Below are positions 1-64,000 of a stretch of DNA of 64,000 nt, in pieces. The DNA comes from an uncultured virus (IMG/VR IMGVR_UViG_3300046524_000073) (Duplodnaviria; Heunggongvirae; Uroviricota; Caudoviricetes): the IMG/VR virus record IMGVR_UViG_3300046524_000073; one strand, 5' to 3'. Within the stretch, counting starts at the first letter, position 1. The number at the start of each line of letters is the position of its first letter. Position numbers and translations under genes: made by a program. The notes under the pieces were generated by a model, which searched no databases, was not told the DNA's origin, and saw only the letters and a program-made list of their open reading frames with translations.

Positions 1-183
1 AAAACCAACATCGCCCGCAAGCAGGCGCAGAGCGACGCCATGGCGGCCGAAATGGTGGCCCTGATGCGCGAGATCACCAAGAAACAGATTGAAGGCGCCC
101 GGAGCGGGACCGAGGCTTACCGTCCGATGACCCCGCTCGTCCTTCCTGCATGGATTTTCGATAACGTGGAGTATGCCCAGTGA
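1..183 (+). CDS. Probable C-terminal end of the SF2/SNF2-like helicase (partial)
   Basis: Frame 1 open from base 1 (KTNIARKQAQSDAMAAEMVALMRE...YAQ*); its TGA overlaps the GTG of the methylase; plausible continuation of 63019-64000. Confidence 0.75.
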   Translation, partial: KTNIARKQAQSDAMAAEMVALMREITKKQIEGARSGTEAYRPMTPLVLPAWIFDNVEYAQ

Positions 184-1058
184 ACTGCATCGCACAAGAG
201 ATTCAGGACAGGTTTTCGCTTTTTAATATGGATTGCGTCGACCTATCCCGTTCGTTGCCGGAAAACTCCATCGACTTCTCGGTATATTCGCCGCCGTTCG
301 AATCCCTGTTCGTGTTCAGCAACTCCGAACGGGACATGGGCAACAACGCCTCAAGTGCGGATTTCTGGACGCACTACCGGTTCCTGATCGCAGAACAAAT
401 TCGCATCATGAAGCCGGGGCGGCTGGTTGCGATTCATTGCATGCAACTCCCGACGTCAAAGACGCGAGACGGCTATATCGGCCTGAAAGACTTCCGCGGC
501 GAGATTATCCGGGCGCATCAGGAGGCCGGGTTCATTTACCACTCGGAAGTGTGCATTTGGAAAGACCCCGTAGTTGCAATGCAGCGCACCAAGGCACTCG
601 GCCTGCTCTACAAGCAGCTTCGCAAAGACAGCGCTATGAGCCGCCAGGGCATTGCCGACTATCTGGTCATCATGCGCAAGCCGGGCGAGAACCCGGAGCC
701 CGTGACGCACACGCATGAAAGCTTCCCGGTAGATATGTGGCAGCGCTACGCCTCGCCGGTCTGGATGGACATTAACCAGTCCAAGACGCTGCAGTACATG
801 AGTGCCCGAGAGAACGACGACGAGCGACATATCTCACCTTTGCAGCTTGACGTGATCGAGCGTGCGATTGAGCTATGGACCAACTCGAACGATCTTGTCT
901 ACACGCCATTCCTCGGCATTGGGAGCGAAGTCTACACAGCACTAAAAATGGGCCGGCGCGGCATCGGGTCCGAGCTCAAGCCGTCATATTTCAGGCTGGC
1001 GGTCGAGAACTGCAAGAGCGCAGTACACGACAGCCAAATCGATATGTTCGCCGCCTAA
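180..1058 (+). CDS. DNA methyltransferase, N4/N6 family (beta-class motif order; SPPF suggests N4-cytosine)
   Basis: YSPPF catalytic motif near the N-terminus, HISPLQLD, PFLGIGS SAM-binding motif, GSELK. Confidence 0.9.
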   Translation: MNCIAQEIQDRFSLFNMDCVDLSRSLPENSIDFSVYSPPFESLFVFSNSERDMGNNASSADFWTHYRFLIAEQIRIMKPGRLVAIHCMQLPTSKTRDGYIGLKDFRGEIIRAHQEAGFIYHSEVCIWKDPVVAMQRTKALGLLYKQLRKDSAMSRQGIADYLVIMRKPGENPEPVTHTHESFPVDMWQRYASPVWMDINQSKTLQYMSARENDDERHISPLQLDVIERAIELWTNSNDLVYTPFLGIGSEVYTALKMGRRGIGSELKPSYFRLAVENCKSAVHDSQIDMFAA

Positions 1059-1093
1059 CCCCATCCGCGCAGCGCGCGAAGCAATCGAACAAG

Positions 1094-1404
1094 TGAGGAC
1101 GATATGACAACCATCAACGAACTTTGCGCCCGCCAATACGACTGGGTCGAGCGCATGGGCTGGCACAACAAAACGGTGCTCGAAGCGCTGGCGCTGATCG
1201 CATCAGAAGTCGGCGAGGCAGTCAACGAGTGCCGCGGCGAAGCACCGACCGAGGCTTTCGGCGAGGAGCTTGCAGACATTCTGCTGCGCACCTTCGATCT
1301 GGCCCGGTGGCAGGGAATCGACCTGGAAGCCGCCATTCTGCGAAAGATGGCGATCAACGAACAACGCGGCACACGCGGCCGGCGGATCTGAGGACGATAT
1401 GACA
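1094..1404 (+). repeat. 16-bp direct repeat TGAGGACGATATGACA flanking the MazG-like gene
   Basis: Exact copies at 1094-1109 and 1389-1404. Confidence 0.9.
1104..1391 (+). CDS. MazG-like nucleotide pyrophosphohydrolase
   Basis: SEVGEA...EELADI acidic motifs, KMAINEQR; GAGG RBS. Confidence 0.85.
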   Translation: MTTINELCARQYDWVERMGWHNKTVLEALALIASEVGEAVNECRGEAPTEAFGEELADILLRTFDLARWQGIDLEAAILRKMAINEQRGTRGRRI

Positions 1405-2067
1405 CAGAACACTAAAGACGCAGTGCCGACACAGACCCTCGCCGAGCAGGCGGAAACCCTGCAACGAGTCTATGACCTCGTTGGCATGGGAGCTCTCGCG
1501 CGGACGCCGGGCATCCTGTTGACGAACCTCGAAAACATGAAGCGCCGCTCGGACTGCCTGTCCGGTATCGAGCAGCTTTTCACATACGAGGTGCCCGACG
1601 ACGACATGCCTGACGAGATGATCGATGAGTGCGATCTCAACTGGGGTCAATGCCGAGCCGAGTACGTCGAGACGTTCAAGGCGGCGCTCCCGGCATTCAT
1701 CGCACGCCATACGGAATACGCCCCCACCGCCGAGCAGGCAGAGGGATTGCGGGCGAGTTTGTCCGAGCGCTTGATCGCTGCGATTGAGGGCGAATGCGAC
1801 GGCCTTGCGATCACCGACGAGCAGGCATCGAACGTCCTCGCTTATCTGCAATACGGATCACCGTTGGATGACGTTAGGCGCGACGCAGAGCGCTATCGCA
1901 AGCTGCGCGACGCCGACATCAACGCGATCCACAAAGGCGGCGTATTCGCTGGCCTGACACCGGACAACGTGGTGATCAACGGTGAGGATTTGGACATCGC
2001 GGTCGATTTGCTGATCGATGCCCCTGCTGCATCTACCGGGGAGCAGGAGAGCAGCGATGGACTCTGA
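1399..2067 (+). CDS. Hypothetical phage early protein (mosaic)
   Basis: RBS plus ATG at 1399; DAERYRKLR module; overlaps next gene. Confidence 0.75.
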   Translation: MTQNTKDAVPTQTLAEQAETLQRVYDLVGMGALARTPGILLTNLENMKRRSDCLSGIEQLFTYEVPDDDMPDEMIDECDLNWGQCRAEYVETFKAALPAFIARHTEYAPTAEQAEGLRASLSERLIAAIEGECDGLAITDEQASNVLAYLQYGSPLDDVRRDAERYRKLRDADINAIHKGGVFAGLTPDNVVINGEDLDIAVDLLIDAPAASTGEQESSDGL

Positions 2068-2575
2068 ACCGCGCACGATCACTCTCTCGGGTGGCGAGGT
2101 CGCAATCGTCGATGAAGCAGACTACGCGCTAGTTTCTCAACACACGTGGCGGTTGGGTGAAAAAGGCTACGCGGTTGCGAAAATCTGCGTAGACGGAAAG
2201 CGTCTTAACGTTCGCATGCATCGTCTGATCATGGGCTTGCGAAACGGGGATCCCAGGCACATCGACCACAGAAACCGAGTTCGCCTAGATAACAGGCGGA
2301 ACAACCTAAGGATTTGCACGATAGCCGAAAACAATCGCAATGTAGGAGTCAGATCCAACAGTAAATCTGGATATAAAGGCGTCTCGTGGAATAAACAGAG
2401 GGGTCGCTGGCACAGCCGAATCGGGGCGAATGGAAAGGTAATCCATCTGGGATATTTCGATACGGCAGAGCAGGCCCATGAGGCTTTCGTTAAGGCAGCA
2501 CGAGAGCTACACAAAGACTTCTTCTGCGAACGAAATCTGAAGCTCACAACCGGTCAAATGGAGGCTCGACCATGA
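2057..2575 (+). CDS. HNH endonuclease with C-terminal AP2 domain
   Basis: MHRLIM...IDHRNRVRLDNRRNNLR; SGYKGVSW...HLGYFDTAEQA. Confidence 0.9.
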   Translation: MDSEPRTITLSGGEVAIVDEADYALVSQHTWRLGEKGYAVAKICVDGKRLNVRMHRLIMGLRNGDPRHIDHRNRVRLDNRRNNLRICTIAENNRNVGVRSNSKSGYKGVSWNKQRGRWHSRIGANGKVIHLGYFDTAEQAHEAFVKAARELHKDFFCERNLKLTTGQMEARP

Positions 2576-3729
2576 ACAAAGAGAATAAAACTGTCGTTGA
2601 GCCGATCGGCTATGTCAACGCTGAGTGGTACAAATATCGCAGGGGCACGACGACGCTCTATCCAGAGTCTCACCCGCGAATTGCTACATCACCGCTTTAC
2701 GCCGCCCCGCAACTATCCCAGCCCGTGGAAGCTGGCGAGACGTGCGCGCACGACTACGTGCGTTCGGACAGCGTATGCACGGAGTGCGGCGAAAAATCTG
2801 CCGTGGTGCTGGACGATGAGCGGGTTAGCGGCCTGACGGATGGTTTGCGCAGCGCACTCGAATGGGCGATTCAAGCTTCATGCTTTGAAGCGACGATTGA
2901 GGCAAGTGCCGCGCGAGGTGAACTCGAGGCCATCCTAGCCAGAACGGGTGAAAACGAAAGCGAGGCACTTGATATAGCCGAAAGGCTTGAAGAGATTTCA
3001 GAAAGAATCACGCGATTCAGCAACCTCACCGGGGACGGAATTGCTGCACGCGCTGCGCAGCTTTTGCGAGAATTTGCCGCGAAATCACTCGTCTACACCG
3101 CCCCGCCAGTGCACACCGCCAATGTGGCGCAGGACGAGTGCCGGGACGCATTCGACGTAATGCACCGTCGCGCAATGAATGCCGAAGCCAACGTGAGGGA
3201 ACTGGTATCACAAGCCCGCGCCGCATCCCCGCAAGCCACGGCGACGCTGACGGATGCGCAGCGTCAGGCGATTCTCCACCAGTGCCGTCTGTATCTGGAT
3301 GATGAGTCGGGCAAGTACAACGCTAAATCGGTGTTGACGCGCATTTTCTCGATTACCGCCGAGCAAGTCACGGCGACGCAGCCAGTGCAGACAGTCAATG
3401 CCGTGATGCAGGCGGTCGAAACCGGCATTGCCGATGAAAGAGAGGAAGTGTCACAGGCAGTCTGGAAGGCGATTGAAGTCCGCGTGAGAGCCGCATTGAC
3501 TGCCACCCAACCAGCACAGACGGAGCGGGCGCTGACGGATGATGCGCGCGACGCTGACCGGTATCGGCGGCTACGAGCCCAGCAGTGGAATTCGTCGGAT
3601 CTGTTCGTGGTCGCTGGCGGTAAGTCAGTGGTCCGGCTGGGCACCGAATGTCCTACTCACGATCGGCTGGACGCCCTCGTCGATGCTCTGACCGCCGCGC
3701 AGCCAGCAAGCGGAGGTGATCATGAGTGA
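2572..3729 (+). CDS. Hypothetical mosaic early protein (Ead/Ea22-like)
   Basis: 385-aa ORF with ATGA overlap; PLYAAP, LVYTAP and DADRYRRLR modules; small Cys/His cluster. Confidence 0.75.
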   Translation: MNKENKTVVEPIGYVNAEWYKYRRGTTTLYPESHPRIATSPLYAAPQLSQPVEAGETCAHDYVRSDSVCTECGEKSAVVLDDERVSGLTDGLRSALEWAIQASCFEATIEASAARGELEAILARTGENESEALDIAERLEEISERITRFSNLTGDGIAARAAQLLREFAAKSLVYTAPPVHTANVAQDECRDAFDVMHRRAMNAEANVRELVSQARAASPQATATLTDAQRQAILHQCRLYLDDESGKYNAKSVLTRIFSITAEQVTATQPVQTVNAVMQAVETGIADEREEVSQAVWKAIEVRVRAALTATQPAQTERALTDDARDADRYRRLRAQQWNSSDLFVVAGGKSVVRLGTECPTHDRLDALVDALTAAQPASGGDHE

Positions 3730-4018
3730 TCTCATACTTCCGCTGAAGGGCGAGTATTTCGACGATATTGCCGCCGGCCGCAAACCGGAGGAATTCCGCC
3801 TTGCGAATGACTACTGGCGCACGCGTCTCGTGGATCGCCAATACGATCGCATCGTGCTCACACGCGGCTACCCCAAGCGCGATGACCACACGCGCCGACT
3901 TATCCGGCCGTGGCGCGGCTATGTCATGCACACGATCACACACCAGCACTTCGGCGCCGAGCCGGTCGAAGTGTTCGCGATTAATGTTCGCGCCCTTGCC
4001 GCTGGAGACAAAGCATGA
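3722..4018 (+). CDS. ASCH/PUA-like domain protein
   Basis: LPLKGEYFDDIAAGRKPEEFR motif. Confidence 0.75.
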   Translation: MSDLILPLKGEYFDDIAAGRKPEEFRLANDYWRTRLVDRQYDRIVLTRGYPKRDDHTRRLIRPWRGYVMHTITHQHFGAEPVEVFAINVRALAAGDKA

Positions 4019-4407
4019 GTGACCTAGCTCAGAGACTGCGCGAGAAATCGCAAGGCCGCGTGAAGTGGTTCGCGATGAACAAGGCCGAGTCTGCGTACTT
4101 TATCGACTTCAACACAATGTGGGAGGCAGGCGAGTGGTACGAACGTCAGAAAAAAGACTACGACAGGTGGCTTGAGCGCGAAGGCGTCCACATCGTCGAG
4201 CAGCGCGTTTTTACTGAGTTGGAAGAACTCGCAACGGAAGCTGCCGACGCTCTCGAGGCAGCGAGCACCAGAATTGCTGAACTCGAAGCAGAGCGAGATG
4301 CCATGAAACAAGATATCGATCGGCATATTGCCAATCACGCAGCCGATCTTGATGCCGCAGAGCAAACCATCGACGCCGCCCTCGCCAAACAACAGGACCA
4401 AACATGA
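4015..4407 (+). CDS. Hypothetical protein
   Basis: ATGA-coupled; C-terminal coiled coil. Confidence 0.7.
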   Translation: MSDLAQRLREKSQGRVKWFAMNKAESAYFIDFNTMWEAGEWYERQKKDYDRWLEREGVHIVEQRVFTELEELATEAADALEAASTRIAELEAERDAMKQDIDRHIANHAADLDAAEQTIDAALAKQQDQT

Positions 4408-4574
4408 AGACTTGGACATTCGAATCCGCCATCGAGTGGATCAAAGGCTCATTCCGTTGGCCCGGCGGCATGATCCGCGCGCGGCCCGGATATAAGCCCA
4501 CTGACCTTGATCTGCAGGCTATCGCGTACCTGTGCGATGAATGGCAGTTTGCATGGGAGGGAGTGCCCGCATGA
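4404..4574 (+). CDS. Small hypothetical protein (56 aa, MKTWTFESAIEW...)
   Basis: Translated by hand; ATGA overlaps at both ends. Confidence 0.65.
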   Translation: MKTWTFESAIEWIKGSFRWPGGMIRARPGYKPTDLDLQAIAYLCDEWQFAWEGVPA

Positions 4575-4774
4575 ACCATACCAACAGCCGCCGCGCCTAC
4601 GAAGACTCTCACCGCGTGTTCTCTCTGGCGAAGCAGCCGACCGCGCATCAGGTGCATGACCTTTGCGGGAAATTCACGCAGATGGCTGCGGATCTGCTGG
4701 GTGGACAGGTGGCACTTGCGCTGCCAGTCGGGATGCGAGTTGTGCGCGAGCCGGTTATGGCTAGGAGGGCGTGA
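4571..4774 (+). CDS. Small hypothetical protein
   Basis: ATGA and GTGA overlaps; GGAG RBS. Confidence 0.6.
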   Translation: MNHTNSRRAYEDSHRVFSLAKQPTAHQVHDLCGKFTQMAADLLGGQVALALPVGMRVVREPVMARRA

Positions 4775-5121
4775 TGATCCACCAAAAGCAGATTGTCTGG
4801 TTCGGCCGTGACTGCACGCTTGCCTGTGATGGTAAGTGCGACAAGGCATGGGGCATCACCAATCGACCATCCGTGAGCTTCGACCAGGAAGAGCCCGATG
4901 ATATCGCGTGGCTCACGGATCACGAGCTTGTCGAGGCGCCGATTTGCACTGGAGTTTGGGAAGGCGGGCACGGCAAGCCGACTGGGCCGCACGAGATGAA
5001 CAAGTGGTGCGCCCGCGAGTGCGAACGAAGCGGAATCTTTGAACAGGGTGAAAACATCGTGCTTTCAGATTTTTCAGTGCGCCAATACAACATGCCAAGT
5101 CGGCATACGGAGCAGACATGA
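4771..5121 (+). CDS. Cys-rich hypothetical protein
   Basis: CDGKCDKAWG...NKWCARECERS; coupled overlaps. Confidence 0.75.
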   Translation: MMIHQKQIVWFGRDCTLACDGKCDKAWGITNRPSVSFDQEEPDDIAWLTDHELVEAPICTGVWEGGHGKPTGPHEMNKWCARECERSGIFEQGENIVLSDFSVRQYNMPSRHTEQT

Positions 5122-5357
5122 GCACCCGCACGATTTTGGAAATCAACCACGACCAGCTCCACGCCCTCAAATGGGACGAGGAATTCTGGACGAATCTGCT
5201 GTCTCGTCTCGGTAGCGCCCACTACGGCGCTGACCTGAATGCAGCCAACGAAGCGGGGCGCTCAATCGACATCGGGCATGGCGTGCGGATCGTTTTGCAG
5301 CGGCATCACAGCACCGACGCGACGGTTAAGACTGAGTATGCGGAGGTGAGGCTGTGA
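5118..5357 (+). CDS. Hypothetical protein
   Basis: ATGA overlap, GGAG RBS. Confidence 0.7.
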   Translation: MSTRTILEINHDQLHALKWDEEFWTNLLSRLGSAHYGADLNAANEAGRSIDIGHGVRIVLQRHHSTDATVKTEYAEVRL

Positions 5358-5590
5358 AGGCATACGCACTCGTGCAAGGCCCCCGCCGCAAGGTGCTCTA
5401 CGTTTCAGATTCATGCGCCATGTTGTGGACGCTCGGAGCGGAGACGTTCGAGCCGTCCGGGTCGGTTAGCTTTAGAAGGAACGAGCGCGCCATCTGCAAG
5501 GCAAACGACGCCTACATCGTGCGCGTTGACTACAAGCTGGGCGATCCTATCACGGCGCCGCGGAAGAGGGTGGAGAAGCGGGCGGCATGA
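5354..5590 (+). CDS. Hypothetical protein
   Basis: GTGA overlap. Confidence 0.6.
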   Translation: MKAYALVQGPRRKVLYVSDSCAMLWTLGAETFEPSGSVSFRRNERAICKANDAYIVRVDYKLGDPITAPRKRVEKRAA

Positions 5591-5652
5591 TCGAAGCAGA
5601 AGCAAAACGGGTGATTGATACCACAAGACGGGAATGGTTTGGGAGGTAGGGA

Positions 5653-5868
5653 ATGAGCGATTCGATGTTTCTGGACGATGACGGGCTGACCGAATTGACA
5701 GGCAAGCGCCGCAATTCGGCCCGCATCAGGGTGCTTAATGGTATGGGAGTGCAGCATAAGATTCGGCCTGATGGTTCGATAGCCGTGTTGCGCGCGCATG
5801 TGGACCGACTCTTCGGGGAAAAGGGCGCAAAGAGTAAAATTGCCGAGTGGCAACCATCCTGGGCTTAA
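5653..5868 (+). CDS. DUF4224-like protein, probable excisionase/recombination directionality factor
   Basis: FLDDDGLTELTGKRR...L..MGV...RPDG; directly upstream of the integrase. Confidence 0.8.
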   Translation: MSDSMFLDDDGLTELTGKRRNSARIRVLNGMGVQHKIRPDGSIAVLRAHVDRLFGEKGAKSKIAEWQPSWA

Positions 5869-5869
5869 C

Positions 5870-6922
5870 ATGCCGCGCCCGAAAAACAAGGAAAACCAAG
5901 GCCTGCCGAAGCGATGGACGCTCCATCATGGGGCGTACTATTACCAAGTGCCAGCCGGCCAGGAAATGGCGTGGGATGGAAAGCGAAAATTTCGTCTCGG
6001 GGACAATTTGCCGGAGGCGTATCGCGTGTGGGGCGAACGCGTTGGTCGGGTCGACAAAATCCGGACAGTCGGGCAACTTCTTGAGCAGTATGCGCGCGAG
6101 ATAGTCCCAACGAAAGCGCCGTCTACGCAGACCCAGAACGTCGCCGCCATGAAGGAACTCTTGAAGGAGTTCAATGGTGCGCCGCTCAGTTCAATGACCC
6201 CGCCCATTATCTATGGGTATCTCAGGAAGCGCACCGCCAAGGTATCAGCGAAGCGTGAAATTGAGGTGCTGTCGCATGCCCTGACCAAGGCCGTAGAGTG
6301 GGGATACATCGAAAAGCACCCGTTTGCGTGGCAGATGCGGATCGAGTCGGACGCGCCGCGCACTCGGTACGTGGAAGACTGGGAGATCGTCGAATGCCTG
6401 TCCATCGAATCAAAGCGGAAGAAGGGCAGCATTCTAGCCGTCCAGTCGTACATCCGCGTGAAGTTGCTCACGGGAATGCGCCGCGGCGATCTGTTGCGCC
6501 TGAGCATGTCCGCGTTGCAAGATGATGGCATTCACCTGACGCCGAACAAGACCAAGAAGTCGAGCGGCAAGCGCGTCATCATCGAGTGGTCCGAGGAGCT
6601 ACGGGAAGCGGTCGCCATGGCAAAGGCAGCGCGCCCGGTGATGATCGGCCCATTCCTGTTTTGCAACCGATCGGGCGAGTGCTACATCGACGAGGCGACG
6701 GGCAGGGCCGGAGGGTGGGAGTCACTGTGGCGCGGATTCATGGCGCGCGTGCTGAAAGAAACGAAAGTCACTGAGCGCTTCACGGAGCACGACTTGCGGG
6801 CGAAGTGCGCCAGCGACGCCGAGACATTAGTGCATGCCCAGCAACTTATGACGCACGCAGACAGCAAGATCACAGAGCGCGTTTATCGGCGAAAACCGGA
6901 GATGGTGAGGCCGCTAAGGTAG
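5870..6922 (+). CDS. int: Tyrosine recombinase (phage integrase)
   Basis: TGMRRGDL (R), KTKK (K), HDLR, THAD, RVY catalytic residues. Confidence 0.95.
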   Translation: MPRPKNKENQGLPKRWTLHHGAYYYQVPAGQEMAWDGKRKFRLGDNLPEAYRVWGERVGRVDKIRTVGQLLEQYAREIVPTKAPSTQTQNVAAMKELLKEFNGAPLSSMTPPIIYGYLRKRTAKVSAKREIEVLSHALTKAVEWGYIEKHPFAWQMRIESDAPRTRYVEDWEIVECLSIESKRKKGSILAVQSYIRVKLLTGMRRGDLLRLSMSALQDDGIHLTPNKTKKSSGKRVIIEWSEELREAVAMAKAARPVMIGPFLFCNRSGECYIDEATGRAGGWESLWRGFMARVLKETKVTERFTEHDLRAKCASDAETLVHAQQLMTHADSKITERVYRRKPEMVRPLR

Positions 6923-7057
6923 GGCGGAAAATGGGTTATTCGCGTCGCGCAGTGCACGAAGGATCAAGGGTTGGCGGGACGTTTCTTCAATCACAATAAC
7001 CCACGTCTAAATGGCTCGAGCATTATCTGGCGCGGGTAACAGACGGATAAGCGTACG

Positions 7058-7100
7058 GGTTAATAACCTATCCGGGGTTCGAATCCCCGTCTCTCCGCCA
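7058..7100 (+). other. attP core: 3' portion of a tRNA-Ser gene
   Basis: Variable-arm fragment GGTTAATAACC, T arm CGGGG-TTCGAAT-CCCCG, acceptor strand TCTCTCC, G discriminator and CCA; no 5' half; 135 bp after int. Confidence 0.85.
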
Positions 7101-7110
7101 CCCGACAGAT

Positions 7111-7140
7111 AAGGCTCCCAGCTTGGGGGCCTTTTTGTTT
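7111..7140 (+). terminator. Intrinsic terminator after the attP tRNA fragment
   Basis: AAGGCTCCCA-GCT-TGGGGGCCTT followed by TTTGTTT. Confidence 0.8.
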
Positions 7141-7147
7141 TGGGTTA

Positions 7148-7822
7148 TCAGAATAGGTTTGGGTTATTGGAGGGAGGAGAATTCTTCTTCCTGGGCGGCA
7201 ACGGCTTAGGCTCAGCCGCCATCTCCTCAGCCGGAAACAGATTCAGAAACGACCGCGCTTCATCGGTTGATCGAGCGCCCAGCCAGTCGCCATATTCCTC
7301 CGGCCGCAAGATCACGACCGACCGTTTTTCGGCGCCGGGTCGATGGAAGCGGCGCATCAGCGGATGCTCGTCGGCGTTGACCGTCAGCATGGTGAACGAC
7401 AGGGCCACGCCGTCAGGATCCTCCCATGCGCGCCATAGACCAGCAATCGCGAACGGCTTACCACCGGGCATTCCAATCTGCCATCTCACGGCTTTGCCTG
7501 TCTCCCAGTTCGGCTCGTAGAAGCTCGCGCAGGGAATCAGGCACAGTTGCAACTTCTTCCACGCACCGCTGAAGCTGCGACGCTCGCCGATCGTCTCCGT
7601 CCGCGCGTTCATCGTGTCGAACTTCTTTACGTGAGCGGGAATGTGCTTGTACGGCACAAGGCCGAACGTGGCGGGGTCGGTGGATGACGCGCCGTCTACT
7701 CGCCTCAAAATCGGGGCGACATAGTCCTTGTAGGTCTCGGGCGGATAGTCGAACCGCGGAACCGGAAAATCGGTGAACGCGTCGAACAGATCGGCTTGAA
7801 GTGGCCGGTAGTTGGTGCACAT
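7148..7822 (-). CDS. SOS response-associated peptidase (SRAP/HMCES/YedK family)
   Basis: Cys2 N-terminus MCTNY, TMNARTET, CLIP...FYEP, AGLW, FTMLT, FH...KRS. Confidence 0.92.
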   Translation of the reverse strand: MCTNYRPLQADLFDAFTDFPVPRFDYPPETYKDYVAPILRRVDGASSTDPATFGLVPYKHIPAHVKKFDTMNARTETIGERRSFSGAWKKLQLCLIPCASFYEPNWETGKAVRWQIGMPGGKPFAIAGLWRAWEDPDGVALSFTMLTVNADEHPLMRRFHRPGAEKRSVVILRPEEYGDWLGARSTDEARSFLNLFPAEEMAAEPKPLPPRKKNSPPSNNPNLF

Positions 7823-7878
7823 GGAAGCCTCCGTGGATGCTCCATGATAGTGCCAGATGCGCCGAGCCGAATCCTGGC

Positions 7879-7903
7879 TATACTACTGTACATTCATACA
7901 GTA
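7879..7903. promoter_or_regulatory. LexA (SOS) box abutting a -10 element
   Basis: TACTGT-ACATTCAT-ACAGTA (CTGT-N8-ACAG at 7886-7901); TATACT at 7879-7884. Confidence 0.85.
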
Positions 7904-7909
7904 CTAGCC

Positions 7910-8212
7910 ATGCCAGATCACCCGCCCCTGACCGCCGCCCAACTGGCCGAAATCTACGATCGCGAGCCGACGCCCGCAGTCCTGCAATTGCTTCGCGAGA
8001 TCCGCCGGTTGCATGAGATCGTGCGTCGGGCCGATCAGATCCGGCAGATGTGCGCCGGATGCGCGCCGGTTGCTCAGGTGGTGTGGGATTGTTTCGTGCG
8101 CGAGCTGGATGCTGAACCGTGCCTCCGCGATCTGCCGACACCGCGACAGCAGCGGCGCATCGATGAGAGCGTGCGGAGGATAGAGGAACGGCGGAAGAAC
8201 GAACGGAGGTGA
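7910..8212 (+). CDS. Hypothetical protein, probably SOS-regulated
   Basis: ATG 6 bp after the LexA box; MPDHPPLTAAQLAEIY...LLREIRRL. Confidence 0.75.
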   Translation: MPDHPPLTAAQLAEIYDREPTPAVLQLLREIRRLHEIVRRADQIRQMCAGCAPVAQVVWDCFVRELDAEPCLRDLPTPRQQRRIDESVRRIEERRKNERR

Positions 8213-8451
8213 ATATGACGCTAGATGACCTGAACCAGTTTGGTATCGTGACCGCCTACATCGAGGATTCGGAACTCGGCAGGCGATATATCGCGTGCAT
8301 CGGGCAGCGGACGCTTGGCGGGATGAGGTCCAGCGACGGTCAATATTGGACGGGCGATACCGAGCTCGAGGCGGCTCGGCGGTGCTACGATGAATCGGGA
8401 TTCGGAGAGGTGCCGGATTCGGCTAAAGACGCGCCAGCTAGGCTGGGCTAG
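8209..8451 (+). CDS. Hypothetical protein
   Basis: GTGA overlap, GGAGG RBS (alternative ATG at 8215). Confidence 0.65.
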   Translation: MNMTLDDLNQFGIVTAYIEDSELGRRYIACIGQRTLGGMRSSDGQYWTGDTELEAARRCYDESGFGEVPDSAKDAPARLG

Positions 8452-8453
8452 GG

Positions 8454-8705
8454 ATGGGTATGTTAATTCTGGAGCGAGACCACTTCGCGGCGATTCAATC
8501 GCGTGTTCGCGAAGAGTTTCCTGAGTTCGATGACGGCGCAGTTAGGCACGCATCCAACAAGATAACGAACGAAATTCGACGCGGCCATTTCGACGTCTAC
8601 AACATCGATGTGAGCCATGGGCCGATGGACGACAACGGCTATTACGTTCACTTCAATGTCGAAGCGAGCGGGACGACGGTTTATGTTCGGGTAACGGTGG
8701 ATTGA
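8454..8705 (+). CDS. Hypothetical protein
   Basis: 83-aa ORF 2 bp after the previous stop. Confidence 0.6.
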   Translation: MGMLILERDHFAAIQSRVREEFPEFDDGAVRHASNKITNEIRRGHFDVYNIDVSHGPMDDNGYYVHFNVEASGTTVYVRVTVD

Positions 8706-8776
8706 TCGTCGCCGATGGCGAGAATAGAGGGGTGCGTCCGAAGCGCGCAGCAGTGCCTCGGACGGGATACAACAGA

Positions 8777-8870
8777 TGCAGAGTGGCCGGATTCGAACCG
8801 GCGAGCGAAGCTAGTCCTATGACCTCGCATACCAAACCTGTCTAGGACGTCTCCTAGGCATTCACTCCAC
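8777..8870 (-). ncRNA. tRNA-like cloverleaf RNA with a non-canonical anticodon arm
   Basis: 8-bp acceptor-like stem GTGGAGTG/CACTCTGC plus A; T arm GCCGG-TTCGAAT-CCGGC; long D-like hairpin; intergenic. Confidence 0.6.
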
Positions 8871-8962
8871 GTACAGACTACCGATTGTTAAGCGTGTTTA
8901 CAGTCGCAAGCCTGTCGTCATAGTTAAATTAAATAGGATTCCTACTGAAATTACGACTGGAA

Positions 8963-9706
8963 TCAGGCCTGAATGGCTTGCAATTCTCGCTGCAATCCGT
9001 CCCAGTTTAGGCCCGGAGGAGAAATGCCAGAGTTGGCAAGCCAGTCACGCGACACTACTGCATACGCCTCGTCGCAATACTTCTGCATGAAGGCATTCGT
9101 TACCTTGACGAGCTTGCCCCAGGTCACGATCGTGAAGGCGTCTTCGTCGTAGGCAACAGCACAGATGGCATGGCCGCCCCAGCTATTCGGCTCGCTCAGT
9201 GCTTCGGGTGCTCCGGGAACAACGTCCCAAACATCCTGCGTCTGCGCCGTCAGAGGCAAAGCTACGCCCAGATAGACGCCGCCGAAATACTGCACCGACA
9301 GCCGAAGCTCGTTCAGATCGCGCGGGTTGAGCGACGCGAAGGAAACCGTATCGGTACCGATCGACGTCGGCACGCCAACGAGGCTCCAATGGCGGAGCAC
9401 ATCCATCTCTACCGCGCCTTCGTCGACCTTCGGATAGCCTGACGTAGCCGCATACAACGCCAGCGTTTCAGCGTCGGTCGGCTCGAAGTCAAAGCCGTTG
9501 TTGACCAGCCAGAGTTGAATCAGGTGATAGACGGCAGCCGCAGTACAGCAACCATGGAGGTCGTTTGCAAGCATGCCCCACGACTTGACTGCCTTCGTCC
9601 AGTCTACGGCTCGTGCGGCCTGTGCCGCCATCATGTGCTTCGACAAATGCGGCACGCGCGGGTCTGCCTTCGGCAATTGCTTGCCGAGCTTCATATGGGA
9701 ATGCAT
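8963..9706 (-). CDS. Papain-like (C1-type) cysteine peptidase
   Basis: VDW...NDLHGCCTAAA (Cys), WGGHAI (His), VTWG in place of NSWG. Confidence 0.75.
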   Translation of the reverse strand: MHSHMKLGKQLPKADPRVPHLSKHMMAAQAARAVDWTKAVKSWGMLANDLHGCCTAAAVYHLIQLWLVNNGFDFEPTDAETLALYAATSGYPKVDEGAVEMDVLRHWSLVGVPTSIGTDTVSFASLNPRDLNELRLSVQYFGGVYLGVALPLTAQTQDVWDVVPGAPEALSEPNSWGGHAICAVAYDEDAFTIVTWGKLVKVTNAFMQKYCDEAYAVVSRDWLANSGISPPGLNWDGLQRELQAIQA

Positions 9707-9707
9707 G

Positions 9708-10073
9708 TCAGGAGTTCCAGTGAAGCCAGCCGAAAGCGCGTACGCCGAGCCACATTGAATTGCGCGCGAACCACGAGACGCCGGTCACTGCCGAGGCCTC
9801 ACGGAGCACGGCATCGGCCATTGCGCGCGGAACGAGATGCGACCCATAGAGATAGTCATGGATCACGGACGCTTCGCTGGCTCGATCGCCAAAGAGCATG
9901 TAGGCGAACGGCGCTCTTGGCACCGAGGCGAAGTCAGTCACCATGCCGGCAGGTGCCGTGATGGTCATCGCAGCGACGTCAGATTGATAGACAAGCGGCG
10001 CAGTCAAGCGCCACTTACCATCGTCCTGTCCGCTGGCGTTTTCCACCCTTAGCTCGGACAGGAAAGCACTCAC
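9708..10073 (-). CDS. DUF1353 family protein
   Basis: PAGMVTDFASVPR...VIHDYLY...AD..L.EA...GV...MW.GVR.FG. Confidence 0.85.
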   Translation of the reverse strand: MSAFLSELRVENASGQDDGKWRLTAPLVYQSDVAAMTITAPAGMVTDFASVPRAPFAYMLFGDRASEASVIHDYLYGSHLVPRAMADAVLREASAVTGVSWFARNSMWLGVRAFGWLHWNS

Positions 10074-10501
10074 GATGCGACTGCGCCCGAAGCAGGAACC
10101 GGAGCGACCGGCGAACCGTACTGAAGCAACGCGGCCGACAGAGCGGTCTGGAATGCGATCAGGCCAATCTGCACGGTCATCTTTGCCGAGTCGTCAATCG
10201 GGATCAGGGCGATGACCTGGATCGCCGCAGGAATCGACGTGTTGATCAGGTTCGTGACGGTCGACGGATCGACGGATGCGCTGGCGGCGCAGACCGCAGC
10301 GTTATCAGTGACGAACTTGTCGAGTACCGCCTTTTGAACCGGGTCGGTCGTCATAGCGGCCACGGACATCGCAGTGGGCTGGACGATCGCGCACGCCTTA
10401 GAAACTTGTGCCTGGAACGTCGCGGCGTTCTGGGTGACGGATGCGCAACCGGCGAAAGCAACACAAATAGCCGCAGCAGCGGCAAGTACCAACGATTTCA
10501 T
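10070..10501 (-). CDS. Lipoprotein, candidate unimolecular spanin
   Basis: MKSLVLAAAAAICVAFAG-C lipobox; hydrophobic C-terminal helices. Confidence 0.65.
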   Translation of the reverse strand: MKSLVLAAAAAICVAFAGCASVTQNAATFQAQVSKACAIVQPTAMSVAAMTTDPVQKAVLDKFVTDNAAVCAASASVDPSTVTNLINTSIPAAIQVIALIPIDDSAKMTVQIGLIAFQTALSAALLQYGSPVAPVPASGAVAS

Positions 10502-10530
10502 GTGATTTCCTTCAGGGAGAAGCGGAGGGA

Positions 10531-10755
10531 TTACTGCGCGGGCGGAGTAGTGGGCTGCTTGCTTGCGGAACGTGCGGCCAGATAGTTCAGCGCGTAATGA
10601 GCGCCTGCCACTAGAAGGCCAGCGACCAGAGACGAAACGCTCGGCGGCACAGGGACGTGAAACGCGAGGCCGAGTGCCCACTCGACGGCGGGCATGAGGG
10701 TCGCGGTGGAGATTGCGACACCACCCGTGACAACGGCTGAGGTTTGGTTGAGCAT
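10531..10755 (-). CDS. Small two-TM membrane protein, holin-like
   Basis: Two hydrophobic segments; GGAG RBS. Confidence 0.6.
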   Translation of the reverse strand: MLNQTSAVVTGGVAISTATLMPAVEWALGLAFHVPVPPSVSSLVAGLLVAGAHYALNYLAARSASKQPTTPPAQ

Positions 10756-10768
10756 GTATGGGAACTCC

Positions 10769-10797
10769 AAAAAGAAAACCCCGCAGTAGCGGGGTTT
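10769..10797 (-). terminator. Intrinsic terminator
   Basis: AAACCCCGC/GCGGGGTTT stem with T-tract on the minus strand. Confidence 0.75.
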
Positions 10798-10806
10798 GAT
10801 TGAACG

Positions 10807-11463
10807 TTACCTGTGCTGGTTTTTCCCTCTTCGCACGGGCTCGGTTAATGCGCGATCTATTGACCAGCCAAGCCTGACAATCCTGATGTTGACTGCGCCA
10901 GCGGGAAGCCCAACTTCCCGCGCCCATGCAGTTATCGACTGAATCCGACCTTGATAATCAATCAGGCGTGTGCTTCTGCGATTTTCGGCCTGCTCGCCAT
11001 AGGTCGCCCAGCGGCAGTTGCCAGGCTTATAGCCGACTAGGTTGTCGATCCGGTCTATTGTGTGACTCAAGGATGGGCGGCGCCCCATATCGGACAGGAA
11101 CTGTTCAAAGTTGTGCCATTCTTTGCAAACAGATATGCCCTTCGCCCCATACCGATCAAACCGATTGTTTTTCTCATTTTCGCATCGAGCGATCATTGCC
11201 TTCCAGAGAAAATACTCCGGACTTGCGCTCCCTCTGGCGGTATGTCCTCGAGTTCCGTAATTTTTGGCATAGTCATAGCGCGCGCATCCGCAAGATTTCG
11301 TGTGCCCAGTGCGCAACTCGGTCAATACGAAATCGCCAATAGATCCACAATCGCATTTGGCGGTTACACGACGCTGCTGCCTACCTGGGCGCATAGGCGC
11401 TTCCGCAATGACGGTGAGGCGGTGGAACTTTTCGCCAGGGATGATATGCTTCGCAATAGCCAT
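10807..11463 (-). CDS. HNH homing-type endonuclease
   Basis: CDCG...TKSCGC, RYGAKGISVCKEW..FEQFLSDMG, TIDRIDN..GY.PGNCRWAT. Confidence 0.88.
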   Translation of the reverse strand: MAIAKHIIPGEKFHRLTVIAEAPMRPGRQQRRVTAKCDCGSIGDFVLTELRTGHTKSCGCARYDYAKNYGTRGHTARGSASPEYFLWKAMIARCENEKNNRFDRYGAKGISVCKEWHNFEQFLSDMGRRPSLSHTIDRIDNLVGYKPGNCRWATYGEQAENRRSTRLIDYQGRIQSITAWAREVGLPAGAVNIRIVRLGWSIDRALTEPVRRGKNQHR

Positions 11464-11548
11464 GCTGTCACCTTGTGTAGAAAGGTAATGGTTTGGTTAG
11501 AGCTGCATTGGTGTTGACGCACCTTTGCGGCTCGCTTATTTTATCAGA

Positions 11549-11989
11549 TTATTTCGCACTGGAAACGATCTCATCCGGTGTAAAAATGAAATCATCCCGC
11601 TTGTTTCTTTGCATGACAAAGATCGGGTACGGAAGCATGTGGATGCCGTGGTCCTTGGCGCGGTGATGTTTCTCGCACAGGACCATCATGTTGTATTCGG
11701 AGTCGATGAAATCGGACGGCTCCTTGTAGTTCGACCAGTCGAAATTCGGATGCAACGCGCGCATCTTGTCGAAGTCGATTCCGCCTGCGTCGGCCCACTC
11801 CGCGTGAAAGTGATGCACCTCTCGACCTTCTTTCGAGCCGCACACCCAACATGGCGTATCGAGAACGGCCACGAGGTGATGCTTGGTTTTGCGGAATAGC
11901 GCGGACTCCGTGCGCGGAGGATGATCCGGATAAAAGATATCCAGCTCGATCGTCTCGCGCTGCTCGTGTTCGTGTTTGATTGCGGGCAT
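11549..11989 (-). CDS. HNH-fold/Zn-binding protein
   Basis: CWVCG...EVHH...N..VLCEKHH...GIH. Confidence 0.7.
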   Translation of the reverse strand: MPAIKHEHEQRETIELDIFYPDHPPRTESALFRKTKHHLVAVLDTPCWVCGSKEGREVHHFHAEWADAGGIDFDKMRALHPNFDWSNYKEPSDFIDSEYNMMVLCEKHHRAKDHGIHMLPYPIFVMQRNKRDDFIFTPDEIVSSAK

Positions 11990-12013
11990 AAAAAAAGCCC
12001 GCAGAGCGCGGGC
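11990..12013 (-). terminator. Intrinsic terminator
   Basis: GCCCGC/GCGGGC stem plus T7 on the minus strand. Confidence 0.7.
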
Positions 12014-12034
12014 CTCATAAGAAGTGTGACGGGA

Positions 12035-12319
12035 TCAGGTGACCTGAAGCAGGAACCACTTTCGATTCGTGGCGCCAGTGCTATCGGTGATTACGCATGC
12101 GATTTCGTAGGCGATGCTGGTAGTCCCACCCGACAGCCAGAACACGACTTGCGTTCCTTCGATGACGCCAGCTTGAGATAGCGTGATTCCGGTCGGGACA
12201 CTGATAGTTGCCTGCGTCAGCGTTGCGCCGGGCGCCAACTCAGCCGCCCATTCGAACGCATAGGGAAGGTTCGCTATCGCGTCTTTCGGCGATATACGAT
12301 TGTTTGGAAGGCCAACCAT
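12035..12319 (-). CDS. Phage fibre adaptor-like virion protein
   Basis: KD....PYAFEW...V.FWLSGGT....Y.I.C.IT pattern; AGGA RBS. Confidence 0.6.
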   Translation of the reverse strand: MVGLPNNRISPKDAIANLPYAFEWAAELAPGATLTQATISVPTGITLSQAGVIEGTQVVFWLSGGTTSIAYEIACVITDSTGATNRKWFLLQVT

Positions 12320-12344
12320 GGTTAGTTCCTGGCCGTGCGGCCTG

Positions 12345-13781
12345 TTATCCGACTTTGAACACTCGTGTTTCAGGCAGTACAACGTATGTCCGTGTTTCGC
12401 CAGCGACCGTAAATAGGCGGTTCTCTGCGTAGACGTGGTAGATGTCCGCATCAAGGACGATCGGCGGAATCGAACGAGCTTCAACCGATGACGACAGCGC
12501 GCCTAGTCCGGTCGATATATAAGCGCTCTGCAAGCAGGCAAGCGAACCGGCTGACTGCAAGCCGCCTAGGGCGCCGGATGCTATGGCCCAATTGTTCGGG
12601 ACAGCAATCACTGATGCACTGGATGACAGCGCACCAAGCGTTGATCCGACATTCGCCGCCAAATTCTGTGTCGCCGATCCCGCAGCAAGCAACGAAAGCG
12701 AACTGTTTGCCGCCGCGGAGCGATGCTGCGTTCCTGTGATGCCCGACGCAAGTGCGCCGAGTGCCGGCGAAGCCGCTGCAGACGATGCCTGCACGGCCTG
12801 CCCGCTTGAAGAAAGCGCCCCTAGAACTGAAGTTGCAACTGCCGTTGTGTTCGATGTGTTGCTTGCAATGGCGCTCGACGAGAGTGCGCCAAGTGAACTG
12901 TTCGCGGTACCGGTCCGAGACTGCGCGCCAGTGCCGCCAGACGACAAGGCGCCCATCACACTCGCCGCCGAAGCTATGCGCGACTGTGATGCGACTCCCT
13001 GCGAAGACAGGCCACCGAGCGACGACATCGAAACAGCCGCTGCGGCGATTACCGCTGTCGCAGAAGATGCGAATGCCCCCAGTGTTCCGGAGGCCAATGC
13101 GGAACGGGATGAAGCGGCGGTAGCCGACGAGTTCAGACCTCCCAGCGTTCCGCTTGCGACTGCGCTATTGCTCGCCGACGCAAGCACCTTCGCAGCTTGG
13201 ACCGTGACGTTACAGAAATTCCCAGCACCCGCGTTGACCGTGGTTAGCGTAACTGCGAGGTTGAGCGTCTGACTCGCGCTGTTCGCGCTGTACGTCAGCG
13301 TCGTGAGGTAGTCAGTGGATACGCCAGCCGCTACACCAGCGGGCGTGTGCATAACCGCCGTAGCGCTGCCGTCCGACAGTGTTGCTACCAGCTTCGCCGC
13401 AGCAGTATTCGCCCCAGTGTCGCCGCCGTACATTCCCCACGCAATGACGACTGTGCGTGTCGTGGTATCGGCGGGGACGGTGAACTGAAGCCCATTGCCG
13501 ACCACCGCCGAACCTGACGCCGGGGTGAAGACCCCGTCCCCGCTGGTAGCGCTGGCGGTCGGCGTGCCGTCTGTCCAAGTGACGCTGCGTACATCGGGCC
13601 CATAACCGCCAAGCGTGACGCCAGTACCGATAGCGGTAGGCAAAGAGATGGTCGAGCCTCCGCCACTCTTTCGGTTGGGGGCGGTCGCGCTCTGCGGGAA
13701 CTGGATCCAGTCCGTCTGCGCGGGCGACGAGAGATTTACCGCGGACGTGTTGACAACGGTTGAACCGGATAGGCTACCCAC
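12345..13781 (-). CDS. Ser/Ala-rich repeat fibre-like virion protein
   Basis: N-terminal beta-rich domain followed by about 11 LG(A/G)LxS-type repeats at about 22-aa spacing. Confidence 0.7.
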   Translation of the reverse strand: MGSLSGSTVVNTSAVNLSSPAQTDWIQFPQSATAPNRKSGGGSTISLPTAIGTGVTLGGYGPDVRSVTWTDGTPTASATSGDGVFTPASGSAVVGNGLQFTVPADTTTRTVVIAWGMYGGDTGANTAAAKLVATLSDGSATAVMHTPAGVAAGVSTDYLTTLTYSANSASQTLNLAVTLTTVNAGAGNFCNVTVQAAKVLASASNSAVASGTLGGLNSSATAASSRSALASGTLGAFASSATAVIAAAAVSMSSLGGLSSQGVASQSRIASAASVMGALSSGGTGAQSRTGTANSSLGALSSSAIASNTSNTTAVATSVLGALSSSGQAVQASSAAASPALGALASGITGTQHRSAAANSSLSLLAAGSATQNLAANVGSTLGALSSSASVIAVPNNWAIASGALGGLQSAGSLACLQSAYISTGLGALSSSVEARSIPPIVLDADIYHVYAENRLFTVAGETRTYVVLPETRVFKVG

Positions 13782-13804
13782 AGTGAACCCTCAAACGTGA
13801 GTTA

Positions 13805-14368
13805 TCAGACCGCAGGCATCTTCATCGTCTGCGACACACTGACGGGGACGCCCAATTGAATAATCGGGTTAGAAATCAGGACGTCGAAAAGCTGGCCGGC
13901 GCCCTGATACGTCCAGACAGCAGTGCCGTCGGTAAAGGTCGTCGTGCCACTCGGCGTTGTGGTGCTCGACGTGCCAGCAGTCGTGCATTTGTACGTATTG
14001 CCGCTGGATGTACAGTACTGGCCAAGCACCACGGCCTGCGAGGCGATCCATGCGGAGCCGACCGTGAAGTCACCCTCAACCGTCGTGCCATCCGACTTGT
14101 AGCCGCGAGCAAAGGTGCATGAGCCCCCAGCAACCGGGTTATACGAGCCCGCCGTGAAACTCGCAGTCGCAACCATATTTGGGGTGCTGAAAGAGGGTGC
14201 GCCGTAGGCAGTAGCCGAATAGACGCCGGTGCATAACGTCGTGTTGCCGCTAAGCGCCGTTTCGGGCGTCACAGGCATCGTCCCCGTCAGGAAAACCAGC
14301 GAACCACTGTTGTAGAGGGCGCAGTAAGCGGACAGGGCTACGCCCACACCAGATTGGGAAGCGTTCAT
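13805..14368 (-). CDS. Virion structural protein with an inserted carbohydrate-binding-like module
   Basis: W.AS....G......GNTYKCTTAGTS...TDGTAVWTY insert; GGAG RBS. Confidence 0.65.
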   Translation of the reverse strand: MNASQSGVGVALSAYCALYNSGSLVFLTGTMPVTPETALSGNTTLCTGVYSATAYGAPSFSTPNMVATASFTAGSYNPVAGGSCTFARGYKSDGTTVEGDFTVGSAWIASQAVVLGQYCTSSGNTYKCTTAGTSSTTTPSGTTTFTDGTAVWTYQGAGQLFDVLISNPIIQLGVPVSVSQTMKMPAV

Positions 14369-14386
14369 TCATTGGCTCCAGAAACG

Positions 14387-14408
14387 AAAACGCCCGCACA
14401 CGGCGGGC
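14387..14408 (-). terminator. Intrinsic terminator after the endolysin
   Basis: GCCCGC/GCGGGC stem with short T-tract. Confidence 0.55.
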
Positions 14409-14463
14409 TGGATGAGTTTTATGCGTGAGACGAATATTTGACGTTTATTCGTTTGGCAGATAT

Positions 14464-14910
14464 TTACAAGGGCATGACGCCGGTTTCCATCGCCGAGCAC
14501 AAGCGCACCGCGCGAGCGCCGACTTGGCCATGCCAGTCGCTGGCCTTCATTCCGGCCGCAGCGACGGCATACGACCCCCGCTGCATGGCCGCAAGCGTGT
14601 TCTTGAAGCCAAGTAATTTACCGATACCGAGGTTGAAGCACATGTTCGCAATGACGCGCTGGCGAACCTCGTCGAGCTGGCGCCACCAAGGAAGGTTTCG
14701 GTCCAGATTGGCGAACGTGTCGGCGATGTCTTGCTCGAGCAGTTGCGTGACCTGTGCTGGCGTCAACGGGTAGGCCCAGTTCGACGGCAAAGGCTTGGCT
14801 TGCAGGTTGTGGCCGACGCCGGTTGTCTGAATGCCTTTGGTGTCCTTGTACGGCCAGTAGCGCACGCCTTCATCGCGGCGCAGTTCGGCCTCGAGAAGTG
14901 TGGTGTTCAT
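14464..14910 (-). CDS. Endolysin, T4-lysozyme-like (GH24)
   Basis: DEGVRYWPYKDTKGIQTTGVGH (E-x8-D-x5-T), NMCFNLG, W..QV..RA.RL. Confidence 0.92.
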   Translation of the reverse strand: MNTTLLEAELRRDEGVRYWPYKDTKGIQTTGVGHNLQAKPLPSNWAYPLTPAQVTQLLEQDIADTFANLDRNLPWWRQLDEVRQRVIANMCFNLGIGKLLGFKNTLAAMQRGSYAVAAAGMKASDWHGQVGARAVRLCSAMETGVMPL

Positions 14911-15209
14911 CCTTGCCCCGGCCAGCGACCATGCATAAGACCCCAGACCGCCGCCGCAAACGCGATGAACGGGCCAAACCACACAACCAGTTTCCGAAGC
15001 ACCCGCCCGGTCGCCGTGAAGAATCCAATCCCACCCTTGGCGAGCTTCAGCAGCTCGACCAGTTCCTGAGTGTTCGACTCAACACGCAACGTCGCCTCAG
15101 TGTTTGCCGATAGCTCGCCACGCCAGTCAAAGACCTGTTGCTCGATCGTGCTCATGCGTTGCTCCAGGGCGGTGATACGGTCATCGCCGTGCGGGTGTGG
15201 ATGGTTCAA
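14907..15209 (-). CDS. Holin-like membrane protein (coiled coil plus C-terminal TM)
   Basis: ATGA-coupled to the endolysin; start codon uncertain. Confidence 0.65.
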   Translation of the reverse strand: MNHPHPHGDDRITALEQRMSTIEQQVFDWRGELSANTEATLRVESNTQELVELLKLAKGGIGFFTATGRVLRKLVVWFGPFIAFAAAVWGLMHGRWPGQG

Positions 15210-15228
15210 AGGAGTGGCCCCGGAAATG

Positions 15229-15293
15229 AAAAAAGCCGCTCGAGGGCGGCTTATGGTCTGGTCTGAATGTTAAAAACCGCCCGGAGGCGGTTT
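15229..15293 (-). terminator. Tandem intrinsic terminators downstream of the GT-C moron
   Basis: Hairpins at 15229-15252 and 15272-15293 with T-tracts on the minus strand. Confidence 0.75.
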
Positions 15294-15320
15294 AAAGCGG
15301 ATGTGTGCGCTTTGTTCTGG

Positions 15321-17087
15321 TTAGTGCTGTGTATCGAACCACCATTTTGGGACGGCCACGGAATCGCCAGCTGGATTCATCGGTTTGGGAATGTCGCGCA
15401 CCGAGATGTTCGAATAGCGGTTGAACGCGGTGTTGAAGGTCTCGGCGTCGACCTTGTCGCGAAACTGATTCCAGAAGTGCCATTGCGGGACGGCGGTCGT
15501 GTAGGCGATCGACTTGAACCCGAGCCCGTTCTGCACCGCCGCAGGGAAAAACTGCTTCACGAGATACCCAGTTTTCGGATCCACTGCGTCACGCATCTGC
15601 GCCATGACGGGCGTGTCTTCACGGTTGAAGATCGGCCACGCCTGCTGCAACGGGTTGAACCGGCCAATGACCAGCGCCACGGTCACGAGTGACGCGGCAA
15701 GCAGCGGCACGGCTGGGTCGATCTTCGTGTGGCGCGCGACCAGATAGGCGGCAACGGCGAACGGGATGATCAGCAGGTCGATCAGGTTCGGCCAGAACGG
15801 GACTTCGGAGCGGGCCTTTGTCAGCATCCATCCGATCACTACCAGTGAAACGAAAGCCACGATACGCGCAGGCTTTACGGAATAGCCAAGGCGTGTCACC
15901 ACATGCACGACGAAGAAAAGCAGCAGCAAGCCCTGTGCGTACTGCATCCGGCTTGGGTGGACGTTCTCCCACAGCAGGAGTCGGCCAATGCTCGACGGGA
16001 TCGGCAGCAGTTCCCACGCCAGCATCATTGCGAGCGCGACGCCGAGAATGAGCGAACGCCGCAAAAACACGCGGTCTTTCACCGCGGCCGGCAGGTTGCG
16101 ATAGTTCGCGAAACATATGGCCAGCAGGACGAAGAACACACCGAACGTGGCGGATTCGCAGATGTTCGAATTCGGCACCAGTTCATGAAAATGCCCATCG
16201 AACATCGAGAAGGGGAACAGTTGCGAGATAGCCTGGCGCAAACCGATACCGGCGCCCGAGAAGGCGCGGCCACCCGGATACAGCGTCTTCATCGTGGCGA
16301 GCAGATAGTCCTTCAGGTAGAGCGCGGTGGTCGCAGATGCTGCACCGGCCGCGACTACTAGCCCGGCGAACGGCACGGGCCGCATCCACTCCTTTCCGTA
16401 CACGATGACGAATACCGCACCGACGAAGGCCAGCGACACGATGTACGGGGGATAAAACATCTCGATCATCATGCCGGTGAGCAGCCAGTAGAACAGCAGC
16501 AGTCGGCCCCACTTCGGAATGCGGTGCACGAATAGAACAGCCATCGCCGCGCCGTAGAGCGCGAACAGCACGCCCTTGTCGGTCCACCAGAACTGTGAGT
16601 AGGCGGTGAAGTACGAGCAGAAAGCCAGCAGGACGGACGCCGCGCGACCGGCGCCTATGACCCGGAACAGGTACGTGTAGCCAAGGATGAACAGGGCGAA
16701 TACGGCGAAGTAGTGGAAGGAGAATGCGTAGGCCGGGTTGACGAAGCGGTACAGCATCATCGTCGGCTTGAAGAACCAGCCCCAGTCGTTGATCGGCACC
16801 GCGAACGCGATGCGCATATCATCGTTGTAGGGCGACGTCTTGTTATAACGCTCGAAGTGATTGTTGACCGATCCCGCAGTCAACGATGTGATGACCGCCC
16901 ACTCATCCGACCGGATCGGGCGAGGCTCGCCAGCCACGATGCCGGTGTCCTTTGCGTGGAGCACCTGTAGCATAAGTCCGTACGACGAGGGTGACCATGT
17001 TTGCGAGACGTACACCACGCCCAGAAGCGCAATGGCGATCGGGAGCAACCATCGAAACGTGCAAAAACGCTTGATATATGTTGGCAT
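15321..17087 (-). CDS. Multi-pass membrane protein, probable GT-C fold glycosyltransferase (moron)
   Basis: More than 10 hydrophobic segments; RSDEW acidic motif in the loop after TM1; own intergenic leader and terminators. Confidence 0.7.
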   Translation of the reverse strand: MPTYIKRFCTFRWLLPIAIALLGVVYVSQTWSPSSYGLMLQVLHAKDTGIVAGEPRPIRSDEWAVITSLTAGSVNNHFERYNKTSPYNDDMRIAFAVPINDWGWFFKPTMMLYRFVNPAYAFSFHYFAVFALFILGYTYLFRVIGAGRAASVLLAFCSYFTAYSQFWWTDKGVLFALYGAAMAVLFVHRIPKWGRLLLFYWLLTGMMIEMFYPPYIVSLAFVGAVFVIVYGKEWMRPVPFAGLVVAAGAASATTALYLKDYLLATMKTLYPGGRAFSGAGIGLRQAISQLFPFSMFDGHFHELVPNSNICESATFGVFFVLLAICFANYRNLPAAVKDRVFLRRSLILGVALAMMLAWELLPIPSSIGRLLLWENVHPSRMQYAQGLLLLFFVVHVVTRLGYSVKPARIVAFVSLVVIGWMLTKARSEVPFWPNLIDLLIIPFAVAAYLVARHTKIDPAVPLLAASLVTVALVIGRFNPLQQAWPIFNREDTPVMAQMRDAVDPKTGYLVKQFFPAAVQNGLGFKSIAYTTAVPQWHFWNQFRDKVDAETFNTAFNRYSNISVRDIPKPMNPAGDSVAVPKWWFDTQH

Positions 17088-17313
17088 TGCGGTTGAATTA
17101 AGGCGTGAGAAGCCGGATGATACCGCAAGCCAACGAACCTTCCTTACTGGACTGACAGCAATGGGAAATACAACAACCCTGAAAGTATGTTTCGCATCAG
17201 CGCGCCGGAAGTACGGCACCCCGGCGCTCTGCGCGTTTTCAGTAGTCGCACTTGGTTACGGCGCGCTGATTTACTACATATCTCAAGGGGCTGGAGGCCT
17301 CTAAAACAATGTC

Positions 17314-18498
17314 TTATCGGCGCCGAACTGCCCAAATAGTCCCGCCAACAGTCATCGTCCCGCTGAACGTGGGAGCGGACGTGAGGAAGAGGGTTGCCGA
17401 AGATGCCAGCTTTAGCGTGAAGTTAGGGCACGGCATTTCTATGCCGGTACTGGTGCTAACTCCTAATAGAACGCGCTGACCAACAGGAGCTTGTGCGCCT
17501 GTCGTGGTAGTCAGGCCAAAATTGATCCCCGCTGTACCACTGGAAGCTGACCCTGTCCATGAGCACGTCACATCCCACTGCCCAGCAGTCAACGGTATCG
17601 AAGTGACGTTCGTAAGTACGGTGCTTGTCTGCGCCACACCCGAGGCCGTAGCGGTGATGGTTTCCCCAACGCTCCCAGCCTGCGCGCTGTCGTTCGTCGT
17701 CGTGCCGACGATGCCCGCAGTGCTCGACGGCGTGATTGTGTTGGTGGCCTGAAGCGTAGTGAACTTGCCAGTGCCAGGCGCCGTACCGCCGATCGCGGGC
17801 GGAGATGCCAGATACGTGCTGAACCCCGTACCGCTAACCGTACTGCTTGCCGAAAGCGTGGTGAACGAGCCGGTACTGCCGCTGATGGGGCTGTTCGCGA
17901 TACCGTCCACCATCGTCACGACGCCGGTCGAGCGGGTGATCACGAACGGGTTATCAATGCTCGCGCCAGCATCGTTATTGCGTGTGATCTGAAAGTTCGA
18001 GCCGGCGTTTGAGCCGCTGTTCGTCGCGTTGTTACGGATGATGCCCCACATCGTGACGCCACCGGTCTGCAAATACAGATCGGCGGTGTTCGCGTTCACC
18101 GCGTTAACGGTCAGCGTGCCGTCACCGGAAGCAGGCGATACCGCGACAGCGCCGGTGAATGTCGAGCCCGTCAGCAATGCGAAGTTCGATCCGCATGTGA
18201 AGCCGGTGCCTGACGTGTACTTGATCGCGTTGTTCGTGCCGCTGCAACTCGGCATTGCTACCGCCGTCGGCGATGCGCTCGACGCGGTGACGTTCGCAAC
18301 GACCGTGTTCGCTGCCTGCGCGGCGAGCGCGGTCGCAGTCACATTCCCCCACGCTGGCGGAGTGCTCGGCCCGGTTGATACGGCCGCCTGACCGCTCGTC
18401 GAGCCTGCCGGGTTCAGCAACTGGACAGGACTGAGCGTGACTGCGCTCGCCGCCAACGCATACAGCGCCAGCGCGATTGACGCAAAAAATCTTTTCAT
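17314..18498 (-). CDS. Ser/Thr/Gly-rich fibre-like protein with a predicted Sec signal peptide
   Basis: [42 protein letters not shown]-coupled to the tailspike. Confidence 0.75.
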   Translation of the reverse strand: MKRFFASIALALYALAASAVTLSPVQLLNPAGSTSGQAAVSTGPSTPPAWGNVTATALAAQAANTVVANVTASSASPTAVAMPSCSGTNNAIKYTSGTGFTCGSNFALLTGSTFTGAVAVSPASGDGTLTVNAVNANTADLYLQTGGVTMWGIIRNNATNSGSNAGSNFQITRNNDAGASIDNPFVITRSTGVVTMVDGIANSPISGSTGSFTTLSASSTVSGTGFSTYLASPPAIGGTAPGTGKFTTLQATNTITPSSTAGIVGTTTNDSAQAGSVGETITATASGVAQTSTVLTNVTSIPLTAGQWDVTCSWTGSASSGTAGINFGLTTTTGAQAPVGQRVLLGVSTSTGIEMPCPNFTLKLASSATLFLTSAPTFSGTMTVGGTIWAVRRR

Positions 18499-19736
18499 GG
18501 GGATCCTCCGCCGATGGTATTGCCAGTACCAACGTTAGTTACATTATTTGTACAACCTGAATAGAGATTCGATTGAACATTAACTCTAGTTGAACTCACA
18601 TCGAGTTGAACTGCATTTTCCAGGGCAAAGAAAGTATTTGCTGCAATCGTGCCTCCGGCAAGGATGCCTCCTTGAGCAGCATTCCAGTAGATTCCTACAG
18701 TACCTGACAGAACTGCCGCTGCACCAAACTGGTTTCCAACAATCTGAAAGTTACCGTAGTTGGAACCTGTAATTCCCCGAGAGTTTGCGGCCTGCAGAAT
18801 AATAAAATTATTCATAACCATCAACCCTGGGAAAGGTTCATTTAACTGCATCGCAGCTTGAGCGCAGTTAATCTGACAATTTGATACGATCAGTTGGTCC
18901 TGACCACCGGCTCCAAGAGGCGCTTGGATACCAATCTGACCACCCGTAAAATTACACTGGTTAACTGTTACGCCTTGGTACCACTCCAGGTATCCAATAC
19001 CAATATTGAGAATGGTAAAGAAGCAACCAACAAAGTTTGCGGCGACGCCTTGGCAGCTTGCATTCAGGCCGTGGAGTATGACACCGGTTCCTTGTGTTGC
19101 GGTACTACTGCCAACAAAGTTGCAGTTGGTAAAGTTGATATTAGAAACAGCAAATGCATCGACACCAAATGCCCATACATTATTGACACCATAGCCATCA
19201 CTTCCGCGGAAAGCTACATTCGTGATAGAACTCAAGCTCGACAAAGCGGGGTTGGGAATAGATGTCGAGTTCTGATGCAAGAACAACGCCGTTGCAGTGT
19301 TTGCAGTACCACAAGTAAAAGACAGATCTCTAATCTGAACGCTGTTAAATGCCCCCAGATAATTGATTCGCAAACCAATGCTAGAAGAGGGCCAGCACAA
19401 TTCTGTTACGTCTAGACCAGAACCAACGATTGAGATTGAAGCTCCGACATTGGGAAAGGTGTAGGTGATTGTGGAATTGAAAACGTACTTGCCCGGAGGG
19501 AAGCAGATAATCACCCGACCAACATACTGCTCGGCCGCCGACAGTGCGGCATTGAGCGCGGCGGTATTGTCCGTCACGCCATCGTTATTGCCCCCATACT
19601 TGCGGATACTCAACGTTGTAAGATCCCCCACAAATTCGGAAGTCACCAGCTTCGTGGACCTGTCCGTCAACGGTGGTGTGATCGACGTAGGCGCATTATC
19701 GAACGTCGCGTCCTTCATCTTGAATGGTGCGCTCAT
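18495..19736 (-). CDS. Tailspike/depolymerase-like right-handed beta-helix protein
   Basis: [19 protein letters not shown]...FPPGKY motif followed by Asn/Gly-rich beta-helix; visibly AT-richer DNA. Confidence 0.8.
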
Positions 19737-20593
19737 ACCGGATACCCCGCTGCGTTAATCCAGCCAGTAGGCGAAGATGCTTTGGACCAGATTGGAATGC
19801 CCAGCGCGTCATCGCCCCAGAATTGCCAGTCATAACTAGGTGTCGGACGAACAGTTCCGTGTTGCGGAGATAGTTGAAGTGGTCCGACAGAGCCGAACGA
19901 GGGAACGCCGATGGTGCGTACAAGTCCGCCGATTACGGCGACCGTTTGAATTCCAACCGGGATAGTAGGATTGAAGCCAAGCACCCGGCCGACCAATGAA
20001 TAGTCGTTCTGAAATGCGGTATCGAAAAGCACCAGGATGTTGTTGATCGAGCCGTATGTGCCGGCCAATGTGATACTTGTGGTTGTGCCTGGGACGAATT
20101 GTGTGGCGCCAGCCGAACTCATCGACTCACTGGACACCGTTTGCGAAACGCTCACGGTGTAAGTTCCCGTTCCCCCAGCGCCGGTCCCGAGACCGGTGAT
20201 CGTCGTGCCCGCAGTAATGCCGGCACCGTATAGCGTCTGCCCAATCGCGAGAGTTCCACTGGAGACCGAGGTAACCGTCAGCGTTACCCCAGAAATCGAT
20301 CCGGTAAATGACGGACCCGGCGTAAAAACTTCGCGCGCCGCATTGGTGAGAGTCAGATCATTGACGGTCGCATAAACCAGTGCTCCGCTCTGCAGGATCG
20401 CCAACTTCTCCACGCCGGTCAGCGCATTGCGAGCAGGAAGATTCGCGGGATTGACCTTCGCGTTCACATAGGAAGCCAGATTTGCGGCTGGCATCGCTGC
20501 TTCTGTGCCGTTCTGCGATGCGTAATACAGGTCTGCATCATTTGGCGTACCGGCAGATGGGAATTGTTTAAGCTGCTCGCCAGTGACAGTCAT
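19733..20593 (-). CDS. Tail fibre/spike-associated protein
   Basis: [13 protein letters not shown]...[13 protein letters not shown] domain; position in the tail operon. Confidence 0.7.
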
Positions 20594-20608
20594 GTCAGTT
20601 CCGGAAAT

Positions 20609-20631
20609 AAAAAACCGCCCGGAGGCGGTTT
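20609..20631 (-). terminator. Intrinsic terminator (CCGCCCGGAGGCGG core)
   Basis: Same 14-bp core as at 15277 and 22018. Confidence 0.75.
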
Positions 20632-20645
20632 ATTCTGTTGTCGTC

Positions 20646-21062
20646 CTACGTGCCAGACGGATATGGGGGTTTGGACGGCAAGCCATTCGCTGGGTCGCCG
20701 GATGTCGCGCTAACAACCTCGCGGAGCGCCCTGCGATATGCGGTCCATGCGGGAGGGACGGCCACTCCGTTCTCATAGCACCGCAAGATTGTGGTGTCCG
20801 AGGCGTCCAGAGCGGCCATCGCGTCCGCTTGATGGGACGCCCGCGCATCCGCCGCCTGCCGCGCCTCTATCTGCGATGTGGTCGGCGCCGTAAGAGTGTG
20901 ATCGATGACAGTCCAGCCAAGAGGGGCATCTAGACACGCCTGCCATTGCGCGCCGGTAATTTCAATTGCCCGTTCAATGCTTGCCGGTACAGGACTGTCT
21001 TCGCTGTCGTAGAAGGCGACAATCTCGCCGCTAGAACCATATGCCGCGAATTTTTGCCCCAT
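20646..21062 (-). CDS. Tail fibre assembly protein
   Basis: IVAFYDSEDSP...EIT...W; W.AYR.ALR...LPSKP. Confidence 0.8.
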   Translation of the reverse strand: MGQKFAAYGSSGEIVAFYDSEDSPVPASIERAIEITGAQWQACLDAPLGWTVIDHTLTAPTTSQIEARQAADARASHQADAMAALDASDTTILRCYENGVAVPPAWTAYRRALREVVSATSGDPANGLPSKPPYPSGT

Positions 21063-21063
21063 T

Positions 21064-21990
21064 TCATTTACCGAAGGCGAACCAGTTGCAGGCGTGAGCG
21101 CTACGAATGGTCGGCGAACCATTCAGCTGATAGCCATCCACATTAAAGCCAGTCGTCGTAATACTGCTCGGCACGTCAAGAGTGCCGCCAGTCAGGACAG
21201 AAACGGAACTGGGCACAACGCCATAACAGGCATTCGGGAACGCGATCGGGAAAGGAACGGCCACCGAGCCCGCACCACTGGTGCTGGTGGTACCCCATTG
21301 GAAAATGATCCCGTTTGGCAACTTCGTGTAACCGTTGGCTGCCGCGAGCGAAGCAAATTGCCCGAGGTTCACTGCGTGATTGGTTTGGGTTCCTGCTGCA
21401 ACCTGCTGAGAGCCGCCGACACACTCATACAGAATCCAGCACAGGTTTCCGCCATTGAGCAGCGGTGAGACAAAGGAAACCAACGTTGCTAGGCCATTAG
21501 TGGGCAATTCACCGCCTTGCAATGCAGAGCCGGCCAGGCCATAAATTGGCGCAGCAGTTAAACCATCCGGTGCGTAGGTAGATGCGCCCGTATTGGCATG
21601 CGCAATGGCAACTTTCTGTGCAAATCCACTGGCCGTGGGCAGAGCTGCAAGGGGCGCAGGATTGGCTGCTGCATAGGCATTCGCCGTACCTGTATCGGTC
21701 AGGATGGTTGCCGTTCTGGCAGCGGCCGAAACTGCCGCTTGCAGGTTAGCCAACAGAGTTGCTGTCGTGCCATCGTCGATAGCAGTGTGCCCACTGTTAT
21801 TCACGATGAACGAAGCAAGCACGGCAGCCATGATGCTGCTTTGACGCCATACCTTGTTGAGTTGCGCCGACTGCGCGATGCCGGACGAGAAGCCGCCTGT
21901 TTGCCAGGTCGCTCCCAGGTAGGAGGCTTGCGGAACTACGTTTGATCCGGATGCCCCGGCGAATACGAGAAAGTCGTTCTCTAAAGCCAT
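21064..21990 (-). CDS. Tail fibre protein
   Basis: NDFL.FA...SAQLNKVWRQSS N-terminus; GYTKLPNGIIFQWG...FPIAFPN C-terminus. Confidence 0.88.
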   Translation of the reverse strand: MALENDFLVFAGASGSNVVPQASYLGATWQTGGFSSGIAQSAQLNKVWRQSSIMAAVLASFIVNNSGHTAIDDGTTATLLANLQAAVSAAARTATILTDTGTANAYAAANPAPLAALPTASGFAQKVAIAHANTGASTYAPDGLTAAPIYGLAGSALQGGELPTNGLATLVSFVSPLLNGGNLCWILYECVGGSQQVAAGTQTNHAVNLGQFASLAAANGYTKLPNGIIFQWGTTSTSGAGSVAVPFPIAFPNACYGVVPSSVSVLTGGTLDVPSSITTTGFNVDGYQLNGSPTIRSAHACNWFAFGK

Positions 21991-22010
21991 GAATGCTCCG
22001 AGCAGGCAAT

Positions 22011-22034
22011 AAAAAAGCCGCCCGGAGGCGGCTT
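22011..22034 (-). terminator. Intrinsic terminator
   Basis: AAGCCGCC/GGCGGCTT stem plus T-tract. Confidence 0.75.
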
Positions 22035-22052
22035 GCAAGATTTAAATTTGTG

Positions 22053-22811
22053 TCAGGCCGAAACCGGGATAACCCATGCGCCCTGATCGAAACCAGCAAC
22101 GCTGGAACTCCCGCTCGAGCCGCCTATGACAACCGGTTGTCCGGCAGACGTAACAACCTGATCGCCAGCCGATGTCACGACATAGGCAGAAAGAACAGCA
22201 TCGAAACCGAAAACTGGCGTATCTGGTTCGCTAGGGATGGCATAGAACTCGACCAATACGCCTGCGGGCCTGAGATTCAGATAGCCGCCAGCAAAGAGAG
22301 CGAGCGTAACGGCGTTTGGCGTTGGACCAATCAGGACGATGCCCATCGACATGTCCTGGTTGTCCTGAATCAGGATTTCATATCCGAACGCCGAGAACAG
22401 GCCGTTCCAGATCGTGTACGCGCTGGGTACTGTGCCGTCCCATGAATTCGCTGCCATGACCGCGTATAGGAGAATTCGATATGCATCATCTGGCAGAGCA
22501 ACGAGGCCACTGGTCGGGTCAAATGGTCCTAGCCATGTTCCGAGATCGAAGCCGACTCCGTCTGTGTCAAGGCTGAAATACACGCCGACAATCGGCTCAG
22601 ACAGATAGCGGCTTCGACCCACCCACTGCCCAACAACATCCAGTTGCACACCGACCGCAGAATTCAGGTCATACAGCGCGGGAATGCTGCCAAGCGAAAC
22701 CTGCATATCGGCAAGCGGCTGAACGAGTGCAGCCACAGTAGCCATGAAATTCGGCTGTGTGTTGTGCTCCGATGTTATGAGCGAGGTGTACGGAGTGATA
22801 TCGCCGCTCAT
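22053..22811 (-). CDS. Baseplate wedge protein (DUF2612-like)
   Basis: LITSEH...AVGVQLDVVGQWVG...DNQDMS...FGFD. Confidence 0.85.
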   Translation of the reverse strand: MSGDITPYTSLITSEHNTQPNFMATVAALVQPLADMQVSLGSIPALYDLNSAVGVQLDVVGQWVGRSRYLSEPIVGVYFSLDTDGVGFDLGTWLGPFDPTSGLVALPDDAYRILLYAVMAANSWDGTVPSAYTIWNGLFSAFGYEILIQDNQDMSMGIVLIGPTPNAVTLALFAGGYLNLRPAGVLVEFYAIPSEPDTPVFGFDAVLSAYVVTSAGDQVVTSAGQPVVIGGSSGSSSVAGFDQGAWVIPVSA

Positions 22812-22814
22812 AGA

Positions 22815-24227
22815 TCAGGTGTTCAGGATGACGTTAGAAGAGGTGCACTGAGCTGCGGCGTTAAATGTGATCGGTAGATTGCCGGCCAGATACACTAGAG
22901 ATCCATTATTGACTGTCTTTCCAGTCGGGATTGCCGGAATAAATCCAAGTGTTGATCCGGATACCGACGTAATTACGGCCGGAATCTCGGATGAATCGCT
23001 CGCAACGAGCGTGATGGATTTTCCGATTGAATAAGGTGCTGGATTTGCTACCGTGACTGCCGCAGTTCCTGCCACATACGGGCCACCCGTTGTCGTCATG
23101 TCGGAGCGTGCGAGATAGATGGAATCTATGTCGTATGTCTCTGACAGCGCATTGAGTTGTGTCTGGGTAAGGCCCGTTGAGCTTATTGCTGCATTCCCTT
23201 GAAGCCCGGCGGGAGCCAATACCTTATTCAGGTTCACATCCGTGCCGATCTCCAAGCCTTCGATGAATGCCGCTACCGTGGACTGGATAGATGTGCCAGT
23301 CGTTGCAACATATCCCGTTAACGGCGTGATGTTGATCACGGCATAAACCGGAATTTCTGCCAGTTGGAAAAAATTGATTGCCACTGGCACCCCGGCCGGG
23401 TCTTGCACAATGATGCTCGTTGTGCCGTAAGTGTCGGTTCCTGGGGACTTCGTTTTCTCAATTGTCGTTGCAATCGTGGTGGCATCACCACCCTCAACAA
23501 CCACAGAGATCGAGTGCGCCGGTAATCCATTTGAATCAACTATCGACGTCGGATTCTCGTAAATTGCATACCGGCCAACGCCCGAGATGTTCGCCACCTT
23601 TGAGATGATCGAATTCAGTGGCGTCAGGGCGGGGAGCGACGTCGAGATAGTCTGACGTTGGCGCAGCGCAGAATCCGTCTCGACCGGGTTTCCGATGGAG
23701 GCCGCGGCGGGATTGGTAACCGACTGCCATCCGAGCGTGGGCGTCGCAATCTTGGTAACCGTTCCGGCGGCCGCTCCAATTGCGCCGGCGGTGGCGCATG
23801 TGGCAGTAACCGTCACAGTGCCAGTCACAGGAATCGTGACGGAACCCGGCAGATTCCATTGATTCCCTGCTGCATCCTGGACGATGCCGCTAGTGATGAC
23901 CGTGCCAGCCTGTCCAACGATAACTACATTGACGGTCGAAGCAGTCGCAATTTCTCGCTGAATGCCGTTGATCTTGACGACGCTAGACAGGCCAGTGCCC
24001 TGCGCGTAACTGGGCGAAAATGAGTTGTAGACGGCAATCGTGCTTTGATTGCAATCATTGATAGCTTGGGCGAATGCCGCGAGGAGCTGTCCATCCTGGC
24101 TATCTGGCGTTAAGACCGCGTCGCTACCATAGATAGACCAGTATGTGTTTTGCAGCGCGGCGAAGATGTCGTTATAGGACGGCGCCGAGATACCAGTCGC
24201 ATCGATCGTACATGCTAGTGTTGCCAT
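22815..24227 (-). CDS. Baseplate J/gp47-like protein
   Basis: DSQDGQL...ETDSALRQRQ...YEN...LPAHSISVVVEGG. Confidence 0.88.
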   Translation of the reverse strand: MATLACTIDATGISAPSYNDIFAALQNTYWSIYGSDAVLTPDSQDGQLLAAFAQAINDCNQSTIAVYNSFSPSYAQGTGLSSVVKINGIQREIATASTVNVVIVGQAGTVITSGIVQDAAGNQWNLPGSVTIPVTGTVTVTATCATAGAIGAAAGTVTKIATPTLGWQSVTNPAAASIGNPVETDSALRQRQTISTSLPALTPLNSIISKVANISGVGRYAIYENPTSIVDSNGLPAHSISVVVEGGDATTIATTIEKTKSPGTDTYGTTSIIVQDPAGVPVAINFFQLAEIPVYAVINITPLTGYVATTGTSIQSTVAAFIEGLEIGTDVNLNKVLAPAGLQGNAAISSTGLTQTQLNALSETYDIDSIYLARSDMTTTGGPYVAGTAAVTVANPAPYSIGKSITLVASDSSEIPAVITSVSGSTLGFIPAIPTGKTVNNGSLVYLAGNLPITFNAAAQCTSSNVILNT

Positions 24228-24580
24228 CAGAGCGTCGCCGTGATTGTCGTTTGCCCGTATCGGGTATTGATCGTTGCTGCTACTGAAAACTTGCGGGTCG
24301 TCGGATCAAAGGTGCTGGCGTAGTCGACAATCTCAGTCACACCCTGCGTCTCAAGGATGATTTCCTGAATCGCAATGTCTCGGGTTGCTTCGGTTCCGTA
24401 GCCTAGAATCTCTGTGCTGTACGGAACACCAGTCGTCGTATCGAGGAACCATTCGCCGGCGATCAGTAGCAGGCGTGTCTGAACAGCCTGGGCGACCGTG
24501 GCCGGCGTATTAATCAGGAAATTGGCTTGCCCCTGCCCAATCTGGTAGTCGCCCGAAGCGGACAGTTCTCGGTATCTCAT
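24227..24580 (-). CDS. Baseplate wedge/sheath-initiator-like protein
   Basis: MRYRELSASGDY...VAQAVQTRL...GEWFLD. Confidence 0.8.
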   Translation of the reverse strand: MRYRELSASGDYQIGQGQANFLINTPATVAQAVQTRLLLIAGEWFLDTTTGVPYSTEILGYGTEATRDIAIQEIILETQGVTEIVDYASTFDPTTRKFSVAATINTRYGQTTITATL

Positions 24581-24593
24581 TTCGTATGGGCGT

Positions 24594-24615
24594 AAAAAAG
24601 CCCACCGAAGTGGGC
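24594..24615 (-). terminator. Intrinsic terminator
   Basis: GCCCAC-TTCG-GTGGGC plus T6 on the minus strand. Confidence 0.75.
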
Positions 24616-24629
24616 CTATGTTGAGAAAA

Positions 24630-25370
24630 TCAATTGGGCGGCCCAGTGTTGCCGCCTTGCGGGTCTGGGTGCGTATGCGTGCTGTCGATCGCCTTCCCGT
24701 TCGATGTAACCGAACCAATAAAATTGATGATTCCCGTGATGGTTGCCGCGACACCACTGGCAGTGCTGCCCGCCATACCAGCGAGCCACGTAAGCAGGCC
24801 CTGGATGGTCACGGCGCCTGTGAACAGATTCGTCGGAGCATCCACCTCAAATCCGCCCGGCGCAACGATCTTTACCTTCTGCGTCGTCGGGTTCAGATCG
24901 AAATAGGTCGAGCCGTCATTGCTTCGGAGTTGCGTCGAGTTTCCGCTCCAGCCGCCAATCCTCGTCGCCTGACTGAACGGACCCGGAATCGCAAACCCAT
25001 CCGATAGATCATGCATCCGCAGTTCAGCTTGAACCTGAATTCCGCCGGATTGCCACCAGGAGTCGATGCAACGTGACGAGAACACGATCAGCGCTTCATC
25101 TCCCTGAGTGACCGGGAAGGTGAGGGTGCAGCCGCCTCCGCGCGGGAAGCAGACCGGGACATCCACAAGTAAGGGGAGTTGAACCCAGGAGGTGCTACCA
25201 TTCTTTGCGCGGACGAGTCCTTTAATCGCTGGCTGCGCCGTGCAAGTTATGGCGTCTGAATCGAAGCTCTGGATGATCGCCGGGAGCGCTGTCCAGATAC
25301 CCGCTTGATGCCCATCGAGAGCGATTCTCAACGCCTCTTCATGGTCGGCTGAGCGTTCTGATTGGAGCAT
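24630..25370 (-). CDS. Baseplate central spike (gp138/gpV-like)
   Basis: LPLLVDVPVCFPRGGG...RMHDLSDG; C-terminal HTH (HxH) metal site. Confidence 0.88.
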   Translation of the reverse strand: MLQSERSADHEEALRIALDGHQAGIWTALPAIIQSFDSDAITCTAQPAIKGLVRAKNGSTSWVQLPLLVDVPVCFPRGGGCTLTFPVTQGDEALIVFSSRCIDSWWQSGGIQVQAELRMHDLSDGFAIPGPFSQATRIGGWSGNSTQLRSNDGSTYFDLNPTTQKVKIVAPGGFEVDAPTNLFTGAVTIQGLLTWLAGMAGSTASGVAATITGIINFIGSVTSNGKAIDSTHTHPDPQGGNTGPPN

Positions 25371-25376
25371 AGAGAG

Positions 25377-25781
25377 ATGAAGATTTTGTTTGCCGCAATC
25401 TTGATCGCGGGGTTTTCGAATGCCAACGCATCTGGCCTCGATGATCTCGAACCAAAGCCGTCCGCAATTCCTGGGTTACCGGATCTGAAGAGGCCTGTTT
25501 TCCTATCTCCTTCGTCTCTTGTATGCGGGTACAGCGATGACATCGTTGGTGCATCAAAGACTTTCAGAGCGAACGCCATGACGCCACTCTTAACGTCTTT
25601 ACTACAACAGCGAGGCTGTGCATTTTCCGACAAGGCCACGAAGGTGCAGATTGAATTGCCGGATGCCAGATCAGAGCAATACTTCTTGCAGAAACAATGG
25701 CGCTACGTCGCAATCATTTGGCGAGGCGGCAGTGGTCAGAGGTGGCTCGGATATACGATGATCGACAATCTCCACAACTAA
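25377..25781 (+). CDS. Secreted hypothetical protein (antisense moron)
   Basis: MKILFAAILIAGFSNANA signal-like; fills the gap between spike and hub genes on the opposite strand. Confidence 0.7.
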   Translation: MKILFAAILIAGFSNANASGLDDLEPKPSAIPGLPDLKRPVFLSPSSLVCGYSDDIVGASKTFRANAMTPLLTSLLQQRGCAFSDKATKVQIELPDARSEQYFLQKQWRYVAIIWRGGSGQRWLGYTMIDNLHN

Positions 25782-26719
25782 CCAGCAATCTGCACCGACT
25801 CCGATGCTTGGGCCGTTGCATCCACTGCCAGGCAAATCAGGTCTGTGTACCACTGCTGACCGCGCGTATCGCCCTCAGTCTCGCTGACAAGAACACGGTA
25901 GAAGCCTGCTGCTGTAGTTTGAGCTGCCGCAGATAACCCCGTGTAAGTCAAACCCTGCTGCACGACCGTCAGCGTATTGATGTCGGCCTGCTCAATCTGG
26001 ACAAGGCAGCCCACACGAATCAGTGGGTTAAGAAGTGTTCGAGCCCGCACGCCATCTGCTGTAGCTTCCGGGATTCCAATAAGGCCAGTCGTCGATGAAA
26101 GCTTCACCGCCTCGCCAGGCCTGTAGCCTGTCACCGGCACGATTACAACCTGCCCGTTCTGGATGCTCCAGCGGAAACCGTATTTGTTCGACCAGTCTCG
26201 AGCATAATCGCGGCTCATTCCCCACAGCACCTTGCCGCGGGCGAGAGATTGCGCGGGGATGCCGCCGACCAGGCCATTGACGTCTGTGGCGTAAGGCAAC
26301 TTCCCATCAGTCGAGTTCTGCTGGAAGATTGCGGCCAGAACCTGCTCCGGCGTGCTGCCAGCCGCGATCGTCTGATTCAGCAGGCCAAAGTTATAGAACT
26401 CGTCGCCATCGGCCGCCCAGATGTCGAGATACGAGTCGACATTGCGCTCACGCCCACGCATGAACTGCTTGATGGTTCCCTGAAACAGAATGCCGAAGTT
26501 GCCGGTTTCATATCCGGCCTGAAGCGTGATCGTCGTGAACTCACCCTGAATCTTTCTTACTGTCGAATCACTCAGGTTATAGACGCGGACATATAGTGTG
26601 TTTGGCGATTGTGTATCGTGCTGGCGCGTCTCAAACTTGAAGCGAAGTTCGGACAGGTCCAGACCATCTGTCCCGGCAGAGACTATCAGAGTCGCTTTCC
26701 GTCCGAATTGATCGCTCAC
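25778..26719 (-). CDS. Baseplate hub protein
   Basis: VYNLS...LQAGY...WSIQNG...TGLIGIPE...GDTRGQQWY. Confidence 0.85.
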   Translation of the reverse strand: MSDQFGRKATLIVSAGTDGLDLSELRFKFETRQHDTQSPNTLYVRVYNLSDSTVRKIQGEFTTITLQAGYETGNFGILFQGTIKQFMRGRERNVDSYLDIWAADGDEFYNFGLLNQTIAAGSTPEQVLAAIFQQNSTDGKLPYATDVNGLVGGIPAQSLARGKVLWGMSRDYARDWSNKYGFRWSIQNGQVVIVPVTGYRPGEAVKLSSTTGLIGIPEATADGVRARTLLNPLIRVGCLVQIEQADINTLTVVQQGLTYTGLSAAAQTTAAGFYRVLVSETEGDTRGQQWYTDLICLAVDATAQASESVQIAG

Positions 26720-27027
26720 GAGACTATCCAGTACAAGTGGCCCGTAGAGCCCAAGTCATCAAAAGTTGGCACAACATCTGGCGCATTGTCAGTCTGTGCC
26801 ACCAGGCTCCCGCCGAACCCGAGATATGCGTATTGCTCAAGCAGATTAGCGCCCGTAACCATCGGGATTCCGCTAATCATCGGTGTGCCTGTTGCATCTG
26901 CAATATCAATCACCCAGCATGCCGATACCCAATTCCACTTGACCGTGAATTTATACGTCACGCCAGACAGTGAGATGTTGAACGTCTGCGGCGTTGGCGA
27001 TAGCGGAATCTCGTAATACGTCGTCAT
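26716..27027 (-). CDS. Baseplate/tail protein
   Basis: EIPL...Q.F...GIPMVTGANLLEQY. Confidence 0.8.
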   Translation of the reverse strand: MTTYYEIPLSPTPQTFNISLSGVTYKFTVKWNWVSACWVIDIADATGTPMISGIPMVTGANLLEQYAYLGFGGSLVAQTDNAPDVVPTFDDLGSTGHLYWIVS

Positions 27028-27716
27028 GGCAGGGCGGATACGTTGATGTTGGGCGTCGGCACCGGGTAGGTAGTGCCCATATCAGATACTGCAGCATTCT
27101 TGCCTGGATCAGCCATAACCGATGAATCGGGGACGGTCACGGTTTGCGTCTGCGCCATCAGAATCTGTTTGCAGCCGATCCGCACAATCAATGAGTTCTC
27201 GGCCTCCTTGTCCGTCGTCGTCGACAAGGACTTTATCAGCATGTTCTTGTAGGTGCGCTTACCGGTGTAGATCGTGAACAGGGTTCTAGCCCGGTAGAGC
27301 GTCAGCAGATTGCTATACGCCTGCTGAACGACAGATAGGCCGCCACTAAGCGACGTGAGCGCCGTGGCGACTCCAGATACGGCCTCTGCGGCTGCAACCA
27401 AAGTTCTGGCAGCGCCGTTCTGTGCCGCGGCGAATCCAGCCAAGGCACCTACAGCACTTGTCTGATTGGGGCTATTGGAAAACCCGTATGTCAGAATCAA
27501 TTCTGCCGGCCTCACGAAGGCATGGTCGGCAATGACCGTGCCTTGCTCGACAGGATGCTCAGTGACCTCTAGCTCGTCCTGATGAACTTCCTCGAGAACT
27601 GCCTGAGCAACAATTGCCAATGTTCCATCCGCAAGGGACATACCGCGTTTTGGCTTGATGACCAGCAGTTGAAGCCCAATCTGAGCGCCGGACTCGAGAA
27701 ATCCTAAAGCGCTCAT
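27024..27716 (-). CDS. Tail tube initiator/Dit-like baseplate protein
   Basis: E.H.D.LEVTEHPVEQG..IADHA...TGKRTYKNMLI. Confidence 0.8.
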   Translation of the reverse strand: MSALGFLESGAQIGLQLLVIKPKRGMSLADGTLAIVAQAVLEEVHQDELEVTEHPVEQGTVIADHAFVRPAELILTYGFSNSPNQTSAVGALAGFAAAQNGAARTLVAAAEAVSGVATALTSLSGGLSVVQQAYSNLLTLYRARTLFTIYTGKRTYKNMLIKSLSTTTDKEAENSLIVRIGCKQILMAQTQTVTVPDSSVMADPGKNAAVSDMGTTYPVPTPNINVSALP

Positions 27717-29293
27717 TGAACCGCTCCTGCGAAGTTTCTAACCATATCGCCGTTGACGCGGCCCTGTTCCCCGAGAACAGTGCGGGCCGTGCCGTGCGGA
27801 TCCGGTGAGCCGTGGACGTGAATGTCGGTTTTCTGTTGAATCGTCACCGAACCACCAGCAGCCGATGCAGATCCAACCCCCAACTTGCCATATGCCGATC
27901 CGTTCTCGTGGGCAAAGATAGCCTGCGACAAAGAACCAAGCTGGCTTCCATTCAATACCTGATCAGGCGACAGCCCTAGCTTTTTTGCCACATCAGCAAT
28001 GTAGGCCTGAGTATTGTTTTCATTGCCGGGCGCCCAACGAGATATGACTTTGCGAATCGTATCGAAGCCGCGTGCCGCATAGCTACGGAGCAGCGCCATC
28101 GTAGCCTGCATCCCGGTTTGCATATCAGCAAAGATCGCAAAACCCTTGTCATCTGCGCCGATGGCACCAGCGCTGTTTGCAAAACTGCCGGACCGAATAT
28201 TCCCGGGGTTATTGTTACGGATACCGCGGGGCGATGATGAGGTGGGCGGCAATTCAATAACGGCGCCGAATGATTCTCCAGCTTGCCCCGCCTGAGATCC
28301 TCCAAACAACCGCTCAGCCGCCTGGCGCTTCTTCCGAATCCAGGCAATGAATGGGCTATCACCCGTGTGATATCCATCTGCCGGTGTAGCAGTGCTGCTA
28401 CCACCAAAAACACTTGCTATCTTCGCGATGCCGCCAGCAATATTGCCGATGACCTTGGCAACTTCCCAGGCCTTCGAGAGAAAGACATCGACGTCTTTGC
28501 CGACCTCATCCCAGTTGATCTCAGAGACCCACTTCGCCACAGCCTCAAGGGCCGTTGCGATCTTCTGAGCCACCTTATCGGCGTTGCCTGCTTCCCACCG
28601 CTCAAACTGGGCAACGATGGTTTGCAGGACCGGTGCCAGATGCTCCTGCAGCAACACCCAGAACAGATGAACGTCGGACAGCAGATCGCGGATTGAGTTA
28701 TCGAAATCCGTTCCTGCCTGCGCCGCCTGTTCCGGGTTGATGCCGAACGCACCAAGGTTAGCTCGATACCGGTCCTGGGCCGCCTGAATCTTCGGCAGTC
28801 CATTTTCTAGCATCAGCAGCGTATCGGGATCGATGCCGAACAGGCCTGCATATTGCGCCGCGATGTACGGCTGCATCTGCTTCATCTTGCCGACGAAGCC
28901 CTGGAACTGCTCGAGGGGGCCGTTGCCGGTTACGCCTAGCTGCTGGAGCAGCCCGTTCATGCCGGGATTCAGCCGCAGAGTGCGCGTGAAGCCTTCGAGC
29001 GACGTCTGCGCCTGGTCGGCAGTTAATCCGATCTGACCTGCGGCATAGCGCAACGCCATGAGGTTGCCGACCGTCTCGCCTGTACGCTGCGATGCATAGT
29101 ACAGGCGCTCCATCTCTCCTGAGATGATTTTGACGCCGGCCACAACTGCGCCGGCTGTAGCGACAATCGCGGCACCAAGTCCCATCACCATCTTGGTGAC
29201 GGACGCCAGTGAAGCGGTGAATTTCTTCAGGCTGGTTTCATCGGTCTTGTAGCCGATAGAAACCATGAACTCCCTAATGACGTCTTCGTTCAT
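27713..29293 (-). CDS. Tape measure protein with a C-terminal lysozyme-like domain
   Basis: Ala-rich helical body; RGIRNNNPGNIR...RWAP..ENNT.AY...HEN. Confidence 0.8.
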   Translation of the reverse strand: MNEDVIREFMVSIGYKTDETSLKKFTASLASVTKMVMGLGAAIVATAGAVVAGVKIISGEMERLYYASQRTGETVGNLMALRYAAGQIGLTADQAQTSLEGFTRTLRLNPGMNGLLQQLGVTGNGPLEQFQGFVGKMKQMQPYIAAQYAGLFGIDPDTLLMLENGLPKIQAAQDRYRANLGAFGINPEQAAQAGTDFDNSIRDLLSDVHLFWVLLQEHLAPVLQTIVAQFERWEAGNADKVAQKIATALEAVAKWVSEINWDEVGKDVDVFLSKAWEVAKVIGNIAGGIAKIASVFGGSSTATPADGYHTGDSPFIAWIRKKRQAAERLFGGSQAGQAGESFGAVIELPPTSSSPRGIRNNNPGNIRSGSFANSAGAIGADDKGFAIFADMQTGMQATMALLRSYAARGFDTIRKVISRWAPGNENNTQAYIADVAKKLGLSPDQVLNGSQLGSLSQAIFAHENGSAYGKLGVGSASAAGGSVTIQQKTDIHVHGSPDPHGTARTVLGEQGRVNGDMVRNFAGAVQ

Positions 29294-29529
29294 TTCCGGC
29301 TTTCCATGTATGCCTGAATGCGGCGCTCGTTCTCGTTTTTAACGCTGAGCGCATCGACAAGAAGCGCGATGTCAGCCAGATCAACAGTTCCGTCGATCAA
29401 TGATTCATACTTGATCAACCCCTCCATGACAGGCAGAAGTAACCAGTCTTCTCCATCTGGAAGCGAGGCGAGGCTTACGCCACTCAGGCCGCCACCTGAG
29501 AAGTCAGCGACGACCCTGCGGGAAAAAAA
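29290..29529 (-). CDS. Tail assembly chaperone C-terminal extension (probably via -1 frameshift)
   Basis: -1 frame open from AGTTTTTTTCCC: LPDGEDWLL.PV...YESL.DG.VDLADIA. Confidence 0.65.
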   Translation of the reverse strand, partial: FFSRRVVADFSGGGLSGVSLASLPDGEDWLLLPVMEGLIKYESLIDGTVDLADIALLVDALSVKNENERRIQAYMESRK

Positions 29530-29885
29530 CTCCCGAGATTTCCCTGAATGACGGCGACGGTCAGTTGCAGCATCTGCGCCATATCGATGTCCTGAAACAT
29601 CAGGCCGCCGTTGCGGACCATGACGCTGGCCCACTGGTTATTGCTCTGGCGCTGGACGGCGGCGAGGCATGTGTCGATCACGTAATCCGTGTCTTCATCC
29701 GACATCTTCGACAGCGCTTCAGCGATCGGCGCCACCAGCTCGGCAAATCCCTTAGATTCGCCTTGCAACGCACCGCCCAGGCCTGCGAGCAATGGAGCCA
29801 GCCGGCGGGCAACGTGAAACTGCTTTTTGGCATCGAGGCGGCCGATTCGGTATTGCTGCCCGCCAACGTCGATCAAGTCACTCAT
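29484..29885 (-). CDS. Tail assembly chaperone
   Basis: Between tube and tape measure; YRIGRLDAKKQFHVARR...NLGSFF. Confidence 0.8.
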   Translation of the reverse strand: MSDLIDVGGQQYRIGRLDAKKQFHVARRLAPLLAGLGGALQGESKGFAELVAPIAEALSKMSDEDTDYVIDTCLAAVQRQSNNQWASVMVRNGGLMFQDIDMAQMLQLTVAVIQGNLGSFFPAGSSLTSQVAA

Positions 29886-29887
29886 GA

Positions 29888-30331
29888 TCAGGTACCTGCA
29901 GCCAATGCAGGATCCACGATGCCCGCGTTAAATTCCCATTCGATCGTGCCGGCTTCCTTGGCGTAATCGTTCTTCGGAAACTTGGTAAAGGCGACCAGCT
30001 GACAGGTGTACACGTCGCCGCGGATCGTGTCCGACGCGGTGAATATGTTTTGCCCCCAGTTGGCCGAGCTCGTGCGCTGGAAGTTGTACATCGCCGACAA
30101 AAGGGCGTTCGTTGACGAAGTCTTCTGCAGGCGAATGGTTAGCTTGCCAGCCTTGCTCGCATTCAGGCTGTGCATCGGCGTCCCGTCTGCGCCGATCTTC
30201 ATGTTGTCGGCCTCTTCGGTGAATTCGACCGAGAAACCTTCTTCTGCGATGCCCGCGCCAGATCCCAAGGAGATTGCACCACCAGGGCCGATCAGCGAGG
30301 CATTGAAATTCAGAAATGAGTAGGTTGCCAT
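29888..30331 (-). CDS. Tail tube protein (DUF3277-like)
   Basis: TYSF...AEEG...IGADG...N..LS; follows the sheath gene. Confidence 0.85.
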   Translation of the reverse strand: MATYSFLNFNASLIGPGGAISLGSGAGIAEEGFSVEFTEEADNMKIGADGTPMHSLNASKAGKLTIRLQKTSSTNALLSAMYNFQRTSSANWGQNIFTASDTIRGDVYTCQLVAFTKFPKNDYAKEAGTIEWEFNAGIVDPALAAGT

Positions 30332-30340
30332 CAATGATCC

Positions 30341-32152
30341 TTACTGGTTGACCGTGATTGCGATATTTGCGCTATGGATTGCGCCCGCTTCCTTGGCTGC
30401 GATCTGGAATGCGACGGACTTGCGTGCCGCCCGATTAGCCTGGTTCTGGGTAGCGATCGGAGGTGCGAACACGTAAAAGCCCTTCGGCATGTAATCGCCT
30501 TCATTCAGCGTGCCGAAGCCCGACGAATTCCACGTACCAGGAGCCAGGAAGCCGTTGGTCACGTACTGCGCACAGACCTGCTCCATCGTCGTCAGGATCA
30601 GGTGATTGCCAGCGTCCGTTTGCGGGATCTTGGTCGTCGACGTGTACAGCAGGTTGAACACCGCGTTCTGGATGTCGATCGCCAGGTTGTCGGCGCCCAT
30701 CACGGAATCGATGAAGTCGCCAGAGCAGCACACGCCCTGCTCGATGATCGCGGTGTTGTTGTCGTAGGCCACAAACACGTTGCAGTTGAATGCTTCGAGC
30801 GCATTTGCCTGCGTCGTGTTGATGTTCTCGGCAACGATGCCCGGCTCCTGCTTGAACTTCAGCGTGATAACCGTGTTGTTGCCGGTATAGTCCGTTGTCA
30901 GGATGCGGGCGAGCAGCGAGACGGCGGCATAGGCATTCGAACTCGAGTACTGGACAGCTGTCTTCTTGTAACCGGCCAGCTTCAGCTGATAGGCAATGTT
31001 CGTCGTATCGCTCGCGACCAGTACCGCCGCCTCCTGCGTCGACACGCCGTAGAAATGCTTGGTCGTCGTTGCTTCGATATACGGCGCGATCAACAGGTGA
31101 TCTGCATCGATTGCGGACGGAACCGTGACGGCATACCATTGCTGGCCGTAGTTCTGGTCGAACAGGGTAACTGCCGACAGTGCAGATTCAGCAGCGATGC
31201 CTTGCGAGACATACGCGCCGGACGATGCCGCGGTCATGCCGAGCATGGCCGAAATGTCAGTTCCACTGCCACCGGTCAGTGTGGCGCCAGAAGGCGTAGC
31301 CACCGATGCGGCCAGCGTGAACGTGTTGCCCGCCGCGCCGGGCGTCTTGTAGACGATCTGGAGCGCTGTGCTCGCCTGATTGACCGAGTAGGTCGCCTTG
31401 GAAAGGTTGACGTCTGCCGACTGGTTCAGGAATGTGACGGCGTTCGCAAGCGTCGCCGCAAGCGTCGCGCCGATCAGGATCTGGTTGCCGGTCGTCAGCG
31501 AAGTGACGAACGTTACGGCAGTGCCGCCGATCGTGATCGTGGCTGCTGCGCTGGGATTCACGGCGAACGTGATCGAGCCAAAAGCAGTCGGCGCAGTGGC
31601 GAAACTCAGAGTCGACGCTACACCGGTCATGCCATCCGTGATTTGGAACTGCTGGAACGTCGAATTCCAGACGCACGTCGAACCTGCGACAGCCGCAGCC
31701 AGAGCCGTCTGGATTAATGCCGCGATGCCGTTCAGGTTCGTCGACGTGCCGAAGCTGGCCGGCGAGATCGTGTAAGGCGAGCCGTTGATCGTGATCGAGA
31801 ATGCGGGCGTAGTGACGGCATTCCACGCGGCTATCGATTGCTGCGCAGCAGACAGGGTGGCGCCGAACAACTGCGCGGCCACCGCGGTCTTCGCCCAGCG
31901 GCCAACCATGACCGAGGCGGGCTGGGGGGCCTGCTCAAACCACAGGACGGCAGCCTTATATTCCTCGGCGCTCGTGCCGAAGTCGGTAGCCAGATCCGCA
32001 ATATCGGAATAGGTGCGGAAACGCGACACAGGGTCGATGACGTTCGACGTCCCGAGAATCAGCAGCGTTGAGGTATTTTGCGACTGAGCAGCGCTCTGCG
32101 TGAGGGTGATCGTCGCATTGACCAACCGGCTGACTGGAAGGGTGTTCGCCAT
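30341..32152 (-). CDS. Tail sheath protein (DUF3383-like)
   Basis: FG...EEYKAA..WF.Q.PQP; ITLKFKQEPG; KIPQTDAG; AGAIH. Confidence 0.9.
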   Translation of the reverse strand: MANTLPVSRLVNATITLTQSAAQSQNTSTLLILGTSNVIDPVSRFRTYSDIADLATDFGTSAEEYKAAVLWFEQAPQPASVMVGRWAKTAVAAQLFGATLSAAQQSIAAWNAVTTPAFSITINGSPYTISPASFGTSTNLNGIAALIQTALAAAVAGSTCVWNSTFQQFQITDGMTGVASTLSFATAPTAFGSITFAVNPSAAATITIGGTAVTFVTSLTTGNQILIGATLAATLANAVTFLNQSADVNLSKATYSVNQASTALQIVYKTPGAAGNTFTLAASVATPSGATLTGGSGTDISAMLGMTAASSGAYVSQGIAAESALSAVTLFDQNYGQQWYAVTVPSAIDADHLLIAPYIEATTTKHFYGVSTQEAAVLVASDTTNIAYQLKLAGYKKTAVQYSSSNAYAAVSLLARILTTDYTGNNTVITLKFKQEPGIVAENINTTQANALEAFNCNVFVAYDNNTAIIEQGVCCSGDFIDSVMGADNLAIDIQNAVFNLLYTSTTKIPQTDAGNHLILTTMEQVCAQYVTNGFLAPGTWNSSGFGTLNEGDYMPKGFYVFAPPIATQNQANRAARKSVAFQIAAKEAGAIHSANIAITVNQ

Positions 32153-32168
32153 GTGTGCGTCCCAAAAG

Positions 32169-32191
32169 AAAAAGCCCGCTTAAGGCGGGCT
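32169..32191 (-). terminator. Intrinsic terminator
   Basis: AGCCCGC/GCGGGCT stem plus T-tract. Confidence 0.7.
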
Positions 32192-32213
32192 CTGAAATTT
32201 GCTAAGAGAGGGG

Positions 32214-32795
32214 TTATTGCTGGACGACGATGTCAGTCGTTACGCTATCTGCTTCAAGCGTCCCATCAGCCGACAGGATGTTCAGGACCGGGTATGCGCG
32301 CACCACCTGGCGGCGTAGCCTGAGATTCAGGTCATACCGCTTTACCCATTGCTGATTGATGAGTTCCGGCGCGGCGGTGATCTTCTTGGCCTCAAGCACA
32401 TCGAAGCCGGCGCCCATCAGCGCCTCGCGATTCTGCGCAATGTAGAGACCGTTTCGCGCGAGCTTTGCATAGCCCATGCTATTCGGGCCGTAGAAACTCG
32501 CCAGCACATTAAGCGTCTCGTGCTGGTAGAAATTGTCCTGCCCGTTGCCAGATGACTTATGAATGACCGCGGGATAATCGTCGGGATCGTCCTCGGTCAG
32601 GCCAATCGCGCACCAGTTTTCAGTCGGTTCAGGCTGTTTTGGAACGGTGGGTTGCCAGCGCGGGCGAACCATATTCCCTGGCAGTCCGGTCAGACCTACG
32701 ACAAGTTGCTGGAATACAGCGTCAAGCGCAGCGTCTTCAAGCGGAGGCGAACTCGACAGCGGCAGGATGTAGCCGCCAGTCGATGAATCGTTCAT
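32214..32795 (-). CDS. Neck/tail terminator protein
   Basis: MNDSSTGGY...VRPRWQ...SFYGP; position. Confidence 0.75.
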   Translation of the reverse strand: MNDSSTGGYILPLSSSPPLEDAALDAVFQQLVVGLTGLPGNMVRPRWQPTVPKQPEPTENWCAIGLTEDDPDDYPAVIHKSSGNGQDNFYQHETLNVLASFYGPNSMGYAKLARNGLYIAQNREALMGAGFDVLEAKKITAAPELINQQWVKRYDLNLRLRRQVVRAYPVLNILSADGTLEADSVTTDIVVQQ

Positions 32796-32796
32796 G

Positions 32797-33171
32797 TCAT
32801 CCTCCCGACAGCGGAATCAGTTCGCAGTTCGCCGCAGTGAAGCCGATGCCGAAACGGGACCAGTCTCCAACATTCGTCACGGTGTAACTGCGACCGTTCC
32901 ACGTCACTATGTCAGCGTCCTGTCCATTGTCGCCAGCCTGCAGCAGGAAGCGGCTATGCACGGTGATCGAGCCTTGAATGCGCGATCCTTCTGCCAGGCG
33001 CATCAACAGGTCGCCCGTATTGTTGGTCACCACGCCATAGAAGGGCGTCGATATTGCGCTGTCCGTCGCGATGCCGTTGTCATCCACGGTCTGCGTTTGC
33101 CGCGCACAGACGAGGCTATCCACGAAATCCGGATCGAGCAGGATTTCGGAGACGTCTAAAAGTGGGGGCAT
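32797..33171 (-). CDS. Head closure/head-tail adaptor
   Basis: LDVSEILLDPDF...AD.V.W.G..Y. Confidence 0.7.
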   Translation of the reverse strand: MPPLLDVSEILLDPDFVDSLVCARQTQTVDDNGIATDSAISTPFYGVVTNNTGDLLMRLAEGSRIQGSITVHSRFLLQAGDNGQDADIVTWNGRSYTVTNVGDWSRFGIGFTAANCELIPLSGG

Positions 33172-33175
33172 GGCG

Positions 33176-33658
33176 CTATTTGTTTCTGATGACGTGCGTG
33201 ACTGAATTGCGTAGTTGCGCGGTATCCACAAGAGTGTTTTCACGCGTCACGCCGCGGCGGCGCCTTGCCTCGAGTGTTGAGTCGGCGAGCTTCGGTTGAA
33301 TATTGCTGTTGATTTTGGCTTTGACTGACATCTCTGCGGTCAAGCCTGCGGCGGTGAGCGCTGCATCTGCGCCGGATGGATTACCGCTTAACGCAGCGGT
33401 GGCGCCTTTCTTAAGGCGCTCCGCGCATTGAGTCTGGACATCCTGCACACCCGGGACAAGCCACGGCCGGGCGGGGATGTTCTTCGCCGGCGATCCCTTG
33501 TCGAGGATATAGCCGATCTGCGCATTGCTGATCGGCGCTTCCTTGCGCTCTGGTGCGCTGTCGGGGATGCCAACCAGCACGTCTTTGCCGGAGAGCCTGT
33601 TGATGGCGTCGATGATGGCCTGCATATTATCGACCGTCATCGTTGCGCCAGATTTCAT
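33176..33658 (-). CDS. Neck/virion morphogenesis protein
   Basis: VLVGIP...NAQIGYI...IPARPWL...LVDT.QLR. Confidence 0.75.
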   Translation of the reverse strand: MKSGATMTVDNMQAIIDAINRLSGKDVLVGIPDSAPERKEAPISNAQIGYILDKGSPAKNIPARPWLVPGVQDVQTQCAERLKKGATAALSGNPSGADAALTAAGLTAEMSVKAKINSNIQPKLADSTLEARRRRGVTRENTLVDTAQLRNSVTHVIRNK

Positions 33659-33664
33659 GTTGCC

Positions 33665-34066
33665 TCAACAATGCCCGTTGATCTGAAGACCCCCCGCGCC
33701 GAACATGCGGGCGAGGCTTAAATACCGAATACCGTACGAGGTAAGCGCCCAAAATCCTGCGCCATCTAGCGCCGCGGCGCCCGTGTCGTAGCTCGTGCTG
33801 ACCTTGTCAACAGCCTTCGCAGAGGTCGGTCCGGTCATTGTGCCGGGAACGCCTCCAACTGCTGCAGCAGTCTGGTCGCGTACCGACAGCGCCAGATGGT
33901 GCGCCGTAACCAGCTCGATACCGATGTTGGTCAACTCCACCCATCGGTCAGCATTGACGAGCGATGTAGCCACCGTCAGCCACGTCTGGACCAACGAATC
34001 TGGGTAGGTGGTCGCGTCCGAGAACTCAGGAAAGTCCGAACGTAGCTGGGCAGGAGTGACGGTCAT
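33665..34066 (-). CDS. Head-tail connector (DUF4054-like)
   Basis: R.DFPEF...YPD...L.TAH...KVS.SYD...T.YG. Confidence 0.85.
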   Translation of the reverse strand: MTVTPAQLRSDFPEFSDATTYPDSLVQTWLTVATSLVNADRWVELTNIGIELVTAHHLALSVRDQTAAAVGGVPGTMTGPTSAKAVDKVSTSYDTGAAALDGAGFWALTSYGIRYLSLARMFGAGGLQINGHC

Positions 34067-34245
34067 GATTTAGCGGGTCGGCCGGGTTTTCGCTGTTCTA
34101 CTTCGACAGCAGGCGCTTCGTCTGTGTGATGCAGCACGAACCAGTGCGATTCGTACTCTGCGGGGATCGTGTCGCCAGCCTTGAAGTACAGCGGCCGGTA
34201 GTCGTCGCGGGTCAGGGTGAAATCCTGATTGGCGATGCGGGTCAT
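34063..34245 (-). CDS. Small virion-associated protein
   Basis: GGAG RBS; HWFV..H; ATGA overlap. Confidence 0.7.
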   Translation of the reverse strand: MTRIANQDFTLTRDDYRPLYFKAGDTIPAEYESHWFVLHHTDEAPAVEVEQRKPGRPAKS

Positions 34246-34301
34246 ATTATGCTCCGGGAAATCGCCGGGAGACGTCGTGCTAGACGTCTCCCGGCAGCCG
34301 C

Positions 34302-35366
34302 TTAGATTCCGTCGCGGTACGAGACCGTGGTCGAGTAGCGGAATTCAACTTGACCGAAGCGCGCCCAATACGTCGTGATCTGGTACAGCGAACGATACTC
34401 AAGCGGCGTACGCTGCAACTCCGTCATCGGGTACTGGACGTACTTCTTGTCCTTGTTGTACGCGACCATACGGTCCACCGTGCCCAGCGTGCCCGGCGTG
34501 CCGCCAGCACCAGCGCCGATCAGCCACTTGAGCGGGAGAATTTCCAGCTTCGTGCCTGACTTCGTGCAGATGTTGTTCTCGAGCAGATACGTCAGGATCG
34601 AGTAGTTCGCTGCGGTGTTGACCATCGTCGACGCGAGGTAGCCATACTGTGCCGGCGGGATCATCAGGCGGTTCGGCATGACCTTCCAGCCAGCGTTCGC
34701 CCAGGTCGTCGTCAGGATTTCGTTGACGTCCTTGAGAATTTCGGCGGGCGTCTTGGTCGTCCATTGCGGAGTGGTGCTCGCGCCGTTCGCTACGTTGCTC
34801 GGCGTGATGATCGACGAGGCATTGACCAGACCAGCCGTGCCAATGGTTGTGTCGCCGAAATAGACCAGGTTGTCCAGGTCCATGTTGCGCTTGAGGTTCA
34901 TGGCTTCAACCTTTTGCGCGTCAACCGGCTGGCCGAGGGCTTGCGCCTTCACCAGTTCGGGGACGGTGTACTTGACCTCAGCACCCCACAGGCGAACCTG
35001 TTGTGCGGTCTTGCCGATGTCGAGCGACGGTCCCGCGATCGCGTTGCCTTCGTTCGAGATCCAGTTGATGCCGCCCGGCGTCATGCCGCCAGCCATCGCG
35101 AATGCCGAGTTCGTGAACGAAGCGAGTTCGTCAGCCGGCGAGACGTCCGTGCGGATGTCGATGTCGCGCGACCAGGTGAATTCGACCAGCGGCTCGTTGA
35201 GCGTCTGATCCAGACGTTCGAGCTGGCCGACGAGGAAGGCACCCGTCGAGTCAAGCGTCGCTTGATCGTAGGTCATCATGCCATCGGTCGTGAAGTGGCG
35301 AGCGAACTTGCGCGACGCTTCAGCGATCTCCCGGCGCTTCAGGAATTTTTGAACAGACATGTCCAT
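34302..35366 (-). CDS. Major capsid protein (DUF2184-like)
   Basis: GAFLVGQLERLD...YT..EL..A...G.P.D; strong codon bias. Confidence 0.9.
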   Translation of the reverse strand: MDMSVQKFLKRREIAEASRKFARHFTTDGMMTYDQATLDSTGAFLVGQLERLDQTLNEPLVEFTWSRDIDIRTDVSPADELASFTNSAFAMAGGMTPGGINWISNEGNAIAGPSLDIGKTAQQVRLWGAEVKYTVPELVKAQALGQPVDAQKVEAMNLKRNMDLDNLVYFGDTTIGTAGLVNASSIITPSNVANGASTTPQWTTKTPAEILKDVNEILTTTWANAGWKVMPNRLMIPPAQYGYLASTMVNTAANYSILTYLLENNICTKSGTKLEILPLKWLIGAGAGGTPGTLGTVDRMVAYNKDKKYVQYPMTELQRTPLEYRSLYQITTYWARFGQVEFRYSTTVSYRDGI

Positions 35367-35388
35367 TGATTTATTGCTCCAGAAATGC

Positions 35389-35409
35389 AAAACCCCGCCG
35401 AAGCGGGGT
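35389..35409 (-). terminator. Intrinsic terminator/hairpin before the capsid gene
   Basis: ACCCCGC-TTCG-GCGGGGT plus TTT on the minus strand. Confidence 0.65.
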
Positions 35410-35435
35410 CTCAGAGGCGATTGGGCGCCGGGAAT

Positions 35436-35942
35436 TTAGATGTTGACTGCGACTTCTGTGATCCCGTATGCGTCAGCGGGGCCAGTGAAGTACCAGTTCG
35501 ACGGCATGGCGATCGTGTTGGTCGTGTCCGAGGCGGCTTCGAAACCACCAAGCGGTTTGCCAGCGGACGGCGTGGCGACGCGCACATACACGGTGCCGCC
35601 CTTGGCCGCAGTGGCAACGCCACCGAGCGAGACCATCACATAGCCGCGCTTGAGGATGTCAGTCACGCCAGAGGTCGGCGGCGTCGACGTGCCAAGCGGG
35701 TCGGTACCGTTGCCTTGAATCGGATAGGGGCGCAGATTGACGCCCTGCACGAGCGCAGCGGTGTCGCCTGACAGGTTGATCGGCTGCACCTTGCCCGAAA
35801 CGTACTTGACGGCCACGCCAAACACGGTCGGCGGCGTCGCCGAGTCGATCAGCTGAGTCTCGATCGTCGCGACTTCGGCGCGCTGAAGGTCACCGGCGAA
35901 ACCAGCCGGCATGCGGAATTGATAAGCTTGCAACGAGGGCAT
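35436..35942 (-). CDS. Capsid decoration/cement protein
   Basis: YQFRMPAGFAG...RPYP...KRGY..V...VYVR. Confidence 0.8.
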   Translation of the reverse strand: MPSLQAYQFRMPAGFAGDLQRAEVATIETQLIDSATPPTVFGVAVKYVSGKVQPINLSGDTAALVQGVNLRPYPIQGNGTDPLGTSTPPTSGVTDILKRGYVMVSLGGVATAAKGGTVYVRVATPSAGKPLGGFEAASDTTNTIAMPSNWYFTGPADAYGITEVAVNI

Positions 35943-35951
35943 GTCGGCTCC

Positions 35952-37379
35952 TTACTTACGGTTCGCCCAAAAATCGGCGTGGATTTTGTTGATATCTGTT
36001 GCTTCGGCTGCTGCGTCGGTCGTTTTGCGAGCGACAGTCTTGTTCTTCTGTTTGACGAGCTCGGATGCGGCGTGGAAAGCCATCTTTGCAGCTGCGCAGT
36101 CCATCTTCGACACGTCAGCATCGCCAGTGATCGCGCGGACCAGATCGGCGTTGTCGTTGGTCAGTGCGGCACGAAGGGCGCGGCGTCGCAGCACGCAGAT
36201 TGCGTCTGCGGTCTTCTTGCCTTCAGCCTTCGAATCGAACATCGGCAGCTTCACGCCGGGCGCGAGTATCTCGGCCCGGGCCTTCGCGTCTTGGAATTCG
36301 TCGCGGAACGAGGCCGAATCGTTGGTCGACTTCTTCTCGTCTTCCTTCTTGCCCTCGGACTCGTCTTCATCCTCGGTCATGCCCGGATCATCGACTTCCT
36401 CGCCTTCGTCCTTGGTCTCTTCCTTTTTCTCGTCCTTCTTTTCTTCTTCAGCCGAGTCTTTGGTGAGAGCCTTGACGGAGCCCTCAAGAGAAGTGAGGCG
36501 TTCATCGAACTTGGTCAGCACTGCAGCCAGGTCCGGGCCTTCGTCTTTCGTTTCCTCCTTATCCTCATCCTTCTTGCTTTCCTCGGATTCGGAATCCTTG
36601 GTTGGCATGTGGATGTGGATCGCGGGCATGTTGCCCCCGGCGCCGTCCTCGTCGTTCACCTCTTCAAGCGCTTTCTCAAAACCTTCCGAGTCACGCGCCA
36701 TAAACAGCTTGCGCATCTTGTCCGAAAAGGACGTAGCGCCTTTCTTTACAGCCATGGGTTCATCTCCCAAAAGTACTTTCGAACTGTCCTGGACACTACA
36801 GACAGGGCCACAGCGGGCGCTCTTCACAAGCGCCACGTGGTTTCCCACGATCGATGCCTGCCGCGCCCGCCCAGGCGCGATTTGCTGGTATTCCGCGTCG
36901 TATCCGCAGGAGATTTCCTTCAGACCGTTGTTGCGAATCTCGTTGATAGCGCCCTTATCGGTGATCAGCAGGTCAGCAATCAGCAGATGGCTTTGTTCAC
37001 CTTGGCCGCGCCGGATGTTGTGGGCGGAACCTTTTGAAAGGTAAGCCCAGTTGTCGGGCGTAACAGGCTCGTCGGGATGGTTGATCGTCACCGGCTTACC
37101 GAGAAAACTGGCGATCGTCTCTGGCGCGAAAACGGCTTCTTCATCGCGCTCGACAACGATTACGCCGTCTTTGTCCTCAATGTCTGGCAACTCGATGCCG
37201 GCATAGTCCTGGGTACCGGTGCGCGCAATTGGCACAGCCTCGCAGAGCAGATAGCCCTCAGGAGTGAAAGACTGATTCGGGCCAAGTTGATCTTCTGAGA
37301 AGAATCCGCTAGCCGTGATCGAGTCTTTCGTGGGCGCGCGCTTGCTCACGCACACTTTGCATTCGCACGCATGGGACAT
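35952..37379 (-). CDS. Prohead protease/scaffold (DUF2213-like)
   Basis: TPEGYL.C..VPIARTG...PVT..HP...EISCGY...GNHVALV..ARCG; acidic C-terminal half. Confidence 0.88.
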   Translation of the reverse strand: MSHACECKVCVSKRAPTKDSITASGFFSEDQLGPNQSFTPEGYLLCEAVPIARTGTQDYAGIELPDIEDKDGVIVVERDEEAVFAPETIASFLGKPVTINHPDEPVTPDNWAYLSKGSAHNIRRGQGEQSHLLIADLLITDKGAINEIRNNGLKEISCGYDAEYQQIAPGRARQASIVGNHVALVKSARCGPVCSVQDSSKVLLGDEPMAVKKGATSFSDKMRKLFMARDSEGFEKALEEVNDEDGAGGNMPAIHIHMPTKDSESEESKKDEDKEETKDEGPDLAAVLTKFDERLTSLEGSVKALTKDSAEEEKKDEKKEETKDEGEEVDDPGMTEDEDESEGKKEDEKKSTNDSASFRDEFQDAKARAEILAPGVKLPMFDSKAEGKKTADAICVLRRRALRAALTNDNADLVRAITGDADVSKMDCAAAKMAFHAASELVKQKNKTVARKTTDAAAEATDINKIHADFWANRK

Positions 37380-37411
37380 AGGTATGGATAAAAGAAAACT
37401 GACGAGGCGGG

Positions 37412-38158
37412 TTAATCTGGGATGGCAACCTTGGCCCAACAGCGACACCGGTAAATACAACCCGGGTGCGCCCTGGCACCGGTTCGTTTATCTGCCACAG
37501 GAGGGTCATTCCATGCGAAGAACTTTCCGTCCAGTTCACGATGGTCAGATCTGACGTCGCTGTCGTGACTCGTCGTCCACCAATAGCCCGGGGAATCGAT
37601 TGAGCGCGCGCGCGCTTCGGTAAGCGTCGCCGCGGTGCGGCTTACTTCGGTCACAGCAATCAACTGCGCCCGACTTGCTGTCACTTCGCCGGACCGCATA
37701 ATCTCTTTGGCGATCTCGCTGGCGCGGGCTGAGTCTTCGATGCCAGCCAGCGTCAACCGGTGCACCCGCTGCGCGGCCTCGCGCGGCAGACTCTGAATCA
37801 GGTCCACCTGTTCTGCCAGCAGCGCCCGCATCACTACGCCAGTCGGCGCGTTGCGGATCTCTTCACGAAGACCCCGTGACAGGTCTTTTTCCAGCACCTT
37901 CCACGTCTGCTCATCCCGCAGCGCGACATCCATCAGCATGTTGCTGGCAGTCTGCGTGGCCCAGCCCTTGAGCATGTCCGCGTAGGCGTTTAGCAGGTGC
38001 TCGATCGTCGGCACCTGGCTCATGTCGCCGGGTGTGAATGGCTGGATGATGGATCCGACTTGCTGCGCCACCTTGCGCAGTTGCGAGCCGTAGCGCAACT
38101 CAGCGCCTCGCGTCCTGACCGGGTTGCGTTCGCGCTTGCGGTCAAGGGTTAGGATCAT
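37412..38158 (-). CDS. Head morphogenesis protein (MuF/SPP1 gp7-like)
   Basis: RA.LIA.TE...W.T..D..VR..H..LDG...HPG....CRC. Confidence 0.88.
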   Translation of the reverse strand: MILTLDRKRERNPVRTRGAELRYGSQLRKVAQQVGSIIQPFTPGDMSQVPTIEHLLNAYADMLKGWATQTASNMLMDVALRDEQTWKVLEKDLSRGLREEIRNAPTGVVMRALLAEQVDLIQSLPREAAQRVHRLTLAGIEDSARASEIAKEIMRSGEVTASRAQLIAVTEVSRTAATLTEARARSIDSPGYWWTTSHDSDVRSDHRELDGKFFAWNDPPVADKRTGARAHPGCIYRCRCWAKVAIPD

Positions 38159-39606
38159 TTCTTCTTGCGAAAGCGTTTGAGCCACGAAACGGCAGAGCCG
38201 GAATCGCCAGTCAGAGACGACATATCAGGCAAGTCCATCTCGCCGGGTGGCGGGGCGTTCTTTTCCTGTTCTTCGGCCTCGGCGATTGCTTCGTCCGTGA
38301 TGCCGCCGAACATGCCGGTATTCGGAGCCGATGCTTTCAACTCCTTCATGCCGTCACTGATCTTGATGAGGTTAGCGTCGACCGCGGCAGTGACTGCCTC
38401 AACAGTCGACTTTGCAATCTCCGATTTTTCCTTCTCAGACATTTCTTGAAGGTTCCGGAACTCGAAGCCGAAGTCGTCGGGCAGCGGCTTGCCAAGCGAC
38501 GACATTGACATGACAGCGAATAGGCGCTGCAGAGGGTTTCTGAGCTTGCGCTCCTGATTCTGCTTGACCTTCTCATGCCACTGCTTCATTTCCCCTTCAC
38601 CCGTCGCTCCGAGACCGGTAGGCGACTGACCGAACAGCCGGGTGAATGGCATTCCGAGTGCGCCGCACAGTTGCTGCGCGAATTGAAGCAGCATGTCTGA
38701 CAAGCCGGCGAACGAGTACTGATGAGCTTCAAACTTGTCTTTCCCGTCTACTACCGTGATGCCTTCGTTTGTTTGCCCTTGCCGGATGAACTCCATCTGC
38801 TTATGAAGTGCTGCTAAGGCTGGTCCACCCATTGCGATGATGTCTCGCAGTTTGTCGACCGTCATCGTGCGGAGGTGCGCTTTGTAGATCAGCTGGCCTG
38901 CACCAACAGATGCGCTGTCGAATGCAATCAGACGGTCCCACATCGGCTCGAGCACCGACAGACCCCAGCCGTTCTCAGTGACACGCTGATAGAACGGCAG
39001 ATCCATGCCATCCAGACGGATCGCCCGGGTGTAGTGGATATGTGCCTTGGGGATCGCCGCATAGTCCGCAATTACATCGTAGTAGACCGGGCGACCCATA
39101 TCGGGCCCGTATTCGGTCACTACGTCGCCGATCGGCGGGCTGATCATCCAACGATCCAGGACGAGCAGTCCTTTGAACTGATCCTTGCCGACAGTTTCGG
39201 GCCGCAGCGGCGTCGATAGGTCTTGTCCATCGATCAGCATGACAGCGATACAACCGCCGTACAGGTTCGCCCACTTGCCAGTGTCGCACAGCGCATCCCA
39301 AACAGCCATGCGCATCAAGTCCTGATCGAACCTGGTGATGTCCTCCGGATCGATCCCGGAAAACTCAACGCCCGCTCGCGTCATGTCTTCGGGCAATGCA
39401 TCAACGGCTGCGCGAACGATCCATGAGCCGCGATAAGCCGCCTCCAGGTTGATCCGGTTGCGGCTCTGATACGACAGCGTGTACTGAGATGCAGACGACT
39501 GGTTATTCGTGCCCCAGCCTACGTTCGCGGCGAAGTTGGTGAAGCTGTCGTTCGTGCGGACCGGTTGCGTCACGCCAACCTTCTGATTTCGACGTGACTT
39601 GGACAT
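38155..39606 (-). CDS. Portal protein (DUF1073-like)
   Basis: YR.SW...VD...EDMTR; WG.SVL; PFTRLFGQSP.G; follows terL. Confidence 0.88.
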   Translation of the reverse strand: MSKSRRNQKVGVTQPVRTNDSFTNFAANVGWGTNNQSSASQYTLSYQSRNRINLEAAYRGSWIVRAAVDALPEDMTRAGVEFSGIDPEDITRFDQDLMRMAVWDALCDTGKWANLYGGCIAVMLIDGQDLSTPLRPETVGKDQFKGLLVLDRWMISPPIGDVVTEYGPDMGRPVYYDVIADYAAIPKAHIHYTRAIRLDGMDLPFYQRVTENGWGLSVLEPMWDRLIAFDSASVGAGQLIYKAHLRTMTVDKLRDIIAMGGPALAALHKQMEFIRQGQTNEGITVVDGKDKFEAHQYSFAGLSDMLLQFAQQLCGALGMPFTRLFGQSPTGLGATGEGEMKQWHEKVKQNQERKLRNPLQRLFAVMSMSSLGKPLPDDFGFEFRNLQEMSEKEKSEIAKSTVEAVTAAVDANLIKISDGMKELKASAPNTGMFGGITDEAIAEAEEQEKNAPPPGEMDLPDMSSLTGDSGSAVSWLKRFRKKK

Positions 39607-39650
39607 GCTTGAGTGAATCCTTTCTTGTGGCTCGCGAGCCTTTGGAAGAT

Positions 39651-41246
39651 TTAGCCTGCTAACTTGATCCAAACGTCTAGTTCTCTACCGGCCGGCTGAT
39701 AGCAGATCATCACGGAGTCGGCCAGGTTGGGCGACATTGTTCCTTCCGGTGCCTTGTCGACGACTACCTTGCCGACCGTATTGATCGTGTAAGTCGGCTG
39801 CGACAACTCCATCGTCAACGGGACCAGTTCCTCGAGCTCGGGGTCGATCGATATGAGGTCGTCTGGATCGAATGCCATGCCCTCAACCACAGCGCGATAG
39901 GTCGTCTGGAATCTGATCCTCAACGCCCACCATGCTTGAGCCTTGGCGTTAGCGAAGAAATCCTTGTTCTTGCGCTCTTTGACCATCTCGCCTTCTGGGT
40001 CATGGACGGCGCCGGAGCCGCGAAATGGCTCGTCTCTAACCGGGTACTTGCCGGCTAGAGCGCGCTGCTCATTGATTACGCGGGCATCGCCACGCACGCC
40101 AGCACCTAGGCCGTCAGCGTCGTAATCGAACGCTTCGTACCCGCGCTCGTCGCATATTGAAATGGCTCGCTCGACCGTCGAGAAAATGTCGCTACCTTTT
40201 CCAGACCATGACTTGATGCAATCAAGCAGAAATCCGTGCCGTCCCGCAAAGGCATTCTTGTCCTTGCCTTCATCGGCCACATCGAGTGCGCCGCGACGAC
40301 TTCCGGTCGGCTCAATGCCGAGCTTTTGGTGAGCGCCAATTGCCGCTTGCACCCACTCGGAGGGGATCAACACTCCTTCGGTCGAGGCAGCATAGTTGAT
40401 ATCGATTTCCTGGGCGACCGTTACGGCGTCCAGGACTTCTCGCTGTTTCGCATACCAGGCGTCATCTTTGCGTGGGTCATCGCGCCAATGGAACGTGAAA
40501 ACCTTTATCTTCCCACTGTGCCGGCGCTGTGCAAACGAATTCCCCATCCCGTTCGGTGTGGAGATGTCCTGTCGACAATTTGTTGTCGCCGACAGTGAGG
40601 CGTCAACCAGTTGCGGACGCTCAAGGAACGCCGATTCGTCGACAATATAGAAACTTGCCCGATCCCCGCGGCCAATGCCATCCCCTGATTCGCCTGTAAT
40701 GACCGAGCCACTGTCAGGGAAGATGATGCGCATGTGCGGAGCATGGGAAGAAACGCTCCACGATCCTCGAAACTCGGCCGGCAGCAACGACATGAATTGC
40801 CGCGCCTTCCAAAACAGCGACTTTGGAGATCCGATCTTGTCGACGTACTCTTCTTTGCGGGAGCCGAATCCAACCACGACGCCGGGGCTGAACAGGCAAA
40901 CAGTGTCGGCTAGCGCCACCGTGAGCCACGACATCCCCATGTCGCGCGTCTTTTCTGTGATACCGGGCTCCTGTGCCTTCCAGCGCTCGAGGAACCAGAC
41001 GATCCACTCTTCTTGCTTCGGGAATAGCAGGAAAGGGATCTGGGCAGGCAGTCCTCGCTCGACATTGCGAGGGTCAAACGTCATACCCCAGTCAATGATG
41101 AATTGCGCCGGATTGTCCCGGTAGTACGTCTTCAGCGCGGGAACCAGTTGCGGCTCCGCGCGAATGCGCCGTAGCCGCTCCGCCCGCCACTCGAACACCT
41201 GCACGTAGTCAGGGTTGCGGAAGTCAAACGGAAACGGGATTGGCAT
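39651..41246 (-). CDS. terL: Terminase large subunit
   Basis: [37 protein letters not shown]. Confidence 0.93.
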
Positions 41247-41247
41247 G

Positions 41248-41895
41248 TCATGGATTCATCAGCCGCGCGTATTGCTTCGCTGCTTCAATTGGGTCGGATG
41301 CAGCGAACTGCTTGGGATTGCTGTCGCCGCCAGCCGCCTCACTGCCAATGCTGTACGCCTCGCGCTCGAGTCCGATCAGCGTCTTGAGCGTATCCGAGAG
41401 CTTCTTCATGCCGTCGATGCGGCCCGCGCTCGAGATGACCTTGTTGTACAGATCGTTGCGCCGGTCCTGGCCCTTGTCATCGTCTGAGCGCAAGATCTCA
41501 CCGAGCTCGCGGAACAGATCAAGGTTGGCGGTTTCGATCTCTAACTCCTCTAGCAGCGCCATCGCCAGCGCGCGCGAACGGCTGATGTCTGTCCGGTGAG
41601 CAAGTCGGATTCGGGCGATTGCTTCTGCGCCGGAGTCGATGATCTCGCGCTCTGAAACAGGGCTTTTCGCTGTTACATCGGCTGTTACAGTGCGCTTTGT
41701 TACAAGCTCATCGGCCTTGGCCTTGATCTTCGCGGACAGGTCACGCGTCCATCCGGATGCTTTGGCCTTGCGGGCGATGGCAACGTGGTTGGCTCCAGGG
41801 TTTGCCGCAGCAATCTCCCTGAGAGACAGGATGCCGGCCCGGTAGTCGGCTTCGATGCGCTCCCAGTCCGGCGCGGCTTTCTTTTCCTGCGCCAT
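41248..41895 (-). CDS. terS: Terminase small subunit
   Basis: [28 protein letters not shown]; upstream of terL. Confidence 0.85.
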
Positions 41896-41993
41896 AGTTC
41901 TTGGTTTACCCTGGTATTGAATCTTCTTTTGTCAGACCTTACCTTTGATGCGCGCCAGCACTCCGCTGTGCGACACCACAAGAGGAACCGACG

Positions 41994-42194
41994 ATGAGCA
42001 TGAAACTGGGGAATATCCAAATCAATCGCGACCAGAACCGGGTTGCTAAGTCAGCAATGTGCGGCTTGGCAAATGGCAAGGGCGACTTCATCAATGTCAC
42101 CTTGCACCTCGAGGCGCATCACAACCTCGAGCAAATGACGTTCGATCAGTTCGAGCAACTCGCCATTGAGGCCGCGAAGAAACTGCATCCGTAA
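41994..42194 (+). CDS. Small hypothetical protein (antisense to the late operon)
   Basis: GAGG RBS; fills the intergenic gap. Confidence 0.55.
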   Translation: MSMKLGNIQINRDQNRVAKSAMCGLANGKGDFINVTLHLEAHHNLEQMTFDQFEQLAIEAAKKLHP

Positions 42195-42234
42195 CTGGCG
42201 GAGGTGCTGGCGCATTCAGTTGCGTCGGCGCCTG

Positions 42235-43404
42235 TCACGCAGCCGCCTCAAACATCTCCGGACATACAATCGTCCGCGCGACTTGCCCATATCGTTCGTG
42301 GTAAGTCACCAATGCCGCAGCCCGCTCCGAGATCCACCCACCGCGCGCCGAATGTGCATCTCGAGCGGCGAGCGTTGGGTGCTGCGTGACGGTCATGCCA
42401 GCGTACTCTTTCTCGTCCACATGATGACGGTGGCCGCAATGTGCGTATCGCTTGACGGTGTTTCCCCACACTTTCGGGAACTGGGCCGCGAACAGCATGG
42501 GCAATTGCTCGTTGGTCACTTTGTGACCGTGGTGGAACGCCAGCATCACTTCGCCGTGCTGGTGGACGTAGAACGGAAGTTCCGAATCGTTCACCGTCAG
42601 GCGGGGTTCGTTTTCATGCAGCGCGGCGAACATGTGGCGAAGCCAGAGCGAACCTGACTCATCGTGATTACCCTCGCAAATGATCAGATGCACTGTCTGG
42701 TGCTTTGCCAGCGCGTGACTGATCAGACGGCGAAGCACGCGAATTGCTGCGGCGACGATCTTTGAAAACCGCCCATCGGTGTCCAGGACGTTCTTGTGCG
42801 CGGGCGTAAGGGGCAAAAGCCCATCGCTATGCAGAAAGTCGCCTTGAATCGTCAGGACGCATGATGCGGCCTGCGGCGCTGATTCGACCATATGGACGAA
42901 GCTGGCGAGAAGAAGGCTTTCCGCGATCTTCAAATCCCAATCTGCGCCGCCCTCACGGTGCCAACTCAACTGGCCCATGTGGTAGTCAGTGAAAACGATC
43001 AGATTGCACAGCGCAGCGTCGACCTTCACGGGGCCGGCGGCTGCAGTCACCCGCGGCAACGTCTCGGCCATCGCAGCACAGGCCTCGCGGAATATCTCTT
43101 CCTGCCGATCGTGATCAATCTGGCTCTTTACCCATTGGCCAGTGAGAACGCCGTCCTTGTTGAAATAGGACGAGACGCCTTTTGTCAGGAAGCCATCAGG
43201 CACGACCCGAGTCATATGGCACTCAGGCGCGTAACCCATCTTTGCCGCTTTCTTCTTCAGCGACGCAATGGCATTCCCGATCGTGCCGTGACTCAGGCCC
43301 AACTCAGCAGCGGCTTTCCGCTCGGAGCCCAGCCGATCTACGACCTCGAGGAATTCGAGTTGCCTCGGCGTGGCAAACTGGCGAAGGTTTTCGTCTATTG
43401 CCAC
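42235..43404 (-). CDS. HTH plus calcineurin-like metallophosphoesterase
   Basis: DYH, GDFLH, GNHD, HHGH, GHRH motifs; N-terminal HTH. Confidence 0.85.
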   Translation of the reverse strand: MAIDENLRQFATPRQLEFLEVVDRLGSERKAAAELGLSHGTIGNAIASLKKKAAKMGYAPECHMTRVVPDGFLTKGVSSYFNKDGVLTGQWVKSQIDHDRQEEIFREACAAMAETLPRVTAAAGPVKVDAALCNLIVFTDYHMGQLSWHREGGADWDLKIAESLLLASFVHMVESAPQAASCVLTIQGDFLHSDGLLPLTPAHKNVLDTDGRFSKIVAAAIRVLRRLISHALAKHQTVHLIICEGNHDESGSLWLRHMFAALHENEPRLTVNDSELPFYVHQHGEVMLAFHHGHKVTNEQLPMLFAAQFPKVWGNTVKRYAHCGHRHHVDEKEYAGMTVTQHPTLAARDAHSARGGWISERAAALVTYHERYGQVARTIVCPEMFEAAA

Positions 43405-43413
43405 GGTTTCCCC

Positions 43414-43626
43414 TTAAGAACTTAGTTTTGGCCCGAAGTCGCCGCACCACACATCTGGAGCGGTGATCGGAAAGGTCGAAATGATCTCGCCTTCGCTGAT
43501 GTCGAAGACCGGTATAGGCGGATGACGGCGACAGGTGATTACTTCGTCACCGAAGTGCGCGAATCGGCACTCACGGCAGATTTCTGTACGCTCGGCGACT
43601 TCGATAACCTTGGGTTTGCGAGCCAT
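43414..43626 (-). CDS. Small Cys-rich metal-binding protein
   Basis: CRECRF...CRRHPP...WCGDF. Confidence 0.75.
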   Translation of the reverse strand: MARKPKVIEVAERTEICRECRFAHFGDEVITCRRHPPIPVFDISEGEIISTFPITAPDVWCGDFGPKLSS

Positions 43627-43640
43627 CGAGCCGCCAAAAT

Positions 43641-43660
43641 AAAAAGCCGCTCTAGGCGGC
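43641..43660 (-). terminator. Intrinsic terminator
   Basis: GCCGC/GCGGC stem plus T5 on the minus strand. Confidence 0.6.
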
Positions 43661-44059
43661 AATCTCATCAGAAGATGAGAAGGGGTAGGCGAGGGAGTCC
43701 GCAAACAGCACTGACGTTATTTCGCGTCCTAGCCTAAGAAGCGGCGGCGCAATCTAGTGAGCCACATCACATGCGGCAATGTCCTCTACCCGGCGCCCGC
43801 ACAGTGTGCGGATTGTTCTGGGATCGCTGCGGACATCAATGGTCGATTGCGGCTGTCACCCTCATTGAATCACTGCAACCCGTCGCCCTCACGGCGCGTT
43901 TGACCCGCAAGGGCAGTCTCAGCGATTGAATCAGGATGCTCCCGGGACACAGAGTCAGCGATTAAGCCTCTTCGTGCTGCCCGCGAGATACAAATTAGAT
44001 GCTTCCGTCGCCCGTTTTCTACAACCAGCCCGACACTGGCTGACGGCGGAAGCAGGGAA

Positions 44060-44341
44060 TCAAACAAACAACTCGTTAGGATGCACGCCACGCCGAATGG
44101 CTATATGCTGAACGCGACCGTGGGGCCAGCGGTATGCATCATTAAGATCCCGCTCAGCCATCCGAGCCGCTGACTCGCTTCGATAAAGCTTCGGCACATC
44201 GTGCCATGCAGTGCTTGGCGTATCATCGCGCCGCATATAGCGCCACCAGAGGCACCACGGATATTCATACAGGCGTTGGCCGCACCACGTGCACTCAGTC
44301 GAATGCTCACCGTTTATGGTCTGGCAACCAACGCAAATCAT
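44060..44341 (-). CDS. Hypothetical protein with N-terminal Zn ribbon
   Basis: CVGC...CTWCG; GAGGTG RBS. Confidence 0.6.
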   Translation of the reverse strand: MICVGCQTINGEHSTECTWCGQRLYEYPWCLWWRYMRRDDTPSTAWHDVPKLYRSESAARMAERDLNDAYRWPHGRVQHIAIRRGVHPNELFV

Positions 44342-44394
44342 GCAATCACCTCAAAACAGATAATCTTCCGGATCGCAGCACTGCCGCCCATCTA

Positions 44395-44529
44395 CTAACT
44401 CACGCGAGCACCACCAGCAGCGTAGCGCTCGGAGACGCCGATAAGCCAGTCTGCCCATTCTGTATAGCCTTGCGCCAGTCCAATGTGAACGGTAGAGAGC
44501 CACAGCAGCCATGCGGTTAGTGGATTCAT
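44395..44529 (-). CDS. Small hypothetical protein (44 aa, MNPLTAWLLW...)
   Basis: Translated by hand; ATGA overlap. Confidence 0.5.
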   Translation of the reverse strand: MNPLTAWLLWLSTVHIGLAQGYTEWADWLIGVSERYAAGGARVS

Positions 44530-44648
44530 TTCGTCAGCGCCCGCAATTGGTCAAGCCGTGCGACCATCGAAGCCCTGAGAGCCGGATCAATGTTGCGCAT
44601 ACGTTCCAGATCCAATTCCAAGCTGTCGATCAACTCTTGAACGTTCAT
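44526..44648 (-). CDS. Small hypothetical protein (40 aa, MNVQELIDSL...)
   Basis: Translated by hand; coupled to the next ORF. Confidence 0.5.
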   Translation of the reverse strand: MNVQELIDSLELDLERMRNIDPALRASMVARLDQLRALTK

Positions 44649-44708
44649 TTGATACTCGAATTCTGGCCGGCGAACCGGCAAGAGCCATATTGCATGGCTG
44701 CGGGCGGG

Positions 44709-44969
44709 TTACAGCTCACGAACGGGCTGCGGCGGGATTGGTACGTCAAACAATGCTTCTGCGGCCTCTCTTGCTGCACTCCAGCACTTCGCTCGTTCGG
44801 CTGCCGTCCCTCGCTTTAGCGTCAGGATTGGGCGTCCAATTGCGGGCGCATTCGCCTCAAGTTCTGAGGCGCGCTTTGCTTCATTCGCCGCTTCTGCCTG
44901 CTGCCTCTCCAATAGGAGCATCGGATCGACACCAAAGGTGCGCGATTCGAATGTGACGGAGCGGGACAT
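44709..44969 (-). CDS. Hypothetical protein, first late gene
   Basis: DPMLLLERQQ; immediately after tR'. Confidence 0.6.
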   Translation of the reverse strand: MSRSVTFESRTFGVDPMLLLERQQAEAANEAKRASELEANAPAIGRPILTLKRGTAAERAKCWSAAREAAEALFDVPIPPQPVREL

Positions 44970-44985
44970 GGCGAGGCCGGAAATG

Positions 44986-45013
44986 AAAAAGCCCCGCATC
45001 GATAGCAGGGCTT
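44986..45013 (-). terminator. tR'-like terminator
   Basis: AAGCCCTGC-TATCGAT-GCGGGGCTT-TTT on the minus strand. Confidence 0.8.
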
Positions 45014-45048
45014 GTTTCGGCCAAGCACAGGAACTCAGCCTTTCCGAA

Positions 45049-45077
45049 ATCATATGGAAACAAGCCCTTTTACTCAA
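45049..45077 (-). promoter_or_regulatory. pR'-like late promoter
   Basis: TTGAGT-17 nt-TATGAT on the minus strand, just after the Q-like gene. Confidence 0.75.
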
Positions 45078-45108
45078 CCACTGTTTTATCAACTATGGAG
45101 TTTAGTAT

Positions 45109-45501
45109 TTATAGGCCGGAGAGCATGCGGTGATACGCGCGGTGAGCATTCGTCCGAAACGTCTTGACCATCTTGTGCATGCCTTGCTCCGTGACTTCGA
45201 GCTCATCGGCCAACAACTTCAGCGGGCGAACGCGGTGCAGGTAGTAGCAGTAGAACGCCAGCTTCGGTCGACCTTCCGGCATTCCCAATAGCGCGAGATT
45301 GAAGTAGCTTGCACTCGCGCTCAACTCTGCGTCGGGCACTTCACCGCCCGGAAGGTTCTGCAAACGCACCAGAAGATTTTGCGGGACGGGCGGAGCCCAT
45401 ATGCGTCGCGAACGATGCCATGACGCCCACTTAAGGCAGAACTCATGGATGCGCTTATCCTCGCTTTGTGCAATGACTTTGCCTTCAGTAACCACGTCCA
45501 T
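45109..45501 (-). CDS. Probable late antiterminator (Q-like)
   Basis: Position before pR'/tR'; C..WA.W N-terminus; C-terminal HTH-like segment. Confidence 0.6.
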   Translation of the reverse strand: MDVVTEGKVIAQSEDKRIHEFCLKWASWHRSRRIWAPPVPQNLLVRLQNLPGGEVPDAELSASASYFNLALLGMPEGRPKLAFYCYYLHRVRPLKLLADELEVTEQGMHKMVKTFRTNAHRAYHRMLSGL

Positions 45502-45621
45502 ATGAACCCCGCAACACGATATATAGTGAAGACACAAAAAACGACACAACTGGTAGCGGTCATTATACCAAGAAACGCGCAGTACTCCTACTGAAAAGCG
45601 TTGTCAATCAGCAAGTTGCGA

Positions 45622-45837
45622 TCATTCTTCTAGACCGGTAACGCCATACATGTACATAGGCTCTGGCGGCGATTCCCGCTCCGGCGTGATTACTTCCGGA
45701 ACCCTATCCCGATTCCTCCTCCGGCTGAGTGTCGGTGCTTCGTAGCGGGGGCGGTGCAGGATGACTAGAAAGATCAGCAGGCCGAGAGCGAAGATGCCCA
45801 AGATAAAGCCGACTAGAAGAACGCCTAGATTGATCAT
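45622..45837 (-). CDS. Small membrane protein
   Basis: N-terminal TM; ATGA overlap. Confidence 0.6.
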   Translation of the reverse strand: MINLGVLLVGFILGIFALGLLIFLVILHRPRYEAPTLSRRRNRDRVPEVITPERESPPEPMYMYGVTGLEE

Positions 45838-46016
45838 GATTGTTCCTTCAGCGCCCGGATAAGGCCGGCGATCTCGTGGCCTTCAATCGTTCCCATGTCG
45901 TAACACTCTGCAATGTCTGCGCAGCGCTCGATGAGGGCTAGATAGTCCTTATGCAGGACATAAAGCCCGCTTTCGCAGGGCATCGATGAAACGCCGTATC
46001 TTTGGGGTTTGGTCAT
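45834..46016 (-). CDS. Hypothetical protein
   Basis: ATGA overlaps; GGAGG RBS. Confidence 0.65.
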   Translation of the reverse strand: MTKPQRYGVSSMPCESGLYVLHKDYLALIERCADIAECYDMGTIEGHEIAGLIRALKEQS

Positions 46017-46195
46017 GCCGCCTCCGGCACAGGAATTCCCATCCGCTTTGCCTCCTTAATAACCCATGGCAAACGCCAGCCAGTATTGACCTTGCGCGAA
46101 ATCTCGATTCGCTTTTCATCCTCCGTCAGGTAGCCATATCCTTTGCGGGGATAGTCGCCCGATTGGCGCAGGGCATCGTAGTAGCAATCTGTCAT
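46013..46195 (-). CDS. Hypothetical protein
   Basis: ATGA overlaps; GGAGG RBS. Confidence 0.65.
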   Translation of the reverse strand: MTDCYYDALRQSGDYPRKGYGYLTEDEKRIEISRKVNTGWRLPWVIKEAKRMGIPVPEAA

Positions 46196-46962
46196 GCTGC
46201 CTCCTTGTCATTCATTTGAGAGTAGGGTGAATGCTGCCGCAGCCACGCTTGGAATTTGTCCATTCCCAGAGGCTTTAAGTCGGTCCACGCTGGCGGCCAC
46301 ACCATCAGCCAATCCTGGAAGTCCGCATTCACTGTGCGCCCCGAAACTACTTGGCCGCCATGATTGAGGCTTAACCAGGCGAGGTAATCTTCGATCTGGC
46401 TGCGATGGTCGCCGCTCTTCGCGCGCTTCCAGCAGATTCCGTGCGTTCCGACGCTCGCCCTTGGCGTGGGCAAGTATCCAGACTCGTTCTCGACGCTGGG
46501 CGGCTCCAATGTGGTTACCTCCCAGCACTCCCCATCGCGCATCAAGCCCCATCGCGGCCAGGTCACCGAGGACTGTTCCGATGTATCCAGAAACAATGAG
46601 GCCTGTGACGTTCTCCAAGAGCACGAATCGCGGTCGAACATGGCGAATGACATCTGCCGTTGCGGGCCACATGTTTCGCTCGTCAGCTTCGCCGAGTTGC
46701 TTTCCTCCGAGTGAAAACGGCTGGCAGGGGAAACCTGCTGTAACCACGTCAGCAATTCCTCGGTATTGGTCGGCTGCACCGGACTGTGCGAACTGACGCA
46801 CGTCAGTGAAGATTGGAGCGGCAGGCAGGATGCCGTCTCGGATGCGCGCTGCGATGACTCGCTGGCAGTAGTCGTTCCATTCGACATATCCGACAGGTTT
46901 CCACCCAAGCAGATGGGTTCCAAGCAATCCACCTCCAGCCCCGGTAAAGAGTGAAAGCTCAT
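46192..46962 (-). CDS. Overlapping-frame beta polypeptide of the C5 methyltransferase (motif IX-like)
   Basis: 256-codon open frame; TWPRWGLM..G, LPTPRAS, VNADFQDWLMVWPPAWTD; ends EAA* with ATGA coupling. Confidence 0.7.
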   Translation of the reverse strand: MSFHSLPGLEVDCLEPICLGGNLSDMSNGTTTASESSQRASETASCLPLQSSLTCVSSHSPVQPTNTEELLTWLQQVSPASRFHSEESNSAKLTSETCGPQRQMSFAMFDRDSCSWRTSQASLFLDTSEQSSVTWPRWGLMRDGECWEVTTLEPPSVENESGYLPTPRASVGTHGICWKRAKSGDHRSQIEDYLAWLSLNHGGQVVSGRTVNADFQDWLMVWPPAWTDLKPLGMDKFQAWLRQHSPYSQMNDKEAA

Positions 46963-46966
46963 TCAA
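46208..46966 (-). CDS. C5-cytosine DNA methyltransferase, catalytic (alpha) polypeptide
   Basis: LFTGAGG (I), GFPCQPFS (IV), LENV (VI), QRRERVW (VIII), GNGQ (X); no motif IX seen. Confidence 0.9.
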   Translation of the reverse strand: MNELSLFTGAGGGLLGTHLLGWKPVGYVEWNDYCQRVIAARIRDGILPAAPIFTDVRQFAQSGAADQYRGIADVVTAGFPCQPFSLGGKQLGEADERNMWPATADVIRHVRPRFVLLENVTGLIVSGYIGTVLGDLAAMGLDARWGVLGGNHIGAAQRRERVWILAHAKGERRNARNLLEAREERRPSQPDRRLPRLVKPQSWRPSSFGAHSECGLPGLADGVAASVDRLKASGNGQIPSVAAAAFTLLSNE

Positions 46967-47568
46967 GCCGCCTCCCGTTTCATTTCAATCCGACGCTCCA
47001 ACCTGCGAGCCTTTTTGTTCATGACTTTCTTGATCCGCTGCAAGTACTCGACGGACCACTTAGCCGTCCACTGCATTGACTCGATTTCCTCGACGCGCTC
47101 TATCGTGATTCTCTGTACCAGTCCTTTCCGGTATTCAACCGTGTTCGATCCCAAGTCGCGGTTGCACCTCTTGCATTGCAGGTGGATGTTCGGCAGGTAG
47201 TAGCGCAAATGTGGCGCACTGCCTACTGATCGGTAGTGGCCGGCATCGACCGATCCTCCGAATCTCCAATCCGGGTTTGCTCCGCACGAGATGCACCCAT
47301 GCCCCGCCAGAATGTCCCGTAGCCTCGCCACTTTGTTGACGACTGCCTGCGCTTCAGCGATCCACTCCCGGCGCGTCTTGAGCTTGGCTTTCCGCTCTGC
47401 GAGAGATTTCCGCTCAACACGATTGGCTCGGGCGGCTTTCTGGGCGGCGACCTTGGCGGACCAATCGGCCGCACATTTGGGCCCGCATACCTTCTGCATT
47501 GAACGCTGCGGGGTGAAGACCGTTTTGCATGCCGCACAGCGTTTGGGATTCAAACTGGCTCGGATCAT
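46963..47568 (-). CDS. ninG: NinG/Rap-like recombination endonuclease
   Basis: CAAC..F.P....QKVC...C; CISCG...DAGHYRSVG.APHLR...NIH.QC..CN. Confidence 0.88.
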   Translation of the reverse strand: MIRASLNPKRCAACKTVFTPQRSMQKVCGPKCAADWSAKVAAQKAARANRVERKSLAERKAKLKTRREWIAEAQAVVNKVARLRDILAGHGCISCGANPDWRFGGSVDAGHYRSVGSAPHLRYYLPNIHLQCKRCNRDLGSNTVEYRKGLVQRITIERVEEIESMQWTAKWSVEYLQRIKKVMNKKARRLERRIEMKREAA

Positions 47569-47978
47569 TCGAAGCAAACTCCCAGCGCGTCTCCCGCATA
47601 GCTCTGCACGGCATCCAGGTACTCGCTGAATTCCCCCACGCTCATCTGCGTCGTCGACTTCCGGCGCGCGATGATCTCGCCATCGGGCAGCGTCAGTTCG
47701 TCCAGAATCCCGTACTTGCGCGCGAAGTACTCGTGCCAGGTGTCTTTGTCGTATTGCTTGCCATCCACCCAAGCCTGTTCGCTGACTTGTTTGAGAACGG
47801 CCCCGAAGTAGAAGCGGTTCTGAGCGGCATTCCGTTGCTTTTCCTCAGCCGTCACAATCAACCGCAACGGCTCACCCTTGTCGGCAAAGACGGGCGCGTT
47901 GGCCTTGATGAAGGCGACGACGGCATTCCAGACGCCGCCGTTCTTGAGTGTGAACTCACGGTATAGGGCGGCGGTCAT
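47565..47978 (-). CDS. ninB: NinB/Orf-like recombination protein
   Basis: RNAAQNR...WHEYF...STTQMSVGEFSEYL. Confidence 0.85.
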   Translation of the reverse strand: MTAALYREFTLKNGGVWNAVVAFIKANAPVFADKGEPLRLIVTAEEKQRNAAQNRFYFGAVLKQVSEQAWVDGKQYDKDTWHEYFARKYGILDELTLPDGEIIARRKSTTQMSVGEFSEYLDAVQSYAGDALGVCFE

Positions 47979-48505
47979 GCGGCCTCCGCATTGCTCTCAG
48001 CTATCTGCCGGGCGTCGGTCTCGCGCGCATCGTGCTCCGCCATCGCGTTGCTGTCAGCGATGGTGTAATGCCGAGGATCTTTCGCGGCGTGCAGCGCTTT
48101 CAGCCGGGCAACGTGTGGCGTGAGCGCCTCCAGCATCTCCAGATAGCCCCCAGCCACCATGCGATCGTCATTCAGCTTTCCAGCGGCCTCCGCGTCGACT
48201 AGGATGGCGAGGCAGGCGAGAGCATGGGCAAAGTGGGGCAGCCCGCTATCGGCGTCGTTGTCTTGTCCCTCGAACCACTTATCCAGATGGCGTTTGGCGG
48301 CGTCCACATAGATCGATGCGCGCACGCCAGCTACGCGCCAGTTAGAGCGCCCATACTTGAGCATGCCGTCGAGCAGGCCCAGCGAGCCAAGCGCTGAGGC
48401 TGTCGCGGGCCAGAGGTGGAGCGGCAACTTGCCCGAGCCGATAGCGTCCTTGGGGTTCGTATTTTTGAGTTGACTATCATCGACTTTTTGCCAGTGCTCT
48501 CTCAC
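47975..48505 (-). CDS. dATP/dGTP diphosphohydrolase-like protein (DUF5664)
   Basis: NPKDAIG..K.PLHL...G..KYG..NWR...RHL..W..G.D.D.DSGLPH.AHA. Confidence 0.8.
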   Translation of the reverse strand: MREHWQKVDDSQLKNTNPKDAIGSGKLPLHLWPATASALGSLGLLDGMLKYGRSNWRVAGVRASIYVDAAKRHLDKWFEGQDNDADSGLPHFAHALACLAILVDAEAAGKLNDDRMVAGGYLEMLEALTPHVARLKALHAAKDPRHYTIADSNAMAEHDARETDARQIAESNAEAA

Positions 48506-48696
48506 GCGACCTCCTTCTTGCCCAAATATTCCCGAGTAGCTTCCTGCTCCAACTCCTCGACGCGGTTGCTCAGTTCGGAGATCAGTTTGATTGCAACTCC
48601 GTCTTTGAACCCCTTTGCGCTGGCTTCCTCGATCTGCTGCGAGAGTTGTCGCACGCGTACTACAAGCTCGGATGCAGTGGTCGATGTGTAGGTCAT
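48502..48696 (-). CDS. Hypothetical protein
   Basis: Coupled overlaps. Confidence 0.65.
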   Translation of the reverse strand: MTYTSTTASELVVRVRQLSQQIEEASAKGFKDGVAIKLISELSNRVEELEQEATREYLGKKEVA

Positions 48697-49025
48697 GCGG
48701 CCTCCATCTGAACGAGGTCTGCTGCGTTGTAGACTGCAAGGCCAAGCTTTTGGGCGGTCAGATGTTCGATCTGCGCACCAAAGGACTTCTCCCAGCCAGG
48801 AAGCAGCGCGATCGCGTCACACTTTTCGACGTGTCGAAGATCGGCGATGATGCAGTCGATCCAGCGGGCTTCGGGATCGCCATTGATATCCACTGGGTTC
48901 ACAACGTCCCATCCGAGTCCGCGGAGTTGTGCGGCTACGCGATTGAACAGTGGGAAATTCAAATCCGGCATCCCGCTCATCGCGCCCGACAGGTAGATCC
49001 GGCTAGGCTTATTCAGCATCGTCAT
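48693..49025 (-). CDS. DUF4406 (nucleoside deoxyribosyltransferase-like) protein
   Basis: IYLSGAMSG..DLNFP.F...VNP...CDAI.LLPGWEKS.GA..E. Confidence 0.85.
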   Translation of the reverse strand: MTMLNKPSRIYLSGAMSGMPDLNFPLFNRVAAQLRGLGWDVVNPVDINGDPEARWIDCIIADLRHVEKCDAIALLPGWEKSFGAQIEHLTAQKLGLAVYNAADLVQMEAA

Positions 49026-49197
49026 GTTTAACCTCTTCCTTCTCCGTGGTGTGGGCGAGAGCACGACGCTGTGCGTCCTGCAGGATGCGAGCGAACTTAT
49101 CGACTGAGCAGAACACGCCGTTCGCGGACATGATGTCGATCATTTCGCGGTGGCTGAGTCCGATGACTAATTGGTTGGGGGCGGGTAGGGTGGTCAT
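49009..49197 (-). CDS. Hypothetical protein
   Basis: Coupled overlap; RBS. Confidence 0.6.
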   Translation of the reverse strand: MTTLPAPNQLVIGLSHREMIDIMSANGVFCSVDKFARILQDAQRRALAHTTEKEEVKHDDAE

Positions 49198-49508
49198 GCC
49201 GTCACCTCCAGATCGTCAGTTACTTTGTCGTTGAGAGAGATGCCGCTTACGGGCCGTAGGTGGACGTCCGCCGTTGGAGTCTCGTATGCGTGGTACAACA
49301 CTCCGTAGCTGGTCCTCCACGGGAGCGGCGTGTCGCTTCTAACTCTCCAAGAAGGTCGAGTTCCTTGAAACACAAGTGTTACGCCTTCGATGGTGTCGAA
49401 GACCTCGCTATTTACGGCAGGTCGACAGATTTCAACGATCCGGCCGATACCTTCTGGCGTGCAGTTCGCAGCTACGACAATCGCCAAATCACCCGGTTTG
49501 CAGTTCAT
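49194..49508 (-). CDS. Hypothetical phage protein
   Basis: MNCKPGDLAIVV...D..LRP. Confidence 0.75.
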   Translation of the reverse strand: MNCKPGDLAIVVAANCTPEGIGRIVEICRPAVNSEVFDTIEGVTLVFQGTRPSWRVRSDTPLPWRTSYGVLYHAYETPTADVHLRPVSGISLNDKVTDDLEVTA

Positions 49509-49687
49509 TTTTCTACCTCCCGATACCTGTCGTACGGCATAATTTCCAACCCAAAGCTCCCGATCCACCGTCCGTCTTCCCACTTCAGAACCTCCGGCTC
49601 TGTCAGCGGCTCGCCGTCAGGGAACAGGCACTGGACTTCGTATAGCCCGTCGCGCTCTGGCGGCGTTGCGCAGGTTTTCCAGGTCAT
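49505..49687 (-). CDS. Hypothetical protein
   Basis: W....TPPERDGLYEV; coupled overlaps. Confidence 0.65.
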   Translation of the reverse strand: MTWKTCATPPERDGLYEVQCLFPDGEPLTEPEVLKWEDGRWIGSFGLEIMPYDRYREVEK

Positions 49688-50172
49688 GCGGCCTCCAATT
49701 CGGGCTCATCCCACAGATGCCGGTAGACGCGCCCGGAACCTCCGGGAGGGGCTTTGATCGTTCCTGCTGCAGCACCGAATGGGCTGGCGCGAAGAACTTG
49801 CTCAGCCAGCCTGTCGCAACTCGACCAGACCTTCGTCGCGCCCCGTCCATCGCGCCGCTCTTTTAGATAGACCTTTCCCGCAATGCGCAACCTCTGCAAA
49901 ACTTCGCTCGCGGTGCATTCGGCAATGCCCAGCGCCTTAGCAATGTCCGCACGGCACATATCGCGTTTGTCCAGAAGCTTCATCGCGCGCTGCTGCGCGA
50001 CCGGTGGTCGGCCAGGGTATTCATGCGCTTTGCCGTATCCGCGTTTGTAGGCCTGTTTGCGCAGCGACTCGACGGTTCGCCCCGGAAACTCGGGCAGATG
50101 CTTGGCAAATACTCCAGGCTGATTGCAAACCTCTTTGAGCCGCGCCAGTTCTTTGTTGGTCCAGTACTTCAT
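49684..50172 (-). CDS. DNA-binding protein (Myb-like N-terminus plus wHTH)
   Basis: WTNKE...L...PGRT..S; RADIAKALGI. Confidence 0.7.
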   Translation of the reverse strand: MKYWTNKELARLKEVCNQPGVFAKHLPEFPGRTVESLRKQAYKRGYGKAHEYPGRPPVAQQRAMKLLDKRDMCRADIAKALGIAECTASEVLQRLRIAGKVYLKERRDGRGATKVWSSCDRLAEQVLRASPFGAAAGTIKAPPGGSGRVYRHLWDEPELEAA

Positions 50173-50645
50173 GCTGCCTCCCGATGCTTCCAGTACTCGC
50201 GCTCGACAATCTTCGTAGCGGCATCGACTTCGCCAATCGTCGCCATGCGGAGCTGTTGTCCCCACAGTGCGATCGCTTCTTCGACGGCTGCCTGGTCAGT
50301 TTCCGAAGCGAATTGCAGCTTGCCGGTTGACTCGTAGCCGGGGATCATGCGGCGCATCGCTTCGTGTGCCGCGTTGAATGTGTCGAGCGCTTCGGCCCCG
50401 AGCCCCCCCTTTGCGAAAAGCCACGCCTGATTCAAGCAGTTAGCGAGTGTGTCCCACTGGCTTTTCTGGCCGTAGCCGCGCGTCACAGCATCGAGCGACG
50501 TCAGCGCCGCCATTTCGAATTCGCCCGCAAACACCTCATTGACGTCTTGGCGCAGCACCTTGAAACGCTCGAGCGCGATCATGCAGGAGTTCGGGTTGAC
50601 CATGCGCGGGCGGTAGGCCTTGCGCGGTTTTTGACTGCGGCTCAT
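50169..50645 (-). CDS. Hypothetical phage protein
   Basis: GGAGG RBS, MSRSQKPRKAYRPR; currently in frame with the upstream wHTH ORF. Confidence 0.7.
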   Translation of the reverse strand: MSRSQKPRKAYRPRMVNPNSCMIALERFKVLRQDVNEVFAGEFEMAALTSLDAVTRGYGQKSQWDTLANCLNQAWLFAKGGLGAEALDTFNAAHEAMRRMIPGYESTGKLQFASETDQAAVEEAIALWGQQLRMATIGEVDAATKIVEREYWKHREAA

Positions 50646-50954
50646 GCGGCCTCCAGCATCGGTTGTTTGGTGAGACGTTGTCGGGCTGCCTCTTGCATGC
50701 CGCGCAGCGTTTCCATTGCGCGAAAGATTGGGGGGGGTGCCGCCGTCTTCAGGGTTAGCCAGACGCCAGAGCGAATCAGAGCGGGATTTGCCCTGCTCGG
50801 CCAGAACCACCTGGTATCGTCCAAGCATCAAAAGCAGGGTCTGGCCGATACTCGTGTCAGTGACGTCGAGTTCTCCGGCGATCTGCCAGCCGTAAGCCCC
50901 GTTCGGACTTGCGCGAAGTATTTCGAGAACGAGTGGAATTTTTGGTGCAGTCAT
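50642..50954 (-). pseudogene. wHTH gene frameshifted at a C8 tract
   Basis: 313 nt (3n+1); removing one C from 50730-50737 gives ...GGTPPIFRAMETL...MLEAA* ending at the ATGA junction. Confidence 0.7.
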
Positions 50955-50958
50955 CGAT

Positions 50959-51243
50959 TTAATCCCCCATCAAGATCGCGATAGCCTGTTCCGCCGATTC
51001 CACGACGTGAGCCTCGCCTTTCCATGTTCCAAACCAGATCGCCTCGTCGTCAGTCAACTTCCGTGCGCTTGGTGGTTTGGTGCCGTCCTTCAACTCGAAC
51101 AGATAATTCTTTGCGCGCCAGCCAACGACCAGATCCACAAACCCATTTCCGATTTGGTGTGTCGGAGTGACGCTCGCTCCAATCTTGCGAAGCGCTGCGA
51201 CGATCTCGGCTTGATTGGCGTCTACCTTTGCCGCGCGCCTCAT
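50959..51243 (-). CDS. PD-(D/E)xK nuclease (VRR-NUC/resolvase-like)
   Basis: VDANQ.EIV..LR...G.VDL.VG...ELK...LT.DE. Confidence 0.8.
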   Translation of the reverse strand: MRRAAKVDANQAEIVAALRKIGASVTPTHQIGNGFVDLVVGWRAKNYLFELKDGTKPPSARKLTDDEAIWFGTWKGEAHVVESAEQAIAILMGD

Positions 51244-51497
51244 GCGTCCACCGTTTCCTCAAGCTCGCCCACGTAAGGGTGAGCAATTCCGTGCGTTGAG
51301 CAGAAGACAGCCAGTCCGCGTCCGTTGTCCTCTTCGTAACCGGCGCGGTGAGCTGCTGCCAGCGACGACAGGTAGTGTGTGAACTCTGCCGGCGACTCCC
51401 GCAGCGCAGTCTTGACGTAATCCTTCATGCGTTGGCCCCACGTGTAGTACCAGGACAAATATTTGAGGTCTTCGAGCATCTTTGGAGTGATCTTCAT
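51240..51497 (-). CDS. Hypothetical protein
   Basis: GGAGG RBS; ATGA overlap. Confidence 0.65.
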   Translation of the reverse strand: MKITPKMLEDLKYLSWYYTWGQRMKDYVKTALRESPAEFTHYLSSLAAAHRAGYEEDNGRGLAVFCSTHGIAHPYVGELEETVDA

Positions 51498-51498
51498 T

Positions 51499-52458
51499 TC
51501 AGAAATCCTCCAGGCTGACGGCGGCTCCGTCGACCGGATACTTGCGCGGGAGTTGTCCGCGGTGTTCGACGTACTGCATGGATGCGACGTCAAACCAGAA
51601 CCCAAACACGCCTTCGTAGTCGCCGTTGCGTTGCTTCTCGATCGAGAGGTAGCAATCCGGCTCGCCCATCACCAGATCCGCTTCGTCGCGCTTGAGCTTC
51701 AACTTTTCACTGCCGACTGCCTCTTTGCGCTTGTTGCGCCACACGATGAAAAGGTTGTCGGCCAGATCGGTGATTGATCCGCTACCCTTGATATCGAACT
51801 TTCCCGGGCGCTCGTATTCGCTGCCGCCCTTCTTCACGTGTGCGATCAGGTGAACGTGTGCACCAGTGTCTTGAGCGATAGCCGTAAGCGCGTTGACGAA
51901 ATCCTTCTGGCCGTTGTAATCGTCATCGCCGGGGACGCACTTCATCAGGTTGTCGATGACGAAGTGCTGGATGCCAAAGGTCTCGACCGCGTAACGAACG
52001 ACGGCGAGCATCTTGGCCGGCTTGACGCTGCCGGTATGGTCGTATAGCCACAGGCGCTCGTCGGTCCAGCTATGCATGCTGCGGATGAACTCCGCATCGG
52101 GCCTTGCATCGCCAGCCGCCTGGCGGACCATGCGCAGCATCGTCTTTTCCGGCTTCATTTCGAGCGAGGCGATGCACACACGCTGGTTCTGCAGGCAGAG
52201 GTCTAACGCCACCTGGCTCGTCAGCATCGACTTGCCGTGGCCGTTAATTCCGCCCCAGATCGTCAGCTCGCCAGTGCGGAAAGCGAACCGGCCTTCGCAT
52301 TTCTCCCAGCCCAGTTCAACCAGCGGGGCAGTGGTACGGGCGTACAGTGCGTCGACCACACCTTGCGCCCACTCGCTGGCAGGGCGAATCTTATGAACGT
52401 CTTCCGGCTCCGACATGTAGTCGGACAGGTTGATGGTTGCGCCGTCGATCACTTGCAT
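51499..52458 (-). CDS. DnaB/T7 gp4-like replicative helicase (SF4)
   Basis: GINGHGKS, SLEM, VIDNL, AH, IKGSGSI...ADN, KQRNG. Confidence 0.9.
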   Translation of the reverse strand: MQVIDGATINLSDYMSEPEDVHKIRPASEWAQGVVDALYARTTAPLVELGWEKCEGRFAFRTGELTIWGGINGHGKSMLTSQVALDLCLQNQRVCIASLEMKPEKTMLRMVRQAAGDARPDAEFIRSMHSWTDERLWLYDHTGSVKPAKMLAVVRYAVETFGIQHFVIDNLMKCVPGDDDYNGQKDFVNALTAIAQDTGAHVHLIAHVKKGGSEYERPGKFDIKGSGSITDLADNLFIVWRNKRKEAVGSEKLKLKRDEADLVMGEPDCYLSIEKQRNGDYEGVFGFWFDVASMQYVEHRGQLPRKYPVDGAAVSLEDF

Positions 52459-52869
52459 TCAAAACCCCATTCTCAAAAACTCGCGGGTCTGCCATGAAAA
52501 CCACGGCAGCAACTCAATCCCCATTGTTTTGTTCGTCAACTTCCGGTGTGCATCGGCGTACTTTTCGGGAAAATCGAAGTACACCTGCGCGCCCGTTTTC
52601 AAATCCACATCCCACAGCGAAAGAGTTTTCGGTCGTTCGTTGCGGATAGCTTTGAGCTGCTGTGCTACCGCCTGGCCTTGTCGTGCAAAAGCGATCAGGT
52701 CAAGCCCAACAACCCAGCGCCAGTCGTATTCGTGATCCGGCTTTGCGTACACCGTGGCTCCGTTGTCTTCGTTCTCAATGCGGCCGATGAACGAGACCAG
52801 AACCCATTGCGCCGGCTGTTTGCCGTGTTTGCGCATCTCGACGATCTGACTGGCGTTTGCAGCAATCAC
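52459..52869 (-). CDS. Hypothetical replication-associated protein
   Basis: MR..G..P...DWRWVVGL; GTGA overlap. Confidence 0.7.
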   Translation of the reverse strand: MIAANASQIVEMRKHGKQPAQWVLVSFIGRIENEDNGATVYAKPDHEYDWRWVVGLDLIAFARQGQAVAQQLKAIRNERPKTLSLWDVDLKTGAQVYFDFPEKYADAHRKLTNKTMGIELLPWFSWQTREFLRMGF

Positions 52870-53744
52870 AGGTATTTCTCCGTAGGCAACGTCGAGCTAG
52901 CAGGTGATGCCGTTCCGATCTGCCCGATGTACCCGGCAAACTTCGTCGCGTTAAACAGCGTCTCTGGCCGGAGGTACTGATTCATCTTCGGGTCCTCCAG
53001 CCATTCCCGTGTTTTGGCATCGATCACCGCTATACAGTCTTCAGGCGTTGCGCCTTCCTTCAAGCGCGCCCGGATCAACTTCAGGCTTGAGTCGACAGGC
53101 TGATACGCACGACCGGCCATTTCGTTCAAATGCTCCAGAACCTGTTTTGCAATGTCGGGCTCGCCCGACGAATGCTTTCCTTCCTGTTCCTGTTCCTGTT
53201 CCTGTTCCTGTTCCTGTTCCTGATTAGGACATGTCTTGCTGATAGCCTTTCCCGAAGCCTTTCGGTTAGGGTTACTAAAAGCCTTGTCGAAAGCCTTACC
53301 GAAACCCTCTCCGAGCGCCCATACACTGGATTTCAGGGAATCGAAAGCCTCTCGCTTCAGGTCGCATTCGGGGATCAAGTCCCACTCAGATCCCCATGAA
53401 GTGACCACGTTGGGAGATTCCGGTTTGTTGCACTTCAAGGCATTCGGTACCCATACGACCTTGGCTTTCCAGTCGGCTTTCACCATGTCTTGCTCTAAGG
53501 CTTCGGCGAAGGCTTTGTCGAAGTCTTCCAAAGACCAATCGAGTTCTTCCGCCATCGCGGCACGCCCGCTGCGAAACAAGCCGGGGATAGGGCCGGTATG
53601 AGGGCCGGTGAGAAGAAAAAGCCACAGACCTTGCCCACACGGCGGAATCGGCGTTAGCTTTTTAAACTTCTCGTCGCCCCAGATCCGAACCTCGATCTTC
53701 CGATAGCGAGATTTCTTCTCGGGCTTTCCGGCTTGCTCAGTCAC
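52866..53744 (-). CDS. Replication initiator (lambda O-like)
   Basis: RYRK...W.D; (QE)7 linker; YLRPETLF...KF.GY C-terminal domain; internal iteron-like repeats. Confidence 0.85.
   Translation of the reverse strand: MTEQAGKPEKKSRYRKIEVRIWGDEKFKKLTPIPPCGQGLWLFLLTGPHTGPIPGLFRSGRAAMAEELDWSLEDFDKAFAEALEQDMVKADWKAKVVWVPNALKCNKPESPNVVTSWGSEWDLIPECDLKREAFDSLKSSVWALGEGFGKAFDKAFSNPNRKASGKAISKTCPNQEQEQEQEQEQEQEGKHSSGEPDIAKQVLEHLNEMAGRAYQPVDSSLKLIRARLKEGATPEDCIAVIDAKTREWLEDPKMNQYLRPETLFNATKFAGYIGQIGTASPASSTLPTEKYL
53181..53222. repeat. (TTCCTG)7 hexamer tandem repeat encoding (QE)7
   Basis: Seven exact copies. Confidence 0.95.
53242..53527. promoter_or_regulatory. Putative iterons/replication origin
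   Basis: AGCCTT on a 12-bp lattice at 53244, 53256, 53280, 53292 (degenerate at 53268, 53304); inverted AAGGCT at 53497, 53509. Confidence 0.6.
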
Positions 53745-53927
53745 TCACTTCCCCTTTCCAACAAAAGCCGTAGCCGTCAAATCGCGCATATATTCGGCGA
53801 TGGCGGCCTTCAATTCCTTGCCCAACTGCATCCGCACCTCGATCGCCGATGCGACGGTGATGCGGGCTATGAGTTCGTTGATGCCGAACAACGACAGATC
53901 AAGCGCTCGAGAATCGGATGCGTTCAT
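53745..53927 (-). CDS. Small hypothetical protein
   Basis: Abuts the initiator start. Confidence 0.55.
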   Translation of the reverse strand: MNASDSRALDLSLFGINELIARITVASAIEVRMQLGKELKAAIAEYMRDLTATAFVGKGK

Positions 53928-54012
53928 TGCGTTCTCACGATCAGTTCGCAGGAGGCCCATACGATCAGACAGCACAGGCAGAAAAGGGACGTAAAGAAGA
54001 TCAGAGCTCGCA

Positions 54013-54357
54013 TTAAGCCGCCCTCTGCGCAATCACTTCTTCCAGGATCGTCAGATTTGACTGACGAGCGAGCCATTGCTGAACGCCCCAGTTACCGACT
54101 GCCGCCGCCCACGCATTCAGCTTTTCAGCCGAGAGATTGCGTCGCGTCGGTTTGTCGTCTTGAGCGAGGTAATCCGAGATGTGCGACGGATAACACTCGA
54201 TACGTTCAGCAAGAGTCCGCAATGTCATTGCCTTGATCCTTCGATTCGTCCAGGACAAGCGCACGACTTCCCGGAAGGTTTTGCAGGCCAATACGTCGTC
54301 TGCGGGAAGAAAGGCGGGTGCGTGCACAACGCCACCAAACAGTCTCAGCTCGTCCAT
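54013..54357 (-). CDS. CII-position transcriptional regulator
   Basis: TLAERI.CYPSHISDYL HTH; GN....QW; GGAGG RBS. Confidence 0.65.
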   Translation of the reverse strand: MDELRLFGGVVHAPAFLPADDVLACKTFREVVRLSWTNRRIKAMTLRTLAERIECYPSHISDYLAQDDKPTRRNLSAEKLNAWAAAVGNWGVQQWLARQSNLTILEEVIAQRAA

Positions 54358-54509
54358 AAAACCTCCCTGATAGTTAGAAAACATTGAATAACCGGTTGCG
54401 CCCCCAGTTGATCTGGAGCTAATTTAAAGGCGTCACGAAGACGCCTGAAAAAACGAAACCCCCTACCTACCTTTTCTTTTCCGGTACTGCCTTGAGTACT
54501 CCTGAGCTG

Positions 54510-54815
54510 CTACAGCGTTTTCTTTGCTTCTTTCGTCTTGCGACTCGCACCGCCCGTAATGCGGGCCGGCGAACACAAAACCTCGCGCATCGTCTTCCAG
54601 TCGATGTCCGGATTAAGGTCTTCGCACCGAACTCCTGTAACCTTCTCAATCAGAACGCATCGCTCGAGCGGAACACCCCGCGTCATCCAGTTGGCAATCG
54701 TCTGAGACTTAGTGCCCTCGCCAAGCAACTCGGCGAGCTTCGTGAGTCCGCCAGCCTTCTCGATCGCATCGCGAAGGGCTGGGGCGCCGGGGTGTGGGTT
54801 CGGTGTCTTCATCAT
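54510..54815 (-). CDS. cro: Cro-like repressor (YdaS-type HTH)
   Basis: AI..AGG..KLAE.LG...Q.I.NW..RGVP...IE..TGV....L.PD. Confidence 0.85.
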   Translation of the reverse strand: MMKTPNPHPGAPALRDAIEKAGGLTKLAELLGEGTKSQTIANWMTRGVPLERCVLIEKVTGVRCEDLNPDIDWKTMREVLCSPARITGGASRKTKEAKKTL

Positions 54816-54822
54816 GCTCACA

Positions 54823-54904
54823 AAGATACACGCAATGTGAGTTGTGCGCAATCATTTTGTGAGTTCACGTTGTGAGTCACAACACGTGTGTGAACGGGTA
54901 CCCT
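54823..54904. promoter_or_regulatory. OR region: pR, pRM-like -10 and operator half-sites
   Basis: Minus-strand TTGCGC (54846-51)-17 nt-TATCTT (54823-28); GTGAGT at 54837, 54859, 54872; TACCCT at 54899-54904. Confidence 0.7.
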
Positions 54905-54910
54905 TCGCCC

Positions 54911-55654
54911 ATGGAAACAACGAATATTCCGTGGCACGTTATCCAGCAGAAGCTGGACACGCTCACCAAGAACCAGGCATGGCTGGCGCTCCAGTTAAGG
55001 ACCGGAACTAACACGATCACCAATTGGAAGAAGAGGGGTGGCGCGCCGCTGGCGCGGGTGCGTGAAATAGCCGAAGCGCTGCAGTGCAGCACAGATGAAC
55101 TGCTTTCGGCTGCCGCGCAACCAACTCACATTTCAGTGGCTGCTGATGGGCCAATAAAGCGGCAAATCTCAGGCATGATTACCGATTCGCTCCAGATAGT
55201 GGGCGATATCATCGGTACGAATAACACTGAGCCAGGACCAGAAGGAACGGGACCATATCCCCTTATCTCGTGGGTTCAGGCTGGAGCCTGGGAACGAATT
55301 GTGGATAATTTTGCGCCGGGAGACGCGGAGCAGTGGATCGAGGCACCTGTAAAGGTCTCGAAGAGCTCCTACTGGCTGCGGGTATGCGGCGAGAGCATGT
55401 ATGACCCAATGGGGAAGCGCTCATTCAAAGATGGCGATTTGGTTCTGGTCGAACCTCACGCATATGCGGAGAATGGATCTCTTGTAGTAGTGCGCCTGGA
55501 TGACGAGTCTGAGGCCACGTTCAAACAACTCATCATTGAGGGAGGGCGAAAGTTCCTCAAGGCCCTGAATCCGAACTGGCCGAATCGTATCTTTGAGGTC
55601 AACGGCAACGCCACAATCTGCGGCGTCATCAAAGCCAAGACCGAGGTCTACTAG
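54911..55654 (+). CDS. cI: CI-like repressor (HTH plus S24 peptidase)
   Basis: NQAWLA...ITNW..RG HTH; VQAG cleavage site; GESM Ser; TFKQL Lys. Confidence 0.93.
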   Translation: METTNIPWHVIQQKLDTLTKNQAWLALQLRTGTNTITNWKKRGGAPLARVREIAEALQCSTDELLSAAAQPTHISVAADGPIKRQISGMITDSLQIVGDIIGTNNTEPGPEGTGPYPLISWVQAGAWERIVDNFAPGDAEQWIEAPVKVSKSSYWLRVCGESMYDPMGKRSFKDGDLVLVEPHAYAENGSLVVVRLDDESEATFKQLIIEGGRKFLKALNPNWPNRIFEVNGNATICGVIKAKTEVY

Positions 55655-55673
55655 GCCGCCAGCCTCCCGGAAA

Positions 55674-55801
55674 ACTCACGCAGTTTGTATATAGCCCGCC
55701 ACCGAGCGGGCTTTTTTGCGTCTGTACAACACATACTCACAAACCCCTACAAACAAAAACTCACAAAACGTTTGACATCAAACTCACACGACGTGTACTA
55801 T
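55674..55801 (+). promoter_or_regulatory. OL operators and pL promoter
   Basis: TTGACA (55772-77)-18 nt-TACTAT (55796-801); ACTCAC at 55674, 55735, 55759, 55782. Confidence 0.8.
55693..55717 (+). terminator. Terminator after cI
   Basis: AGCCCGC/GCGGGCT plus T-tract. Confidence 0.8.
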
Positions 55802-55851
55802 TCATCCATGGAAGCAAGCAACACCGCACCAACCACTAACCGGAGAGCGAG

Positions 55852-56079
55852 ATGAGCCAGAACGCACGTACGCAGGGGATCGCAGCATTCAATGATGTAG
55901 CGAAGCCGGTGTACCAGAATCCGTACGCTTTCTCTGCAGACCCGAATTCCGACTATGAGCAGTTTCGCCTTGGATATTTCGTGGCGCGGCACGAAGGCCA
56001 TCAAAGCGTTATCCAAAACATGCGCGGCGCGGAACTGCCAGCCGGATACATCAAAGGGTCGCAGCGTTACACCGCATAA
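55852..56079 (+). CDS. First pL gene, hypothetical
   Basis: GGAG RBS; NPY motif. Confidence 0.7.
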   Translation: MSQNARTQGIAAFNDVAKPVYQNPYAFSADPNSDYEQFRLGYFVARHEGHQSVIQNMRGAELPAGYIKGSQRYTA

Positions 56080-56120
56080 AGCTCAAAACCGCCGCAGAGC
56101 ACCGCGGCAACAGGAAGGAA

Positions 56121-56223
56121 GGTCGAAACCCGGGCCAAACCTAGTGCATGAGTGCACACGCTATAGGCGAGTACCTAACAGTACGCACCCGGGTCTGAGC
56201 GTAACGCGCTCACTGACGAGACC
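56121..56223 (+). ncRNA. Type II hammerhead ribozyme
   Basis: GGTC-GAAA-CCCGGG...CCCGGG-TC-TGAGCG-TAACG-CGCTCA-CTGACGA-GACC: complete core and three stems. Confidence 0.88.
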
Positions 56224-56278
56224 GTGAATAACCGCAGTAGAGGAACACAGGCGCACGGCGTCGCCTGGTGGGGCAAGA

Positions 56279-56290
56279 GATCTTTAACAA
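56279..56290 (+). promoter_or_regulatory. boxA-like antitermination element
   Basis: GATCTTTAACAA versus consensus GCTCTTTAACAA; early in the pL transcript. Confidence 0.6.
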
Positions 56291-56291
56291 C

Positions 56292-56600
56292 GTAGTGGTT
56301 TGAGTTTGATCAGAGCTGGCGGCTTGTGTCCGTACGCGGAACATGACGAGCAGTTGGCCATGATAGTCGCCAGCCCTGATCACATTCGAACCACTGCAAC
56401 AGAAGGCATACCAGTAATGGCGGGGCCAACGCGCTACCCCGGAAAAGATCGGCGCCTATCAAGCCGTGGTGGTTCGGCTAGTGATCCACGGTGAGATTGA
56501 TAGTGCATCCATACCGAGAGCCGACCGCGTCGGGTGTAACTCGGGTGGATGCACATGCTTCACCAGTGCGCATTTGAAGAGTGCGCAGTGGCGTGGCATT
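56292..56600 (+). ncRNA. Array of long stem-loops (possible RNase III sites/structured RNA)
   Basis: 31-bp interrupted stem at 56292-56397; further stems CTATCAA/TTGATAG, GTGCATCCA/TGGATGCAC, TGCGCA/TGCGCA. Confidence 0.6.
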
Positions 56601-56621
56601 AACTAAAGGACGGAACATCTG

Positions 56622-57095
56622 ATGCTCACTGCCGAGAGACTGCGCGAGGTAATTGACTACGACCCGGAGAGGGGAGTTCTTATCTGGAAAAAATCGGGCA
56701 ACGTTGCCGGCTATGTCGGGAAAGAAGGTTATCGAAATGTGTGTGTCGATGGTCGTATGTACCGAGAGCACAGACTCGCGTGGCTTCATGCAACAGGGAG
56801 TTGGCCCAAACAGAGCCTCGACCACATCAACGGGTCGCGGGCCGACAACAGATTAACCAATCTGCGCGAAGCGTCTGGAATGCAAAACGCTAAAAACATG
56901 AAGCGGCCCGTCACAAACACGTCTGGACTTAAAGGTGCTAGTTGGCACAAGCGTTCAGGAAAGTGGCAGGCGGCCATCATGTGCGATCGGAAACTAAAGC
57001 ATCTCGGGTTATTTGAGACTGCGGAAGAAGCGCACGCTGCCTATTGTGAGGCCGCATCAAGGCTGCACGGAGATTTTGCCTGCCTTGATCGCTGA
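56622..57095 (+). CDS. HNH endonuclease with AP2 domain
   Basis: HRLAW...WP...DHING.R.DN...NLR; SG.KG.SW...LG.F.TAEEA. Confidence 0.9.
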   Translation: MLTAERLREVIDYDPERGVLIWKKSGNVAGYVGKEGYRNVCVDGRMYREHRLAWLHATGSWPKQSLDHINGSRADNRLTNLREASGMQNAKNMKRPVTNTSGLKGASWHKRSGKWQAAIMCDRKLKHLGLFETAEEAHAAYCEAASRLHGDFACLDR

Positions 57096-57105
57096 GAGTT
57101 GCAAC

Positions 57106-57215
57106 GCTGGATGTTGAGAGGATGGGAATGCGCGAGTGGTGATCGCGTACTCGGCTAGTTGTCGATGTCCCGAAGCTGGAAATTCACCCCCAGCCCCATC
57201 CCTTGAACACCCAGC
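57106..57215 (+). ncRNA. tRNA-shaped four-way RNA with complementary (kissing) loops
   Basis: GGATGGG/CCCATCC closing stem, three hairpins, loop GGTGA complementary to loop TCACC. Confidence 0.55.
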
Positions 57216-57323
57216 ACGATTCTCCTTGCATCTGCCGATTCTCGCGAGTCGGTAGCGGCGAGGGGTATCTAGTATCAACACAGATTAGTACTGCTACGCG
57301 CTGCGGCGCACAAAGGAACTGGA

Positions 57324-58028
57324 ATGGGATGCGACATTCACCTGTACGTTGAAAAGAGAATCGATGGTAAGTGGATCGCTCAAGGCACGTTCACCCGCGA
57401 AGACGTCGAATCTGATGGCTCTGGCGGCTGGATCGATGGTGGGCAAGACATCTACGACGGGCGGAACTATGACCTCTTCGCAATTCTCGCCGACGTGCGG
57501 AACGGTCGCGGATTCGCTGGCGTAAAGACTGGCGAGGGATTCAACCCGATTTCTGAGCCGAGGGGTATCCCCGAAGACGCCAGCGAACAGTACAAAGAGA
57601 TCGCCCAACGCTGGGATTGCGACGGCCACTCCCACTCGTATTTCACCGTCCGCGAGTTGCTTGACTACGACTGGACTCAGGAAACCGGGAAACAGGGCTG
57701 GCTCAGCATAGCCGAGTGGGAGAAATGGTCTCGATGGGATAGAGAGCGCGGCCTCGGTCCGGATTCGTGGTACGGCTTTATCGACGGCGGAGGAGTCAAG
57801 CATATCTCCACAGAGGATGCCGATGCGCTGTTCAAGGGTGTCGGTTGGTCGGATCGCGACACGGTTGTCGCCAAACACCCACAGACCTACGTGCAAGCCT
57901 CATGGGGAACACCGTATTACCGAGCAGCTGGCAACTTTATCGAAGAAACGTTGAGCAAATTGCTCAAGCTGGCCGGCGGAACGAAGGGTATCGATGACGT
58001 TCGGATCGTCTTCTTCTTCGACAACTGA
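57324..58028 (+). CDS. Phage hypothetical protein
   Basis: MGCDIH..VE...RNY.LFAILADVRN...PRG.P.D.S...HSHS...RIVFFFDN. Confidence 0.85.
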   Translation: MGCDIHLYVEKRIDGKWIAQGTFTREDVESDGSGGWIDGGQDIYDGRNYDLFAILADVRNGRGFAGVKTGEGFNPISEPRGIPEDASEQYKEIAQRWDCDGHSHSYFTVRELLDYDWTQETGKQGWLSIAEWEKWSRWDRERGLGPDSWYGFIDGGGVKHISTEDADALFKGVGWSDRDTVVAKHPQTYVQASWGTPYYRAAGNFIEETLSKLLKLAGGTKGIDDVRIVFFFDN

Positions 58029-58040
58029 TCGGAGGCTCAG

Positions 58041-58181
58041 ATGTTCTACAGCGACTACGGATTTCGATCCTATTCCGCCCGGATTTCGAACTACATCATC
58101 CGATTCGTTTCGCACTATGACGAGTACGTTAATTCTAGGCTTGTTCGGAGCGTGGATCTGAATGACGTCGTCTGGTGCTGA
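58041..58181 (+). CDS. Small hypothetical protein (46 aa)
   Basis: GGAGG RBS; translated by hand. Confidence 0.5.
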   Translation: MFYSDYGFRSYSARISNYIIRFVSHYDEYVNSRLVRSVDLNDVVWC

Positions 58182-58230
58182 CTCACAAACGCATCACGAA
58201 CCCACTTTGCGACTCATATACGAGGCAATC

Positions 58231-58371
58231 ATGAACATCTACCACTGGATAGCAGTCATCTTTCTCGCTGATTTGGCGCTCGCAATGACTGTGTTTCTAC
58301 CGTTCGTGCGTGGCGCGGACGAACGCCGCGGTGAGGCGCCGAAGCGGAAAACTAAGTTGGGGGTGCAGTGA
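58231..58371 (+). CDS. Small membrane peptide
   Basis: GAGG RBS; one TM segment and basic tail. Confidence 0.55.
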   Translation: MNIYHWIAVIFLADLALAMTVFLPFVRGADERRGEAPKRKTKLGVQ

Positions 58372-58625
58372 TGGACCAGAAGACGATAGTCATTTGGGAC
58401 CAAATCGGACAGGACGATATCAAGTTCGCAATTCTCGACGGCGATTACAGCGAACTGGATGGCATCTACATCAACAACAGTCTTCAGGAGCCGGAAGACG
58501 TCAATCGCCTCTCTGATCTGATCTACGACGACAACGGACGAGAGATTGCGACGTTCGTCGACAAGTTCCCGGTCGATCTTGTGAAAGAGGGCGCGGTCGT
58601 CATCGTTGCGGGATTCCTGCCATGA
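58368..58625 (+). CDS. Acidic hypothetical protein
   Basis: Coupled overlaps. Confidence 0.7.
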   Translation: MMDQKTIVIWDQIGQDDIKFAILDGDYSELDGIYINNSLQEPEDVNRLSDLIYDDNGREIATFVDKFPVDLVKEGAVVIVAGFLP

Positions 58626-58753
58626 AAACTGAACTAGACGAGTGGATCGAATTCACTCGCGCATGGCTTGACGAGGAAACCCGCAAGCAACGTGAGGTCG
58701 ACGAGGCCGACTGGATTCGCTTCAGAGCGAAGGTGCTGGGGCCGTTTGATTGA
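58622..58753 (+). CDS. Small hypothetical protein (43 aa, MKTELDEWIEF...)
   Basis: ATGA overlap; translated by hand. Confidence 0.55.
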   Translation: MKTELDEWIEFTRAWLDEETRKQREVDEADWIRFRAKVLGPFD

Positions 58754-58779
58754 ATACTAAGCGACGGCCGCTCTTAGCT

Positions 58780-59185
58780 TCTATAAGCCGCAGCGGTGAG
58801 ACGCCGCAACGAACACAGCGCCCAGCCGAAGGTGGCCTCGAAACATCGGCAGATGCAGCGTTACGGGTTTGCCAGCAATGGCTCGCGATTGCATACCGCG
58901 GCTCCTTCCCCGGCTTCTGAAAATGCTTGGCGTGGTCCCCGTCTGTGCGGACTCGACTGTTCCTTGTCGCTAGTAAAGAAGTGCGTGATGCGTTTGACAG
59001 CCGGGAAAGACCGGCGCCCTGACGAGTAGCGGATTCCCACTGCAAGAACGCCGGATAACCGGGGACCGGCCCGCTACTCGCCAGGGCCAAAGCGGATGCC
59101 ATCTATTGATCCTGAGCCGTTATTGCGTAGCTAGCCGTAGGCGGAACAACTCAGGTGAAGGTGGATGCAGCGAGTAACCCTGACA
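58780..59185 (+). ncRNA. Structured non-coding region
   Basis: Multiple stems, including GCCCTGACGAGTAGCGG/CCGCTACTCGCCAGGGC and CCTGAG/CTCAGG; no credible ORF. Confidence 0.5.
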
Positions 59186-59202
59186 AACATTTCGGAGTCC
59201 AT

Positions 59203-59412
59203 ATGGGACAGCATGCAAACGCCCGTGCTTGGGCAGAGTACGAGCGCCTTGACCGTCTGAAGCAAGACGAGCAGCTAGAAAGTGATCCGCCGCTGACTGA
59301 GGAAGAAAAGGCTGCGGCATGGGATGACTCCTACTGGGAGCGGCTTGACGCTGCGGCGCGGTATGCGGGGGCGGGGCGGCATGTGTGGGGCGAGATGGGG
59401 AGGGCGGGATGA
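59203..59412 (+). CDS. Hypothetical protein
   Basis: GGAG RBS; ATGA overlap. Confidence 0.65.
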   Translation: MGQHANARAWAEYERLDRLKQDEQLESDPPLTEEEKAAAWDDSYWERLDAAARYAGAGRHVWGEMGRAG

Positions 59413-59642
59413 AGATCATTCAACTGGCTGTGGCGCTGAATAACGAAGGCGAAGAAAGCCTGTATGCGCTCTGCGATGACGGATCGGTATTGCAGCGGCG
59501 TTGGGCATCAAAACCGAGGGCAGTCGTTGGCCGTGCTCCAGGAACTACCTATATGGATGGCTGGACTGAGGGCTGGATTCCCGTCGACGCCGGTTGGTCG
59601 GTTGCCGTAAAGCACCCCGAAGATACCCGGAGCCAATCATGA
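59409..59642 (+). CDS. Hypothetical protein
   Basis: MKIIQLA...LYALCDDG. Confidence 0.7.
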   Translation: MKIIQLAVALNNEGEESLYALCDDGSVLQRRWASKPRAVVGRAPGTTYMDGWTEGWIPVDAGWSVAVKHPEDTRSQS

Positions 59643-59830
59643 GCGCGACATATTTCGAAGACGACGGCGTGACGGTAGTCATATCAGACATCGCACGCCA
59701 GAAGCTCGCCACCGAGCAGCGCGACATTCGCCACGATCAGCAGAGGGCGGAGATATTGACGTGGGGCCTGGCTATTTCGGTCGCAATCATTGCGGCGGTG
59801 GTTATTAAATATTTGATGGGGACGTCATGA
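59639..59830 (+). CDS. Small membrane protein
   Basis: C-terminal TM; ATGA overlaps. Confidence 0.65.
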   Translation: MSATYFEDDGVTVVISDIARQKLATEQRDIRHDQQRAEILTWGLAISVAIIAAVVIKYLMGTS

Positions 59831-60024
59831 GCTTTTCGCGAGACATACAGCACACGCAGTATCGGACACCGCGCTCCCTGAACGATGCCTTCGGGCCGTA
59901 TAGCACCTGGCGCGTAGAGCGCAGGAGTGAGGCGAAAGCGTGGGTCTGGGCGATTGGCTGCGGCATTGCGATTGGTGTTGTCTGGTGGCTGGCTGTGGCG
60001 CTGCGGGCTGGAGGTGGCGCATGA
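59827..60024 (+). CDS. Small membrane protein
   Basis: RTPRSL.DAFGPY plus C-terminal TM. Confidence 0.7.
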   Translation: MSFSRDIQHTQYRTPRSLNDAFGPYSTWRVERRSEAKAWVWAIGCGIAIGVVWWLAVALRAGGGA

Positions 60025-60305
60025 GCGATTACTCGAGGCATGTCACAAGCGCCGAAGTCTACGCCGTAATCATGGCTCGCCACCGCGACCAGATGGCCGC
60101 CTTCGCGACGTTCAGCGATCCAGACGGAACTTTCAACGGCGGTAGCGGAGCCGTTGGCCGGATGGACACAGTTTGGGGAATCGCCGGAAGCGACTATCCG
60201 ATTCTCGAAATTCAGACGCGCTGGGACATTGACCAAGAACAGCCGCACAGGCGCATCAACCAGACGCATTCGTATTTTCTGCTGATGGCAATCAAAGACG
60301 AATAA
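60021..60305 (+). CDS. Hypothetical protein
   Basis: GGAGG RBS; ATGA overlap. Confidence 0.7.
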   Translation: MSDYSRHVTSAEVYAVIMARHRDQMAAFATFSDPDGTFNGGSGAVGRMDTVWGIAGSDYPILEIQTRWDIDQEQPHRRINQTHSYFLLMAIKDE

Positions 60306-60315
60306 GGGGAAAGAC

Positions 60316-60618
60316 ATGAAGGCAACGATCAACGTACACGTACACGCGAAGCAGGTTCAGCGCTATAGCGCTGAGACACATTCCTTCGACGAAGCGATCG
60401 AATGGGAAGTGTATCCGTTTGACATGAGTCAATCCGGCAGCGACCGAGTCAACATCGGCGTGCAGGAACTGACGATCGAAGTCCCAGAGGGTTTTGATAT
60501 CCGAAACGGACTTGTTGGCAATTTGGAGCGCGAGAAAAAGCGCCTGATGGGCGAATTCCAAGCGCGCGTAACGGCCATCGACAATCAGATTCAGAAGTAT
60601 CTCGCGATCGAGGCATGA
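60316..60618 (+). CDS. Hypothetical protein
   Basis: C-terminal coiled coil ending LAIEA. Confidence 0.75.
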   Translation: MKATINVHVHAKQVQRYSAETHSFDEAIEWEVYPFDMSQSGSDRVNIGVQELTIEVPEGFDIRNGLVGNLEREKKRLMGEFQARVTAIDNQIQKYLAIEA

Positions 60619-60713
60619 CATGACCTCTGACGATGGGCCTGATTGGCGCCAGCAGCAGGAACAGGAGGAGCAGCAGCAATGGCTCGAATGGTACGAACTC
60701 TCCGGAGCACAAC

Positions 60714-61334
60714 GTGAAAACAAGCGAAAGTCAAACGAAGTTTGCGCCAGCCTTCCTAGCCGCGCAGCAGGCAATAACATTCGCGTCGAAGGATGCGACG
60801 AATCCCCATTTTAAAAACAAGTACGCAGACTTGCCCGCCGTGGTGGATGCGATCAAACCTGCGCTCAACGATGCGGGCATTTCATACATTCAATCGCCCA
60901 GCCCATCGGATGACGGCAAGTTGCATTTGACAACGCGCCTGCTGCACGAATCGGGCGAATGGCTCGAAGACACGCTGGTGATGCCGCTGCCCAAGCAAGA
61001 TCCGCAGGGCTATGGCAGCGCAATGACCTATGCGCGCCGTTACGCACTTGCCGCCATTACGGGGTTGTATCAGGACGACGACGACGGCAATGCGGGTTCC
61101 GGGGTCGTAGATCGCCCTGCGTCGAACAAGCAAAGCGGCGCGTCACGGGTGGGCGGAAAAAAGAACGGTAGCGAGCCTGAAGATCCGGTTGATATGGCGA
61201 TTGTCGAGCAGATGAACGGAGCCGACTCAGTGCCGGAGCTGGTCAAGATCATGAACGGTCTGACCAAGGAGCAGAAGGCAGTTGTGAATGAGACATTCAA
61301 TCGCCGCATGGGCGAACTGAAAAAGGCGGCGTAA
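60714..61334 (+). CDS. ERF-family single-strand annealing protein
   Basis: [15 protein letters not shown]...HESGEW...[13 protein letters not shown]...DDDGN; GTG start with GGAG RBS. Confidence 0.9.
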
Positions 61335-61675
61335 TGGCATCGATCAACAAGGTAATTCTCGTCGGTAATGTCGGGGCAGACCCGGAAACTCGATACGCAT
61401 CAAGTGGAGACGCAATCACGAATCTCCGGCTGGCTACATCCGACAAGTTCAAGGACAAGACGACCGGCGAGCCGAAGGAGGTGACTGAGTGGCACCGGGT
61501 GGCGTTCTTCGGGAAGCTCGCCGAGATTGTCGCGGAGCATGTCAAGAAAGGCTCTTCGCTGTACATCGAGGGCCGCATTCGCACCCGTAAGTGGCAGGGC
61601 AGCGATGGCCAAGACAAGTACTCTACTGAAATTATCGCCGATGTGATGCAGATGTTAGGAGGCAAACAATCATGA
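61334..61675 (+). CDS. ssb: Single-stranded DNA-binding protein (short)
   Basis: [14 protein letters not shown]...TEWHRV...YIEG.I.TRKW. Confidence 0.93.
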
Positions 61676-62172
61676 GCCCGAGTCTATTCGCGATCGCTGG
61701 CGAGTATCGTCAGCAACTCGACCAGCTTGAACAGATGGGGCTGGACGAGCAGACGTTTCAAGATACGTTAGAGTCGATTAGCGGCAGCATTGAGGAAAAG
61801 TCGATCAATGTCGCGATGTTTGTCCGTAATCTGGAGGCTAGCGCGGCAGCCATTGATACTCAGATTGAGTCGATGGAAGAGAGATCCAAGGCGATCCGGA
61901 AGAAGGCCGACCATGTGAAAGATTATCTGCGCGCCAACATGGAGCATGCGAAGCTTCAGAAGATCGAATCGCCATTCTTTGTTCTATCGATCAGGAAGAA
62001 TCCGGCCTCGCTCGTTCTGGATGACGAGTCCAAGGTGCCGACGTCGTTCCTGAAGACTCCGGAGCCACCCCCGCCGATGCTGGACAAGGCGAAGATCAAG
62101 GAGGCTATCAAGAATGGCCACGTTGTGCCGGGCGCCCATCTTGAAACGAAGACCCGGCTGGAGATCAAATGA
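61672..62172 (+). CDS. Siphovirus Gp157-like protein
   Basis: DTLESI...EEK...IRKNP.S...DK..IK.A.K.G..VPGA.L. Confidence 0.85.
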
Positions 62173-62855
62173 GCGCTTACATTTTCGATACGGAAACGAC
62201 CAGCGCCGACGATCCTCAATTGATCGAGGCCGCATGGTTGCTATTGAGCGGTGACCTTAACGACAGCGCGCCACGGAATTCATTTCTCCAGCGTTATCAG
62301 CCGACGAAAGCAATCAGCTTTGGCGCGATGGCAGTTCACCATATCCTGCCGTCCGACCTGGCGGATTGTGCACCCAACGCGGAATTCCGCCTGCCCATCG
62401 ATATGCAATACATGATCGGGCACAAGGTGGACTTCGATTGGGAAGTCGTCGGGTCACTCAACGTTAAGCGTATCTGCACACTGGCAATGGCTCGGCGCGT
62501 ATGGCCGCAGGCGGAGTCGCATACGCTGGGAGCACTGAGCTACATGCTATCCGATAACCTGGAGGCAGTTCGATTGGAATTGCGCGATGCGCACAACGCG
62601 TTGGCCGACTGTTATCTATGCGCTCGCGTTTTATATGCAGTAATCGATCATTGCGGCGAAGACCTGATGACCTGGGAAGACGTCTATCAGTTCTCGGAGA
62701 AAGCGCGTGTGCCGACACACATGGCGTTTGGCAAGCACGCCGGCAGGCCGATCGCCGATGTGCCATATGACTACCGAGCATGGTACGCGCGCCAACCCGA
62801 TCCCGATCCATATCTGCTGCGCGCCTTCGGCCTGCCCGTACCTACCGTCGCCTGA
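62169..62855 (+). CDS. DnaQ/ExoX-like 3'-5' exonuclease
   Basis: DTETT, GH..DFD, HNALAD; C-terminal FGKH.G...DVP..Y..W. Confidence 0.88.
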   Translation: MSAYIFDTETTSADDPQLIEAAWLLLSGDLNDSAPRNSFLQRYQPTKAISFGAMAVHHILPSDLADCAPNAEFRLPIDMQYMIGHKVDFDWEVVGSLNVKRICTLAMARRVWPQAESHTLGALSYMLSDNLEAVRLELRDAHNALADCYLCARVLYAVIDHCGEDLMTWEDVYQFSEKARVPTHMAFGKHAGRPIADVPYDYRAWYARQPDPDPYLLRAFGLPVPTVA

Positions 62856-63018
62856 CCCTCACGCACCTTCGCCCGCACGTTGATTGGCTAACGCGTTTCC
62901 AGCGGTAAGCCGGGCGGAGGTGCGCCCCTCGCAGCAAATCCCCAGGCGCTATCGGTCCTCCGCTTGGGGGCGTGTGTTTGGCCCGCTAGTTTAGGGGCCG
63001 CTTTTTTTGGAGGTCAAT

Positions 63019-64000
63019 ATGATTGGTTATGAGGAATTTATCGCGAATAAGGGCTACGCGGATCTTCCTACTGGATTTGACTATGACGTTCCGGTCGGCC
63101 CATTGTTCGACTTCCAGGCTGCTTGCGTCAAATGGGCGCTAAAGCGCGGTCGCGCGGCGTTGTTCGAGGATACCGGTCTCGGCAAGACATTACAGCAGAC
63201 CACGTGGGCGAAGTACGTCTGCGAGCACACTGGCGGCAACGTCATCATCGTGGCTCCCCTATGCGTCGCCCAGCAGACCGTCGAGGAAGCGGGCAAGTTC
63301 GACATTGCAATCAAATACTGCCGCCACGATTCGGAAGTGGAGGCGGGCATCACGATCACGAATTACGAAATGCTTGAGCACTTCGCGCTCGATTTGTTCG
63401 TCGGCGTGGTTCTGGATGAGAGTTCGATCCTGAAATCGCACAGCAGCAAGACCCGGGCATTCATCACGGATTCATTCCGCCGCACCCCATACAAGCTGTC
63501 ATGCACGGCGACGCCTAGCCCTAACGACTGGATGGAGCTAGGCAATCAAGCGGAATTTCTCGGCGTGATGAACGCTGTCGAAATGCTGTCTACGTTCTTC
63601 ACGCACGATGGCGGCGATACGGGCAACTGGCGTCTGAAGGGTCACGGCAAGGTCAAGTTTTGGGAGTGGATGGCGACGTGGGCAGTCTGTATCCGCAGCC
63701 CTGCCGACCTTGGTTTCGACGGCTCGCGCTATCTCCTGCCGCCGCTCGAACTCGTTGAGCATGTGGTGGAGAGTGATGCCGCGCCAGAAGGACAGCTTTT
63801 CACGATCATCGCTCAAAGCCTGACGGAGCGCCGGCAAGCGAAGAAAAGCACGATCGACCAGCGTATCGAGCTTGCAGCGAGCATCGCGAACAGCACCGAC
63901 GAGCCGGTCATTGTCTGGTGCCACCTGAATGAGGAAAGCGAGCGCCTGACAAAAGCTATTCCCGGCGCCGTCGAAGTGACTGGCTCAATGAAGCCCGAGC
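63019..64000 (+). CDS. SF2/SNF2-like helicase (runs off the window)
   Basis: GGAGG RBS; FDFQ...DTGLGKT (I), LDESS (II), CTATPSPND (III); no stop seen to the window end. Confidence 0.9.
   Translation, partial: MIGYEEFIANKGYADLPTGFDYDVPVGPLFDFQAACVKWALKRGRAALFEDTGLGKTLQQTTWAKYVCEHTGGNVIIVAPLCVAQQTVEEAGKFDIAIKYCRHDSEVEAGITITNYEMLEHFALDLFVGVVLDESSILKSHSSKTRAFITDSFRRTPYKLSCTATPSPNDWMELGNQAEFLGVMNAVEMLSTFFTHDGGDTGNWRLKGHGKVKFWEWMATWAVCIRSPADLGFDGSRYLLPPLELVEHVVESDAAPEGQLFTIIAQSLTERRQAKKSTIDQRIELAASIANSTDEPVIVWCHLNEESERLTKAIPGAVEVTGSMKPE

What the first reader, a model, noticed from the sequence alone, without database searches (positions are those of the whole stretch)
56121..56223. Complete type II hammerhead ribozyme in the pL transcript, with a large structured stem III insert
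Seen: stem II GGTC (56121-24)/GACC (56220-23); GAAA (56125-28); stem III CCCGGG (56129-34)/CCCGGG (56188-93); cleavage triplet GUC (56193-95); stem I TGAGCG/CGCTCA; CUGACGA core (56213-19). All canonical core nucleotides are present in the sense orientation. A 53-nt insert in stem III has its own hairpins (GTGCA/TGCAC, CCTA/TAGG, GTAC/GTAC). Predicted cut after 56195, separating the first pL gene from the boxA element and downstream operon. Established: hammerheads occur in prophage intergenic regions, but their role there is largely unknown. The insert could be a regulatory (ligand or protein) module (inference).
Basis: partly seen in the sequence, partly recalled or inferred. Interest (0 to 1): 0.85.

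Follow-up and report, generated by a model that had tools for sequence, protein, structure and literature searches.

The report
Phage hammerhead ribozyme with extra arm
A soil bacterial virus carries a genuine self-cutting RNA motif of a common phage kind near the start of one of its early messages; its unusual extra 53-letter arm is missing from close relatives and shows no sign of being a sensor.

Summary
Observation confirmed: a complete type II hammerhead at 56120-56223, the only descriptor hit in the window. It belongs to a large, stereotyped phage subfamily that Rfam scores below threshold. A model built without the window scores it 57 bits. The subfamily shows no pseudoknot; an unselected loop I U and an A just 5' of stem II (113 of 114 loci each) point to a U-A tertiary contact, and the window has both. 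Eight distinct related leaders carry the hammerhead with stem III of 12-45 nt, so the 53-nt insert is not conserved. It folds no better than shuffles (z -0.47) and I found no homologue. Long stem IIIs recur (37 others, mostly unrelated). Five of 10 loci with the same leader motif lack a hammerhead, and a decayed half-unit lies just upstream. Best reading: an unregulated cut after 56195 that separates the first gene from the boxA-like leader, with the insert a tolerated passenger. Cleavage was not tested. This scan has noted phage type II hammerheads many times on other DNA.

The parts
54872..55654 (+). cI-like repressor (HTH + S24); nearest relatives are in Paraburkholderia genomes
   Evidence: PHROG 4 at E 3e-34; PF00717; 87% and 82% identity in L183 and L184
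55693..55718 (+). Intrinsic terminator-like site after cI
55772..55801 (+). Sigma-70-like promoter (PL equivalent), overlapped by ACTCAC repeats that also occur inverted on the cro side (candidate operators)
   Evidence: 10 of 12 match, only site in 54300-59500, but chance mean is 2.2; repeats; function inferred
55852..56079 (+). First PL gene, 75 aa, no family; this slot holds different genes in relatives
   Evidence: No PHROG or Pfam hit; Atlas hits under 0.9; no relative in IMG/VR
56077..56120 (+). Decayed half-hammerhead gene-head unit: stop codon, mutated stem II strand and GAAA, hairpin, then an orphan RBS-like stretch running straight into the hammerhead
   Evidence: 33 of 36 nt identical to the coreless unit of L208 and 28 of 36 to the 5' part of the full hammerhead of L044; continues into RBS + ATG in two contigs of run X2
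56120..56120 (+). A just 5' of stem II; predicted partner of the first loop I U
   Evidence: A in 165 of 167 motifs, 113 of 114 loci; not fixed by the viral-contig search pattern
56121..56128 (+). Stem II 5' strand and G12-A13-A14-A15.1
56129..56193 (+). Stem III: 6 G-C pairs closing the insert
56135..56187 (+). 53-nt insert; best fold has three short hairpins (a four-way junction); lineage-specific
   Evidence: z -0.47; singleton and the only three-hairpin fold among 38 long stem IIIs; absent from orthologues
56194..56195 (+). U16.1-C17; predicted cut between 56195 and 56196
   Evidence: Established hammerhead chemistry; not tested here
56196..56212 (+). Stem I, 6 bp, with a 5-nt loop beginning with U (56202)
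   Evidence: All 6 pairs change on both sides in the subfamily; U in 166 of 167
56213..56223 (+). Catalytic core C3-A9 and stem II 3' strand
56224..56278 (+). Conserved non-coding leader module, found with and without an upstream hammerhead
56279..56289 (+). boxA-like site, one mismatch to the published consensus; relatives L135, L188 and L193 match it fully
56293..56395 (+). Long, very stable hairpin (possible RNase III-type site; inference)
   Evidence: z -7.28

Best explanation
This is an active, unregulated type II hammerhead of the stereotyped phage 'gene-head' subfamily. While the PL transcript is made, stems I-III assemble around the core, the first loop I U docks on the A just 5' of stem II, and the RNA cuts after C56195. 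That leaves the first gene's message with a 2',3'-cyclic phosphate and gives the leader, the boxA-like site and the downstream early genes a new 5'-OH end, so the variable first gene and the rest of the operon can decay and be translated separately. In most members the unit sits between a stop codon and the next RBS. Here it was left in front of the leader after an intervening gene was lost. The 53-nt insert lies at the tip of stem III, the most variable arm of the subfamily, and is a tolerated, lineage-specific passenger. Shown: anatomy, subfamily membership, covariation in relatives, non-conservation of the insert. Inferred: cleavage, the U-A contact, effects on mRNA fate, the gene loss.
For: Every core nucleotide and stem is present and unique in the window. 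Model R1, built from 51 short-stem-III members with the window excluded, gives 57 bits, E 1.2e-15 (rough), the only strong hit in the window. In that alignment 99.6% of cells pair, and 6 of 6 stem I pairs and 4 of 6 stem III pairs change on both sides, above 500 of 500 shuffles and all slid controls; stem I and III pairing was not required when picking the rows. Unselected A and U in 113 of 114 loci match the U1.7-A Hoogsteen contact described in PMC11875169 (passages). Stop triplet within 7 nt upstream in 111 of 167 versus 24 of 167 in a control window; 28 of 114 loci hold two or more copies; RBS plus start within 45 nt in 135 of 167. Prophage hammerhead clusters cleave in vitro and in E. coli, and 14 of 18 consensus hammerheads tested were active (PMC3088659, sections 6 and 11). 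Orthologues have 12-23 nt stem IIIs with the same or covaried stem I. All 43 distinct long-stem-III matches keep 6 of 6 stem I pairs (two of them are nested short hammerheads).
Against: No cleavage or RNA data exist for this sequence. In the full transcript the nearest-neighbour model gives stem II only 0.04-0.28 probability, and up to 0.48 from 56077. Short-stem-III orthologues are similarly low (0.0-0.78), and the model ignores core tertiary contacts. The hammerhead is missing from 5 of 10 loci with the same leader and half-units recur, so selection for cutting here may be weak. The insert is the only three-hairpin fold among 38 long stem IIIs.
Confidence: 0.65

Rival explanations
1. Near-neutral relic: the motif is inherited with a shuffled intergenic module and cuts slowly, not at all, or without consequence in this context, because stem II is out-competed and no RBS follows.
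For: Low stem II probability in context; no RBS plus start within 45 nt, unlike 135 of 167 members; 5 of 10 related leaders have no hammerhead; a decayed half-unit lies directly upstream and coreless half-units occur in L204, L208 and L228.
Against: Core, both tertiary-contact bases and all stems are intact. At this leader position stem I has changed with pairing kept (L044, L135, L193, L207, run X20), which indicates selection on the fold in this setting.
Confidence: 0.17
2. Regulated switch: cutting competes with an alternative fold in which the 5' strand of stem II (56118-24) pairs with the boxA-like site (56279-85). The insert, or a protein bound to it, or ribosome arrival at the first gene's stop sets the balance, so self-cleavage gates antitermination of the early-left operon.
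For: The alternative 7-bp pairing is in the minimum-energy fold of 56077-56300, with probability up to 0.85 for some 3' ends. A comparable duplex (-3.0 to -7.2 kcal/mol) is possible in L044, L135, L188, L191 and L193. The hammerhead ends 37-57 nt before the boxA-like site in 8 of 9 leaders. The insert has an unusual multi-branched fold.
Against: The pairing probability swings from 0.05 to 0.85 with the endpoints chosen. The duplex is absent in L130, L131 and L207, and stop codon plus AGG is complementary to boxA by composition alone. The insert is absent from all orthologues and has z -0.47. The leader persists without a hammerhead in half of the loci.
Confidence: 0.1
3. The main role is at the DNA level: the repeated unit gives short homology between genes, so the small variable early genes are swapped or lost at these junctions, and cutting is incidental.
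For: Half-units keep the 5' motif without the core; the window looks like a deletion between an RBS and the hammerhead; the flanking genes differ in the relatives inspected.
Against: Stems I and III diverge in sequence while keeping pairing, which is selection on RNA structure and lowers DNA homology.
Confidence: 0.08

Closest known systems
Type II hammerhead ribozymes of bacteria and prophages (Rfam RF02276; Perreault et al. 2011, PMC3088659)
   Same: Same permutation (stem II open), invariant core, GUC site, phage early-operon setting; often several copies flanking variable small genes.
   Different: No loop I-3' tail pseudoknot (22 of 147 versus 21.0 expected); 4-bp stem II, fixed 6-bp stem I with 5-nt loop. 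RF02276 misses the window and the short orthologues L131, L185, L188 and L191 at E <= 1, and gives other members at most 36.1 bits against a threshold of 37. Stem III carries a 53-nt insert. Followed by a non-coding leader rather than an RBS.
Hammerheads with the U1.7-A(loop II) Hoogsteen contact (Schistosoma type I, sTRSV type III; as described in PMC11875169)
   Same: Unpaired U seven nucleotides after the cut and an A next to the distal end of stem II.
   Different: Here the A is the single-stranded nucleotide 5' of an open stem II, not the last base of a closing loop. The contact is inferred from conservation only.
Phage lambda early-left leader (pL, nutL boxA, RNase III hairpin; recalled, not from a call)
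   Same: Repressor-controlled promoter, boxA-like site and a long hairpin at the head of the early-left operon.
   Different: A short gene and a self-cleaving RNA come before the boxA-like site; no boxB or N gene was identified.

Membership tests
Hammerhead ribozyme (class) | Invariant core C3-U4-G5-A6-N7-G8-A9, G12-A13-A14, A15.1-U16.1 and H17 | tested here: met
Hammerhead ribozyme (class) | Three helices around the core, supported by covariation | tested here: met
   6-7, 4 and 6 pairs in the window; covariation among 51 subfamily members
Hammerhead ribozyme (class) | [quoted passage not shown] | tested here: inconclusive
   Conserved U and A present; contact inferred, not observed
Hammerhead ribozyme (class) | Mg-dependent self-cleavage after H17 | not testable with these tools
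   Needs an assay; no RNA run was listed
Type II permutation | Stems I and III closed, stem II open | tested here: met
Rfam RF02276 Hammerhead_II model | Score at or above the gathering threshold (37 bits) | tested here: not met
   No hit at E <= 10; short-stem-III orthologues also missed, best subfamily member 36.1 bits, so the insert is not the only cause
Pseudoknotted type II consensus (Perreault 2011) | At least 4 bp between loop I and the 3' tail | tested here: not met
   Window has at most 2 bp; subfamily at chance level. The paper calls this a majority feature of type II, not a universal one.
Phage gene-head type II subfamily (model R1, built here) | Significant score with a model built without the window | tested here: met
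   57 bits, E 1.2e-15 (rough); next window hit 12.1 bits
Phage gene-head type II subfamily (model R1, built here) | Stop codon just upstream and RBS plus start just downstream | tested here: not met
   Stop is 41 nt upstream and no RBS plus start follows within 45 nt; the leader-type orthologues mostly share the missing start
Allosteric or ligand-controlled ribozyme (riboswitch-like) | Conserved, covarying sensor domain among homologues | tested here: not met
   Insert absent from 8 of 8 distinct orthologous leaders; no homologue found; z -0.47
Nus-factor boxA | Consensus GYTCTTTAANA (PMC5725501) | tested here: inconclusive
   10 of 11 in the window; full matches in L135, L188, L193; binding not testable

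The most novel reading that the evidence does not exclude
A natural phage ribozyme switch: hammerhead folding and cleavage compete with a pairing that hides boxA, and the four-way-junction insert (through a phage or host protein, or a metabolite) tunes the choice, coupling RNA self-cleavage to antitermination and so to the lysis-lysogeny decision.
Probability: 0.07. Interest if true: 0.8.

Novelty: new member of a known kind. Interest (0 to 1): 0.3.

Why it matters
What bacterial and phage self-cleaving ribozymes do is still open (PMC6765202, passages; PMC6155905, passages). This locus offers a tidy natural series for testing it: the same early-left leader occurs with a short-arm hammerhead, with this long-arm one, with coreless half-units and with none, in prophages of a cultured soil genus. 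It also shows that a very common phage subfamily, probably using a single U-A contact instead of a pseudoknot, falls below Rfam's threshold. The insert itself matters only if it proves to modulate cleavage, which the evidence does not suggest.

Tried and rejected
Rfam at gathering score: nothing in the window. blastn of 55700-56700 against named phages: no match. No own genome is held; the nearest virus record G001 has no match to the immunity-leader region. Orthologue pattern in genome contigs: 0. An 18-nt piece of the insert in IMG/VR: 0; the insert against 226 loci plus the window: only 11-15 nt matches at E 5. Relatives of the 75-aa gene in IMG/VR: none; Atlas hits under 0.9, leads only. 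Sequencing runs: no RNA holder listed, so no end mapping; runs with small shares were not used except X14 and X20, which I laid. Pseudoknot with the 3' tail or 5' flank: chance level. Promoter inside the insert: none by consensus scan. Other hammerheads in the window: none of type II and no type I/III-like core. A distant 3' half for the half-units (a gene-sized stem III loop): no core with a matching stem II seen in L204, L208 or L228. The Burkholderiaceae-wide pattern search gave 2 of 401 genomes and no new orthologue. In one search, 14 of 213 genomes matched the loose pattern; I kept 4 as real by visible stem pairing and dropped 10. Literature: searches showed no paper describing this subfamily or hammerheads beside boxA. 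The type II alignment of Perreault 2011 (supplement pages 982-998) lies beyond the 300 pages that could be read, so I cannot say whether members are listed there.

Full report
Observation. A type II descriptor finds it alone on both strands of the window; 150 dinucleotide shuffles gave 10 loose hits, 1 medium hit and none with stems this long. On its own it folds into the hammerhead (z -2.17). Rfam reports nothing at gathering score and only a partial Hammerhead_3 match. Contigs of two other rhizosphere runs cover the insert unchanged, so it is real DNA; these runs may belong to one campaign.

Setting. The window appears to be a temperate phage: integrase, baseplate, capsid and portal families among 21 ORFs scanned, none of host type and 12 without any family. 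The cro-like and cI-like genes, replication genes and an Erf/SSB recombination block flank the finding. The nearest cI relatives are in two Paraburkholderia genomes (87% and 82%). After cI come a terminator and the only sigma-70-like site in 54300-59500 (10 of 12; chance mean 2.2, so the position rather than the score makes it plausible). Then follow a 75-aa gene without family, the hammerhead, a non-coding leader, a boxA-like site with one mismatch to the consensus in PMC5725501 (passages), a very stable hairpin (z -7.28) and an HNH-AP2 gene. No terminator-like site lies on the + strand between the promoter and 59500.

Family. From these loci, the four long-arm loci and the window, my descriptor gave 170 distinct motifs; 167 passed a stem filter and 3 were dropped. 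Two positions not fixed by the pattern are almost invariant: the A just 5' of stem II (165 of 167) and the first U of loop I (166 of 167), or 113 of 114 each when one motif per locus is counted. These match the U1.7-A Hoogsteen contact described in PMC11875169 (passages); the contact itself is inferred. The pseudoknot typical of type II hammerheads (PMC3088659, section 6) is not enriched: 22 of 147 against 21.0 in shuffled pairings, and at most 2 bp in the window. In 51 aligned members 99.6% of cells pair, and all stem I pairs and 4 of 6 stem III pairs change on both sides. A model built from them without the window scores it 57 bits. Most members sit between a stop codon (111 of 167, control 24) and an RBS plus start (135 of 167), and 28 of 114 loci hold several copies. 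RF02276 gives the best member 36.1 bits (threshold 37) and misses the short orthologues altogether. This is the arrangement Perreault et al. described: hammerheads flanking variable small prophage genes, cleaving in vitro and in E. coli. Earlier notes of this scan report the same kind many times (325 findings matched the words); I treat them as leads only.

Orthologues. Eight distinct related leaders carry this hammerhead: L131/L130, L044/L070, L135, L185, L188, L191, L193 and L207, with stem III of 12, 23, 45, 12, 23, 23, 23 and 12 nt against 65 here. The repressor-promoter context was read from ORF lists only for L130/L131 and by eye for the rest. L188 and L191 share the window's stem I, core and leader nearly letter for letter. 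Runs X2 and X14 hold short-arm alleles that join the window at 56192, and X20 holds one with a covaried stem I. Among 10 distinct loci with the 23-nt leader motif, 5 have a hammerhead within 1.2 kb upstream (3 directly adjacent) and 5 have none. In a DNA search of 213 Paraburkholderia genomes, 14 matched some part of the region and none of the listed matches covered the insert.

A decayed neighbour. Directly after the first gene's stop, 56077-56120 is 33 of 36 identical to a unit in L208 that has the 5' half of the hammerhead, a hairpin, an RBS and a start, but no core. L204 and L228 hold similar half-units, and in L044 the same hairpin is stem III of a complete hammerhead. In two contigs of run X2 this unit runs on into an RBS and ATG; in the window the RBS-like stretch abuts the hammerhead. 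The simplest reading (inference) is that a gene between the two was lost, and that hammerheads in these leaders are often gained, truncated or lost.

The insert. Alone it is no more stable than shuffles (z -0.47). A metagenome scan for long stem IIIs gave 51 stretches and 43 distinct motifs, all with a perfect stem I. After removing two nested cases and duplicates, and adding two from viral loci, 38 distinct stem IIIs of 40-69 nt including the window fall into 26 similarity clusters. The window's is a singleton and the only three-hairpin fold. So long arms are a recurrent, tolerated feature, and this one is unusual in shape but unsupported as a conserved module. Without diverged copies, covariation could not be tested.

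Alternative fold. With downstream sequence, the 5' strand of stem II can pair with the boxA-like site. Its probability ranges from 0.05 to 0.85 with the endpoints chosen; a comparable duplex is possible in 5 of 8 relatives tested and absent in 3 (L130 and L131 are near-duplicates). Stem II is marginal in context both here and in most short-arm orthologues, which weakens any prediction from these models and also counts against assuming efficient cleavage.

Verdict. A real type II hammerhead, a new member of a known kind. It most likely cuts without regulation after 56195 and separates the variable first gene from the leader and downstream operon (confidence 0.65). A near-neutral relic (0.17), a boxA-gating switch (0.10) and a mainly DNA-level role (0.08) remain possible. 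Papers seen: PMC3088659 (passages, sections 6 and 11 part 1, supplement list, search of held supplements, first part of the cut dataset; type II alignment not readable); PMC6155905, PMC11875169, PMC6765202, PMC10085705 and PMC5725501 (passages only); others as search listings only. Hammerhead numbering, cleavage chemistry and the lambda leader layout are recalled knowledge.

Noticed in passing
window 56077-56120; L208, L204/L236, L228: Coreless half-hammerhead units (5' motif plus hairpin, usually then RBS and start) recur after the first PL gene in these phages; whether they keep a function is unknown.
   Followed up: partly
window 56224-56289; L044, L185, L188, L191, L203, L204, L228, L229, L232: A conserved leader module ending in a boxA-like site occurs with or without a hammerhead; it may be the antitermination (nut-like) signal of these phages.
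   Followed up: partly
L083, L133, L147, L151, L154, L158, L169, L172, L173, L175: One cluster of 10 related 40-41 nt stem IIIs shares a small side hairpin with a similar loop. This is a better candidate for a conserved stem III module than the window's insert.
   Followed up: no
L146:1060-1141: A long stem III contains a sigma-70-like promoter (6 of 6 at -35, 17-nt spacer, 4 of 6 at -10).
   Followed up: no
L003/L081/L082, L024/L025: Single phage contigs with 7-8 or more subfamily hammerheads, about one per intergenic gap.
   Followed up: partly
L170:1501-1601 (-), L163, L004: Duplicated 5' halves: a second 5' motif nested inside an apparent long stem III.
   Followed up: no
window 54837-54880 and 55674-55790: ACTCAC repeats in inverted orientation on the cro side and the PL side: candidate repressor operators.
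   Followed up: no
window 56293-56395 and 56400-56610: Very stable long hairpin and further non-coding hairpin modules; 56400-56502 is 98% identical in G077, and 56289-56400 is skipped in a contig of run X20.
   Followed up: partly
window 56622-57095: HNH-AP2 endonuclease gene inserted in the leader; absent at this place in the relatives inspected.
   Followed up: no
L044:2236-2321: tRNA-like element (Rfam tRNA, 44.4 bits) in the leader of a related phage.
   Followed up: no
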